From NCBI GenBank assembly GCA_001600815.1, contig BCKZ01000019.1, positions 62,001-126,000 on the forward strand: a stretch of DNA of 64,000 nucleotides, in the 5' to 3' direction. The stretch comes from Alloascoidea hylecoeti. Lineage: Eukaryota. The notes under the pieces are model-generated. The model searched no databases. It saw nothing but the letters and a program-made list of their open reading frames with translations, and had not been told where the DNA came from. Made by a program: the position numbers and the translations under genes. Below, in pieces: positions 1 to 64,000 of the stretch. Numbering within the stretch: position 1 is the first letter of the stretch; every line of letters begins with the position of its first letter.

Positions 1-3000
1 CAATTTATTTTTATAGTCGTTATTATATAATTATCATTATCGTCACCAGAACCGATCCATCGATCGGATTAATAATATTCCTACATATAGATAGCATATT
101 CAGAAATTATACGACTGGTTGGAATTTCGATCAACCTCTAGCTCAATCATGATCATACATTTGAGTTTTTTTTGTAAGCAGGCCTCATGATATAAATGTT
201 AGCGTTGAATGTCTTGGTTAATCCGTGCGTTAATTTTCACATTTCACATTTCATACCATCGATCTGCTGATGAGGTAACGTTTGTACAAAATTATTATTG
301 TTTTCAGTTAGTAAGGCTCGAGCTCTAGATCTAAGTTTAAGGCACTACCTTTTTATATACCAGTAATTATATGTGCCTAACAGACAGCCTGGCATATTTG
401 TTTTATTCTTTCATTTACTTTGTCATATTAATTGATGTTTATTATTTGATTTCATAATATTATAGAAGTGCTATAGTTTATGTAATTAACAAACCCGTAT
501 CTCGAAAAGCCTCGATATATTGATCTTCATTTTCATTCTTGGTCCTAACAATAGCGATATCTCTACTCATTAATATTCATTGATATATCTTTCAAAATTC
601 TTTATTCCAATATGGATCAATCTATTATAATTCTTTGAAAAATATTCATTTAAAATGATATTACCCCCATTCTATGCAATCGGGAATAAATACTATATTA
701 ATACTATGGAATACAATACTCCGTAGCTATATCTATAGGTAACTAGTTATAATTCTGGTAGCAGCTATAAGCGAAGATCGGAGATTTTTGAAAGACACAA
801 AACAATTGGATATCCATAATATGTAACACACAGCTATGTGTTATACGAGCAATAGCAACGAATTGTTATCAAAAAACGTCAATATATTGTAAATTTTTTG
901 TTAAATGATGTGGCAGCGTGAGGGAGAAATAACACTCGATGACCATATGCATACGTACCAATCTATAAAAAGGATGACTTTTGTAATCGAGGGTCTTAAG
1001 GCTCTTAACCCGTGAACCAATAACATGGAGAAAAGAAAAAAAAAATCATTTGCCATTTATTATAATGAATTCTAATTGAAGATTTTGAGATATTTATAAA
1101 TTTACAAAAATGATAAAGGTGATGATGATGCACATGTTTGAATTATTAATTTCTGTTTTAGATTCATCTTATATTTAAATTTGAACCCAGTTAGCTATTT
1201 ATGGCAACTGCAAAACTTAATATAAAACTAATGGATAATAAATTAGAATGATAACTCGAGAGGGTTAATTGTAAATAATTACATGGAAAAATATGGTTTC
1301 AAACTAAATATTTACGTAATTTCTAATAATTTATATATAAATATCGATGGGTCTTCTATTTGTTTAGATCTAGATCTATCTTTATAATAATAAGGAAGCG
1401 GCAATTTTAATCATTCAGAATCATAACGCTTGATGTAAAATTAAAAAGTTTTTTGATGATGAATTACTTGAAAGCTTGGGCTAGGATAAGAGAAATAAAC
1501 TAGCTACCTTTCACATTATTCATCAATTAATTGATTGCAATTGCAACTGAATGCCCCGATGGTTATATTATATAATTATTAAGGTGAAATAATAATCTGG
1601 GGGTGGATCGAATACTTATTTAGTAAATATGCCTTAAGAATTCTTTCAAAATATATATTAATTATCCATGTTTGAGCTCGAGCTAAATCAAAAAGCTTGT
1701 GTAGATAAATACTAAATAGTTAACATTTCAATCTTTTATTATAATTATCATTCTTTTTATAGATCAATCTCGATCAAGAATCAAGAGGTTTAAAAGATAA
1801 AAATGAATATTCATGTGACCGATAGGTAAATTACGAAACAATTAAATAAATTCAGATTAAACGATCAATTGATTAGTGTTGCAATTTAATCTATTTTCAA
1901 TTCGAATTCTGTGCTAAAGTCTCACCTGTTGAAGTTCTATTGGTTACTACTTAGAGAACAATCCACATTTATTATTCAGCATGTGCATGATAACTCCATC
2001 ACATCACCCATATAGATAAATGAAACTCCACAACAACATCATCTTTGTTAAATATAAATCAATATATCCATAGTTAGATCCTTGATGCTTCCTCGAGTGA
2101 AAGTGATCCGAAGAATTAAACAAGTGTTCTCAACATATCAGACGATGAGTCATGCATTCATAAACCAATGATAAATGATGATCTTCACAATCATTGTTAT
2201 AACATGAATAAATGCTTTTAATTATATGCACAAATATTCATGTATTCTACTCTTTTCCTTCATATAAAGTCCCAAAAACTTTTATTACAAATTTAACTAT
2301 ACCATATAAATGGCCATAATCATGATCATTCAATAATTAATATTAATTAATATATCCCTCGGCTTTTAGTTTTATAAAAAAAAAAACGATTTATAATTAA
2401 TTTAACGGTGTTATGATTCAATTAGTCAACGTTATATAGCCCCCTGATAAATAAAACAGTTTCTATTCGTCTCAATCAATAAATTCAATTACAATTGATT
2501 GGACATTGAGAATTTACAGTTACAAGTTAATAGATTACAGTGAAAATCATCCTTTAAATTTTGATTTTCAATTTCTTTAGATCCATCTTTGATCTGATAA
2601 TATATGAATTCAGCTCAATTGCAACTTCAAAATTTTTATCATATTATATTATTGCAAATTGATATAAATACGTGGTTATGTAGGGATAACGGTATAGCAT
2701 CAACATCTACAAGGTTATTAAATACTAATTATAGCCTCATATTTGAACAGATCATCATCAATATTGATGTTGCACAAATACATGTAAAAATATGTATAAC
2801 CATTTTTTATATATCAATTTGTATTCCGTTCCTTCTTTAATAATAAAATCACACTAGCTTTGCACTTAGTTACATGTGCTTTATAATTAATTATAATATC
2901 TAAATAAATTTCCAATTAATTGCATTCCGATCGTGATGATTCAGGAATTTTGTAAATACTCCAGTTTCTGCTAATTTTTCAAACTTGATCAAATCATATT

Positions 3001-4201
3001 TTATCATTAAGCTTAAGCCAAATTAATAGTTATCAAGAATGTATTTACTAGTAACTTATAGCTATAGCATATAAAGTTATAGTGGTGCTCTATTAATTAG
3101 ATATATTTCATTTGGTAATCCTAATTCGCATCGAAAGCACTATGGTGGAGGTAATTTTCCCGTCCATGTGGACTTTCCCGGACACCTCCTACCAACAACA
3201 TTAAATGACTTTTTAAAGACCATGGCGGATAGAATAGGGAATGACAAATATAATTTATGCTGCTCTTTTATTTTTATTGGTTTGTGTTGAGGCTAGATAA
3301 GTCATTCCAATATGGATGATTTCCTTCATACCACATTTATGTAAGCCTATATATAGTAAGTATGTATATGTGCATTACCAAACATGGTAGTAAACTCACA
3401 AATGTTAAATATTCGTACACTTTGTAATTGTATGAATGTACAAATTAATTGATTGCCATCATCCCATGGTTTAGTCAAACCAAATATTAATCTACATTTT
3501 TGAAGCCAACTATAAAACTATGATGGAGGCGCAGACACGATATACGTGCGCGCATCTGCATATTATAACCTATAGTTAGTATTATATTAACTTTTCAACA
3601 TAAAACGGTGTGTAGGCTAAATTTAAAATACATACTAAGTACGATTTGAATTATTGATATAATATTTGATGAGTTAACTTTAATTAAAAAAAAATCGCCT
3701 AGAACAAACACCAATTGCAATGAATAAAGCTCTAAGCCTTACATCATAAAGAACTAATTATCAAATTTTCTTTGCCGCTACCAAATTAAAGCGCTTGTTA
3801 GAACTTGGAATCAATTACGTCAGAAAGCCACACGACCTTCACAGCCCAAGAGTTATCATATCCGACTGCTGTATTGCAATTCTGATCGATTTTAAATATT
3901 GCAATTTTAAAAGATATGTTTGGCGCTAAATACCAACCATAGAATAGGTGACAGCTAAAGTATAGGTACTGCCCTTAGCATTTATATATGACTGTAAGTT
4001 ATATTATATATTACAAAAAGTCAAGACGTTATAAATATACAGATTTAAGTTTAACACATTTAACACATTTAACACTATGTAGTATAAACTATAAATGGCA
4101 ATATCGCAAATTTTCAATTGTAAAATGTCGGTGTTTATTTTTCAAATAGACCTATAGTATATTGATAGCTAGAAAAGATCTTATAGCTATATAGTGAGCT
4201 C

Positions 4202-4416
4202 TAACACCGTGCAGATATGCACCACCATAATAAACTAAAAGAATTTTTAAAATTTAACAAAACTATTTATTGCTTATATGAAATGTAGTGCGATGAATAG
4301 ATTTTGGTTGTGTAGTCATCTTTGGTGACACAGGAGAATCTGGCAGTTCTATATAGATTTAAGAAATGTTTTAGTCTCTGTGTTTATTATGGTGCAGATG
4401 TTCGCGCGGTTGTTGT
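4202..4416. mobile_element. Possible degenerate MITE (~215 bp) bounded by imperfect ~35-bp inverted repeats
   Basis: Perfect 13-bp inverted pair CACCATAATAAAC (4223-4235) / GTTTATTATGGTG (4382-4394), extending imperfectly outward (ACACCGTGCAGATATGCAC vs GTGCAGATGTTCGCGCGGTTGT). TA lies near both ends. Similar fragments at ~3545-3570 and ~3605-3620. Confidence 0.35.
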
Positions 4417-4799
4417 AGGCTAGGCTTATAAAGTAGTTATGATCAAATTTTACGTCTCTATAGATAAATACAGGCAATGAGTTATTCCTGCAATTATAAA
4501 GTTCCTATATAGCTAGTCTTATTTCGGCATGTTCTCCTGGCACGTTTTTTTCCAGCTGTGGTTGAAATAAAAAGTGATTTCTTTAGTTTCGAATTCAATC
4601 TTAATTAAAAATGACGCTTGGAAATTGAGACTAAAATCAAAAAATTCAAACATCACCGGTCTCAGGATACGTTACAGTTTTATGATTTTAGGTGAATTTA
4701 TAAGAATTTTTATATAATACTAATTTTCTTTATATATTTTTGGAGGTTCAATATATGATGATAATTACACATTTGCTAGTATGATGATTGTTACGCAGA

Positions 4800-5612
4800 T
4801 CATATGAACTTTAAATTTAATTTTGATATTATTGCTACATCAAATAATAACGATAAATCATCAAAAAAAAATAGATTACTGGAAGCTGAAAGAAGACTCA
4901 TGGAAGACTACAATTATATTTCATTGGAAATATTATGCTTGAAAAAACAAAAGTTGTATCGATGATAAAAAGCTACCTATAACTGAAGAACATTTTGGTA
5001 CTCCTTTTTCCATTTTATCTCCTAAAGCCAACATTCTAAAGACCAACTCCAATTGTAATGAAGATTCGATAGCAAACAAATTATGTATACTAACATTTGA
5101 AAGTAACTCTATAGTATCATCATCATCATCATCATCAAATTCTAATCTAACATACATTTATAATATGCTAAAAAAGGTTTCAGATCGCGCTACAGTATCA
5201 GAAGCGCTAATTTTCACAATTGCTGTTTGCTAAAAGGCAGTGGAGGATTTATTTTACGAATAACAAGATGGTAAAATTTTAATTGAATAAACCTCAAGAG
5301 CTAAAATTTTTCATGATTTATGTTTAGATACCAATCACACCAGAAATAGTAATACTACACGACGTATATGCTACAATAGTTCGTTAGTTACTCTCAGAGA
5401 GAAGAAAGAAATGTCTGCGTGTGATGTTTACACTCTTGATCTAGAAACAAATAATGATGTTGATGAAAACTGACCTAAAAGATTTATTAATAATTTAATA
5501 AACAAATATTGGACATCGACATGTATTTTAGCTTCCAATTGTAAGAGAAGGAACATCAGCTTTTCAGCAGCTACAGCTTACAAATATCCCTAACAATAGC
5601 CATGCTGATAAT
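4800..5612 (+). pseudogene. Possible decayed protein-coding gene of unknown family
   Basis: One + frame runs ~95 codons without a stop (KSCIDDKKLPITEEHF...IFTIAVC*) and continues with only sparse stops to ~5612. It is preceded by a frameshifted open segment (MNFKFNFDIIATSNNNDKSSKKNRLLEAERRLMEDY). No recognisable motif. Confidence 0.3.
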
Positions 5613-6528
5613 TGGTTTAAAACATAAAGAATTATGTAATAAAAACTGATTTGCAAGAAAATATTTAAACTCTTATGAGAAAATAACAGGTGATATACCT
5701 TGATAGTCGTACAAGTGTTGGTAAAAAAACCTGATCATGGTTTATTAGCCAAATACCGTAACAACTGTGATCATAGAAAAATATTGATTCATACTATTAA
5801 CTCAATCTTCTTCTATTGGAATTTTAACTGCTAAAAGGATGAATGGTGAACATGACATAAGCTTACAAATATCTTTGGCATTGTGCCGTCATTCCACTTA
5901 ATTTCGGCCATGATGATTATTATCGAGTCTAATAATATCGGCCAACTCGATTGCTCCCTGCATATTTACCGGTCATAACACAATGCGGCTGAAAATTAGT
6001 TTTGGACGCAGCCGATAATTGATCACCAGCATGGCCTAAACTAAGTGAAATTGCTATATAATGATGTTTCAACTAAAAATAATTGCAAACATCAATATTC
6101 GCATTCATCTAACTCACACCACTAGTATATATAGTTAATTATCAAGCCTTATAAGTGTAGCTAATAATTCTAATTTGAAAGGATCGTCTTGGATTGATGA
6201 TCTACAACAAGCATTAATCCTTCCTTATTAGCTTAAGATAATATATCGCATTGTCCTTTTCGATGACATTCTGCGGCTTCCGATTTGTTATGATTATACC
6301 CCTTAATATGACAACTTTCAAATATTGGTCAACATCCTATAATTTGAATTTCAAAATTTTAAAGGGCCATTATAATATTATTTAAATTTTTTGTTTAGTT
6401 TAGGCTCTGAATAATCTAGATCAACACTGATTCAACAGGTTGTGGCTGGAATAGCCCAAAACTATAGCTATATATATTTGGTATAACATTTGGTGTAGAG
6501 CCGTAGACTGCATAGTGCATACTCCGAT

Positions 6529-7807
6529 ACCACAACATTGTTCTGTTGCAACCACAAATTACAAAATCAGTAATGTGTATAAATTATTATAAATATTATC
6601 ACTTCTTAATCTCATAATTCTGATAATGTTTGTTTAATATTTCCTCTTTGCAATTCTTTCTGTGGTGTGAAAAGTTTTCTAAAATCTAGCTTAATGATAT
6701 ATATGAGCTCGGTAGATCTATTTAAATAAAGCGCAATTATTTATGCTAGGATTAGTTGGAAGATGCCATATGGATATCATATGATGCCTCTGTGATCAAA
6801 GAATACTGTAGATTTGCTATTAAAATGTTTATAGCATTTTAGTGTGAGAATTGAGAAGATCTATAAATTCTGGACCTCGCCCCAAAATACGAAAAAGTTG
6901 TTAACAAATTTGATATCTCAAGATTGACTCTTCACGATTTTCAGGGTAAACTATCAAGACAAGACTCTCACCGAAATCAAAGGCTTCTATCTACTCTTGT
7001 AGAGGAAGGTCTCGTTTGGGGTTTTGGTCATGTGTAAAAAATGTTGGGCGGCTAACTTGGAGCGTTCTCATGAGCTAGTTGATCATGGAGGGCATGAAAA
7101 TAGATATCGATCTCTTTTAAAAGTTGCCATCAATGAATGCTACACGTATAACAAAGCATTATTGTCCCGCAAAATATCATACACTAGTCATTGAAAAATA
7201 ATCTGCACTTCTTTATAAGAACCAGAACACTTGATTCGTAATGGATCCAAAATATCTTTGCGAATAGGATAGTTAACTTGGGGAAGTTTTCAAGACAACG
7301 TCACGAAATTCTTATATTTGGAAGCTTGTAACAAGTCCCATCATCCACCGGACTCAAATAAAAGATTTTTTTACAATATATTAGGAGGCATGATCAAAGA
7401 CTATGAACCCCTCAAATTTATTTTTGGATTTTTAACGACCTGAATATGGCCTTTTGAACCTCAGAGATTTTACCCAAGTTTGGGAAAAGCTTGGGAAAAG
7501 TTTGGGAGAGTGAAAATAAAAAAGAGGTAATGAAAAGCTTCGAAGAAAAATCCATTTTATATGAAAATTTCGCTAAAGAACTGATATCTCTAAAGTTAGT
7601 GAAAAAAAATTTCAAAATATAGTCAAAGATGCCAAAAACGCATGGATCTATTGAGCTCAAATCCCTCCTAGAAGTTCTTAAATAACAACAAAAAATACAA
7701 AAAAGAAAATATTGTAAATATTGTATTATCAGAAATATGATATTATTTACAATAATTTATCTTTGTTGCTGATTTTATATGTGGTTGCAACAGAACAATG
7801 TTGTGGT
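6529..7807 (+). mobile_element. Decayed Fot1/pogo-family (Tc1/mariner superfamily) DNA transposon
   Basis: Perfect 28-bp TIR ACCACAACATTGTTCTGTTGCAACCACA (6529-6556 / 7780-7807), extending imperfectly to ~75 bp; TA at the flanks. Frameshifted transposase remnants: HTH-like SGPRPKIRK/KVVNKFDISRLTLHDFQGKLSRQDSHRNQRLLSTLVEEGLVW (~6870-7020) and post-DDE motif IKDFFTIY*EA*SKTMNPSNL/GFLTT*IWPFEPQ (~7360-7470). Confidence 0.85.
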
Positions 7808-8194
7808 TACCAAGTAGATATAATTTATACGCCAACTCATCCGAGCACTATGCTGTCTAGGGTATAGTTTATAAAACTTCTGACCATGAAATCATTACAA
7901 GAACAAAAGATTTGGTTATGATGGGAACTATCAGCATGAGCGCAAATATCTTTATGAGAATGTGGACTAAATAGTTGGTAACACGTCGTCAAGGGATCCT
8001 CGGTAATGTAGGAAATATTCATCGGTGTGATTTCAAAGATTTCTAGATTATATCATTTATTTCAATCAATTTAGTTTAGTTGGCCGAATATAAGGTGTTT
8101 CTCTGGATCATAAACCAAAAATCCAAATAGTTATTGTAGACACAAAAAACAAAAGTTTTAAAATATATTATATATTTATATTTACATTTATATT

Positions 8195-9476
8195 TTACTG
8201 AGAACCAATTCTATGACATTCTTGTAAAAAAAATCTAATTTGTTCAGGATCCATAAAAGGATGAGTTCCATGTCCAAAATTAATAATATAATTTTTTTTA
8301 CCTCCACCAAAACGTTTAATCATTTCATCAACTTTTTTGGTTATAATTTCTTTATTTCCATACATTACACCAGGATCAATATTACCTTGTAAAACCACTC
8401 TTTTATTTGCAATTTTAACAGCATCTAATGGATCCCAAGACCAATCAAGTGATACTGTATTATAACCTGAGTCACATAATTTATCTAATGAATGCCATGC
8501 TCCTTTTGCAAATACTATAATAGGTACATTTTCTTTGTGTCCTAATTCTTTTAATCTTAATGTCAATTTTTCACTAATTTGTCTAAGATATGGTAATGAA
8601 AATTCCTCAAAATCTTCCTTCGATAATTCACCCGCCCAAGATTCAAATACCTGTAAAATCTGAGCACCAGCAATAACTTGTTGAGCAAGAAATTCAATTG
8701 CAACATTTGTTATTAATTGTAATAATACTTTTGATTCTTTTGGATATTTGAATAACCAAGTCTTTGCAAATCTAAATAATCTTGAACCACCACCTTCAAT
8801 CATATAAACCATTAATGTCCACGGTCCACCAACGAATCCAAACAATGGTACTCTACCATTTAATTTTTTTCTGGTCAATGTAATTGATTTAAATGCCCAA
8901 TCTAGTTCTTTTAGAACATCTGGATTTTTATTTAATTTATCCAAATCTTTTGGTTCTCTTAATGGATTAGGAAAATGTGGACCAACTTTGTCAACCATTT
9001 GAACTTCCATTCCCATTGCTTGAGGTATGACAAGAATATCACTAAAGATGATCGCAGCATCAAGTAATCCATCAAAATGAACAATTGGCTGTATTGTTAT
9101 TTCAGATGCAATTTCAGCGTCTCTACAAACTTCAAAGAAATTGCGGGTTCCCTTTACCTCATGATATTCTATCAAAACAAAATTAATAATCAAATAATCA
9201 AATGATAAGTTCCAAGATTTCCACATAGATTGATATACATACCCGGCAAGTATCTACCAGCTTGTCTCTATTTTCAGTCATATTTCGTTAGATCTAAAGA
9301 TCTACAAGGAAGGGTAAAAAAAACACTAACCATGATCCAAATGGGAGGACGTTCAACAGTTTCGCCTAAATCATTAATATTAAAAACAAATAGAAAACAC
9401 AGAAGCAATTAAGAAAAAGCATACCTCTGGCCGCTCTTAAAATCAAATCATTCTTTAAGGGAGAAAATTCCGACAT
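8195..9476 (-). CDS. HEM12: Uroporphyrinogen decarboxylase, 4 exons (9476-9425, 9365-9331, 9267-9243, 9168-8195)
   Basis: Spliced N-terminus [44 protein letters not shown]; motifs [27 protein letters not shown]. Three GT-AG introns of 59, 63 and 74 nt keep the frame. Confidence 0.97.
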
Positions 9477-10048
9477 TGTTAGAACAAATAGCAATCTCCA
9501 ACGGGGTTGAAAAATCTGGATCTGTAATGGAGTAAGCAATATGCTAATGCTTATTAATTGCAGTCACATGACAATGCCAAATTAAGCATAATTACACATG
9601 GCACAACTTTTTAGAGGATAACTAGCACCACATTTCGATTGAATTGGGACTTCCAACCATCAGAATCATGAGAAAAGGGGAATTAATATATCTTTCTGTC
9701 TAGTGAGCTTCCAGGATGAGAACTAATTGTTTCCCATACGAAACTAGTAACGTCAGGCACATTTTTGACGATGCGCGTAAACTTTAATTTGAATAATATT
9801 ACCACATTAGGAATTTTCACCGCCAGAGGTTGATGCCTACACCCTGTATTAGGATATCTGCAGATTCAGCCATCTCCAAAGAGCCAAACTTGATTTCATC
9901 ATGCAGATAGAAGGCTGAATCTATAAGATGAGTATCAAATTCTATAAGAAATACACAAAAGCATTTAACAAATATATAAAAGCAGATAGTTCCATATTTC
10001 ATAGTTATTTTCTTATCATCTATCCATACCTTATTACATTTCAGAAAA

Positions 10049-13000
10049 ATGATCAAGAGGAATATTAGATTTTTTTTACTACAATTATTCATTGTTAAAT
10101 CTTTTTGTGCAACTGAAGTATTATGGGTAACTCAGAATACATTGCGTACTGTTACAAGACCATTGAAGTATGATTATGTTACTCTTTTAAATCCAGTGTC
10201 AACTAGTCTTCACGTTGCCACAATGACCAATGCAGGAAAAACAACTACTGTTACAACACTTTTTACCGCGACTGCAACTCCTACAGTTATTGATTCAGGA
10301 TCTTATGTTATTACAATAAATTCAGTCGTCACGGCTCCTGATCCTTTGATAACAGGTTCACTTCCTACTTTGATCCCTTCCACACTGATCAATCTTTCTA
10401 CTATAACTGAAGGGACTACAATCGTAACTACCACCACAGCAACATTTACAAAGACTAAAGGCGATATTGATCCTCAATTTACTGGCACTACTTCAGGAAT
10501 AAATTCGCTATACACCTCCAGTTTTTCTCCACAACCATCAAGTTCTGGGTTTTCATCATTGGGAATTCGGACTATTACCTCTTCGAGTTCATTCATCACC
10601 AGTGTATATCCCACCGCTTCTACTTTTTTTGCAGAGGATTTAACTGAACTTGATCCCAGTTCATTCATAACCACTGTATTTCCTACTACTTCTACCTTCT
10701 TTGTAGAGGATTTAACTGAAAGTGGTGCCTGCTCAGAATTCTCTAGCTATAATCTTATTACATCAGTTATTTCAACCTCGGCCCAGTATAGTAACTCCAC
10801 ATCTTATACTTTCTCTTCAAATACAACTACAAAACAGCATGAATTTTCTGAATCTGCCTCAAGTTCAAGCTTATTTCCAATTTATAGCAGTTCTGGGTCT
10901 AAAAATATAACCTCGACACCAGTAAGAAGTTCATCTTTTTCAATTCCTTCAATAACTTCAATAACTTCAAGTTCACTTTCAGATGCTTCATTCACAAAAA
11001 CTGAATCAACTGCTAGTGCAACAAATACATCGTTATCTTCAAGATCTTCATTATCTACAATTCCTTCGATAACCTTAAGTTCACTTTCATCTACTTCAAT
11101 AACAAGAACTGAATCAACCGCTATTACATCAGACACACCTTCAACTTTTTCAATTTTTGATCCAATATCAACTGATGCACCACCAGCAGTATTTCAAAGA
11201 TCAGAGCTTATTTTAGAGCGCCCATCACATATATCAAGTGCAAAAGTCGTTGAAACAAACAAATTTTATGCAAATTTATTCCTTGGTTCATTTACTAATA
11301 TGGTTTGGACTCATCCTTATGGGTTTTGGTGGGATAAATCATCATTTTACGGTTTGGGTGTATCACACACAAGAGTATCCCAACGAACATATGGTGATAC
11401 AAATTCAAATGGTGCTGTTCAAAACTATATCAATCCTGTGAATGTTGCAAGTCTTATATTCTCATCAACAACTTTCACAGATTCAAATGTTAATATGGTT
11501 CTTGAAAACCTAGAAACATTTAGTGTTGATGTTAAACTTGGGCTTAATAATCAAGATTATATAAAATTTCCTTTGGTTCAAGGTATTAGTTTTGCAAGTG
11601 GAATTTATAATGGGAATTTAATACCATTATTGAGATCATCAATTGGATTTAAATCTGTTTCAGCAGTCTCATCAACAAATGTAAATTCAAAAACAACAAA
11701 TATTTTTAAAGCTCTATTATTTGATGGTACAACTTGGTTAATTTATGCTGTTACACCAAATGGTGAAAATTTCAATTTTAATGTTAAAGATTCAAATAAT
11801 ATGGTTGGATCACAATCAATTGATGGTTTATTAATACAAGTAACTGTTTTAAGCAGTGATGATAATCAAACTTATTATGATCAAGTTTCTGGTGCTTATG
11901 CAACATCTGCTTCTCTTTCTGGTACATCAAATAGTTTAACATCAAGTTGGTCAATTGATTATGAAATTTCTGGTAAGAATTATTTAAATTCAAATGAAAT
12001 TATTATATTTGCATTCCCACATCATTTAGAAAATATTTCAGGTGGTAAAAATACAGGTATTAAATTAAGTTCAACAACAAAGGGAGATATGACTGGAATT
12101 TTAGCAAGTTCTTTATCATTTTTTGAAACTTTACCAGTGGATGTTGGATTTTTACCATGGTCACAACAGTTAAAATCAAGTACTACTTTGTCATTCAGTT
12201 CTGAAGAATTACAAAAGATTGCAATTGCTGCAAATAAAGAATTGACTATTGATATTGAATCTGCTGTTTCAACTGATTCAACTTATACATCAGGTAAATT
12301 AATTGATAAATTTGCTTATATTCTATTAACACTTTCTGATATAATTCGTGATGATGCTGTTACAAATGCAACTTTAGCTACAATGAAGGTGGCATTTGAA
12401 TTATTCTTGAAAAATCAGCAAATCACTCCTTTAATGTATGATACTAGATGGGGTGGAGTAACATCAACTGGAGCACAAGCAACAGGTGATTCAGGTGCAG
12501 ATTTTGGCTCACCGTTTTATAATGATCATCACTTCCATTATGGATATTTTATCCATGCAGCAGCAGTAGTTGGACATGTTGATTTAAAATTTGGTGGCAC
12601 TTGGGCAAATGACAACAAGGATTGGGTTAATTCATTAATCAGAGATGTTGCAAACCCTTCATCATCAGATACTTATTTCCCAGTTTCAAGAAATTTTGAT
12701 TGGTTCCACGGCCATTCTTGGGCAAAAGGTTTGTTTGATTCTGCTGATGGTAAAGATCAAGAATCAAGCTCTGAGGATTATAATTTTGCATATGGTATGA
12801 AATTATGGGGTAGAATAATTAATGATAAATCAATGGAAACAAGAGGTAATTTAATGCTTGCAATAATGAAAAGAAGTATGAATTTATATTATCTTTATTC
12901 TGATGATAATACTGTTGAACCATCAAATTATATTAAGAACAGGGTACCAGGTATCTTATTTGAAAATAAGTTTGATTATACAACATATTTCGGCACAAAT

Positions 13001-13282
13001 ATTGAGTATATTCATGGTATTCAAATGATTCCTGTAACTCCGATTTCATCATTAATTAGAGGCCCAACATTTGTTAAACAAGAATGGGATTCAATTATCT
13101 CATCAATGGTCGATACCCTTGATAGTGGTTGGAGAGGTATATTAAAATTAAATCAAGCATTATATGATCCTGAAACAAGTTGGAGTTTTTTTACTCAAGA
13201 TAATTTCAATTCAAATTGGTTGGATAATGGTGCAAGTTTGACTTGGTGTTTAGCTTATGTGGCAGGGCTTAAATCAACATAA
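10049..13282 (+). CDS. DSE4: Secreted GH81 endo-1,3-beta-glucanase (Eng1/Dse4 type) with Ser/Thr-rich stalk
   Basis: Signal peptide and S/T-rich region. GH81 motifs ETNKFYAN, YNDHHFHYGY, DWFHGHSWAKG, DGKDQESSSED, HGIQMIP. Confidence 0.9.
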   Translation: MIKRNIRFFLLQLFIVKSFCATEVLWVTQNTLRTVTRPLKYDYVTLLNPVSTSLHVATMTNAGKTTTVTTLFTATATPTVIDSGSYVITINSVVTAPDPLITGSLPTLIPSTLINLSTITEGTTIVTTTTATFTKTKGDIDPQFTGTTSGINSLYTSSFSPQPSSSGFSSLGIRTITSSSSFITSVYPTASTFFAEDLTELDPSSFITTVFPTTSTFFVEDLTESGACSEFSSYNLITSVISTSAQYSNSTSYTFSSNTTTKQHEFSESASSSSLFPIYSSSGSKNITSTPVRSSSFSIPSITSITSSSLSDASFTKTESTASATNTSLSSRSSLSTIPSITLSSLSSTSITRTESTAITSDTPSTFSIFDPISTDAPPAVFQRSELILERPSHISSAKVVETNKFYANLFLGSFTNMVWTHPYGFWWDKSSFYGLGVSHTRVSQRTYGDTNSNGAVQNYINPVNVASLIFSSTTFTDSNVNMVLENLETFSVDVKLGLNNQDYIKFPLVQGISFASGIYNGNLIPLLRSSIGFKSVSAVSSTNVNSKTTNIFKALLFDGTTWLIYAVTPNGENFNFNVKDSNNMVGSQSIDGLLIQVTVLSSDDNQTYYDQVSGAYATSASLSGTSNSLTSSWSIDYEISGKNYLNSNEIIIFAFPHHLENISGGKNTGIKLSSTTKGDMTGILASSLSFFETLPVDVGFLPWSQQLKSSTTLSFSSEELQKIAIAANKELTIDIESAVSTDSTYTSGKLIDKFAYILLTLSDIIRDDAVTNATLATMKVAFELFLKNQQITPLMYDTRWGGVTSTGAQATGDSGADFGSPFYNDHHFHYGYFIHAAAVVGHVDLKFGGTWANDNKDWVNSLIRDVANPSSSDTYFPVSRNFDWFHGHSWAKGLFDSADGKDQESSSEDYNFAYGMKLWGRIINDKSMETRGNLMLAIMKRSMNLYYLYSDDNTVEPSNYIKNRVPGILFENKFDYTTYFGTNIEYIHGIQMIPVTPISSLIRGPTFVKQEWDSIISSMVDTLDSGWRGILKLNQALYDPETSWSFFTQDNFNSNWLDNGASLTWCLAYVAGLKST

Positions 13283-14435
13283 TTAATATCAATAATTAAT
13301 TTGATAAGGATGCTTGAATTTTTCACTTTTTATTTTTCATTAATTCTTACTTTTGATCTAAGCAATTAATGATATTATACAATAAAACCATATATATATC
13401 AATATTTTGATATTGTTTGCATATTTTTATTTTGGTTTTTATCCGTTTTTAAAAATGGTGTTTTTTTTACTTTATTTTTGTTTTAATTATAAAATACATA
13501 ACTTCACATTTATATTTAAATTTGTTTATTTTCGTTTTAATAAAATTGCTCTAAAATTACATCTCATGTGTAGACGTAACAAATGGAATGTCTCATGTGT
13601 TCAGGATTGTCGAAATATTCAATATTATTGAGATTAATTAAAGATCAATTGCAATTGATTGTTGCTATAGATCCAAAATCCCAATATATGAATGTCTTAT
13701 ATATGTTAATGTTCAAATCAATTATTTCATGTAGACAACTATAGATTTTGGTATAAGGAGAATGAAAACTTAGGAAGTGTATGTTGGCACAAATGGAGGG
13801 TGGAACATTGGTGCATCTACATAGTAGTAGAAATCTAAATATTGACGCGTGGATGCCAAAGTAATATGAATGGGGCAAAATAAAAGCAAATGGTCCATTT
13901 AAACTTCTAGATTCGTCAATTTGACAGCACGTGAAATAGTTCGAGTGTTGCGTGACAATTACATAATACTATGGGGATCGATAATATAAGTAAAACTTGG
14001 AGACAAACATTCTTCCCCTATTTCAATTCTCAATTAAATCAATAAAGTTATAATAATCCATTTATACCAATTGCGGGTTATATTGACATTTTGTTATCAG
14101 TTCTGCTTTTTTCTTTTTTTCAAAAGGAGTTGAAGTTTAAATTTAAATTGTGAAATTTAAAACTGTTTAAAATTTTCACATCTGCTGCTTCTTTTTAAAA
14201 CTCACTAAAAATATTTTTTTTATCTATTTACCGAAATTTTCAAAGGACACAAAACTAAATTAAAAATTCAACTCAACTCTTTTATTAACTACCATTTTCT
14301 AATCTCAATTAGAGCTAACAAAAACTAAATAAACTGTTTAGTGCAAATTGATTATAATTATTCAAAATTATAATTCATGATAATAATAATATTTGATCTA
14401 ACATTTAAAAATAATATTAAAAGAAATAAAAGAAT

Positions 14436-16847
14436 ATGCCAAAACTACCAATGCTATCAGGTTCACCATCATCATCAAGTTCAAATATAAATCTAGCTCA
14501 TTCTTCAAAATCAAGTAAAGAAATACCTCATTACTCTTCATCTTCATCGAGGAAGTTCCCATACCAGTATGGCTCAAAACATCATAGCAGTTCTCGTTCA
14601 AGGAAATATCCATCTTATTCCCAATCAACTCCAACAAGGATACGTACAAGATCAAATTCAATAAATAGAAGAATAAGAAGAGCAAGAAGAAGTAGTATCG
14701 CTAGAAAACAGGCTAAAAGGAATAGACGTTTAAGACGATCACATGGTGATGATGTTGATATTGACGTTGATGACGATGATGAAGACGATGAAGACGACGA
14801 CGATGATGATAATGATGATGAAAAGGACGACGAGGATATCAATTCTGACTCCTCATTATCCGATGTCTCTTTAAATGTCAACTCTAATATAAATCGTTCT
14901 ATGAAAAGTTATCGTGGTAAAGGCGGAAAAAATATTTCAAAAATAATGAGGAATCATTATTTTGAAGGTGATAATGATAATGCAATCGAAGATACTTCTT
15001 CTTCAAACAATGATAGTGATGATAATGATAATGAAGAAGAAGAAGAAGAAGAAGAAGAAGAAGAAGAAGATGATGATGATGATGTTAACGAAAAGGAAGA
15101 ATTTGAATTTGATTTCCCGGCCGGACCAAATAAAATTGGAAATGAGGATGAAAATGAAGACTTGGGTGAACCAATATCACCAATAATAAATAATAATACC
15201 TCTTCATCATTAACATTTGAACCAAATCATGACGATATTGTACCCGAATTACAATCATCTGATTCTGATGAAAATCTTCCTTCTTCCGATGATGATAATT
15301 TTGATCAAGATGCTTTATTAGCTGTCATTGATGCATCATCAGATAATCATAGTGATGCCGAATCATCAGAAGAAGATGAAGATGAATTGTTAAAAGCTGA
15401 AGAAGCTGCAATTGTACAAGACTTTTCTGATATGGAGCAAGAAGATTTAGAAACGGACTTATCTGCATTGGCATTAAAAAATAAATATCAGTCTTATTAC
15501 AATGATGATGATCAAGATTTAATGCATCAACAGTACAATGCTAGTGATGAGGATGAGGATGAAGAGGATGAGGAATATGGTGAGACACCATTCTGGGAAG
15601 ATCCATTTACTGGCCATTCAAATAAAGACGAAGAATATGTGAATAAACTATTACAAGCTAGTAAAGAGTATGAACTATATGACCTTAATAATACTAATAA
15701 CAATAATAATGATGATTATTTATATAATTATTTTAATGAAGACCATGGAGAATCTGAAGAATATGAACTACGAGATGATTATAATGATTCACAGTCAGAA
15801 TCAGAATCAGATTCAGATTCCAATTCCGAAACATCTGATGAATCAGATTATCCAGGTTTCAATGGAAATAGAAACGACAAAAAAACAAACAGTAAAACAA
15901 AAAATAAATCAAAAAGTAAAAATAATGATTATAATAATGAGGATGATTTTACAGATGAAGAAACAGATCAAGAAGAAAATTTACCAAATTCAACAGTTCG
16001 TCGTACATTATTAAATACAAAAGCGAAGGAAGTTCTAGGTTCAGCACATTCAAGTTCAAGACCACCGCCACTAGCATCTTGGGTTATGCCTTCAAGTACA
16101 CCATATGGTATAATTGATGGTCAAAATACTAGATCATTAAATTCTTCAATTCATTTTGCATCACCAAATAAGAATCCTCATAATGATATTTTACATAGAA
16201 AATCGAAAAGTATGGGTGTAAATAAGTCAACAGCAGATGAAAATCAATTATTTCCATCATCATCATTGACAGCTACTCCAAATAACAACACTAATGAATC
16301 ACCTTGGAAATTCGATGAATTTATAAATACGTCTGAATTTGATGATGATGATTCAATTGCAATAACAACACCATCAATTTTTAAAAATAATGTGCCGTTA
16401 TCAGCATTTAGGAATCGAAACAATAATATCAATAATGATTTGGAATTACAACAATTGAAACTTCCAAAATTTAAGACTAATGATCATTTAACACCATTAG
16501 CGAATAGAAGTAGAGGACGAAATAAAAGCAAGAAGAATAAGAAACGACATAATCTTGACAATAGTATTGATTTTATGAATGGGACTCCAATAAAATCGAA
16601 ATTTAATAACAGTATTAATAAGGATATATCGAGAAGAAGACGAAAGTCACGGCCAGATACAAATAATTTATCTGATATTGGGACAGGAGCATCGTTTTTA
16701 GAACCTCCATTGACACCATTTAGTGGCCTACGTCAAACAAGAGCAGGATTGTTTCCAGAAGAAACAGCTAATGGAGTTCAGGATTGGTTAAATGAATTTG
16801 GTGATATGGATGGAATGAGTAGTTTTTTTGAGTCCAATGCCAATTGA
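14436..16847 (+). CDS. IFH1: Ifh1/Crf1-like ribosomal-protein gene coactivator (acidic, forkhead-binding domain)
   Basis: Long Asp/Glu tracts. Segment DFTDEETDQEENLP...KAKEVL...SRPPPLASW...PYGIIDGQNTRSL resembles the Ifh1/Crf1 FHB domain. Confidence 0.7.
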   Translation: MPKLPMLSGSPSSSSSNINLAHSSKSSKEIPHYSSSSSRKFPYQYGSKHHSSSRSRKYPSYSQSTPTRIRTRSNSINRRIRRARRSSIARKQAKRNRRLRRSHGDDVDIDVDDDDEDDEDDDDDDNDDEKDDEDINSDSSLSDVSLNVNSNINRSMKSYRGKGGKNISKIMRNHYFEGDNDNAIEDTSSSNNDSDDNDNEEEEEEEEEEEEDDDDDVNEKEEFEFDFPAGPNKIGNEDENEDLGEPISPIINNNTSSSLTFEPNHDDIVPELQSSDSDENLPSSDDDNFDQDALLAVIDASSDNHSDAESSEEDEDELLKAEEAAIVQDFSDMEQEDLETDLSALALKNKYQSYYNDDDQDLMHQQYNASDEDEDEEDEEYGETPFWEDPFTGHSNKDEEYVNKLLQASKEYELYDLNNTNNNNNDDYLYNYFNEDHGESEEYELRDDYNDSQSESESDSDSNSETSDESDYPGFNGNRNDKKTNSKTKNKSKSKNNDYNNEDDFTDEETDQEENLPNSTVRRTLLNTKAKEVLGSAHSSSRPPPLASWVMPSSTPYGIIDGQNTRSLNSSIHFASPNKNPHNDILHRKSKSMGVNKSTADENQLFPSSSLTATPNNNTNESPWKFDEFINTSEFDDDDSIAITTPSIFKNNVPLSAFRNRNNNINNDLELQQLKLPKFKTNDHLTPLANRSRGRNKSKKNKKRHNLDNSIDFMNGTPIKSKFNNSINKDISRRRRKSRPDTNNLSDIGTGASFLEPPLTPFSGLRQTRAGLFPEETANGVQDWLNEFGDMDGMSSFFESNAN

Positions 16848-17122
16848 GCATTGTATATATTTTAATTGATTTCCCACTTGCACGGTTTGGTGTTCTAATA
16901 CGGTTATGATGTTTTCCTGTAGTCCTAAGCTGTTTGAGCTTGGCTCTGCAAGCCTACCTGAATGACTCTGCATGACCCCCCATTAGGTGAAACTGCATGC
17001 ATAGACCTGTAATTAACATAATATAATAATTATTATAAAAGACTCCAGATCTTCTCCTTCTCCTTCAAGTCTTTCAAATTTCATTGTCAGTTATAAATAG
17101 AAATAAAAAAAAGTAGATTTCG

Positions 17123-19177
17123 ATGCCTTCTTCTCGGTTTCTAACGTCTCATTTGGACTCAGCTTCATTATCACAGATCTCTTCAACTCCTTCAAAATCA
17201 TCCGATACTTCAAATTATAGTGGTGACTATAGTGCTGACAATATTAATCAAAATGTTCCTGCTGATCACTCACAAACACAGATAAATTATAATGCTAGTA
17301 ATATAGGGTACAACAGCGTCCCTACCCCCCTACGGAACCCATTTGATTCAGAGTCTTCCACCCCAAACTCCTCGGCCTCTTTACTAGCCCCTACAGCAGG
17401 ATCTCTCAATTTTATCTACAACGATGCCTACCGAGCTTCCAATATTGGCATTACTGCTGATTTGAGTCGATATCCCGTACCAGTACCTGTGCCTTTCGGC
17501 TCCTCTGTAAGTAGATCAGCACTACAATATTTGAATGATTCTTCTTATTCAGTTCCAAATGAACGAGGCTCAGCGAATAATATCTACAACAATAGTAATA
17601 GTGATCGTGAACATGATATTATAACTTCTCCCTTTGGTGGATTTCCAGCCACCGATTTTCCCTTGACAATGGATGATAAGGAGGCTGATGATTATATACA
17701 TAATCCTGACCCAATACTGGATGCAAAACTAGATCGAAAATGTTCGACTGTGGGTTGGAATAGAAGAACTTATATCAATTTATCCGGGTTTCTATTTATA
17801 GTTATTGGCTTATTGGTCCTATTTGTCCTTCTTCCGGTCCTAACTTTTTCTAATGTCACTACTAAAGGAAGGCCTGAATCATATGAAATATTAACTGAAT
17901 ATAGTTATCCATTGTTATCAGGTATAAGGACAAATTTAGTTGATAGTGATACTCCTGATGATGCATTGACAAGAGAAGCACTAGATGGTTCAAAATGGAA
18001 ATTGGTCTTTTCTGATGAGTTTAATGCGGTTGGCAGAACTTTTTACGAAGGTGATGATCAATTTTGGACCGCTGTTGATTTACATTATGCTGCAACAGAA
18101 GATTTAGAATGGAGTGATCCTGATTCTATTCAAACTTCAAACGGTACTCTTAAAATTCGAATGGATGCCTATAAAAATCATGATTTATTTTATAGATCAG
18201 GAAATCTACAAAGTTGGAATAAATTATGTTTTACACAAGGAATTTACGAGGTTAGTGCAAAATTACCTGGACATGGTAAAATACTAGGATTCTGGCCCGG
18301 TATTTGGACAATGGGGAATCTGGGGAGACCAGGTTATTTATCAACAACTGATGGGGTCTGGCCTTATTCTTACAATGAATGTGATGCTGGAATAACTCCA
18401 AATCAATCTTCTTCTGATGGAATTTCTTACTTATTGGGACAAAGACTAAATAAATGTACTTGTGATGGTGAAGACCATCCAAATCAAGGTACTGGTAGAG
18501 GTGCTCCAGAAATCGATGCTTTAGAAGGTGCAAATGATGCAATCATTAAGAATGGTGTTGTTTCACAATCACTTCAAGTTGCTCCATATGATATTTGGTA
18601 CATTCCCAATTACGAGTATATTGAGATTTATAATAAATCAATTACAAATATGAATTCTTATACTGGTGGTCCTTTCCAACAGGCAATTTCTGGTTTAACA
18701 ACCTTAAATACTTTATGGTATGAAAATACAACAGATAAGAGTGGTGATTCTACTGGAGATTCACATTTTCAAACTTATAGTTTTGAATATTTAAATGATG
18801 ATAAAGATGGTTATGTTAGATTTTTTGTTGGAGATGATGCAACTTATACATTATATTCAAATGCTTTACAAGAAAATGGTAACGTTGGTCAAAGACTGAT
18901 TTCAAAAGAACCAATGTCAATGATTTTAAACTTTGGTATTTCAAATTCTTGGACATATATTGATTGGACAAGTTTACAATTTCCAAGTACAATGGAAATT
19001 GATTATGTTAGAGTTTATCAACCAACGGGATCAGTTAGTGTAACTTGTGATCCAAGTGATTACCCAACCTATGATTATATTAACGATCATCCAAAAGCTT
19101 ACAAGAATGTTAATTTAACTACTTGGGAAAGTACAGAGTATGGATTTCCAAAAAATAAATTAATGAGCGGCTGTTAA
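17123..19177 (+). CDS. KRE6: Beta-1,6-glucan synthesis protein, GH16 Kre6/Skn1 family
   Basis: EADDYIHNPDP, a single TM helix, WKLVFSDEFN, QSWNKLCF, GRGAPEIDALE, IDYVRVYQ, C-terminal PKNKLMSGC. Confidence 0.93.
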   Translation: MPSSRFLTSHLDSASLSQISSTPSKSSDTSNYSGDYSADNINQNVPADHSQTQINYNASNIGYNSVPTPLRNPFDSESSTPNSSASLLAPTAGSLNFIYNDAYRASNIGITADLSRYPVPVPVPFGSSVSRSALQYLNDSSYSVPNERGSANNIYNNSNSDREHDIITSPFGGFPATDFPLTMDDKEADDYIHNPDPILDAKLDRKCSTVGWNRRTYINLSGFLFIVIGLLVLFVLLPVLTFSNVTTKGRPESYEILTEYSYPLLSGIRTNLVDSDTPDDALTREALDGSKWKLVFSDEFNAVGRTFYEGDDQFWTAVDLHYAATEDLEWSDPDSIQTSNGTLKIRMDAYKNHDLFYRSGNLQSWNKLCFTQGIYEVSAKLPGHGKILGFWPGIWTMGNLGRPGYLSTTDGVWPYSYNECDAGITPNQSSSDGISYLLGQRLNKCTCDGEDHPNQGTGRGAPEIDALEGANDAIIKNGVVSQSLQVAPYDIWYIPNYEYIEIYNKSITNMNSYTGGPFQQAISGLTTLNTLWYENTTDKSGDSTGDSHFQTYSFEYLNDDKDGYVRFFVGDDATYTLYSNALQENGNVGQRLISKEPMSMILNFGISNSWTYIDWTSLQFPSTMEIDYVRVYQPTGSVSVTCDPSDYPTYDYINDHPKAYKNVNLTTWESTEYGFPKNKLMSGC

Positions 19178-20102
19178 TTATTGCTCCAGTGGGATAATGT
19201 CCAAAAAATTGGAATTTCAATTTCCATTAATATTATTTATTAAGTTCAAGTTTCAACTGCAAGGTTCAACTTTATAATCAAAAGATTCAAAAAAATCAAA
19301 ACTAGTAAGCTATAATATTTTGCTTTAAGTTATGTATACTATCATCATCATAATAATAATAATAAATTAATATATTGCATTTAATAAAACTTAATATTTC
19401 TTTTGCAAGTAACGTAAGGAATGTGTTCCAAGGGTCGCATATCTCAGGATAGAGCCCCACTCTATGTGAGCAGGACAGGCGATGGTCTAAGTAAATGATC
19501 AATATCAAGTATAAAATATAGGTTATGTGACTATATGTAATATAGTACTGGTGCTTTATCTACTAAGATATATTCAGTATGTATTGCCATTTCGGTATAT
19601 TAATCCACGGAGATTAGAGACAAAATTCGTAAATCATTTTGTTTTCTTAAAAAGCAGATTGGTGTCGTACCTTATAAAATTATCGATATCAAAGGGTATT
19701 GGGATTGTGAGAAATAAATGGAACGTCGGTCAAACATTGATGTTTGTTTCTCCAAGATATCTCTTGTTATTAATATTTGTTGATTATAGTGCGAACTATG
19801 TTCTTCAAAAGTACGAATTATTAGTTGCAGCCATTGTTAAATTACGTATCGGTCTTAAAATTGTATGCATCATCACATGACATGTAATGATATTATGCAT
19901 TGACAGTAAAAAACACCAACTTATCCAACAAGATTTAATCGACATGTTATATAAATGCTATACATTTGGCTGTTTCGTCACATTTCACAATTAACCCTCA
20001 TAAACATTATAATTAAATTAAATAGTTGCACTTATATCGTTAAGTTATCATAAATAAACCAAAAGCAAAAAAGCAAAAAAGCAGAGCTTGAGTAAAACAA
20101 AG

Positions 20103-20747
20103 TCATCTGCCACTAACCTCCAAAATCCGATTCCTCCTCTCAAGTTTAAAATCCGATTTGACCAATTCCGATTCTAATTTTGTACTGTAATCATTATCAT
20201 TATCATAATCACTAAACTTTTTAATGATTCTTCTTTTACCTTTTAACATTTCTCCAACAATATCCATTCTAACTTTTTTTGAGAATTCAAAAATCAAAAA
20301 CATCATCTTCTTTTCATTTGGTGATACATAATAAGGAGTTTTTAAAATATTTAATTTAAATAATTCAAAACTTGTTGGTTTATTGTTTACTAAAAACCAT
20401 TCAATATTCTTTTTAATGATTTTTTTCTTTTTAACAATTATATATTTTGATAAACAAAATAATCTTAATTTTTTATTTGTTTTTGATAATTTGATTATAT
20501 CGGGATAATCAAGATAATTTGTTATTATTTTATATAACAATTCTGGTGGTAGATTCACAAGATTAACTTTTTCATTGGTTTTTGAATTATTCTCATTATC
20601 GTTATTGCTGCTATTATCAATACATTTTGGTGATGGTAGCTCATCGTAAGGTTTCATACTATCATTGCCACTGTTCATAAAGTCAAGATCGGTTATAGGT
20701 GTTTGCCATTGGAAATAATCAGGGATGTAATAAGAAACAGCTTTCAT
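20103..20747 (-). CDS. F-box domain protein
   Basis: NLVNLPPELLYKIITNYLDYPDIIKLSKTNKKLRLFC is a typical F-box; 214-aa ORF starting at ATG. Confidence 0.75.
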   Translation of the reverse strand: MKAVSYYIPDYFQWQTPITDLDFMNSGNDSMKPYDELPSPKCIDNSSNNDNENNSKTNEKVNLVNLPPELLYKIITNYLDYPDIIKLSKTNKKLRLFCLSKYIIVKKKKIIKKNIEWFLVNNKPTSFELFKLNILKTPYYVSPNEKKMMFLIFEFSKKVRMDIVGEMLKGKRRIIKKFSDYDNDNDYSTKLESELVKSDFKLERRNRILEVSGR

Positions 20748-21047
20748 ATTTCTTGTATTTCATATAGCTATAGGTGAATAAACATGTAACAAAAGTGAAG
20801 ATGAAGAAGAAAGCAAAGTAAATGACGATGTTTTAGATATTTAGTACGAATATTTAAGTTTATAATTTTATTTTCGCAGGTGTGTGATGTTTGTGAACTT
20901 AAGACAATTATAAGTTCTAGGCTCAACTTCAAACAATTGTCAAACAAAATTATAACAGTTTATAACATGCTAATAGTTATATATAAACGTCATACACAAT
21001 ATACAGAGATCTCATAAGCCACTGATATATTAATTTCTACCTCAAAT

Positions 21048-23102
21048 TCATAATTCGTCATGCAATACATTGCCCTTTTGTGCTAATATCATTTCTTTTT
21101 CTTCCCTTATAATATCAACCTTCATTTGATCGAGACATCCAATTGGTGATTTTATTTTAACACCATATGTACATTTTTCTTCTTCCATGACACTCAAAAT
21201 CTCATCACTTTCGCCACAATAAACATCTATTATTCCGGATCTCGGAGGTCCGTTCCAACACTTTTGTCCATCATTATAGAATAGTCTTAAAGTAGGTAGA
21301 TCTAATATTGATTCAGTACTTTCAATAATATCATCTTCTGAATGTAAAAACTCAACTCTATTGTAGTTTCCAATCCTTGAATTATGAGAACTTGCAGTCT
21401 GTCGTAAATCGTTTAAGAAACATAATTTATAGTCATAACCAGAAATATGTTTTTCGATACATTTATCTTCTAAAGCTCTTAAAATATTTAACGGGCCATA
21501 TCGATCAGTATCATCTAAATCATTTTCTGATTCGTTTATTTCTCTTTCAAGATTACTAATTTGTGATTCAAGATCTTGAATATTCGATGATTTCGATGAT
21601 TTCGATGGATTTGAAGAATCGGATGATGAGGGATTTGATATAATTCTTGATGATGGTATACCTAAAAATGAATTTAATAGATCATTTAGAAAATCAAAAA
21701 ATTTATCACCTAATGATTTTGGTTCAGTGTTAGGCTCTTCTGTTGCTTGAACAAAGTCATTTTTTTCATTCTCTTCATCGTTATTTTCATCGTTATTTTC
21801 ATTTTGTTTGACGTTTAAGGATGATGAATATTTAATTCTTTTTTCGAATGAATCAATTAACTCAACAAATAAATCAGATTCTTGAATCAATTCAGTTTCA
21901 TTCGGCCCTTCATCCTTCTCACCCAAATATTCTTCCCATTCTCTAACAGTGCTTTTAACAACCCCATCGTTAAAATTAGGATTATAATCTAATGATAATG
22001 CTTCTAAAATTGATTCACATGGTTTTAAATAATTCACATCAAAATTATTAACTGTTAGTAATAATAAATCAGGTATTTTTTTAAACAATGATAAAGTTTG
22101 TAAAATATTATCTTTTGCTCTATCTTTATTAATACCTTCTTCTTCATTAGCTGAATTGAGTTTTATTACTTCTTCTTCTAAATACGTTTTCTCTTGTAAA
22201 TATTCAAATTCTGATAATGATGGTATATGGTCTAATTCTGTCTTTGATAATAATGCTTCCCAATCGTTAACTGCTTTAACGACGGCAACATCATTAACAT
22301 TTTTATTGTAATTTTCTTTTAAATGGTTTAATAAATCAACTAATTTATTGTAGGATTGTAATTGTTTTGATAAATATCCTTTTAATGTATCATGTCCTTC
22401 ATTAAGTTTTTTAATATCAATAATAACTTCAATTCCAGATTCATATTCATTTTCATTTTCATTCTCGTCTTCATGCTCATTTTTATTATTTTCAGCTTTC
22501 AACTCTTCATTAATTAAGTTGATTCTTAATTTTTCAAGTTCTTCTTCCATTCTAGTAATTTCATTTCTTTTATTCTCAATAATTTGTTTTGTTTTTTTGA
22601 TTAATACTTGTTTCTCCTTCAATCCCTTTTCAATGATATTTTTTTTACTTTTTAAAGTACTCCACCATTCTTTACTCAATTCTTTACAAGAATTAGCACA
22701 ACCTTTTTCTCTGTTATCTTCCATTATACCAATTAATGAAAATTCATCACTACCATCACAACAATCACAGACTCCATCAGCAACTTTAAAAGAATCAATG
22801 TATTCACCTTTAAATCCAATATTTTTACAATAAAATTTAGCATTATAACATGCTGAAGTTCCTGGTTCATCACTTCCATCTGGACAATCACAATAATTGT
22901 CATTAATTTGAGAATAGTTTAAAATTATTGATGGATCTTCTAAACAGCTCCATTTACCATCTTTAGTTGGTTTATAAAGAGATTGTTTTGACTTTGGTAT
23001 ACCAGCAACCTCAACCTCAATTGAGGATGAATCAACAGCCTCAACAATACCAATAACAAACCATACTAATGTAAATATTTCAGAAGTCGTTGAGATCTTC
23101 AT
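21048..23102 (-). CDS. GTB1: Glucosidase II beta subunit
   Basis: Likely start MKISTT (ATG 23102) with signal peptide. INDNYCDCPDGSDEPGTSAC, DGVCDCCDGSDE, MRH domain YNDGQKCWNGPPRS...EEEKCTY, C-terminal HDEL. Confidence 0.93.
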   Translation of the reverse strand: MKISTTSEIFTLVWFVIGIVEAVDSSSIEVEVAGIPKSKQSLYKPTKDGKWSCLEDPSIILNYSQINDNYCDCPDGSDEPGTSACYNAKFYCKNIGFKGEYIDSFKVADGVCDCCDGSDEFSLIGIMEDNREKGCANSCKELSKEWWSTLKSKKNIIEKGLKEKQVLIKKTKQIIENKRNEITRMEEELEKLRINLINEELKAENNKNEHEDENENENEYESGIEVIIDIKKLNEGHDTLKGYLSKQLQSYNKLVDLLNHLKENYNKNVNDVAVVKAVNDWEALLSKTELDHIPSLSEFEYLQEKTYLEEEVIKLNSANEEEGINKDRAKDNILQTLSLFKKIPDLLLLTVNNFDVNYLKPCESILEALSLDYNPNFNDGVVKSTVREWEEYLGEKDEGPNETELIQESDLFVELIDSFEKRIKYSSSLNVKQNENNDENNDEENEKNDFVQATEEPNTEPKSLGDKFFDFLNDLLNSFLGIPSSRIISNPSSSDSSNPSKSSKSSNIQDLESQISNLEREINESENDLDDTDRYGPLNILRALEDKCIEKHISGYDYKLCFLNDLRQTASSHNSRIGNYNRVEFLHSEDDIIESTESILDLPTLRLFYNDGQKCWNGPPRSGIIDVYCGESDEILSVMEEEKCTYGVKIKSPIGCLDQMKVDIIREEKEMILAQKGNVLHDEL

Positions 23103-23241
23103 TCTTTTTTTAAGCCAATATTCGTCAGGGAAGAATTGATTTAAGATGGGTGAGTTGTCACTTGAAAAGTTGGTCACGTGATATATGATGAGAAAATATT
23201 ATTGTTGGGTACGAATAGTTAAGTTTTGATATATATCCTAT

Positions 23242-23290
23242 TTATTCTTATTTTTATTCTTATTTTTATTCTTATTTTTATTCTTATTTT
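23242..23290. repeat. 12-bp tandem repeat (TTATTCTTATTT) x ~4
   Basis: Read directly from the sequence. Confidence 0.85.
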
Positions 23291-23350
23291 ATATATATAT
23301 CAATTATAAAATGTTCTAAACTTAAGAGTTGTATATATATATAAATAATA

Positions 23351-24991
23351 TCATGTTCTCCATGGCTTTACACCAGACCTATAAAGCTCATCGATCTGCT
23401 CTAAACTTAATCCTTTAGTTTCAGGGATGACTAAAAATACAAATATCACTGAAAGTAATAGAGTGCCAGTAAACACATAACCGTAATAAAACCCAATTTG
23501 ACTTTTAGCATATGGAGAAACTAATAGAACCGTGAAACTCGTTAGCCAATTTGCTGAAACTCCAATGGAAATACCTTTTGCTCTAATTCTTTGTGGTAAT
23601 GTTTCAGTCCCAATAATTGTCAGTACTGGTGACCAAGAAATTGAGAACGTTACAATATAAATACAAACGAGTGCAATTAAGAACTTGCTAATTTTTTCAT
23701 TTGGTGCTGAATCACTCCCATTTGGGTATAAGGCAAACTTTGATAAAGATGTAAATAATGCAATGCATGAAAACATAACGAATGTTCCAGCTAATAAATT
23801 TCTCCTTCTACCAAATTTTTGTACTGTATACAAAGCAATAAAGGTTGATCCAAAACCAACACTACCAAAAATAAGTTGAACAGTAAATGGATCTGTAACA
23901 CCAATATCTTTAAAAATATGTGTGCCATAATACAAAAAGTAAGAAATACCAGTTAATTGTTGAAACACGTTCATACCAACACAGAGGAATAATCTATAAC
24001 GTATCCTTGGTTTACCGACAAATAGTTCCCTCCATGAAGTAGATTCGGTTTGATTAATAGTTTTTTCAATGTTAACCGCTTCCACAATCTCATTTAGTTG
24101 AGTATCGACTCTTGGATCCCAAAGTTTAAGTCGATTACTATTAGCAATAGCAGCTTTTGCCTCGTCTATTTTATTAGCTTGTATTAAATATCGCGGTGAT
24201 TCTGGTGAAAAATATACTCCAATTAATAAAAGTATAGCCCATAGAAATGCAAACCCCATTGGTATTCTCCATTGACCAGGATCATTTCTAGTACTAGATA
24301 ATTTATTTATAAGATTTCCAATAAAAACCCCAAATGTTATCATTAAACTAAATGTTGCAACAAATGAGCCGCGAAATGACTTTGGTGAGGTTTCCGAAAC
24401 CAATACAGGACTTAAAATAACCAATGTACCAACACCAAGGCCTGTAATCATTCTACCAATCATGATTTGAATCCAACTTTTTGTTGATGCCATTTGTACA
24501 ACTATACCAATCATATAGACAACTACTGCAACCATAATACCGATTCTTCTACCATATTTCTCACCAATTCTCGAAAATAAAATCCCACCAGCTGCAGCCC
24601 CCAGATCAAATAGACCAACTAACAGACCTGTATGGATAACAGATATTAAAATCATGCCGTTTCCAATCTCTTCGCCATATGTCATTTGGAAAATTTTCAT
24701 ATTGAAATAACCGCCAACAGTTCCTATATCATAACCCAAAAGAAATCCGCCAAATGCAACCATTATACAAAAAATATAATTGACTAGATATTTCCTAAAG
24801 GTTTCTCTTGATTTAGTAGTATCAATTGCTCTAGATGATGATGATAATGATTCCAATTCTTTAACAGAACCATCACTGTTGATTATTTCTTTCGAAGGAT
24901 CAGAATTATTGCGACTGGAAAAAGCATTCGCAATATTAGATGCAAGATCCGCATAACCTCCTGCAGGGCGTCCATCTCTTTCGTAAGACAT
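23351..24991 (-). CDS. Hexose transporter (HXT-like MFS sugar porter)
   Basis: AFGGFLLGYDIG, YGRRIG, SETSPKSFRG, PESPRYL, FQQLTGISYFLYYG, PETKGLSLEQIDELY..GVKPW. Confidence 0.92.
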   Translation of the reverse strand: MSYERDGRPAGGYADLASNIANAFSSRNNSDPSKEIINSDGSVKELESLSSSSRAIDTTKSRETFRKYLVNYIFCIMVAFGGFLLGYDIGTVGGYFNMKIFQMTYGEEIGNGMILISVIHTGLLVGLFDLGAAAGGILFSRIGEKYGRRIGIMVAVVVYMIGIVVQMASTKSWIQIMIGRMITGLGVGTLVILSPVLVSETSPKSFRGSFVATFSLMITFGVFIGNLINKLSSTRNDPGQWRIPMGFAFLWAILLLIGVYFSPESPRYLIQANKIDEAKAAIANSNRLKLWDPRVDTQLNEIVEAVNIEKTINQTESTSWRELFVGKPRIRYRLFLCVGMNVFQQLTGISYFLYYGTHIFKDIGVTDPFTVQLIFGSVGFGSTFIALYTVQKFGRRRNLLAGTFVMFSCIALFTSLSKFALYPNGSDSAPNEKISKFLIALVCIYIVTFSISWSPVLTIIGTETLPQRIRAKGISIGVSANWLTSFTVLLVSPYAKSQIGFYYGYVFTGTLLLSVIFVFLVIPETKGLSLEQIDELYRSGVKPWRT

Positions 24992-25904
24992 TTTCTAGTT
25001 CGTCAAATTAATTAATATATCAATTAATTTTTGAATTGCTTTTTTGATTGGAAGGGCAATTAAAGAGGATATAAAACAATTGAAATTGAAGATTTAGTTT
25101 CATTTTATATATTTTCACTTATATTTCCCAAAACTCAATTTGAGACGCAGCACACAAATTTGGACAAAATAATATGTTGAAGGAACAGGTACGACGACAA
25201 TTGTATATTTATGTCATCATATTTAACTTTATTGCTATCTGGCTATTCTTCTCTAAGAAATTTAATCTAATTGTTATATCACATGATCTTTTTATAAGTA
25301 TCATTTATCTTAAGCACTCCTCATATAATTAATTCGAATCATTCTCAAAAAATGGTTTAATAAGTAGCAATTTTCATATTCGACATAACTAGCGCTAATC
25401 TAAAATACCTAAAAATTCCGATCTGCTATAACTTATACCATAGTTATTATCCCTTTAATAAATTTTTTGAACTAAAGCTTCCACTCCTCGTAAATAATGT
25501 GTTGAGATTGCCTTCTAGATTTCTATTTAAACTTTTGTAAAATTGGTCTTTATTTCCATTTGTATTGGTAAGTTGTCACCGGATATTCCTTAAACGCATA
25601 TGTTACATACCATTTCAATTGTACTTAATTCCCTAGGCCTTATATTAGGACATGGTATATCTAGATCTTCTAATCTGGGATCTCTTCCGATCCCAAAAGT
25701 AATGATTTCTTAATTATAAAATTATCAAATTATAAAATTATGAAGAACGTCGTTTTTATTTTTCTATATTTGAGTGTAACCAAACTGCAAAGTTATCCAA
25801 AATCTAATTAGCTTCTCTTTCATACATTATTTTATAGGGGAAATTCGACTACTGTGCTACAGAGGCCCAGATTCTAAATAAATTGATTCAAATTAAAAAA
25901 TTAT

Positions 25905-25976
25905 TGCCGTTGCCCAGAATCGAACTGAGGTTTCATCGGCCACAACGATGTGTACTCACCACTATACTACAACGGC
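25905..25976 (-). tRNA. tRNA-His(GUG), intronless
   Basis: GCCGTTG TA GTATAGTGGTGAGTAC A CATCG TTGTGGC CGATG AAAC CTCAG TTCGATT CTGGG CAACGGC A folds into a full cloverleaf with anticodon GTG; a T6 Pol III terminator follows. Confidence 0.97.
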
Positions 25977-27050
25977 TAACTTCTTCTTGGGAGCACACTC
26001 TTTATAAACACACTTTTATAGAATCTTATGGGGCTTTTATCAAAAAGGCACTAGAGCTAAGGAAAAATATTAGATTTGCAGGGACAAATATTAAATGAGA
26101 TTGATTGGGGGATTATAATATCTAAAAACTTGAAAAAGTAAAAAATATCTAAAAAAAAAAAATTTACTTTTAAGGTGGTCTAGGCATATAAGAAGGGAAG
26201 AAAGAAGAGTGTCAAGAATACACAAAAATAAGAAGAATAGAAAGAGAGATTTTTATTTGACTATATATAGTAGAGATAATTTAATTGGTGAAAGGGTTAA
26301 AAAAAAAATAGGATTTTTGTCGGAACTTGATTTATCAATGAATTGGATTCAAAGAGAATGAAGGGAAAAACAATCGGAAGAAATATGGTGGAGTAGGAAT
26401 TGTTAAATAAGAACTGTTAATTACAGACACTAAATGGGCATTCTTATGATCAATCCTGTTTATGGAATAAAATGATTGATGTTCCACCACTTAGTATTCA
26501 TATACAGATCAGGATGAAATTTAAATTTACTCTTTTCAAGCGTATTAGGAAATTTTGAATAATTCCGTTTTTCATTATGACAACAAGTGTCCCAAAATTT
26601 AGGAAGTTAATGATGATAAATATAAGACCAGTTGCAACACTAACTTAGCTATTGGCATCTATTTTCATCATTGATTCTCATACAGAATCAAATTCTCACA
26701 GTTATAATATATAAAGTGTGATTGAATTGTGTTTGGGTTTGAATTGCAATTGAGTTTGTTATTGAGTTTGTTATTCTGTTTAAACGTGATTGTTTTTATT
26801 TTTTTGTGCTTGAATTGTGTTTGTATTTGTGTTAGCGATACTTATACTTTGATCTATTTACGTATATCATAATGAAGAAGTAAACAGAAGTAAGATATAA
26901 CTATAATTATATAATAGTTTCTGATCGTGAGTATGGCCTAGGAACCTAAATCACAACCATTTCTTTACTACATAGCTAAATGAGACAAAATATTCATACA
27001 TGTGTATGAAATGATATAATTTATATAATCATATTAAATAAATATTTTCA

Positions 27051-28067
27051 TTAATTAGCAAATAAACCTTTTAAAATGTTGAATTTATAATCTAGAGAAT
27101 TATCATTCTCACGATCACCTAAAGAAATAAGTAATTCATGTGCTGTTTTGATATCATCAGTACTAATAAAATCAATACCAGTGTTAAGAAGTGAGTTCAT
27201 AAGCCATTTTTTTACCCTTTTTGGTGTGCTATTTTGTATCGGCCAATATTTCGTCCTAATACCAAAGCCATGTGCTGTATCTACTTGTCTCCTTAAAAGT
27301 CGTAGACCATGAATATTTGCTCTTCTACTGGGTGTGTCGCCTGTATTGATACCACTTGATGCAATTGGACTGATGCCTAGATTAAATCCAAGGGGTTCAC
27401 CGTCAATATTGGTTAATCCAGCTAATGGAGCATCATAAAAGAAATGTCTTCGGGGAGATCCATTTGATCTTAAAATATAATCTAGCGGTGAATTTCCTGT
27501 ACCAATCACTGTAATTGGTCGATGAATAATCCCATCACCAGTTTCATTTGTATAACTTAAATAGGATTTTTCCTTCAATGGTTTAAAGGCTTCTTCAACT
27601 CTTTTCCAAGCTTCTGTTGAGTTACCTGTAACAGCCAAATCAACAAACAAATATAATGTTGCTTCAGGATTGCTTTTAAAGAGTCCCTTTTTGTGGATTT
27701 TATAGTAATATTCAGGATTAGTTTGTATATGTTTTGTCAATGGATAATTGATCTCATCAAGTAATTTCATGATTGGCTGGATATATAAACTATCCAAATT
27801 ACCGAGATCATACGTATTACTATCAATATCACCAGTAACAACTGTTGCTATTGAGGAAGCGCCGAGTTCTAAAGCATCAAACAAAGGACGCGGTCTTTTA
27901 AAATCATTAACTGAGTGAATTCCTAAAACTTTTGGCATAGATTTATCATCCAATGATAGGTAATTCTTAATATATTCATCCTGTTTAATAGATGTTAATC
28001 CTAATGAGGGAGAGATCCAGAAAACAAGTGTTGTTATTGTTGTTATAAGAAATGGAGATTTCATTAT
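27051..28067 (-). CDS. Aim6-like PLC-like phosphodiesterase-fold protein with signal peptide (divergent)
   Basis: IHSVNDFKRPRPLFDALELGASSI, LDSLYIQPI, TLYLFVD, PITVIGTGNSP, FFYDAPL, AHGFGIRTKYW and GIDFISTDD match the recalled Aim6 family pattern. Confidence 0.75.
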   Translation of the reverse strand: MMKSPFLITTITTLVFWISPSLGLTSIKQDEYIKNYLSLDDKSMPKVLGIHSVNDFKRPRPLFDALELGASSIATVVTGDIDSNTYDLGNLDSLYIQPIMKLLDEINYPLTKHIQTNPEYYYKIHKKGLFKSNPEATLYLFVDLAVTGNSTEAWKRVEEAFKPLKEKSYLSYTNETGDGIIHRPITVIGTGNSPLDYILRSNGSPRRHFFYDAPLAGLTNIDGEPLGFNLGISPIASSGINTGDTPSRRANIHGLRLLRRQVDTAHGFGIRTKYWPIQNSTPKRVKKWLMNSLLNTGIDFISTDDIKTAHELLISLGDRENDNSLDYKFNILKGLFAN

Positions 28068-30343
28068 CAAAAGAATATATATTATTCTAAATAAAAGGAG
28101 ATTGTGTTTGTGTTAAGCAGAAGAAAGTAAACAGAGTGAAGTTAAGAGTTACAGGAAATATATCTATTTATATAGGAAACATTTGAAGCTTGAGAGAGAA
28201 ATTTTAATTAGATGAAATGGGTTTGTGTTTATCTTATGCATTAATATTATTAACTTAATTTTGACTATAACAATAAAAGCACAAATTTAAGATTAAATTT
28301 TTACGGCGGAAATCCACTCGCTTCTGCGATTTGCCTCTAATTTGAATTTCTAGTTTCTATAGACTAATCCGGGAACCCCCATTTTTTATCATACCTAAAT
28401 GCTTTTTCAATTTGTGATTCTATAATTTTTATTCTCATAATTTAAACCATTTAAAACCGATTTTCTAACTTCATCAACCAAATTTGTAGATACAATTGGA
28501 TTTACTTTTGATGAAAAAAGTTGAATTTAATGAAGATAATGGAGGATTATAAATTAATCTCTTGCGGGTTGGTCAAGACTATAGGTTAATCGCGTTTTTC
28601 CTGTTCCGATTGCCGTTACTTGTTTAATTGTAAAATCATTTTTATTCAATTCAATGAGATCTCCGTTTTTCCCTAATAGTTGTAATTCCTCAAGCCATGT
28701 ACTTAATCTATCATCAGTTTTTACATCGATCCATAATTATATCGTCTCTAAACCAATCGAATTTTATAAGCCATGAAAAGCAGAGTATAAATTATACCGT
28801 TTTGTTTTGTAAGATTTTCAATCGTTTTATTATGAAAGAATTATTTAGACTGTTAATCACATAGATCTATTTTCCGTTAGAGGATTATGTTCTACATATA
28901 CTGCATCAGCTTCAACCCTTTAAACGCCTCTTTCAATTGAAGTTCTTTTATCTTTAATGATCATTATGTGAATGAATTTGCCGAACTGGTACTCCTCTGT
29001 ACAGCCAAGGTACTTTGCGTTCACTACCTCACAGTAATTTTAGGGGGACACTAGCTAACTCTACAGTGATTGGAGTTGAAATACCTAGTAATCCTTGGGA
29101 CTGAAGGAACAGCATTGAAGACGATACCAGCGTAAAAATTGTACCATTAGGTCAAAAAAAATTAGACAACCACTCGATGCAAGCTTTATCATATAGTGTC
29201 AAATCCGGGTTACGTATTACTTATACGACACCGCGATTGTTGCGGTAGCATACACTTGTAGATTCATTTTCATTCTTCCAATTCCATATTTGTGGTAAAA
29301 TATATGGAATACCTAAAGCACAAATCAATGATAGAATAGCTAAAAGAGATGTTAGTATTTTTACATAATCAGATATAGTTATGACCAACATTTATACATA
29401 TATGTAGAACAAGCGTTAGCCTTGATAACCGCGGAGAATCCACCTCAAATAGGAAACCACCTTTAGTACAATGGAATGTATCAGCAGCCATTTATTATAA
29501 ACTCCTAACATCATTTGGTAGCCATATTATGTCCCAAAGGTAGAAGTTTCCTGACTGCAGTTTCTGATCCCCCCCCCACCCCAAAAATAAACAAATATAA
29601 ATGCTTCCGCTCATACTCATCTAACAAATAAAAAAATAAAAGTTTGGATCAAACTACAATTATTTCAATATATAATTAACATGATGATACATAGAGCCTA
29701 TATTAGGAGAGGAGCTAGTGAAAAGATAAGATGATTTGAGTTAAGTAGGAAATTTTCATTTTATTAAATATACAAAAGGAACGGCGGTTCAAAAGCGAAA
29801 AGCGAAAATGGAATGATAGAGGTACCTAACTGTAGCTAAACTGTAGTGGGTTTGATGTGTATAATATCTTATATTGAAAAATTTAAAAAGTGGAACGAAT
29901 TCCATTACATGGGTGGGCTATAATTAACAATAATCATATGTATATGTCTTAAAAACATTAAATTTCAATTCAAAATAGCGCTGAATTGAAAGAACAAAAA
30001 ATGTTAGGAGCCAAGTTCAACCTGTAACTGGAAAAGTGAGAATGAATATGGAAGAAAACAAATAATGGTAATATCATGGATAATAATGATATACTCGGAG
30101 GAATAATAATCGAAATAACATCACATCTTTTTATTTGTACCTCTAGAACGCGTAACTTTGACTATTTTCATAGATCTGAAGGTGCCATTGGAAACTAGGA
30201 TATGGAATTCGAATAATTAATGCAAAGTAAATGAACAAAAAAACAATGATAATAAACGAATATGAAAAATGCCCACAATGGGAACAAAAGCGAAAAAATA
30301 AAAATAAAAATAAAAAACATTAGCATGCATTAGAATTCGAACA

Positions 30344-31084
30344 CTATTCCAAATATATTGGAATCACTTTCTTATTTGAATTTTTCAGTTTCACCGAATT
30401 CCACCTTTGGGCCACTTTGCTGCCTAAAACACTTGGTTGGCTCCAGGCGATTTGAAGTTTGGGTATATCAATACCATATATGAAGAATTTTCTTGCTACT
30501 TCTAACAAGTTCAATGCAACCTGCTGCCTTCTGAAATCTTTGACGGTATACAACCGTGATATACCCATTAATATATGAGAGTGTTTATTAGGAATTAATT
30601 GGCCATTATGCAATAACATCCAATAACCAGTTGATGCTTTCTCTACGGTGAGTAAACCTATGGCACGTTTAGCATGTACAAAAACAAAAGCAGCACCATC
30701 ATTTGTTTGCCATTTAGCCGAATCTTCAGGGGCATTTAACTCCGAATTAACGAGTTGTAACAAATCCTTAATCGCATTTTTTTCAGAAGGTTTTAAATTT
30801 GTACCTGATATAGCAATGATATTTGAATCAGGAGTTGTTAAGGATGATGGGGTTCCAGACAAGAGATCACTACTGCCACAAACGACGGAGCCCCAAGATG
30901 GGAACCATTCGCGACCTTTAAAAGCTCTGGTGTGGAAATGAGCATGGAGTTTTCGATCTATGAGGGAAGAAGGGATATACGACATACCACAGGCTTCACA
31001 TGTTGTTTTTGGAGATCCGATTGCCAGACGTGTCTGTATTAACTGGATTTTTTGTTTTGGTGGAACTTTCGTGATTTTTCGCAT
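30344..31084 (-). CDS. ECO1: Cohesin acetyltransferase Eco1
   Basis: Likely start MRKITK (ATG 31084). PIP-like QTRL, C2H2 finger CEACGMSY..DRKLHAHFH, GISRLY..FRRQ, IAWSQPS..G. Confidence 0.92.
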   Translation of the reverse strand: MRKITKVPPKQKIQLIQTRLAIGSPKTTCEACGMSYIPSSLIDRKLHAHFHTRAFKGREWFPSWGSVVCGSSDLLSGTPSSLTTPDSNIIAISGTNLKPSEKNAIKDLLQLVNSELNAPEDSAKWQTNDGAAFVFVHAKRAIGLLTVEKASTGYWMLLHNGQLIPNKHSHILMGISRLYTVKDFRRQQVALNLLEVARKFFIYGIDIPKLQIAWSQPSVLGSKVAQRWNSVKLKNSNKKVIPIYLE

Positions 31085-31230
31085 TGTAAAATCCCAAAAG
31101 ACCAAGATTCGGGGCAGCAACGTGCACAGAACAGAAGGAGATAAACCCATCCATCATCCATCATCCTACCTGAAAAACTGCAAAACTGCAACAAACCATC
31201 TAGACCTGATTTAATATTTATTTAATAGTG

Positions 31231-31989
31231 ATGAACGTTAATTACGGATTCTCGGATTCCGCGGCACACAAACGACTCCGTTCCCTTCGCTCACCGTCCG
31301 TTTCCCTTGGTTCCCACGGTTTCGGCTCCAGGATGAGGCTAATGCTGATTCCCCCACGACATTTGTTCCTCCGGCCACTTTCTCGGAAAACACTTATTCT
31401 CGATCTCGATGAGACTCTGATCCACTCGTTTTCCCGGGGAGGCCGCATGGGAGCTACCCAGATGCGGATGATCGAGGTCAGGCTCAGCAGCCAGTTAGCC
31501 ACTCTATATTATGTCCATAAAAGACCTTATTGCGATGAATTTCTGAAACAGATGTCTCAGTGGTACAATTTGGTCATCTTCACAGCATCCGTAAAGGAAT
31601 ATGCCGACCCGATAATAGACTGGCTTGAACAGGAAGGAGTTCACTTCACTAAAAGGTTATATCGCAACAACTGTACCTTGGCCTCTTCTTTACCCCAACA
31701 AAAAAGCAGAACGGAGGGTTATATTAAAGATATTTCAACCGTTGAGCCCGACCTTAGTAAAGTCATCATCGTAGACAATTCTCCAATCAGTTACGAAATG
31801 CACAAAGACAATGCCGTCATGATCGAAGGCTGGGTTAATGACCCCACAGATGCTGATTTACTACATTTGATTCCAGTCCTAAAAGCGTTGAATCACGTTT
31901 CCGATGTGAGGTCTTTACTAAGTCTTAAACGGGGAGAGGAAGCATGCATGGGAACATTACAAGAGCGCTCTTCTGTTATCTTGGAATAA
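31231..31989 (+). CDS. NEM1: Nem1-type HAD/FCP-like protein phosphatase (short form)
   Basis: KTLILDLDETLIHS, YYVHKRPYCDEFL, VIFTASVKEYADPIIDWLE, IVDNSPISY, IEGWVNDPTD. Confidence 0.85.
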   Translation: MNVNYGFSDSAAHKRLRSLRSPSVSLGSHGFGSRMRLMLIPPRHLFLRPLSRKTLILDLDETLIHSFSRGGRMGATQMRMIEVRLSSQLATLYYVHKRPYCDEFLKQMSQWYNLVIFTASVKEYADPIIDWLEQEGVHFTKRLYRNNCTLASSLPQQKSRTEGYIKDISTVEPDLSKVIIVDNSPISYEMHKDNAVMIEGWVNDPTDADLLHLIPVLKALNHVSDVRSLLSLKRGEEACMGTLQERSSVILE

Positions 31990-32362
31990 CTTATCACAAC
32001 ATATATTATACCGTACCTCTATTCTATTTATTTATTATCTGTATTTTATTCAACAACTTGACCTAATGTTTCATGTTTTCTTCTTTTTTTTTTGATGTTA
32101 TATTTTAAAACCAATTGCACTGTTATACAAATTAAATAATGAAAGTAATGAATGATAAATGACAATACTTTATATGATTAATTAAAAATCTTTAAATCAA
32201 ATTAAACAAAAACAAAAACAAAGTGTGAAATTTAAATGTAAATAAGTAGTTTAATATCCTATCAAATTTTAAATGATAATAATTCTAACAATGAAAAACT
32301 TCAAACTATTTATAAACGTCGAAAATCAAAAAAATCAATACAACATCTTCTAAATCTTTTGT

Positions 32363-35300
32363 TCATTTCTTTTCTCGGTCATTTGGATTTCCAGAAATGA
32401 TATTTTTGCCATCAACTGATTGTTGATTATTAGGATTATTTGGATCATTGTGGAAAATCCATCCTAATTTCCTACTTATAAAATTATCAGAATTATTCGA
32501 ACAATTACTAACCTGTGAGGAAATTGATGATGATTTGTGTACACGATTTTGATAATGATTCTGTGAGTTTGGATAATCATCTCCTAATGATAATAACCCT
32601 CCAGGTATTGGTGTTAAACTTTGAGTTTTATGATGACCTGAAGGTGATCTATTTATAGGTGATATTGAAGCATGTGCTTTTGGAGACAATGGGGATAATA
32701 CCTCAGATTCATAAGCAAATGTGCTGAGATTATTATTATTAGTATTGTTCTGTTTGAAAGCTCCAGTTATAGTTGGTTTTGGAACTGGGGAAGTAATCGA
32801 TTGTACAATACCACCACCACCTCTTAATGGTCGAACAATCTTCACATTTAAATTAACATGCTCATCAGATTCAACAGAATGTATACTACTAGCATCATCA
32901 TCATTATTAATATTATTATTATATTCTGTCATTTTTTCAATAGCATTTAAACTGGCATTTTTAATATGGTTAAATCTTTCAGTTAAGAAACCTAAATTTT
33001 GTTCAAAACTTTCAGATTCAATTGAATAATGCATTTGTGATTCTTGTAAAGCAATTTCTAAATCTTTAATTCTTTTATTTCTTGTATTTAAAATTCTTTG
33101 TGATATAGCGATATCTTTTTGTAAAGCTGCATTTTGATCAACTAATTGTTTTTGAATATGTGTTAATTGTTCTAAATTCTTTTCAAGTATTAACATTCTT
33201 TTACGTTGATATCGACTTGCTTTATCTCTTGTTGCATAACCAAGTGATTCTTTTGTTTGTTCTAATTCTAATTGTAATTCAACATATTTTGAACATTGAT
33301 CATGAAGATCTTTCATAATCGAATTCTTAGCTGATGATGCATCTTGTAAATCAGAACGTAATTGTTCAATAACAACATTTTGATCAACATTTGGATCCAA
33401 CTTATTACCCGAAGATTCTTGAATTGGCGTTTTATTCTTTAAATCTGAAAGATAAGATTGAAGAGTTGAAATCGTAGCTGTTGTTGGATCGTTTAATGCA
33501 TTATTACTTAATGTCAATAGTTTTTCCACTGTTACTCTATTAAAAGATGAACTAGTATTTATTGTTGTGATATCGGAAACATTTAATTTTTGTTTTAAAG
33601 CATTTAAAATTGTTTTCGAATCTTCATCATTACTACTTGAAAGTAATTTATCAATGGTTGTCCATAATTGAGTTATTTTAGTACCTTCTTCTTCTTCTTT
33701 TGATTTTTGTTTTGTTTTTTCCTTTTCATCTCTTTCATCTTCCTCCTTTTGTCTTGCTTGTTCTTCTTGCCATTTTTGAATTAATTCTTTACTTGTATCT
33801 GCATCTCTTGAAAGATGACCATTCATTTCACGTAATCTAACTGCTTCTAATTCTAATTCTTGAACATCATATCTTGCTTTACCTAAACTTGTTTTTAATG
33901 TTTCAATTTCAATTTCAAATTTACTTTTATTGGCAGAATTGGTTCGTAATTTATCTAATTCTTTTGTTAAATCTTCAATCACTGATTCATTATGTTGAAT
34001 TGTTGCATCTCGTTCTGCAATAAGATCTTCTAGTTCATTCTCTCTTCTTAAAATTTCTTCTTGTCTATCATGTTCAGAATCTTGTGCTAAGAAATCGCTC
34101 AACAATGCAGTTTGTCTTGGACTACTCTGAAGTAGAATTTGTCTCTTTAATCTTCCTGGTGTTAATGATCTTGAAGGTGTTATACGGCCATTACCATTCT
34201 GTGGTGTGTTTCTACCACTTTTAGGTGTTTCAGATCGAGATGGTTGTGATAGTGACTGCGTAGTCTTATGTGTAGCAGTAGTCTCACCGCCACCAGCATT
34301 TCCTGCCCGAATGCCTCCTGTTAACTCAACCCATTCAACTGTTTCTGGTGTTTTACCACATCTCCAACCGGTCAATTCACCTTCTAATTTACTAATATAT
34401 GATATATTAGCTTCATTTTGTAATTGAGAAAGTTTAACAAGTCTACGAAGTTCGGCTGGTGATAATTCAGCATTAATCTTCGCCTTATTCTTAATCTTTT
34501 TAGCTCTTTGACCAAATCTTAAGGTTGATAATGTTTCTTGTTCATTAAAAGATGAAGGTGAACAATTAATAATTAATGAAGTACGTGAATTACCGCCAAG
34601 TGATTCTTGTAAAATTCTAGTTAATTTTGAATCTCTATAAGGTATATGAGTTGATTTACCATCCGTTAATGCATTAATTACCATTCCTAAAGAACTTAAT
34701 GATTTATTAATTTTTTTAGCCTCTTCTAAAGTTTGACCAGAAGCACCTGTTTTACCAATTTTTTCACTTCCCGCTAAATCAACTAAAAATAATCTTCCTT
34801 TTTTAGCAGAACCAGTCTCGGTATTTTTTTGATTCACATCAACCAAAAAAATAGAGTGAGACCTTGATGATTCTTCATTCATTTTTGTTGCAGCAACGGC
34901 TCTATTTTTCCCACCTTCTTTCATCACCTGGTAAACCTCGGATTTACTACCCACGTAAACCTCACTTAAACCTTTTACATATACACCATGATCTTTATCC
35001 TCATGTATAGGCAAATTTGATTTTTCAGGTTTTAATAAATCTCTAATTCTTTCCATGTAGATTTCCATGTAACTAACGGCAACAATGTACTCCATATTTT
35101 CTGGAGAATCCCTAATTGAGTCAAAAATTTGATTGATTATCCTAGGGATAATACCTCTTGAGTTGCGATCATCGATGTCAGGTCCCATCATTGTGTATGA
35201 TTTCCCGGAGCCTGTCTGACCATAAGCGAAAACAGTACCATTGTAACCTTTCAAAAGATCGCCAACAGTTTCTTTAATTGTATAATCGAAAACGTCTGAT

Positions 35301-35653
35301 TGTTGTGAATCAATACCGAACACTCTATCGAAAGTAAAGGTGCCCGTGAAGTCTTGATCCTGGGTCGCAATACGGCAAGTATCCTCCGAAACAAATTCGA
35401 CTACCTGGGTGCTGTTGGCTTCCACCTCTCTGGAATTTGGGGGTCTAAATCGAGCTATGACTTTTATGTGGCTCTGCGTCGCCCCGGCCGTGGGCACCCC
35501 TGGACTAGGGATCCCTGGGCTGGCCACTGCGGGACTAGGCGGTGGAATGGAGGAGGGCAGAGGTGAGGGAGACGGCAAGGGAGGTGCACCCCCTTTCTGT
35601 CGCGATGAGGGCGTTCCTAAGACGGAATGGGGTCTTTTGGGAGCGCGCGACAT
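32363..35653 (-). CDS. Conventional kinesin-1 heavy chain (fungal KinA/Nkin type)
   Basis: [59 protein letters not shown], coiled-coil stalk, IAK-like tail [10 protein letters not shown]. Confidence 0.95.
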   Translation of the reverse strand: [1096 protein letters not shown]

Positions 35654-35735
35654 CAAATTTCCAACTGGACTTGAATGTTAATAAATCCACGTAAAGGTAA
35701 TTTAATTTTATATAGCTTTGTTCGCTGGTCGCGTG

Positions 35736-35742
35736 TTACCCG
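35736..35742. promoter_or_regulatory. Reb1-like site TTACCCG in the divergent kinesin/GCD6 promoter
   Basis: Exact consensus. The same motif occurs in the AUR1/BYE1 promoter (41607-41614) and the RPL14 promoter (44224-44230). Confidence 0.5.
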
Positions 35743-35846
35743 GAAACCCATACATCAGAAATAGCATTTTTAATTTTTAATTTTAATGGTAAATTTCCAA
35801 GTTATATTTCTATTAAGACCAATTGCTGTACATTGAAACTGAAAGA

Positions 35847-38006
35847 ATGGCCGGAAAGAAGAAGGATCCTCTTGAAGGAGAAGAAGTATGCTCCATACCC
35901 ATTCATTTTGCTGTTTCGTGTGTTTTTGCCATACTGATCATATTATATTAGAGACTACAAGCTGTGTTACTCACAGACACATATCTAACCAGATTTGATC
36001 CTTTGACCAAATACACTCCAAGATGTTTATTGCCACTTGCGAATGTCCCTTTACTAGAATACACCCTTGAATTTCTGGCGACTGCAAATATTGATGAGGT
36101 TTATCTAATGATTCATACACAAGCTCATGATAGAGCAATTAAAAATTATCTTGAGTCATCCAAATGGCATAACACCCATTTGTTCAAAATTCATCGAATG
36201 GTTTCTCCAGAATCTTCATCTGTCGGTGATGCTCTTCGTGATTTGGATTCAAAGGGACTCATTACAAAAGATTTTTTACTGCTTAGTGGTGATGTCGTAA
36301 CAAATATGTCTTTTGAAAAAGTTTTAAAAGCTCATAAAGATCGTAAATCAAAGGATAAAAATGCAATTGCAACCATGGTACTTAAACAAGCTTCTTCAAT
36401 ACATAGAGCACGTTCAAGAATAGAATCTGGAATTTTTATATTAAATAAAGAAGGAAGATGCTTACAGTATGAGCCATCATCATTAAATTCTTCTTCTTTA
36501 ATAATTGATCCAGAAATTTTAAATGAACATGATACTTTAGAACTACGAAATGAATTAATTGATTGTCGTATTGATATTTGTTCACCTTTGGTACCTCAAC
36601 TCTTCACTGAAAATTTCGATTATGATGATTTAAGATCCGATTTCGTAAAAGGTATATTATCTTCGGATTTATTAGGTAAAACTATCTATACCTATATTTT
36701 AACTGATGATTATGCTGCAAGAGTTGATTCTCAACAAACTTATGATGCTATAACAAAAGATATTGTGTCCCGTTGGGCTTTCCCAATTGCTCCTGATGCA
36801 AATTTACTTCCAACACAAACTTATAAACATTCAAGAGGTCATATCTATAAAGAAGATGGTGTTAAATTGAGTTTTGGTTGTCATATTGAATCATGCACCG
36901 TTATTGGGGAAGGTTCGTTCATAGGTACTGGATCAAGAGTGAAAAATAGTATAATTGGAAGAAATTGTAACATTGGTGAAAATGTCATTTTGGAGAATGC
37001 TTATATTTGGGATGACGTTAAAATTGGTAATAATTCTAAAATTTCTTATTCAATTGTTGCAAATGGTGTTCACATTGGGACTAATGTAGTTGTTCATGAA
37101 GCTTCTATAGTTGGATTTAATGTTAAGATAGATGATGATATAACGATTAAGAAAAGAACAAAATTAATTTTGGAAGAACCTGAAGAAAAAAAAGGAGATA
37201 ATTCCTCTTCAGATGATGAATATATAAATGAAAAAAGAGATGCTTCTATTGTTGGTCCAAATGGGCTTGGATTTGAATATTGTGAGAAACACATAAATGT
37301 GTTTGAAACCGATTCTACTTCAAGAGATTCAGATGAAGAAACAACATATACGAGAGATGATTTAGCTGATACCGGTCTTATTTATCAATTGGAAGATTTG
37401 ACAATTTCTGATGATTCAATTTCAACATTTGAATCTGCTCCTCGTCGTAGAAAGCCTCGTACATTAAGTGGTACTAGCGCTTCTGCATATTCGGCTGAGG
37501 AAGATGATTTTGAAGATGAGAGTTTCGATAAAGAAGCTATTGCATCTTTAAATAGAGCAATGGATGAAAATCATGATATAGATGTTGCAGTTTTGGAAAT
37601 CAATACTTTAAGAATGGCAATGAATGTGGATTATGATGAAGTCAGGGAAGCTACTGTAAGAGCATTACTAATACGAATATCACATTTCATAGAAACAGGT
37701 ACCTTAGAAATAAAAGAAGCTTCTCAGAAAGTGTTACGACATTGGTCTATATTATTTAAAAGACAAATTTTTAAAGAAACAGATGAGGTACACTTGTTAA
37801 ATTTATTTGAACAATATTGCCGTGAAATTAACCATGGTAAAGGGATTCTTTTTTTTGTCATAGATATTCTATATGATTTAGAGATTGTACAAGAGCAAAA
37901 TATTTACAAATGGTTCGAGACTTGTGACAAAACAGAGGTTTCTAAGGCAGTTGTTGAATTTGTTGAATGGTTACAAAATGCTGAGGAGGAAAGTGATAGT
38001 GAATAA
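35847..38006 (+). CDS. GCD6: eIF2B epsilon subunit, 2 exons (35847-35885, 35952-38006)
   Basis: MAGKKKDPLEGEE|RLQAVLLTDTY..RF.PLT...PRCLLPLANVPL, hexapeptide repeats, W2 domain FVEWLQNAEEES. Intron GTATGC..TACTGAT..TAG. Confidence 0.96.
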
Positions 38007-38305
38007 ATTAGAAATATATCTTGCTTGTTATAGTATAAAGATACTTTATATTTTATGTTTATTACATGACAATTCATATTTTCACTGAGCTATATAGGTA
38101 ACCTTAGCTTATGATGAATTATATATACCTACATAGATCTAGAGATTTCTATCGGAATCAAACTGTTACAATTGGTAATAGAAATTTGCAGACTACTCCG
38201 AAGTGCATTGTTAATTTATCGAACTAGAAGTAGAGTTTTCTGAACGTTTTGATATATACATATAAAATTGAGATATATTTTCTAGTCTTTAGAAATAGCG
38301 AATGG

Positions 38306-39268
38306 CTACCAATTTCCCAAGGTATTTGAATATTCATTTATATTGTTTAATATATCTGTTTCCATATTGGTGAATTCAACGACTTGGAGATTGCTTTCAA
38401 TTCTTGAAGGAGTACTGCTTTTTGGTAATACAACAACACCTTTTGATAGAGCCCAGGAAATAAGAATTGTAGCAGGATCAACATTGTAGTGGTCACCAAT
38501 AGTTTTAATGATTTCATGATTTATAAGTGGAAAATATCTTGGGCCAAGTGATGAGTAAGCTTGCAGAATGATATTTTGTTCCTTACAATATTGTAACAGC
38601 TCAGGTTGTTGAAATAGTGGGTGCAATTTAGTCTGATTAACAGCAGGCTTGATATTTGTGGATGGAGCTTCTATTAATTTCTTCAAATATTTAACTGAAA
38701 AGTTAGAAACCCCAATAGCTTTAGTTTTACCGGATCCAACAAGTTCTTGCATTAGGTCGTAAGTTTTAATATAATTAAGGTCGGATGTATTATTAGAGAC
38801 CCCTTTCATAAATGAAGGATATTTAACATATTCATGATGATAGATAGTACCAGTTGCAACCGGAAGATGCATAAGGAAAAGATCAACATAGTCAAGACCC
38901 AACTTTTCCAATGATTCGTCAAGCGCTTCTTTTGGGTGGCCATAATTCTTACGCGTTAACTTCGTGGTAACAAATATTTCTTCTCTAGGGACTCCGGAAT
39001 CTCTAATGGCATTACCAATTCCTATCTCATTGGAATTGATCGCATCCGCATCAATATGTCTATATCCCGTTCGAAGCGCCACTAAAACAGCGGTATAAGC
39101 ATACTCATCAGAAGCTCGACATGTGCCTAAACCAATGGCAGGGATGATCTGGTCCGTATTAAGTTTGTATGTTGTGGTACAGCTACAATTGAGTTAATTA
39201 GATTAGTTATAGCGAGACACCGGAGATATCAAATGTAGTTGAACAGACAGTTGGGCCTCGGAATTCAT
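38306..39268 (-). CDS. Aldo-keto reductase (Gcy1/Ypr1-like) with degenerate active site, 2 exons (39268-39249, 39182-38306)
   Basis: A 66-nt intron (GTCTGT..AACTAAT..TAG) restores MNSEAQL-CTTTYKLNTDQIIPAIGLGT. Motifs GYRHID, REEIFVTTKL, LGLDYVDLFLMH, KAIGVSNF, LPKSSTPSRIESN. Confidence 0.85.
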
Positions 39269-39753
39269 TTTAGAGATTTCAAGAAGATTTATTATGAATA
39301 ATAATCTAATGATGATTCCAAAAAGAATCAATCTGTATTAATTGCGGGTAACGAATTTCGAATTCAATCACTGACAACGTTTATTATGAATAATATTATG
39401 ATGCGCAGCCGTATGTCCCCGAAAAACCTTGATTCCGATCTACCAATACCTGCAGTTATCCTATAAACTTTATAAAATCTTCAACAGACAAACTATAGTT
39501 ATTAGAATCGTATAGATTTTGTTCAGAACAAGTTTTAAATGAATTGAAATCATTGCAATTGTGATATTTGGAATAAAGTTCTATAATTTATATACTCTTA
39601 CGTGGAACTGTATTGCTTTGTATTGCTTAAGGAAGTTAAGGTCAAAATATAAGAGTTATAAATATTTAACATATAATTATATAAACAAGGAATAGAAAAA
39701 AGTGATAATGAAGAAGAAAAAGAAAAAGTAAAAGAAAATGAAAATAAAATAAA

Positions 39754-39951
39754 AAAATGAAAATGAAAATGAAAATGAAAATGAAAATGAAAATGAAAAT
39801 GAAAATGAAAATGAAAATGAAAATNAAAATGAAAATGAAAATGAAAATGAAAATGAAAATGAAAATGAAAATGAAAATGAAAATGAAAATGAAAATGAAA
39901 ATGAAAAAAAAAATGAAAATGAAAATGAAAATGAAAATGAAAATGAAAATG
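39754..39951. repeat. (GAAAAT)n hexamer microsatellite containing an N at 39825
   Basis: About 32 near-perfect units read directly. The N suggests an unresolved length or a contig join. Confidence 0.97.
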
Positions 39952-40144
39952 CGAAACGTCTGAACAAAACAATAAGTGCATTTTGCAGAAATAATGTTTG
40001 TATGTAACTATGTAGTTAAAAAAAAGTACGATTGTAGTTTTATTCCTGTATCAAGATTGTTATATATAAAGAATATATGATTTTAATATTTTGTCTTTGT
40101 TTTCATTGATTGTAACCTAATTAATAGGAGTCAAATATTGGCGA

Positions 40145-41506
40145 CTAATGTTCTTCTTTGTGTGGTGTAAGAGGATACAAAGATGGGACAGCATTTGAAC
40201 CTTCAATTGTTTCTACTAAAGATAGCGGTACACTTGAAGCGCTTGAAGATCTTGTGGTTGATCTATCATCAAATAAAGAGGAAATTGTTGAAGATGAAAC
40301 TGATGTGCTTGCACTATGTGAACCATAAGATCTTGGGTGTCTATTAATATTCATACCCTGAGGTGACGTCAAGTTGGGAGATACTAAGGTCGGTAACATT
40401 TCAAATTCATAATCCCTGTTGAATTCTTGGGAATTTTCAAATCCTGATTTTTTTGTTAAATATGATAATGATGGTGATAAAGAATCATACTCAAGACTTG
40501 TGTAAGACCATCTACTAAAATGATTTGATGTTATTTTTGGTAAAATTGTGAATTTCGTAAAATAAAAAACTGAAAATGATAATATTGCGCCACCAATTAA
40601 ATCAATAAAATAATGATGAGTTAAATACATTGTGCTCCACCATATCCATAAAACATAGCATGTAACATATGGAATTGATCGAGGAAAAACATATGACATA
40701 AATAATGCCTCCATTACTGCACAACCTGAGTGAAGAGAGGGAAATGCACCAAAGACCATTGGTGAAACATTAAAGGATTTGGTATACATTTGTAACCCCA
40801 GAATATCATCAATTCGAGCTAACCCACCGGGGGATCCAGGAACCGAATAATTTGCAGGAGCGAGGCCATGTAAGTTTTTATACCACGGTGGAGCAGCAGG
40901 GAAAAATATTTGCATAAGCACTCCAAAAAAATTCATGAATCCAAATGCAAACCCGTAAGCTCTTAACGATTTAGGAGGTGCAAATAAGAAAATGACACCA
41001 GCGAGCACAAACGGAGCTCCGAAATGAACAAGGCCATATGGAATCCAGGCTAGAATATCTAACAATGGACATGTATAAGAAGCCAACACATTACTTAGAT
41101 TCCCTCCATAAAGAATAGTTTCGATGGCCGGTAGCACCCGCACATGTATGTTTGGCCTCCATGAGTCCGGAATGAACTGAGAAGAGTAGAACAATATCAA
41201 CCACAAAAAAATTGGCATTGCCGGCCAGAAAAACTGCGATGTTATTGGCGTCAACACCGATCCAAGCAATAGCACTACCAGGATCAATCGAATAACGAGA
41301 GGAGGGTTGCGGATGATTGATATTCCAAAGAGAAATGAGCAGCCCATAATGACATACTGCAGGTCAAAAACTGTATATCGATGGGCTTTTAGTTTCTTGA
41401 TTGTTACTCTAACATCCAGGGAAGTCTCAAGGTCTGGCAAAGTAGAGCCAGTTGGTTTTCCTGCCAGAAAATATGAGGCAAATTGTCGGCAGATCCCATT
41501 CATCAT
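40145..41506 (-). CDS. AUR1: Inositol phosphorylceramide synthase
   Basis: ITSQFF, VRVLPAIETILYG, WIPYGLVHFGAPF, PAAPPWY, GSPGGLARID, FGAFPSLHSG, TMYLTHHYFIDL. Confidence 0.96.
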   Translation of the reverse strand: MMNGICRQFASYFLAGKPTGSTLPDLETSLDVRVTIKKLKAHRYTVFDLQYVIMGCSFLFGISIIRNPPLVIRLILVVLLLGSVLTPITSQFFWPAMPIFLWLILFYSSQFIPDSWRPNIHVRVLPAIETILYGGNLSNVLASYTCPLLDILAWIPYGLVHFGAPFVLAGVIFLFAPPKSLRAYGFAFGFMNFFGVLMQIFFPAAPPWYKNLHGLAPANYSVPGSPGGLARIDDILGLQMYTKSFNVSPMVFGAFPSLHSGCAVMEALFMSYVFPRSIPYVTCYVLWIWWSTMYLTHHYFIDLIGGAILSFSVFYFTKFTILPKITSNHFSRWSYTSLEYDSLSPSLSYLTKKSGFENSQEFNRDYEFEMLPTLVSPNLTSPQGMNINRHPRSYGSHSASTSVSSSTISSLFDDRSTTRSSSASSVPLSLVETIEGSNAVPSLYPLTPHKEEH

Positions 41507-41714
41507 TGACTTTAATAAAAATGGAGTAATAATACTTTATAGCTACTTGAGAATAACTCCGGATCCGTACTTGCATTATGCATACAAGGTTACACGTGAT
41601 GATGCTCCGGGTAATAAACGTCGTTTATTGTCGTGCAGAGTTGATAATTATATTTACTGTGTACCTACAGAATATTATACTGATATTTAGCTTGTTAAAT
41701 ATACTTTTTATAAA

Positions 41715-42983
41715 ATGAATCAAACTGAGAGAAGATCCAAAAGATCAAATAAAGGAACACACTCCTTCCTTGAGCGGGAGCGACAAAGAGAAAGTGAGCT
41801 TGTTTCACAATGGACTATAAAGAACAAAAGAACCAAAACAGATCAAACACATACACACAAAATATTAAAACGAGCGCACGTAGAAGCAAAAACTGACAAA
41901 GCAATTGACAGTGATATACATACAGAATACACTACAAGCGAAGGAGTTGTTAGGTGTGTTTGTGTCCCGGAGGATTTAGACCATATTGATAATGAAAATC
42001 TCTTATGGTTAGAATGTGAAAGCTGTACGACTTGGCAACACTCTTACTGCATTTTAGGGATAAATGATGAAGCTCATTTACCTAAATATTACCAATGTCA
42101 CAATTGTAACCCATCAAATTATCCCAATGGTTCATACTTAACATTTTTAAAAAATACACTGAATACCGTTCCTAAACCCATCTCAGACTCAGGTTGTGGT
42201 ATTATTCCTGCACAACTTTCGATTGAAGAATCGTTAGCAACACACCTTTTTAAAATCAAAAACAGCATACGAAAAACTGTTATTCTTGCTATCTATGCTG
42301 CTCTAATACAAGTCACACTCCCACAATCATTTATAGAATTAAATCCAGAGTTTGCAAGGGATTATGCAATACAGGTTGAAAATGAACTTTATAACGATAC
42401 GCACGCTAGTGGTGATGACACCCCTAATTTAAAATATAAAAATATTTTTAAGATTATGTTACTGAACTTGAGGAATAAAAAAAATAATGGACTAAAGAAC
42501 GGGATAATTAATAATGAAATTTCCCCAAGCCAATTGTTGAATAAATATTTTCATCACCTTTCGCAATTGCAAGACTTTAGATTAGAAGCCCAGCAACTGG
42601 AGGTCCCCTTAAATAACTCCACAATAAATATGAATGAAATTGACATTACTCGAATTAACAGCCATGGGCATAATAATCCATCTGGGGACAAATCCAAAGT
42701 CCAAAAATTAGATGCATTGAACCTTATGATGGCTTCTCCACATCAAAGCACTATCTATTGCAATTCAAACACTACAATAACTGAATCAGAAGCATCATCT
42801 CCTTCTTCATTAACAAGTAACATAAAGCATGCAATTATATCATTACCCTCAACGGTAACTAAAGAAGACTTTATGCATAATGATATTTATATTAAGGATG
42901 TTCATGATCATGAACAACATTCCCCAAAGTTGAATATTAATTTGACAATAAACCCAAACACCATTGACGTTTCTCATCATTGA
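41715..42983 (+). CDS. BYE1: Bye1-like PHD finger + TFIIS-central-domain protein (no SPOC domain evident)
   Basis: N-terminal RRSKRSNKGTH; PHD GVVRCVC..WLECESCTTWQHSYC..YQCHNC; TFIIS-M-like VENELY..YKNIFK..LLNLRNKKN. Position between AUR1 and RPL14 supports orthology. Confidence 0.8.
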   Translation: MNQTERRSKRSNKGTHSFLERERQRESELVSQWTIKNKRTKTDQTHTHKILKRAHVEAKTDKAIDSDIHTEYTTSEGVVRCVCVPEDLDHIDNENLLWLECESCTTWQHSYCILGINDEAHLPKYYQCHNCNPSNYPNGSYLTFLKNTLNTVPKPISDSGCGIIPAQLSIEESLATHLFKIKNSIRKTVILAIYAALIQVTLPQSFIELNPEFARDYAIQVENELYNDTHASGDDTPNLKYKNIFKIMLLNLRNKKNNGLKNGIINNEISPSQLLNKYFHHLSQLQDFRLEAQQLEVPLNNSTINMNEIDITRINSHGHNNPSGDKSKVQKLDALNLMMASPHQSTIYCNSNTTITESEASSPSSLTSNIKHAIISLPSTVTKEDFMHNDIYIKDVHDHEQHSPKLNINLTINPNTIDVSHH

Positions 42984-43347
42984 GAGTTTTTATATTGCTT
43001 TACAGATACTTAGATTGACCACGATTTTATAGAAAAGTAGTATTTATTTAAGGTATAATAATATTCATTACATATTCGAATTCGTACAATAGATAGACAC
43101 TTGTAAATGTACTATATTGGAGCCTCACATTCTACAAATCGACGTATCACATTTTTATATTAATGATATGATTAAATGAGATGGAAATGTACAATTAAAT
43201 GAGCCTTTAAAAGCAAGTATGCAAGCATACAACTGAGTTAGAAAAAGGATTTGATGAGAATGTACTATAGCATAAAAAATATTATAACATTTGGTTTATA
43301 GAACAGATATATCAGACTAATCACTTCTTTGTCAATCATGATTTTAT

Positions 43348-44055
43348 TTATGCCTTGGCAAGAGCTTTGTTGAGGGCATATTTCTTTTGCTTCTTAAAAA
43401 CACCAACTTGGAATCGTTCAAAATCAGTCAACTGGCTTCTTCGTTCACGTTGAGCAATTTTCTTGGCCCATGAAGATGCAGCCCATTTCTTAGAAACATC
43501 AGATGCAGCCCATTTCTTTGCAATGATGACAGATCTAGCACCACGGGTAACATTTGGGACGGTTAAAGGTGTGAGGACAACGTGAGCCAAAGACAAGGCT
43601 TGGCGTGGGACTTCGGTAGCTGGACCATCAACCAAAACCTATTTATAAAAACGTTAAAAATACATCCAATAGTTATAATGTGTAACAATAAGATCAAGAC
43701 GTGGATTTAAAAGGAATGCATCATAATATAATTAAGCGTTTGATCAATAAGGCTGTGCAATGATAATCTTCAATTTTATTGTAAGCTTTTGAATTAATAG
43801 AAAATAAGCGGCCCTTGAAATAATATTTTGATATTTATATTATCCACGATCATACATGTCTAGTCGATTGCCTTTAAATCCATTTTTTCCTGATACTTGT
43901 TGTTATATGCATTGCAAACTTACTCTCTTGTGGTCGATAATCTCAACAATGACAGCCAACTTGCCAGAATAGGTACCCTTCTTGATAAGTACAACACGTC
44001 CGACTTCGACGAGTCTCCAGTTGGCGGCTTTAACTGTTGTGATGGATTCTGACAT
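43348..44055 (-). CDS. RPL14: 60S ribosomal protein L14 (eL14), 2 exons (44055-43924, 43638-43348)
   Basis: [51 protein letters not shown]; 285-nt intron GTAAGT..TAG. Confidence 0.97.
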
Positions 44056-44203
44056 TTCTAAATTGACGTAGTGTTGGTGTATACGATTAAAGATTTGATG
44101 AAATTAATAAGTGTTTGACAAAAGGAACTCTCAAAAAAAGTCGGTATTACCCAATGTGGTAATAATAGCTGAATCAAAGTCACAAATTAGCAAGGTGTTG
44201 GGT

Positions 44204-44230
44204 TAGCCCTAAGAAATATAAATTTACCCG
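44204..44230. promoter_or_regulatory. Tbf1-like (TAGCCCTAA = TTAGGGCTA) and Reb1-like (TTACCCG) sites in the RPL14/snoRNA-host divergent promoter
   Basis: Exact matches at 44204-44212 and 44224-44230. Tbf1 sites are known at Candida RP promoters and S. cerevisiae snoRNA promoters. Confidence 0.55.
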
Positions 44231-44357
44231 CACATGAGATCATATAAATTTTCTCAACACAATCTAAAACTCCTTCACCCAATATTCTTTTAATAAATTA
44301 TAGGGAAACTGTAAGTACAAAAGTTGCAGAATGATGTTGTTATTTGCTGAATTGTTT

Positions 44358-44466
44358 AATATAATGATGATTTAATTTGCGATTGAGTTCATATTGAGAC
44401 CGAAACATGCCTAGTTTCACTATGGATCATATGGAAATTGAGAACAACCTTCTCGTCTGATATATT
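44358..44466 (+). ncRNA. SNR87: Box C/D snoRNA, snR87-like (predicted 18S Am436-equivalent guide)
   Basis: C box ATGATGA 44364, D box CTGA 44457, terminal stem AATATA/TATATT. Guide TAATTTGCG (44373-44381), before D' TTGA, is antisense to conserved 18S CGCAAAUUA. Lies inside GTAAGT(44311)..TACTAAT..TAG(44532). Confidence 0.8.
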
Positions 44467-44628
44467 TAAAATAATTAATTATAATGGTTTTAATATAAAT
44501 TCTCAAGAAAATTTACTAATGTTTGGTACTAGTCTCTATAGTTGGATTTTTGGATTTGTGCTGTCTGTACAGTTTATGGTATGTTGATTTATTTTCCGAT
44601 CCGTTATTATATTATGACTTCTTAAGAA

Positions 44629-44715
44629 CATCTATGATGAAAAACTTTTGTCTGCTACTTAAAATTGAACTTTGTTATGAAATTTTTACAATTATCACCA
44701 AGATCGCTGATTATG
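44629..44715 (+). ncRNA. SNR24: Box C/D snoRNA, U24/snR24-like (25S Cm1437-equivalent guide)
   Basis: C box ATGATGA 44634, D box CTGA 44707. Guide ATCACCAAGATC is antisense to 25S GAUCUUGGUG; second guide TGCTACT is antisense to AGUAGCA. Perfect 15-bp flanking stem 44617-44631/44713-44727. Lies inside GTATGT(44579)..AACTAAC..TAG(44790). Confidence 0.88.
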
Positions 44716-44844
44716 TTCTTAAGAAGTTGATATAAAAATGAAGGTTCGAATTAACTTTCTTCTTTATTTCAACTAACTTGTCTATAATAGGATCACTTAA
44801 ATGCTGTAGACAGTATTCTTGTATAGTATTTCATATAACTAAAT

Positions 44845-45038
44845 AGATTTGATGATAATATATCTTTTGCGCTCGATCAATATTTCCATAGTTCTGAAGT
44901 TAGGTCACTGAGAATCGTGTTAAAACAAAAAGTAATCGTCTTTGGGGACCAGATCCCGGAAGTCACTATAATCTAGAATACATTGATTGCTTAAACATTG
45001 TATTTTATTACTTGATATACATTTTATTATCTGAGACT
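44845..45038 (+). ncRNA. Candidate long (~186 nt) orphan box C/D snoRNA
   Basis: TTGATGA 44849, CTGA 45031 (internal CTGA at 44894 and 44908), perfect 11-bp flanking stem ATAACTAAATA/TATTTAGTTAT (44835-44845/45059-45069), internal GC hairpin ~44938-44964. No rRNA target recognised. Confidence 0.5.
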
Positions 45039-45187
45039 GTTAAATTTACTACCGGTATTATTTAGTTATTCCTTTCCATCCATTTCTTTTGATTACTCAT
45101 CATCGCACAGATACTGACTAAGTATATGTATTGTTAAATCTGAGAATGAAGGCAAAAACCTTTAAACTCCCCATAAATTTGTGAATC

Positions 45188-45529
45188 ATGTCCCGTTTGG
45201 CACAATCTGAAGACGAGGTAAGATACTTTATTATCAAATGTAAATGTGATGGTTACTAACATTCATATAACCAGCACAATATTAGACTTGAAGCTCTTGC
45301 TTCTAAACTTCAAACACTACGATCGGTGACAAATGATATCCATACACAAGCACAGGACACCTCAGTGTTAGATAGTCTAACGAACTCTATGTCAAATTTA
45401 TTTACGTCCTTGAAAAGGTCATCCACTCATTTAACTCGTTCGGTTTCAGCTGGGCATCCGATCATGAGGACAGTTGGACTAGCGCTGTTATTAGTGTTCA
45501 TACTCTACTCACTTTGGATGTTTGTGTAA
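45188..45529 (+). CDS. SFT1: Golgi Qc-SNARE Sft1, 2 exons (45188-45217, 45275-45529)
   Basis: MSRLAQSEDE|HNIRLEALASKLQTLRSVTNDI..LTNSMSNLFTSLKRSSTHLTRSVSAG..MRTVGLALLLVFILYSL with a C-terminal TM helix. Intron GTAAGA..TACTAAC..CAG. Confidence 0.92.
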
Positions 45530-45717
45530 ACAACCCCACCACTTTTACTCTAGATACAATATGGGTTACGTTTATACTGAGATTAGATTTACTGCTTATA
45601 TTGATGATATTTTTAATACTCATCTATTGATCTTGCCTTACCATTGATATATCTGTAAGTTGTGGATTAGGGTGACAAAGAAAGAAGTGCTAACAAAGAG
45701 CAAAACATTATTTTGGT

Positions 45718-47006
45718 TCAATCTCCGTTTATACCACCAGCCTCTAAATGAATGATGATAAAAAGTTGTTAGTATAATTAATATAAATTTCTGTTTTTTC
45801 TCGATATTTGAAACTCAAAAGTATCAACATATCATAACAAAATCCGAACAAAACATACCTTGACCCAACTTGTAAGCACCCATGGCTTTACCCCAATTAA
45901 TTTTAGATCGCGTAATGGGTAATTGACGCCTTAGATTCTTAAAGGCGCTTTCATTCAAAACAATAAATGACTTATTAATCGTTTCTTCAAGTTTGTTCTC
46001 GCTAGTTTTGATAAATTTAACAACACCATCTAGTCCTCTTACATCACCACTATATTTCTTATTGGTCTTTAATCTTACATTACCATCTTCATAATAATGG
46101 ATATCTAGGCCTGCTTCACCATTAATAGATCCAGATGATGGATCATAAATATACGAAGATTTCCATTTTCCATTCCAGAAATTGGCAGGATTATATCTTT
46201 CATCAATGATAACAATGGCAATTGATCCATCACTTTGTGGAAAAACACCGTAAGCTGAATCAGAGGGAAAATGATCTAAGACATATGCCGAGATTGATTG
46301 GGTAAGTGTCGCACTTAATTATAAATATAAGTTAGTAATTAAAGGATTGTATTCTGTATAAGGAGTTAATAAAAATGCTTACACGTCACTACTAGTAGAC
46401 TCAAAATGTTCTTCAATTTCAGTAGGTTTCTATTGAAAGGCATTAACATTAGTAGAAATACAACCGAATACTACTATAAAACCTTCAATATATTCAAAAA
46501 GATTCTGGGCTATTACTTACACCTGTCTTAAAATCTACAGAAAAGATCTTCTCGGCTTCATAATCTATAAACTTGGATCCTTGTCTGTTGTATTTGGTCA
46601 AAATAGTCTTTTGTTATTTGTATAGTTAGTAACGGTTCATGCTTCTTCTTTTTTTTCATTTTACAATCAAAATTAATAAATAAATACCTTATTTGGATGC
46701 CCTGGAAGAGACACTGTGGCGAAAGTAACCACTGAGTAGTCCTCAATGGATTTCGATAAATCTGCGATTGGCCTATCAACAATGGATTTGACATCTTTTA
46801 AAATTAGTCATAGTTCCTCTCCCTCATTTTGCAAAATTGAATTAGAAAACGGATTATACCTTGAACAACAGCATCAAGCTAAATAAACAAACCAGTTAGC
46901 ATACATATAATAAAAGTATTAAGTGCTGAAATGTAAACATATATACCTCACCGGGTGGAGCATCTGAAATAAGCTTAGAGACGATTTTACCCACTGATTC
47001 ACTCAT
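45718..47006 (-). CDS. CAP1: F-actin capping protein alpha, 7 exons (47006-46947, 46878-46860, 46794-46688, 46607-46521, 46429-46383, 46313-45859, 45743-45718)
   Basis: LISDAPPGE|LDAVVQ|DVKSI, RYNPANFWNGKWKSSY, IHYYEDGNVRL, FKNLRRQLPITRSKINWG. Six GT-AG introns keep the frame. Missed by the ORF track. Confidence 0.95.
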
Positions 47007-47215
47007 TGCTTCGGTATATGGGGTAAGTGTATGGTATCGATATTGGATGAAAGATAAAAGTTGTCGTAATGATTAACTACTTCACTTCATCACGTGATCT
47101 ATAGTTTATCTTTCGATGGTTAATATATAATGATGATTTTATACGTTTATAGAAACAGTTTCAATTTGTAAGTTATACTACTTCATGCACTCTAACTTGC
47201 TATATATATAGTCCG

Positions 47216-48269
47216 TTACTCAGGAATCTCTAAATATTTCGTAGGTTCAAAGTCAATCAAAGAACCAAGGATTTCACCTTGATCTCCAATGATCTCCTTT
47301 TCTGTACCATTCAAGACAGATAGCGCTCTTTTATCTGGTACCCAAATAACATAAGAACCAGCTGCCCGTCCAGCTGTTACACCTGGGACACCATCTTCGA
47401 AAACAATACACTCCTCAGGCTTCAATTCTTCTTTCCCTTCTTCTACTCTTTCATCGTTAATACTTTTCAACGCTGCGAACCAAATATCTGGTTTGGGTTT
47501 ACCTCTTCCTTTAGGAACACGAGGATCGTCACCAACCACAATATGATGTCTAAATAACTCAAATCCATGTCCTAAATGGCCTGTTTTCAGATTAAAATTG
47601 TGACGATGAGAGGAAGTCGCCAGCGCAAATGGAACATCACTCTTATCGAGATATTGAAGAAGCTCAAGAGCGCCAGGCAAGAATTTTACATGTGGCCATT
47701 TCGTTTCCTGTAAATATAACAATTCAACATTAGGTTAAATTCTCGTCTTATTTTTTGAGTTTATATCTTAAATTATAAGATAAAAGATAATAAATACTGA
47801 CTTGTTTCTTAGTGCTAAGTGCAAATAACTCTTCGGGAGTATAAGGAAGATCATAAGCAGAAATAACTCCTTTGGATGCCTTTTAATTGAAAATAAGTGT
47901 GTTAATAATAAATATTAAAGGGGAAGAACGGACGAATATATAATTACTTCTGGACCTGGCTTTCCTTGAAGTGTAACCTTCACATCCCAAGTAAGGGGAC
48001 CTTTGTTGTTCTCAGCTAGAATTTCATCTGTAACTTCAGTATAAACATCTTCTGAATTGATAAGGAGACCATCCATATCTGGTTACTTCAAATTAGACTG
48101 GTGTACTTTAAATTGACGATAGCGCTTCTAAATAAAACATACCAAAAAGACAAGCTTTGTATTTCCTTGATATTGTGAAAAAGTCAATAAGAGTTGAATA
48201 AATTAGATACTAAAAATAAAAAGCGGTTTATCTCTTGAATATACTATCTTACTTCTTGTCTTGAGTCAT
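47216..48269 (-). CDS. HAD-family phosphatase (pseudouridine-5'-phosphatase/YKL033W-A-like), 5 exons (48269-48253, 48165-48143, 48078-47948, 47879-47802, 47707-47216)
   Basis: ACLF|DMDGLLINSEDVY, ALATSS, GRGKPKPDIW, ECIVFEDGVPGV. Four frame-preserving introns. Confidence 0.9.
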
Positions 48270-48393
48270 TTTTAAGTGGAGATCTTATATTCATCGATTT
48301 ACAAGCATATAAATATGTGTTTGATGTCATCACGTGTGGAGGTTATTTCATCATGCAGTACACGTACTCTTCCATTTCCGTATTAGGATTCAC

Positions 48394-48401
48394 CAGTCAC
48401 A
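48394..48401 (+). promoter_or_regulatory. Homol-D box CAGTCACA upstream of RPS8
   Basis: Exact match to the ancestral fungal RP-promoter element, ~115 bp upstream of the 5'UTR intron donor. Confidence 0.5.
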
Positions 48402-48514
48402 ATTAATAAAATTATTACACTACGTCAGCGTAAGTCTGAGAACAGTTATGTAAGGAATCCATCTGAATAAACATTTCTAAATCTAAACAGGTTTGCACCC
48501 AAATTGAAATTTAG

Positions 48515-48753
48515 GTATGTTTTGGATAACTCTACAATGATGACATGAGGATATTGGGTATTGCTGCTAATATGTTACTCTATTTCAACAAATAATAAAT
48601 AAGCAAAAAGATCAAATTTCCAGAAAGAAATTTTGATCAGAAATAAGAAGTACTTTTTTATACGAAATATACATGTTCAAACTCAACACTCGCTAATATC
48701 CTCATATGTCATTCGATTTTCTTATCAAACAAACCACTAACTTGTTTTGATAG
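48515..48753 (+). other. 5'UTR intron of RPS8 (239 nt)
   Basis: GTATGT donor 48515, branch CACTAAC 48735, TAG acceptor 48753, five nt before the ATG. S. cerevisiae RPS8A/B also have 5'UTR introns. Confidence 0.85.
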
Positions 48754-48758
48754 TAAAA

Positions 48759-49367
48759 ATGGGTATTTCTCGTGATTCACGTCACAAGCGTTCGCACACT
48801 GGTGCCAAACGTGCTCACTACAGAAAGAAGAGAAAGTTTGAATTAGGTCGTCAACCAGCAAACACTCGTATCGGTGCTAAGAGAATCCACACTGTCCGAA
48901 CTAGAGGTGGTAACACAAAGTTCCGTGCCTTAAGAATTGATACAGGTAATTTCTCTTGGGGATCTGAAGGTGTATCAAGAAAGACCAGAGTTGCTTCTGT
49001 AGTCTATCATCCATCCAACAATGAGTTGGTCAGAACAAATACTTTGACTAAATCTGCCATTGTTCAAATTGATGCTACTCCATTCAGAACCTACTATGAA
49101 ACTCAATATGGACATACTTTAGGTAAAAAGAAGGGTAAGGCCGCTGCTGAAGAAGAAAGTGCACCAAAGTCTAAGAAATTAGAAAGAAAATTGGCATCTA
49201 GACAAAAAGCTTCAAAGGTTGAACAAGCTTTAGAAGCCCAATTTGGTGCTGGTAGACTTTATGCTGCTATCTCTTCAAGACCAGGTCAGTCCGGTAGATG
49301 TGATGGTTACATTTTGGAAGGTGAAGAACTTGCTTTCTACGTCAGAAGACTAACAGCCAAGAAGTAA
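48759..49367 (+). CDS. RPS8: 40S ribosomal protein S8 (eS8)
   Basis: [42 protein letters not shown]. Confidence 0.98.
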
Positions 49368-49998
49368 TTTATTCCTGTCATATAATATTATTTTTGATCT
49401 AATATATCATCATTATTCCATCCCCTATAGACATTAAATGTTACGTTACTATTACTCCAACTGTATTCTGTATTTTCTTCAGTCATCTGGACTTAGCACA
49501 TTTGTCGACTATCATTGTGTTTGAATAACTGATTATAACATTTTATTATAAGTCCTAAACGTGGTACTATCGTGTCATCCTTGTTAATCTTTATCTGTAT
49601 TCTTATATCAAAACATATATTTGATTCCCGCACAGTAAATCCTAAAGCTAACTACTCTAAACATTTATCTCAATCGCATACAATCGGTAAGTATATTATA
49701 ATTTATAACCAGAAAACTTGAAGTTGATATACATGTGTTAATTGGGTACAACATTGTATCAATATCATTGTTTGACCACTCTATTTAAATCTGGTTAAGA
49801 TCAGGCCCAACTCCACAGTATACGGTGAGGATTATCGCTTTGGCTAGATTCGGTCCATTAATGATGTGCATTATCAAACATTCGTGTACGTAAATATAAT
49901 GATTAATATTACTAAAAATTTGAACATATATATAAAGATATATTAAGAATATGAATACAAATTACAATTTTGATTTCTATATGACCATAGTATTAATA

Positions 49999-52900
49999 TT
50001 AAGCTGAATTCTTTGCTGCTTTTGCTGCTTCTCTCTCAGCAACGTATGTGGCTGCTTTTGCCTTCACATAATCAGTAGCCTTAATATCTTCATGTTTTTC
50101 CTCGTAAGTAAGCCATTTCTTAAACATAAATTTCGCCTGTTTCATAGATTGTTTAATAGCTATAACTCTTTCAAATAACTGTTCAATCTTATTCCTATCT
50201 CCAGATTTTATCTCATGGTCAATATATACATTCCAAATATCGAGACGTTTTGGTGACTCGCTGATAAGACCTTCGAATAATATTCTACCTCTCTCCGGAG
50301 AACCTTTATTAAATTCAAGTTGAGCAAATTTGCTAACGGCTGCCATGTGATCTCTCTTATCAAGAGATCTCAATGATCTTTGCACTATTTCAATACTTCT
50401 ATCGACATAACCTCTATCCAATAAGAAACTACCATAATTAATCCAAACAGAAATGATCTTAGAAAATTTCTTAATCATCTTTTGATAAAGTTCATCGGCT
50501 TTATCAAATCTCTCATTCTGTATAAAAATATTTGCCATCTTATTATAAACTGTTAAAGGATCCATTGATTGTGCAGCTCTCTTTAAAGCATCTTCCAAAG
50601 TTTCTTCTGTACCATATGTGTGCTCAAGATTGAGTAATGCAATGTATATATTCAGTTTCTCTTGTTCTTCTCTGTAACTGATGGTCTTTAAAGCTCTATC
50701 ACCAATTTCCCTCACCTTCTCAACATCGCCTAATTGAAGTCGAAAAGCCATATAATTCATCCAAAGGACAGAAGAGTTTGGATTACCGATCAGAAGTCTT
50801 TCAAAATCAGAAACGGACTGAGGGGCCTTAGTGTTAAGGTCCGCAGTTTTGTCTTCATTTAATTTGTGGGTTTTTCTTCTTTTCTTAGAACGTTCATCTC
50901 TGATTTCATCCTCATCTGAAGATGATTCACCATCATTTGTAGCCGCTTGATTAAGAATATCAGTTGTCCAGTCAAACCCCTTTGTGCTTAAGCTTGCAAT
51001 TTTGGTTGGTTCCCCTTCATCGTCACTAGATTCTGAGTCTGAATTTTCTTCATCTGCATCTTCATCTTCTGATATGTCATTGTTATCCATATCAACGTCA
51101 CCATCGCTTTCACTTTCACTTTCACTTTCACTTTCAGCCTCACTCCCACTTTCATTATCATGTTTATCTTCATCTCCAGTACTTTCGTCTTCATTCTCAA
51201 TTTCTTCCTCGTGGTTATCATCTTCCACAGCATCATCCATCTCTTCGTCTTCATCAGCTCCATTTGAAAAATAAGATGCTTTAAGACCAAGCGAAAATTG
51301 CTTCTTCTTGGGGTCAATTTTAAGAATCTTGACTTTAACTTTATCGCCTTCTCCAAAAAGAGATTTAATATCGGTAATTTCTTTATCTGCAATTTCCGAC
51401 TTATGGCATAGACCAGAAATATTATTAGTTCCATTAAGTTTAACAAAAACACCAAAATCGGTAACAGATCTAATGACACCATCCATAACTTCATTAACCT
51501 TCAAATCTTCAAAGCTCCTCAGTAGAGCTTGATTTCCATTGACAATGCTATCTTTTAGTGTAAGGTTGATTCTTTTTAGTTCAGCATTAACCTCTGTAAC
51601 TCTTCCTTTAACCAATTGATGAACTTTGAAGAAGTTTTTCCATTCCTTTAAGAAAGAGTCAGATAAGTCAGTGACTCTGACATAAGCAGATATATTATGA
51701 CCAATTGAAACAAAGAGACCTTTATCTATAATTTTCGTAACAAACCCTCTTATAACATCTCCCTTTTTAACATCAGAAATTGAGGAAATATATTTATCGT
51801 TTGGTTTCTTGGATGTTCTTAAAGACACGAATATATGGTTGTTCTCTTTCTCAATTTCTAACACCTTAGCCGCCACTAATTCCTGTACTTTAAAGGTTTC
51901 GCTTAATGTCTTGCTATAATCGTCTAAAGCATCTATAATATGACAACTGGCATTAGTTTTCTCACCGAGTTGTACCTTAAGATTCATTTCAGAAATTTTG
52001 AAGATATTTGCTGGGATCAAGGAACCTACTTTGACGTCATCAATTGATTCGATTTCATTTCCTTCAACTGCTCTTCCTGAAAGCTTAACTGAGTTATATT
52101 TTGTGTTAACTTCTTTGACAGTACATCTAATAGCAGAGCCAACGGGATAGTGAGCAAGTACATTGTGAAGTTTAGTTACATCACTTGTTAGATCTAAGAG
52201 ACTTATTCGGCCTTTAACTGTGGGCGTTATATTGGCCCATATGTAACCATTTGCTTCATTCTTGATAAAGCAAGTCCAAATTGTTCCAACCTTTGTATCA
52301 TCAAGAGTTAAAATATTATGCTCTTCAGGTGTTTCTATGTCTGATTTCTTGGCAGAAAGTTCAATAAGCATCTGTTTAGTTGATTTATGTGTGATCGGAA
52401 GGAAGGTATTATTACGAGAATCGTGATAGCCAATAACTTTAACAGGTAAAATATCACCTTTCTTAAATTGTTTCAATGGACTTCTTTTGTCAATAATATC
52501 ATCCCAATTATCAAAAACTTGAGAAACATCAATGATTCCTTGTTGGTTATCAGCCAAAACAACATTAAGATGATTAGCTTTAATACTATGAACTTTAGCT
52601 TTGGTAACTTTTCCGGGGAGATATTCAGCAAGTGATGAAATTGTATCATCGACAGGATTTTTAACGGGCACTCCACCTTCTGTGTTCTTTGATTTCTTTG
52701 ATTTTGTTGATGTTAAAGAAAGTAAGAATTTCTTTTTACTATTGTCTGTATTGACGACTCTACATGAAACAGATTGGTTTTCATAGAACAGGCTTTGTGG
52801 ATTTTCAACCTTTGTATCTGTCAATAAACTTGGTGGTGCAAGTCCAGTTAATCCGGCGCCAAAACTAATAAACAAACCATTAGCAGTTTTGCTTTTAACG

Positions 52901-55345
52901 AATCCATGTAATTTTTTATCGACGATAATATCTTCAAATATGGTTGGGAGTTTTCCTCTTTTGGCGTCTGCTATGAGAGATTCTTTTTGGGTAAGAGAGG
53001 TAATTCTTGATTTGTTCTTATCCAAAACTAATAATGATTCAAGTGTAGAACCAACTTTCAATCTATTTTGAATAGCTTTATTCTGCTCAATATTTCCATC
53101 TGAAAGATGACCAGTAAATATGATTGCTCTTAAATTACCCTTCTTTAATTCTACAACAATGCTATACTTGGATTTTTCAACGATAGAAGCAGATACTATA
53201 GATTTTCCAGGTATTAGAGAATCTAATGCATCCTTTTGAGTATTTGAAAGTTCTTCTGATCTACAACTAACGATAATTGATTTCTTTTCTGCATCAACTT
53301 CAATAACCCGAACAATAATAGTTTGATTCAATCTAAAATGATCTTTGGGATCTTTAATAAATGAATCACTAACTTCTGAGATAGGTAAAAATCCTAATGT
53401 GGAGGAAAAGAACGAAACGAGCACACCTTTGTTGCCCTTGAAAACAGAAATTGTTGCAGGTGTTCTCATACCTACTTTAGCATCTTCAAATTTAGTAATT
53501 ATTTCATCCTCTGCGTTTACTAATGTCCTTTTCAGGGTTAACAATATGCGATTGGATTCTGGAGTAACTTTCAGAACTCGGCCTTTTACTTTGGATCCTA
53601 CTCTGAATTTTCTTTCCGGGTTAATCAGTTTAATATCACTCATTTCACATTCAGGAACAAGGGCAACAAATTCATCAAAAATTTTAACCAATAAACCGCC
53701 GGTTGTTAATAACTTTGTAACTTCCCCTGTAATCAACTCACCGACTGGTATATCGGCAATTCTTAAATATTTCTTATTTAAGATCTTCTTTTCCATTGAC
53801 AAAGTGAATAGATTATCAACAAACGAGTAACTCAAAATTCTAGCAGCATGAGAGGTTCCGATTTTGTACTTGCCGTCCGTCGCTAACAAAACATCAGGTT
53901 TCTTATCTGCTATCCTAGAAATATGGACAAAGCCAATTGTCTTTACACCAATATCCAAAAACAATCCAAGTTGTGAATCTACTGATTTAACAACAGCATT
54001 GTCTATAGTAAAGCCAACAGGAAGTGCCTCGGATGGATTTGTTGTGCCTTCATCCCAAGATTTTCCTAGCGAAACCACATGTGGAAGTAAAGAGAGTGCT
54101 ACTTTCTTTGTTTCAGATAAAGGAAAATTGGCAATAATTCTTGCTTTTATCTTTTGACCCACCTTAAACTTACTGGAAAGATCTTCTTCATTGAGACATC
54201 CCAATTGGAATAAATCGATAGTACCATCCACCAGACCAAAAATTTTTGTAACTAATCCCTTGGATCTAACCTCTGTGATTAAAGCCTCAACTAATAAACC
54301 TGGAATGACAGATTCTACAGAAGAAATTGTACTTAATAATTTAGCCTTTTTTGAAGTATGCAAGACAGTAGCTGTAACAGTTCTACCATTTGATGGTTTA
54401 GAAATAACGGTAACCAGTAAAGGTTGCCCTACAATTAGAGAATCAAAATCAAAATTTGCTAAAGTTAATTCCTTTTTAGATATAAAAGAAGTTATACCTT
54501 CGAAACCTGTATCTAGAATAGCACCATGGTCTTCTAAACTTTGAATGGATGTCTGTAATAATGTGCCTGGCGCCATTTCATTATCTTCAATTGTTCCATT
54601 AACTTTTGAAGGTTCGATAGAAAGCTCTATACGCTTTTTCATCTTCTTACTCTCTTTTTGCTCCCTTTCTGTGGAAACGATTACCGCTCTTACCCATTGT
54701 CCAATTGAGAACAAAGATGAGAGCTCTGGAAGTTCAAGTTCGTTTTCTTCACTTTTATCATCTTCATCTTCTGATTCCTCAAGTTTCATGATATTTTTTG
54801 TTATTTGTTCACTAATGCTAGTAATTGGGAGATAACCAATTAAGTTGTTAGCTAGCGATATTGAAACATCGGATGCATTGATTTGTGCAACTTGACCAAT
54901 AACATATGTATCTGGAGCGAGAAGTTTAAATGATAGACCTCTTATTTGGACTTTCTTTTCATTTGTTTCTTTAGCTACTTTAGGACTCTTCTTTGATTTT
55001 GATTTTACCTTCTTTTTAGGTGGTTGAAGAGTTGGATCTGTGGATTCGCTTTTTTTCGAGGACTAAAATCAGTTAGAGAAACTTCAATGAAGGGAAACAA
55101 CTTAATTTAAAAAAGATAAGACTTACTTCAAATAAAACATCTCTAGTTGCTTCATTTCCAGCTTCTTTAACTTCTAAAGCTGTTAAAATAGAAGCACCAC
55201 CTCTGGGAAATGCTAAATCGCTACTTTTGGTTATAAGAGCAATAGGCTTAGCTGGAGCATCAGTTTTTTTATCTTCTTGAACATTCAAAGTTTTGGTTAA
55301 AGAAATTTCGGACTTTGAGTCGAGTCTCTTTCTTTTAACTCCCAT
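49999..55345 (-). CDS. RRP5: rRNA biogenesis protein Rrp5, 2 exons (55345-55127, 55062-49999)
   Basis: FPRGGASILTALEVK..DVLFE|, multiple S1 domains, C-terminal TPR/HAT region PQSVSDFERLLIGNPNSSVLWMNYMAF. 64-nt intron GTAAGT..CTCTAAC..TAG. Confidence 0.97.
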
Positions 55346-56729
55346 TGTTATAGGTTATAAATGATATTGTAGTGGATATAAAAATATTCAGCGATGCTCA
55401 AATTTTTTTCTTGCAGGAATAATTGAAAATTAAAAAAACTTTATTTGGTCACGTGTAACCGGCAAGAGATTAAATTTAAATTTAACTACAAGTTATTATA
55501 ATCAATATAACACTAACACCTTTTTAGGTGAAAAATAATAATACATTTATTGCATATACTAGATAAGAATTTGTAAATGATAAATCTTGTTTAGGAAGTA
55601 TGATGGTTCTTTCCACTAGTCCTATTTAAAAATATGAATACTGTTCAGACCACAATAATGATCTGAAAGATGGAAAACTCTTAACTATGGGAGACTGGGG
55701 TGTATGGTGGTCAGGCAAAATTGTAAAACTGGGATTCGTCAGGAACTTCCTTAAATGTATTTAAGAGGGATAATAATTTTTGTGCTAGCAAATCTCGGTG
55801 GGGCGAATACTTGATATGGATTTTTACTTTTGTGATTTGATTACTAGTAATTAAGCCTTATAATTATAACTGTAATATTGAATATTCATATCTAGCTTTA
55901 TATCTTAGATGTGAAGTATTGGTACGCAACGAAACTTCACCAAGATGATTTGCAAAGGGCCACTTCACCATGTAGCCGGCTTCATAAGTGCTAACTTTAA
56001 AATGATTTAAATTTTCTCACCAGTCTTAACTATAACTCTTTGAAACTGTTGAAGCTGAAATTATATCTGTAGATGTTAATTTATATTATGGGAGATTGTC
56101 ACCACACTTTATAAGACACAATGATTTAGCCGACGTCCTCCATATCCGAAAGAAATAAACACTCTAGCTAAATTTATCTATACCAAAAGGTTAACTATAA
56201 CTATGACACATTTAGTCTGAATACTAAATTTCAACCCTATAGCTAGATCTATAATAAAATTTGATATGTTATATGTAAAAGGCATCTAAAGTGTTTAATC
56301 ATAGGTACAATAAAACTATTTATGGATATATGTAATTATAGGGTGCTTGTAATGAAAATTTTCAATATCCGATTTAATTTTTGAAAAGAAATTACCAACC
56401 CGCTAACTATAAAAATGCAAATCCGTCCTTTTTTGTTTTCTTTTCTTCAAATTCTCTGTACAGTTTGTTACTAATATTTAGAGTCTGTAAGTATAAAAGA
56501 GCGAAACATATTGTCGAATTCATAAGCACCGAAAAACTGTTTCGTCCTTCAATAGCAAAAATTTTTTTTTCGTTATTATTTTAAAATTAATTAAGCTTAT
56601 CTCTTATCTATTCATATCCAAATCAGTATCTATATTTAAATAATCATTAATCACCTACACTTATTATATCCACCATTTCAGTACTTTCGTTCTTTGGTTT
56701 GTTATCAATCATTTCAATAGCATTTGTTA

Positions 56730-56744
56730 ATGCTTCCTTTTTGA
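56730..56744 (+). promoter_or_regulatory. uORF MLPF* in the HOL1 leader
   Basis: ATG CTT CCT TTT TGA is the only ATG between the TATAAAAG at 56492 and the HOL1 start. Confidence 0.55.
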
Positions 56745-56878
56745 GAGAAAAACCTCCTTAGCATCTATTGATAGTTAAATTAATTCACTTTTGTTTCAAT
56801 ACCTTGTTGAATCTTTGAAATTAAGCCAACAAATAAAAAAGAAGCATCTCGCAATTGTTATTTCTCCAAGAATACAAA

Positions 56879-58552
56879 ATGGCACATTACGATGCAGTTA
56901 GCATTCCTGGGACAACTCATATTTTAGCTTTGCAAGAAGAAGTTCTAAAAAATAGTAATGGTCAAAATATTAAACAAGATGGAAATATTATTTTAGTACC
57001 ACAACCATCAGATTCGCCAAATGATCCATTAAACTGGTCAAAATGGAGAAAGTTTTATCACTTTTTACTCGTCAGTTATATAACGGGCTTAACTGCAGCC
57101 ACATCCAATGACGCAGGCGCTACACAAGACGATTTAAATGAAAAATATGGAATTTCTTATAATTCAATGAACACTGGTGCCGGTGTTTTATTTATTGGTA
57201 TCGGTTATGCTGTTTTGATTTTATCCCCAACTGCTTCGTTATATGGTAGAAGAATTGCGTATTTATTTTGTATACTTTGTGGGTTATTGGGTGCTGTCTG
57301 GTTTGCTCAAAGCAAGAAAACTTCTGATACAATTTGGAGTCAACTTTTTGTCGGAATATCTGAATCATGTGCTGAAGGTCAGGTTCAGTTATCGTTAACT
57401 GACATTTATTTCCAACACCAAATTGGCTCAGCTATTACCGTCTATATCTTAGCTACTTCTGTAGGTACTTATCTTGGACCTTTAATCGCTAGTTTTATTG
57501 TTGAAGCTCAAGGGTTTAGATGGGTTGGATGGTGGGCCGTCATCATTTCTGGCGCGACTCTTGTTGTTCTTGGATTTTCCTTGGAAGAAACCTATTTTGA
57601 TAGATCTAAATTCTTGACAAAGCATTATAATAGTACAGCTGACTCAATTGAAGATTCGGATAATATGCATGTAGATGACAAGGAAAAGGGTTATTCAAAA
57701 AATGGACCCAGAGCTCGAACAGATAATGTTTCACAAATATCTAGTGGTCCTCATGATTGTGGAGCCTCTGATCCAAAGAAACCATTCTGGAAACGTATTG
57801 CTTTAATCACACCTTCAACTAATATAAAAGGTTTGGGATTTAAACAGTATGCTCATCGTCTACTTCATACTTGTCGTGTCTTTGCATTTCCAGCTGTTAT
57901 ATATTCAGGTCTTCAGTGGGGTGCACAAGATGCTTGGTTGTCATTCTATCTTACAACGGAAGATGATGAATGGTATGGCCCTCCTTGGAATTATGGTAAC
58001 ACCGGTGTTGGGTTAATGAATGTTCCTTGTCTGATTGGAGCAATAATTGGTTGCATATATGGTGGTTCATTCTCTGATTATTTTGTTTTACAGATAGCAA
58101 AGAAAAGAAATGGTATTATGGAAGCAGAAGATAGATTATGGCTTATGTTATTGGCTGGAATAATCAGTCCCACTGGAATGTTTTTATTTGGAATTGGTTC
58201 TGCCAAAGGTATGTCCTGGCCAATGCCTTATGTTGGATTGGGGCTGATAGGATTTGGATGGGGTTGTGCCGGTGATTTAAGTATGTCTTATCTCATGGAT
58301 GCCTATCCTGAAATGGTTTTAGAAGGTATGGTCGGTGTTGCTGTTATTAACAATTCATTGGCTTGCATATTTACATTTGTTTGCTCTTATTGGCTTGAAA
58401 GTGCTGGAACTCAAAATTCTTATATCGCAATTGGAGTACTTGATTTCTTTTTTATTATGCTAACTATTCCTATGATTATGTATGGAAAAAAGTGTAGGCT
58501 TTGGACTAAAGATTATTATAACAATTTTGTCCAGCTTAGAGATGGATTATAA
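56879..58552 (+). CDS. HOL1: Hol1 MFS (DHA1) polyamine/histidinol transporter
   Basis: IPGT..LVPQPSDSPNDPLNWS, ITGLTAATSNDAG..GISYNSMNTGAGVLF, YSGLQWGAQDAWL, GWGCAGDLSMSYLMDAYPEMVLEGM. Confidence 0.93.
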   Translation: MAHYDAVSIPGTTHILALQEEVLKNSNGQNIKQDGNIILVPQPSDSPNDPLNWSKWRKFYHFLLVSYITGLTAATSNDAGATQDDLNEKYGISYNSMNTGAGVLFIGIGYAVLILSPTASLYGRRIAYLFCILCGLLGAVWFAQSKKTSDTIWSQLFVGISESCAEGQVQLSLTDIYFQHQIGSAITVYILATSVGTYLGPLIASFIVEAQGFRWVGWWAVIISGATLVVLGFSLEETYFDRSKFLTKHYNSTADSIEDSDNMHVDDKEKGYSKNGPRARTDNVSQISSGPHDCGASDPKKPFWKRIALITPSTNIKGLGFKQYAHRLLHTCRVFAFPAVIYSGLQWGAQDAWLSFYLTTEDDEWYGPPWNYGNTGVGLMNVPCLIGAIIGCIYGGSFSDYFVLQIAKKRNGIMEAEDRLWLMLLAGIISPTGMFLFGIGSAKGMSWPMPYVGLGLIGFGWGCAGDLSMSYLMDAYPEMVLEGMVGVAVINNSLACIFTFVCSYWLESAGTQNSYIAIGVLDFFFIMLTIPMIMYGKKCRLWTKDYYNNFVQLRDGL

Positions 58553-59401
58553 TCTCACTATAAAAGTAAAAAATAAAATAAAAAGCTCTCTTTGTTTATG
58601 TTTGTCTTCATATTAATAATGTTAGTGATACATGCCCTATGTAATATTAACAGTAATAAAATATTTCACCTATGTCTCTGATAAATATTAGCGATTTCTT
58701 TGAAAATTAATTAAGATAATATGGGGAAAATATTTAGTGGCACTTATTGAAATTAATTAGCCACACCTAGTAATTTAACAGGCCCACCCTTTGGCGACTC
58801 CTATGAAAAGTATTTAGCCAAAACGCCTGAAAATAATTAGTGAACGAATAAGGAAACATCCTCCAATGTAATTGCAAAGTGATAATACTGACTAACTGTT
58901 ACACCAAGTAGACCACAAGATAGGAGTAGAATATTCCCTTGAGGATCCACCCTCTACATTGAGGCTATTCACACCTATACCGAATCAACCAACTTGATGA
59001 TCCAGAGTCAATAATTGTTTTTAATTAAGACGTTTTTGTATGAGATATTTTTAGTTTGCTGAATTTAATGTATAGAACAACATGACTGGTAACGACCATC
59101 TCTCATCTCATCTCATCTTTTAATCATCACAACTTTTATTATTACCTTCTGTGATTTCCTCTACAAACGATACTCAAATATCTCAATCTACATCGCCTCG
59201 TTCACACTTAACATTAGTTTAAATGTTAACTACTGGACATGATCTAAAAAGTTTTCTCGTCTGGTTCATCTACAACATAAGATCTTGTGTCTTTATTGGA
59301 TATTTACTAACGAAACTATCATGTCTCTCGGTTATCGATGAACCCCATAGTGATTCTTATTACAATTCAAATGTTTTGTTTTGTCATTTTGTTATTTTGT
59401 T

Positions 59402-59630
59402 TCTAAGAACCTGTTGCCAGAAGTTATTGGCCATCAAATATTGGACTTTATAACTGATGATGATTTTAACGCCGTTATGTTATTGAGGCATATTGCTACC
59501 ATCTATCCTTCGATGTAATAAGCTTGGACATAATTTATTTTTAGTGCTGTTCACCATTATTCATAAGATGCCAATGACTATAAAGATATCCCACAATTAT
59601 TTATTATCCATTCCCCTTTTCTCTTATAAA
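59402..59630 (+). pseudogene. Possible F-box gene relic
   Basis: The frame reads SKNLLPEVIGHQILDFITDDDFNAVMLLRHIATIYPSM**AWT*FIF: an F-box-like pattern followed by several stops. Confidence 0.25.
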
Positions 59631-60270
59631 CTTTTTTTCAACTAAAGATACCTTGGTAATACGATATATAAATCGGCTGCTACTCCAACTTCAGCTGTTA
59701 CTCAGGAGGACCGTTAGATGATATATATCGATTTTTATTTAAAAATATGTCTCTTGGTAAAAAGCATGATAATGGAGAAGAATTCTAAGTGGCTAAGAAT
59801 CAATTAAAATCCAAATCCACCAAATCACCATCAATAGCAATCCATCATTCTAAAAGGGTTAGATTAGTTTTCTTAACTATGTTTCGTTGATTTTACCTGT
59901 CTTTAATATATGTAAGTTGATATCCATACAATACGTCAAAAAAACATAAAAATCATAAAGCAGGTAAGTGAAAAAGGTATATATTTATAAATGATGCATC
60001 AACTTTCCTGTTCTTTGTGTATAAACTGATCATCTCCATGGCCGTGTTCGGTATGTTTAACTTCTTATAATTAGTACTTGTTTGAATATGAGCTTGAAAT
60101 GTAATAGTCATTAATAGTTTATAATCATTAATGCAAACTTATTTATAGATATGATTTAATTCATATTTGTAAGAACACTTTTCCTTTAATACTTTATCAG
60201 TATTTTATTATTCACAATAGAGAAATTTTCATCATCATAATATTATACAAAGAATATATTAATTATTAAT

Positions 60271-61068
60271 TTAACTAATTGTACCAATTATAGAATCTAT
60301 ACCTATTTTATCATTATTTTTAAAATTATTTTCCTTCTTAACAATATCGTCTTTTATTGAATCATTTTTCTTATTGGTTTGATTACCATTAATACCATTG
60401 GTACCATTTTCTTTTTTTGGTTCATTGTCTTTAATATCAACAGTTCCTCCATTCCATACATTAACATTAAATTGATATCCTGTAAACGATTTGATATTTA
60501 CTTTTGCTTTTTTCCATTTTCTACATGGTTTCCCTGATCGATCAAGAACTCGTATTTGAGCATTAACATTTGATGATAAATTGCTCTTTACTGTAACTTT
60601 TGGAGCACTAACTGGAGCAATCACCGTTGCAGTTGGTGTATTAGCATGTGTTGAATCAGGTCCTGGTGAGGCAGTTGCTTCGGGGGCAGGTGATGATAGC
60701 AATCCAACGCCACCTGTGCCCTTCCGTTTCGCTGAACGTTTAGTATTTTTGGAAGCTTTTTTCTTTACAGTGCTTGTATTAGTATCGTGATCCTCTTCGA
60801 AAGGCAAGGGACTTGACATCATTATAGGTGATGATGGCACATCATTACTTTTAATACTTAGGTTTTGATTCTTAAATGTGATGGGTTCTTGGGTTGGTAA
60901 TCCTTTCTTTATTGAAGACGAGGATGGTAGTGAAAGGTTTGACGCTATACTTTTCAATACACTTGGTTTGAGGTGTAACACAACTGGTTTGGATGGTGTA
61001 GCAAGTCGTTTTATTTTTATTGATGGAATAGGAGCTTTCCTTGCGTTTATGGCACTCCAACTAGACAT
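60271..61068 (-). CDS. IES4: INO80 complex subunit Ies4-like
   Basis: VVLHLKP near the N-terminus; C-terminal VNAQIRVLDRSGKPCRKWKKAKVNIKSFTGYQFNVNVW matches the recalled fungal Ies4 motif. Confidence 0.72.
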   Translation of the reverse strand: MSSWSAINARKAPIPSIKIKRLATPSKPVVLHLKPSVLKSIASNLSLPSSSSIKKGLPTQEPITFKNQNLSIKSNDVPSSPIMMSSPLPFEEDHDTNTSTVKKKASKNTKRSAKRKGTGGVGLLSSPAPEATASPGPDSTHANTPTATVIAPVSAPKVTVKSNLSSNVNAQIRVLDRSGKPCRKWKKAKVNIKSFTGYQFNVNVWNGGTVDIKDNEPKKENGTNGINGNQTNKKNDSIKDDIVKKENNFKNNDKIGIDSIIGTIS

Positions 61069-61334
61069 TTTTAGAAATAATACAAATAATATTGAAGTAC
61101 TAAAGATGAAAGTGTTGTTTTATTTGTTTGAAGGGTTGCACGTGGATGAAAACATCCACGTGAATGGACGAAGAATTCAAAAAAGAATGTTAAACATGGG
61201 TAAAGTGCTACAGAATAAATAGATAAAATATAAATTTTATATTATCAACTTCATAAAACAATACTGTATACAATTCTTAATTTCAAGTATATATAAACTA
61301 AACTATATATGGATATCTTTCACAAGAGCAAAGC

Positions 61335-63176
61335 TCAGTGATGGAATAATCTGATATTGTTCTCAACATAAACAACACCAAATGAATCAGCAGCAGCCAA
61401 AACAGCTTTATCTTGAACAGAACCAGAAGGAGCAGCAATATATTTAACACCACTTCTAACAGCTCTATAAACATTATCAGAAAATGGAAAGAATGCATCA
61501 GAAGATAAAGCAACATTATCTAATTTATTTAACCATTCTTGACGTTCTTCTGAAGTTAAAGGAGTTGGAATTTCAACAAATTTATTTTCATAATCAGATT
61601 TTTCAGGTTCAGTAGTCGGGATTTGATTTGTAACAAATAAATCAATTGCATTACTCTTATCTGGTCTTTTTGTTCCTTTTGCCCATTTAAATCCAAGAAC
61701 TCTTGGATGTTGACGTAACCACCAATTATCAGCTTTATCACCAGCTAATCTAGTACAATGAATTCTTGATTGTTGACCAGCACCTAAACCAATAACCATA
61801 CCATTTTTAGCATAACAAACAGAATTTGATTGCGTATATTTTAATGCAATAGTTGCAACAGTTAAATCAATAATTGCATTATCGTTAATATTTTTATTTT
61901 CAGAAATTATTTCTTTAAATGAATGAGAATTAATTATTGCATCATTTCTCTTTTGTGATAAATTAATTCCATAAACTTGACGAGTTTCGACTTGTGGTGG
62001 TGTATAATTTGGATCAATTTGTAAAACACAATATTTTCCACCTTTTTTCCTTTTCAAGATTGCTAATGCTTCTGGTTCATAACCTGGTGCAATAACACCA
62101 TCACTAACTTCTTTTGAAATGATCCTTGCAGTTGAAACATCTACAATGTTAGATAAAGCAATCCAATCACCAAAACTACTCATTCTATCAGCACCTCTTG
62201 CTCTAGCATAGGCATTTGCTAAAGGAGATAGGTTTTCAATATCTTGAACAAAATATACCTTTTTTTCAACTTCAGACAAAGGTAATCCAACAGCTGCGCC
62301 GGCAGGGGACACATGTTTAAATGAAGCAGCAGCAGGCAAATTCAAAGATGCACTTAATTCCTTAACCAATGGCCATGAGTTTAAAGCATCCAATAAATTG
62401 ATATAACCAGGAGATCCCGAAAGAACCTTGAAAGGTAGGACACCTTCAGTTACATAAGCCTGGGCAGGTTTTTGATGAGGATTTGCACCATATCTTAAAG
62501 GTAATTGAGAAATACCTTCTGAATACTTCTTTCTAAAAAAATCTGAAATTGCAGAATCGTAATCAGCAGTATGTTCAAAAGCTTTCAAGGCAAAGATTTT
62601 CTTTGATTGATCAGTAATTTCACCTTTTTTCAATTCTTCCAAAAAACTTGGATAATCATTTGGATCAGATAAAATAGTAACTCTAGAATGATTTTTAGCA
62701 GCAGCTCTTAATAAAGTAACACCACCAATATCGATTTCTTCAACAGCTTCATCAATTGTAACATTAATTTTAGAAACAGTTTGTTTAAAAGGATATAAAT
62801 TACAAACGACAAAATCAACTTTTTCAATATGTTGATCGGCCAAATCTTTTTCATCTGATTCTATATTACGAGCTAAGATACCAGCATGAACGGCAGGATG
62901 AAGAGTTTTAACCCGTCCCGACAACATCTCCGGTGCATGTGTAATAGTACTAACATCTCTTTATAATCAACAATATTAGAAAAATGGGATCAATTGATCA
63001 ATGGATCAATAAAAAAGATCTACTTACTCAACAGGGAAACCAGCTTCTCTGACCATTTTGGCAGTACCACCAGAAGCTAATAATCTGACGTTGTTTTGGA
63101 CCAATCCTTTGGCTAAATCCAAAAGACCTGTTTTGTTATAAACGGATATAATGGCTGTTTTCCTTGCTTCCGACAT
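61335..63176 (-). CDS. ADE16: AICAR transformylase/IMP cyclohydrolase (Ade16/17), 2 exons (63176-63028, 62958-61335)
   Basis: [62 protein letters not shown]-terminal RLFHH. 69-nt intron GTAAGT..AAG. Confidence 0.97.
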
Positions 63177-63261
63177 GATGAAAAATCAAAAAGTTTGCCT
63201 GGTTTTCGGTTGAAGTTTCAGAGGTTTGAAGGTTTGGGCAGAGAATAAAGAAAAATTGAAG

Positions 63262-63268
63262 TGACTCA
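63262..63268. promoter_or_regulatory. Gcn4/Bas1-type site TGACTCA in the ADE16 promoter
   Basis: Perfect TGACTCA 86 bp upstream of the ADE16 ATG, a TGATTCA variant ~20 bp away, and TTACCC between them. Confidence 0.6.
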
Positions 63269-63329
63269 CAAGTTACCCTGACTGATTCACGGACGTCCAA
63301 ACCTCCATCACCAGAAATTGTACAACACA

Positions 63330-64000
63330 ATGTCTAACTCTGCTACTTCCGCAACTTCTCCAGCAGATATCTCCTGGAGAGCCAGAAACTTAGGTATGTA
63401 AAAAAATGAAATAGTGAAACAGAAAATTTCAATTGTCAATTTTAAATTTTGAATTTGCAATTTTCGATTGTGTTTTGAATGTGATTATTAACAAAATCTT
63501 AGGTCCCCTTGAGCAATACTTTACTGTCAGAAGTGAAAAAGATCTTTATAAATCGATTTTAGTCTCCGCTTCTTATTCTACTCCAATCTCTAAACCGGAA
63601 TTAATCAGAGCCGTTAGAGCTGTGGTCTTGGATAATCCAATTCTATCTGCAAATGTCTTTCAACTTGAAGATGGTTGTAAATCAGCCTGGTTAGGAATTG
63701 TCCCCTCTTTTGACATTGAATGTGCAATTGAATATAGGTATACTTCCGATAAATACGGTCCTAATAAAATGCCAGAGGATGGTTCTATTTTTCAATTTAC
63801 TGCGGATCTATTTCCTGGGTTAATGAATGAAGGTTTTAGTTCAAATTTAAGTCAGCAAGATAAAGTTTTATGGAAATTAATTGTTTTAAATAATACAGAG
63901 GTTTGTTTTATTTATGATCATTGTTTAGCTGATGGAATGTCAAGTTGTTTCTTCCACGATTCTTTATTTAAGAAACTAGTTGAATTTGAAAATCAACCTT
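63330..64000 (+). CDS. Alcohol acetyltransferase family (Atf1/Sli1-like), 5' part, intron 63394-63502; runs off the window
   Basis: WRARNL|GPLEQYF..LIRAVRAVVLDNPIL, then WKLIVL..CFIYDHCLADGMS containing the HxxxD catalytic motif. Confidence 0.85.

Follow-up and report, generated by a model that had tools for sequence, protein, structure and literature searches.

The spacer that includes 44311-44790 very probably holds a short non-coding Pol II host gene with two introns, each of which carries one box C/D snoRNA. The best reading of these first two units is a spliced non-coding host that shares a promoter region with the ribosomal protein gene RPL14. We favor a spliced host because the splice signals and the gene order are conserved in fungal contigs, and because cluster VI of S. 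pombe lists the same snoRNA pair (PMC4138321). On this comparison, the locus is a local copy of an ancient fungal unit, and the gene type is already documented in fungi. All coordinates refer to the window, that is, the whole 64-kb stretch of DNA that was analyzed.

Predicted introns and their guide RNAs

Host intron 1 (44311..44532, plus strand) begins with a GTAAGT donor at 44311, has a TACTAAT branch sequence at 44514-44520 and closes with a TAG acceptor ending at 44532. Host intron 2 (44579..44790, plus strand) has a GTATGT donor at 44579, an AACTAAC branch sequence at 44771-44777 and a TAG acceptor ending at 44790. A first-pass annotation had placed two introns here, and our regular-expression scan recovered exactly its coordinates. 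All four introns accepted in this work, those of RPL14, the host (two) and the SFT1-like gene, have a G at position +5 of the donor. In intron 1, 53 nt separate the donor from the C box and another 53 nt the D box from the branch sequence; the corresponding medians in relatives are 42 and 52 nt.

The two introns are separated by host exon 2 (44533..44578, plus strand), which is indeed the tiny exon of 46 nt that had been proposed. Its terminal ATG opens the longest ATG-started frame over the junction of exons 2 and 3, which has 12 codons. The start of exon 3, the terminal exon, follows from the acceptor at 44790, and the exon is given as 44791..44850 (plus strand) with an arbitrary end coordinate. 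The joined exons have stops in all three frames, in agreement with the earlier claim that they hold no meaningful ORF. The spliced host exons lack coding capacity and are probably unstable.

The snR87-like box C/D snoRNA of intron 1 occupies 44356..44467 on the plus strand. Its box C is ATGATGA (44364-44370), its box D is CTGA (44457-44460), and the flanks TTTAATATA and TATATTTAAA form a terminal stem of 6 bp. The D' guide at 44373-44383 reads TAATTTGCGAT and is identical to the printed rows of the yeast alignment, in which the snR87 D' guide TAATTTGCG is complementary to 18S rRNA around A436. The inner hairpin with the extra-pairing element, GAAACATGCCTAGTTTCA, agrees with the D. hansenii row of the printed snR87 alignment. 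The best Rfam family at this place was snR87 (RF01216), with a score of 33.4 bits (E 8e-4) under the gathering score of 37. On the same model, the snR87 of an S. cerevisiae-type contig (L004) scores 144 bits, and most of the sequences behind the model appear to be of the Saccharomyces type. The counterparts of the snR87 family are Afu_514 in A. fumigatus and "snR85" in S. pombe.

The U24-type box C/D snoRNA of intron 2 (44617..44727, plus strand) has its box C at 44634-44640, the D guide ATTATCACCAAGATCG at 44691-44706 and box D at 44707-44710. It is flanked by a perfect outer stem of 15 bp (44617-44631 / 44713-44727). The D guide and box D together (44691-44710) are 20 nt identical to the printed S. 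pombe U24 and fit the Rfam consensus. This stretch also has the mark of the C1437-guide lineage, a D guide ending in ...CACCAAGATC(N) followed by CUGA; the lineage includes S. pombe U24 and N. crassa CD50. The Rfam family SNORD24 gave 32.5 bits (E 3e-3), under the gathering score of 41. The RNA does not qualify as a double guide, since the D' guide of that type, ATATTTGCTACTT (C1449/G1450), is replaced in the window by TGTCTGCTACTTAAAA, with 12 of 16 positions alike by eye. Seven contiguous pairs are possible in the D' half, where no CUGA-like D' box was found and C' is TGAAA, not TGAGA. A similar D' remnant exists in the printed S. pombe U24. The D' half looks vestigial.

Both RNAs had been named in the first-pass annotation, as snR87-like and U24-like, and both identifications stand. 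For the first, they are borne out by the boxes, the stem, the Rfam score, and a guide and inner hairpin as in the yeast rows, and for the second by the boxes, the 15-bp stem, the D guide shared with S. pombe U24 and the SNORD24 score. A family-model search had also been suggested there as a check, and Rfam matches both snoRNAs weakly but specifically, in each case under the gathering score. At the gathering thresholds, Rfam found only a tRNA in the whole window.

From the sequence features and their conservation, we infer how transcription, splicing, processing and methylation proceed in Alloascoidea hylecoeti. The host would be transcribed in the direction opposite to RPL14, and the compact promoter region that they share has Tbf1-like, Reb1-like and TATA-like elements. 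The primary transcript would have three exons, all small, and two introns with a length of about 215 nt each, and each intron would carry one box C/D snoRNA, about 55 nt past the donor and about 55-60 nt ahead of the branch point. Splicing would free two intron lariats, followed by debranching and by exonuclease trimming that would halt at the assembled snoRNP core. The first product would be an snR87 homologue that guides 2'-O-methylation of 18S A436, and the second a U24-type RNA whose intact D guide would direct methylation of 25S C1437; the guide-target pairing of both was judged by identity with orthologous guides, not against the rRNA of the organism itself. A search for RNA runs that contain this stretch listed none, and three metatranscriptome runs from the study with matching DNA gave no reads on 43300-45700.

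Gene neighbors and comparison across fungal contigs

RPL14 (43351..44055, minus strand) consists of exon 1 (43924-44055), an intron with a GTAAGT donor (43639-43923) and exon 2 (43351-43638, including the stop codon). Its spliced translation is open, with a KOW motif in exon 1 and a match to Pfam Ribosomal_L14e (E 4e-30) in exon 2. The ATG is at 44055 on the minus strand, so the divergence of the host from RPL14 is as it had been described. The shared divergent promoter region and host exon 1 lie at 44056..44310, and exon 1 ends at 44310. Tbf1-like and Reb1-like sites had been reported for this promoter, and both words are present in the 309-nt spacer: the Tbf1-like AGCCCTAA at 44205-44212 (with the word CCCTAA at 44207) and the Reb1-like TTACCCG at 44224-44230. 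A TATA-like TATAAAT is found at 44243-44249. There are 8 Tbf1-like and 6 Reb1-like words in the whole 64-kb window. Among 29 related RPL14-snR87 spacers, 10 have a Tbf1-like word, and the density is 0.70 per kb versus 0.23 per kb in the flanks.

On the other side, a gene for a small tail-anchored SNARE of the SFT1-like type was located at 45188..45529 (plus strand), with exon 1 at 45188-45217, an intron at 45218-45274 and exon 2 at 45275-45529. The intron has the signals GTAAGA, TACTAAC and CAG, and the spliced frame is open. The product shares 47% identity over 83 aa with the gene found at the same place in the contigs L004, L046 and L066. The Atlas labels "SNARE domain" (0.87) and "BET1-like" (0.85) were used as leads only; for this product there was no Pfam match at E 0.01, no PDB match and no homologue in the word index.

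We compared the locus with 108 loci collected by a metagenome scan with a pattern of the snR87 C box plus guide. The comparison sample is biased because this pattern demanded the exact snR87 box and guide, and the scan misses lineages that have TAATTTGCGTT in the printed alignment (the rows of D. hansenii, Candida and relatives). Full-length snR87 was found in 79 of the 108 loci, with 52 clusters at 95% identity. RPL14 lies upstream on the opposite strand in 25 of the 29 clusters with at least 1100 nt upstream, at a distance of 309-1083 nt (median 432 nt); it is missing in L057, L075, L076 and L080. Downstream, the C1437 guide word occurs at +311 to +529 in 32 of the 35 clusters with at least 560 nt on that side, and it is missing in L004, L062 and L075. 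A profile search recovered the C1437-guide snoRNA in 26 of these 35 clusters, where the seed sequences of a profile match that profile by construction.

Splice signals were also found around snR87 in most clusters. A donor within 120 nt upstream is present in 43 of 52 clusters, a branch sequence with YAG downstream in 46 of 50, and both in 39 of 52, whereas the control rates at 2439 positions were 26%, 27% and 7.7%, respectively. One or both signals are absent from 13 of the 52 clusters under the regular expressions used. For the second snoRNA, both signals were detected in 19 of 28 clusters. The yeast-like loci L101 and L105 have the order GTAAGT or GTATGT, snR87, (TA)CTAAC with YAG, a short exon and a second donor. 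The order of the snoRNA pair at our locus recurs beside RPL14 in many filamentous-ascomycete-like contigs. Our literature search returned no paper that treats snR87 together with RPL14, and none on Afu_514.

The third unit and other readings of the spacer

An "orphan" C/D candidate downstream of intron 2 (44835..45069, plus strand) is unsupported. It has TGATGA at 44850-44855, CTGA at 44894, 44908 and 45031, and an outer repeat of 11 bp at 44835-44845 / 45059-45069. For the C box at 44850 there are two possible D boxes, one at 44908 that gives a 63-nt form with a 4-bp stem and one at 45031 that gives a 186-nt form with a 5-bp stem; the offsets are 0-3 nt. The same box-and-stem pattern is found at 20 of the 162 TGATGA sites of the 64-kb window, and 3 of the 20 are in this spacer. 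Two other candidates of this kind that were checked, at 36622 and 57963, are inside long ORFs and were dismissed. An snR65-like reading of the orphan's CCATAGTTCTGA was also dropped, as its only matches to the printed snR65 guide are ATAGT and TCTGA. An atypically short SSU fragment of 912 nt (L109), which matches the eukaryotic SSU model end to end (1-1831), had no Watson-Crick complementarity of at least 8 nt to the orphan, in a comparison without a positive control. Primer-type scans for fungal rRNA in viral contigs otherwise gave only chance matches and the first 103 nt of one LSU.

The first-pass annotation had described a host of three introns, with the orphan in a probable third intron. 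In the form considered here, this third intron (from about 44813/44826 to 45122/45144) would release the orphan as a lineage-specific C/D RNA (44850 to 44911 or 45034). The strand of the two real snoRNAs does have a perfect TGATGA and several CTGA words here, and only 0.03-0.06 such box-and-stem patterns are expected by chance in 397 nt. In its long form the orphan is enclosed by the perfect 11-bp outer repeat, and its spacings, 23-36 nt between candidate donor and C box and 77 nt between D box and TACTGAC, are within the range of relatives. However, the repeat starts 24 nt past the D box, compared with a gap of 2 nt for the U24-type RNA. The candidate donors GTATTC (44813), GTATAG (44821) and GTATTT (44826) are all without G at +5, and the first AG comes only 4-5 nt after the branch-like A of TACTGAC (45112-45118). 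Two relaxed scans found no Rfam match for the orphan on the plus strand at E up to 10, its fold energy equals that of shuffles (z = -0.22), and its guide-region words are absent from the printed yeast C/D family alignments (0/17). BLASTN of 44050-45250 against all 108 loci matched the two snoRNAs only, no third snoRNA was seen after the second intron when ten printed loci were viewed by eye, and Table S2 of PMC4138321 lists two snoRNAs only for S. pombe cluster VI. The two-snoRNA form is, in these comparisons, the form displayed by relatives. A host of three introns is quite unlikely: units 1 and 2 are upheld by splice signals, snoRNAs and comparison, whereas unit 3 is rejected for its lack of a family match, a fold signal, shared guide words and a donor with G at +5. 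It is very unlikely that 44850-45034 encodes a true long orphan C/D RNA, specific to this lineage, in a third unit that was appended to the ancient two-intron host and is being born or decaying, with its weak donor and TACTGAC branch. If this were true, such a unit would be a snapshot of snoRNA-unit gain or de-intronisation, and it might join read-through into the SFT1-like gene.

Two other readings concern the transcript that carries the first two units. The snoRNA introns might belong to an extended 5' leader in the mRNA of the SFT1-like gene, which would put snoRNA output and SNARE expression on one transcript; the two genes are on the same strand, with 397 nt from the last acceptor to the SFT1 ATG, the order RPL14, snR87, SFT1-like gene is common to L004, L046 and L066, and in S. 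pombe many snoRNA introns are described in untranslated regions of protein genes (PMC4138321). This alternative had been raised in the first-pass annotation, but we find it very doubtful. Only 3 of the 108 loci, all of one cluster, have an SFT1-like gene after snR87, and therefore the host unit exists elsewhere without such a neighbor, in all but one sampled lineage. The leader itself would be a poor one, as an ATG closes exon 2, four others (44801, 44852, 45126 and 45146) occur in the 397 nt that follow, and stops are present in every frame. The contig with the S. cerevisiae snR87 sequence has a similar gap of about 400 nt between an intron-less snR87 and the SFT1-like ATG, which fits an ordinary spacer of terminator plus promoter. 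In that contig, snR87 is at the same place without a donor upstream, so that de-intronisation of this unit has taken place in one lineage. This agrees with a further reading in which the splice-like signals are idle and the snoRNAs either have promoters of their own or are released by endonuclease and exonucleases from a dicistronic precursor that is not spliced. Polycistronic snoRNA units of Saccharomyces are processed by endonuclease and exonucleases, and at our locus a cleavage or protection element might be the long outer stem of the U24-type RNA. Against this reading, both introns here retain a donor, branch and acceptor that fit the consensus and are spaced as is typical for intronic snoRNAs, splice signals are enriched about tenfold around the orthologues relative to control positions, and the second snoRNA is not preceded by TATA-like or Tbf1/Reb1-like words. 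An unspliced origin is highly improbable, and the spliced two-intron host is the reading that we retain.

Known host genes and meaning of the locus

Mitrovich et al. reportedly described non-coding multi-intron snoRNA host genes in C. albicans in 2010. Diao et al. (2014, RNA 20:1376, PMC4138321) tabulate S. pombe U24 (25S-Cm1471) and "snR85" both as "intronic/CVI", and snR85 is listed there without a target. They describe each of the seven S. pombe clusters, cluster VI among them, as a single spliced and polyadenylated transcript that starts at one mapped site and has no coding potential. Cluster VI has the same two snoRNAs as our locus, as the printed snR85 bears the snR87 C box and guide and the printed U24 ends with ATTATCACCAAGATCG and CTGA. 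However, the fission yeasts have a Homol-D box (PMC4138321), whereas Tbf1-like and Reb1-like words are found here. Other multi-intron hosts of fungi, described as clusters I-III in PMC3596301 and as N. crassa clusters I-V in PMC2780460, also have one C/D snoRNA per intron, small and poorly conserved exons, no long ORF and canonical splice signals. Those clusters are counterparts of five S. cerevisiae polycistronic clusters (snR72-78, snR57-55-61, snR41-70-51 and others), and the clusters that we found named in these papers do not include the snR87-U24 pair. The transcript had been called hidden in the first-pass annotation; this is accurate for the annotation of the locus, but not for the type of gene, which is well described in fungi (PMC3596301, PMC2780460, PMC4138321). 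The mammalian hosts of the UHG and GAS5 type are similar in that they yield their product from introns and have non-coding spliced exons, a comparison drawn in PMC2780460 and PMC4138321, but they have no sequence relationship with our locus.

In the S. cerevisiae-type contigs L004, L046 and L066, as at our locus, snR87 has a divergent RPL14 on one side and, downstream, an SFT1-like gene with an early intron. However, these contigs lack a U24-type RNA and show neither donor nor branch around snR87, and their snR87 appears to stand alone. In S. cerevisiae, U24 is located in an intron of ASC1. Unlike at our locus, the C1437 guide there sits in a double-guide U24, according to the printed alignment. 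The C1437 guide has different partners in the sequences compared: many contigs pair it with a guide of the snR65 type, our locus with a vestigial U24 guide, and Saccharomyces with a functional U24 guide.

Nothing at this locus is surprising to specialists. For annotation, a seemingly empty spacer would hold a real gene with two functional RNAs, both of which are missed by the curated thresholds of Rfam. The long-kept head-to-head pairing with RPL14 suggests a simple co-regulation of a ribosomal protein and rRNA-modification guides. For evolution, the locus links three states, namely the pair of S. pombe cluster VI, the RPL14-linked two-intron form of the filamentous-ascomycete-like contigs and this yeast, and the snR87 without introns that is flanked by RPL14 and the SFT1-like gene in a contig with the S. 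cerevisiae snR87 sequence. It is a concrete case for studying the loss of introns in snoRNA host genes and the movement of guide functions between snoRNAs.

Layout of the probable host gene and its intronic snoRNAs

The host locus is a spacer with minus-strand RPL14 (ATG 44055, one intron at 43639-43923, exon 2 matching Pfam Ribosomal_L14e with E 4e-30) on one side and a small plus-strand SFT1-like gene (ATG 45188, intron 45218-45274) on the other. Two plus-strand introns were identified in this spacer. Intron 1 has the donor GTAAGT at 44311, the branch TACTAAT at 44514-44520 and a TAG ending at 44532; intron 2 has the donor GTATGT at 44579, the branch AACTAAC at 44771-44777 and a TAG ending at 44790. 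The donor-to-C-box and D-box-to-branch distances are both 53 nt in intron 1, and 55 and 60 nt in intron 2. The first-pass annotation had placed both introns exactly, and the plus-strand exon between them measures 46 nt, as it had claimed. Stops interrupt all three frames of the joined host exons, in agreement with its view that they hold no meaningful ORF.

Each intron carries one plus-strand C/D snoRNA. In the snR87-like RNA of intron 1, box C is ATGATGA at 44364, TAATTTGCGAT forms the guide at 44373-44383, box D is CTGA at 44457, and the terminal stem has 6 bp. In the U24-type RNA of intron 2, box C is ATGATGA at 44634, the guide ATTATCACCAAGATCG precedes box D (CTGA, 44707), and the outer stem is perfect over 15 bp. 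Rfam called neither RNA at gathering thresholds. In the relaxed scan, the best families were snR87 (33.4 bits, E 8e-4) and SNORD24, or U24 (32.5 bits, E 3e-3), and a word look-up located both guides in printed yeast C/D family alignments. Boxes, stems and families thus bear out the snR87-like and U24-like identities first proposed. The U24-type RNA is a member of the lineage guiding 25S C1437. Its D' region (TGTCTGCTACTTAAAA) keeps 12 of the 16 letters of the U24 D' guide; because the D' box is absent and the C' box degenerate, we take the molecule for a single-guide RNA whose second half is vestigial.

The 309 nt from the RPL14 ATG to the first C box contain a Tbf1-like word, AGCCCTAA (44205-44212), a Reb1-like word, TTACCCG (44224-44230), and the TATA-like TATAAAT (44243-44249). 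Only eight Tbf1-like and six Reb1-like words occur across the whole 64-kb window, so their presence here, 17 nt apart, is unlikely to be due to chance. Both had been noted earlier, and they probably have a promoter function in Alloascoidea hylecoeti.

Several other features were observed in the window. The 3' flank of the snR87-like RNA (TATATTTAAA, within 44461-44497) can pair with its 5' flank, of which a second copy, 17 nt further downstream at 44488-44497, allows alternative stems. Between the U24-type RNA and the intron 2 acceptor, a hairpin at 44725-44774 (22-nt arms, 82% complementary, 6-nt loop) overlaps the first four bases of the branch sequence and could modulate branch-site access; shuffled versions of the 120-nt stretch 44720-44839 fold less well than the sequence itself (z = −2.39). 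A tRNA gene (25905-25976, minus strand, 63.4 bits) is the sole Rfam gathering-threshold match. Two neighbouring genes lie at 40145-42983: on the minus strand, one for a 453-aa membrane protein of the PAP2 superfamily; on the plus strand, one for a 422-aa protein carrying PHD and TFIIS-central domains. At 59912-60293 (+), in intergenic DNA beside a minus-strand ORF, two GTAAGT, one GTATGT and one GTAAGA precede a single AACTAAT...TAG; the box-and-stem scan found no C/D candidate there, and the cluster is possibly a chance product of AT-rich DNA.

Conservation of the locus in metagenome contigs

A search of metagenome contigs for the C box and guide of snR87 yielded 108 loci, with flanks retrieved for 80. 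The search pattern needs the exact guide and misses lineages reading TAATTTGCGTT (D. hansenii, Candida and related rows), among which the nearest relatives of the window may be found. A profile search detected full-length snR87 in 79 of the 108 loci, which formed 52 clusters at 95% identity; the remainder match only in part or by chance, and several of them look coding by eye. Rfam assigned 19 of 20 hand-picked loci to Afu_514, the A. fumigatus counterpart, and their 3' ends agree with filamentous-ascomycete rows of the printed alignment; the other, L004, was assigned to snR87 (144 bits).

The sequence features of the host locus are conserved. Among the 29 clusters with 1100 nt or more of upstream sequence, 25 have RPL14 on the opposite strand upstream of snR87, at 309-1083 nt (median 432); it was not found in L057, L075, L076 and L080. 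A same-strand snoRNA ending in ACCAAGATC-N-CTGA follows 311-529 nt downstream in 32 of the 35 clusters whose downstream sequence reaches 560 nt or more (not found in L004, L062 and L075). A donor occurs within 120 nt upstream of snR87 in 43/52 clusters, compared with 26% of 2439 control positions from the same contigs, and a branch plus YAG downstream in 46/50 (27% at controls). Both occur together in 39/52 clusters around snR87 and in 19/28 around the second snoRNA. Among the relatives, the median spacing is 42 nt between donor and C box and 52 nt between D box and branch. Two short yeast-like loci, L101 and L105, follow this plan as well: their branches are of the TACTAAC type, and a short exon leads to a second donor.

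The second snoRNA varies in its 5' half. A snR65-type D' guide (TAGATAGTA) is found in 17 of 35 filamentous-ascomycete-like clusters, 16 of which also carry the C1437 D guide (L012, L025, L030, L033, L035, L038, L039, L043, L044, L048, L050, L054, L064, L065, L071 and L079; snoRNA at about +250 to +530 from snR87). This combination illustrates how guides have been reshuffled between families. The C box of these 16 snoRNAs is the non-canonical ATGATTA. Other second snoRNAs have a 5' half with ACGCACTGAAAAT (L002, L003, L005, L011, L014, L026, L053, L058, L067, L078) or a short form with AAATGCCTG (L008, L024, L057, L072, L080), and all of these retain the C1437 guide. Separately, L109, a viral-collection contig, holds a 912-nt stretch (3632-4543) that aligns with the full length (1-1831) of the eukaryotic SSU rRNA model; this small-subunit rRNA is therefore much reduced or odd.

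Three loci (L004, L046 and L066) have an snR87 equal, by eye, to the S. cerevisiae row in the supplement of PMC3116282. Their snR87 lies 774-788 nt from a divergent RPL14, as oriented in the window, and 675 nt before exon 2 of a gene whose product shares 47% identity with the SFT1-like protein of the window. Unlike the window, they have no donor before snR87 and no C1437-guide RNA after it.

The proposed third unit and alternative readings

The first-pass annotation had proposed three introns with three snoRNAs; the first two stand, and the third (~44813/44826 to ~45110/45122) is unsupported. Its candidate donors, GTATTC (44813), GTATAG (44821) and GTATTT (44826), all lack the +5 G present in all four introns accepted at the locus. 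Only 4-5 nt separate the branch-like TACTGAC (45112-45118) from the first AG, and a further AG comes at 45143-45144. For the C box at 44850, the possible partners are CTGA at 44908 (63 nt, stem of 4 bp) and CTGA at 45031 (186 nt, stem of 5 bp with offsets); a perfect 11-bp repeat (44835-45 and 45059-69) surrounds the long form, starting 24 nt past the D box. The candidate matched no same-strand family in two relaxed Rfam scans, gained nothing in folding over shuffles (z = −0.22), had none of its 17 possible-guide words in the printed yeast C/D alignments and resembled nothing among the 108 loci. No third snoRNA was seen in ten related loci inspected by eye, and Table S2 of PMC4138321 lists only two for the S. 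pombe snR87-U24 cluster. Box-and-stem criteria are satisfied at 20 of 162 TGATGA sites in the window; the resulting expectation of 0.03-0.06 for this stretch leaves a small probability for a third snoRNA and is by itself no evidence. A real third snoRNA is improbable.

We consider it likely that one promoter region drives RPL14 in one direction and the small non-coding gene in the other. Splicing of two introns of about 215 nt would set free the snR87 and U24-type RNAs, which would be trimmed to snoRNP-protected ends and guide methylation of 18S A436 and 25S C1437, respectively, leaving the spliced exons as by-products. We infer this transcription, splicing, processing and methylation from sequence. 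The host transcript might instead read through into the SFT1-like gene. This is unlikely, as the 397 nt from the last acceptor to the SFT1 ATG resemble the ~400 nt of ordinary spacer before this ATG in the three Saccharomyces-type loci and thus fit a terminal exon, a terminator and the SFT1 promoter, with no need for a third intron. Production of the snoRNAs without the use of splicing has a still smaller chance, given that complete splice signals surround snR87 in three quarters of the clusters but at 7.7% of control positions.

Relation to known snoRNA host genes

Passages of PMC3596301 and PMC2780460 describe fungal non-coding multi-intron snoRNA host genes, likened to mammalian UHG and gas5; the former reports RT-PCR analysis of clusters from several fungi, D. 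hansenii and Y. lipolytica among them, the latter RT-PCR assays of N. crassa cluster transcripts. According to PMC4138321, S. pombe has seven such clusters, for each of which RACE mapped a single start site and a poly(A) tail. Both U24 (25S-Cm1471) and 'snR85' appear in Supplemental Table S2 of that paper, as 'Intronic/CVI' and 'intronic/CVI', respectively. In Table S1, snR85, for which the paper gives no target, carries the snR87 box and guide, as in the window, and the last 20 nt of U24 are identical to the window's U24-type RNA. Judging from these tables, the snR87-U24 pair is therefore already on record, in a cluster reported as spliced and non-coding. In the literature searched, no paper connecting snR87 with RPL14 was found. 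The printed U24 alignment shows a double-guide U24 in most budding yeasts and a Y. lipolytica row without the C1437 guide; the two U24 functions are divided between CD50 and CD51 in N. crassa and between U24 and U24b in S. pombe.

The host locus belongs to an already known kind of gene. Its modest interest comes from linking three things: the fission-yeast cluster, the form next to RPL14 and the de-intronised Saccharomyces-type gene.
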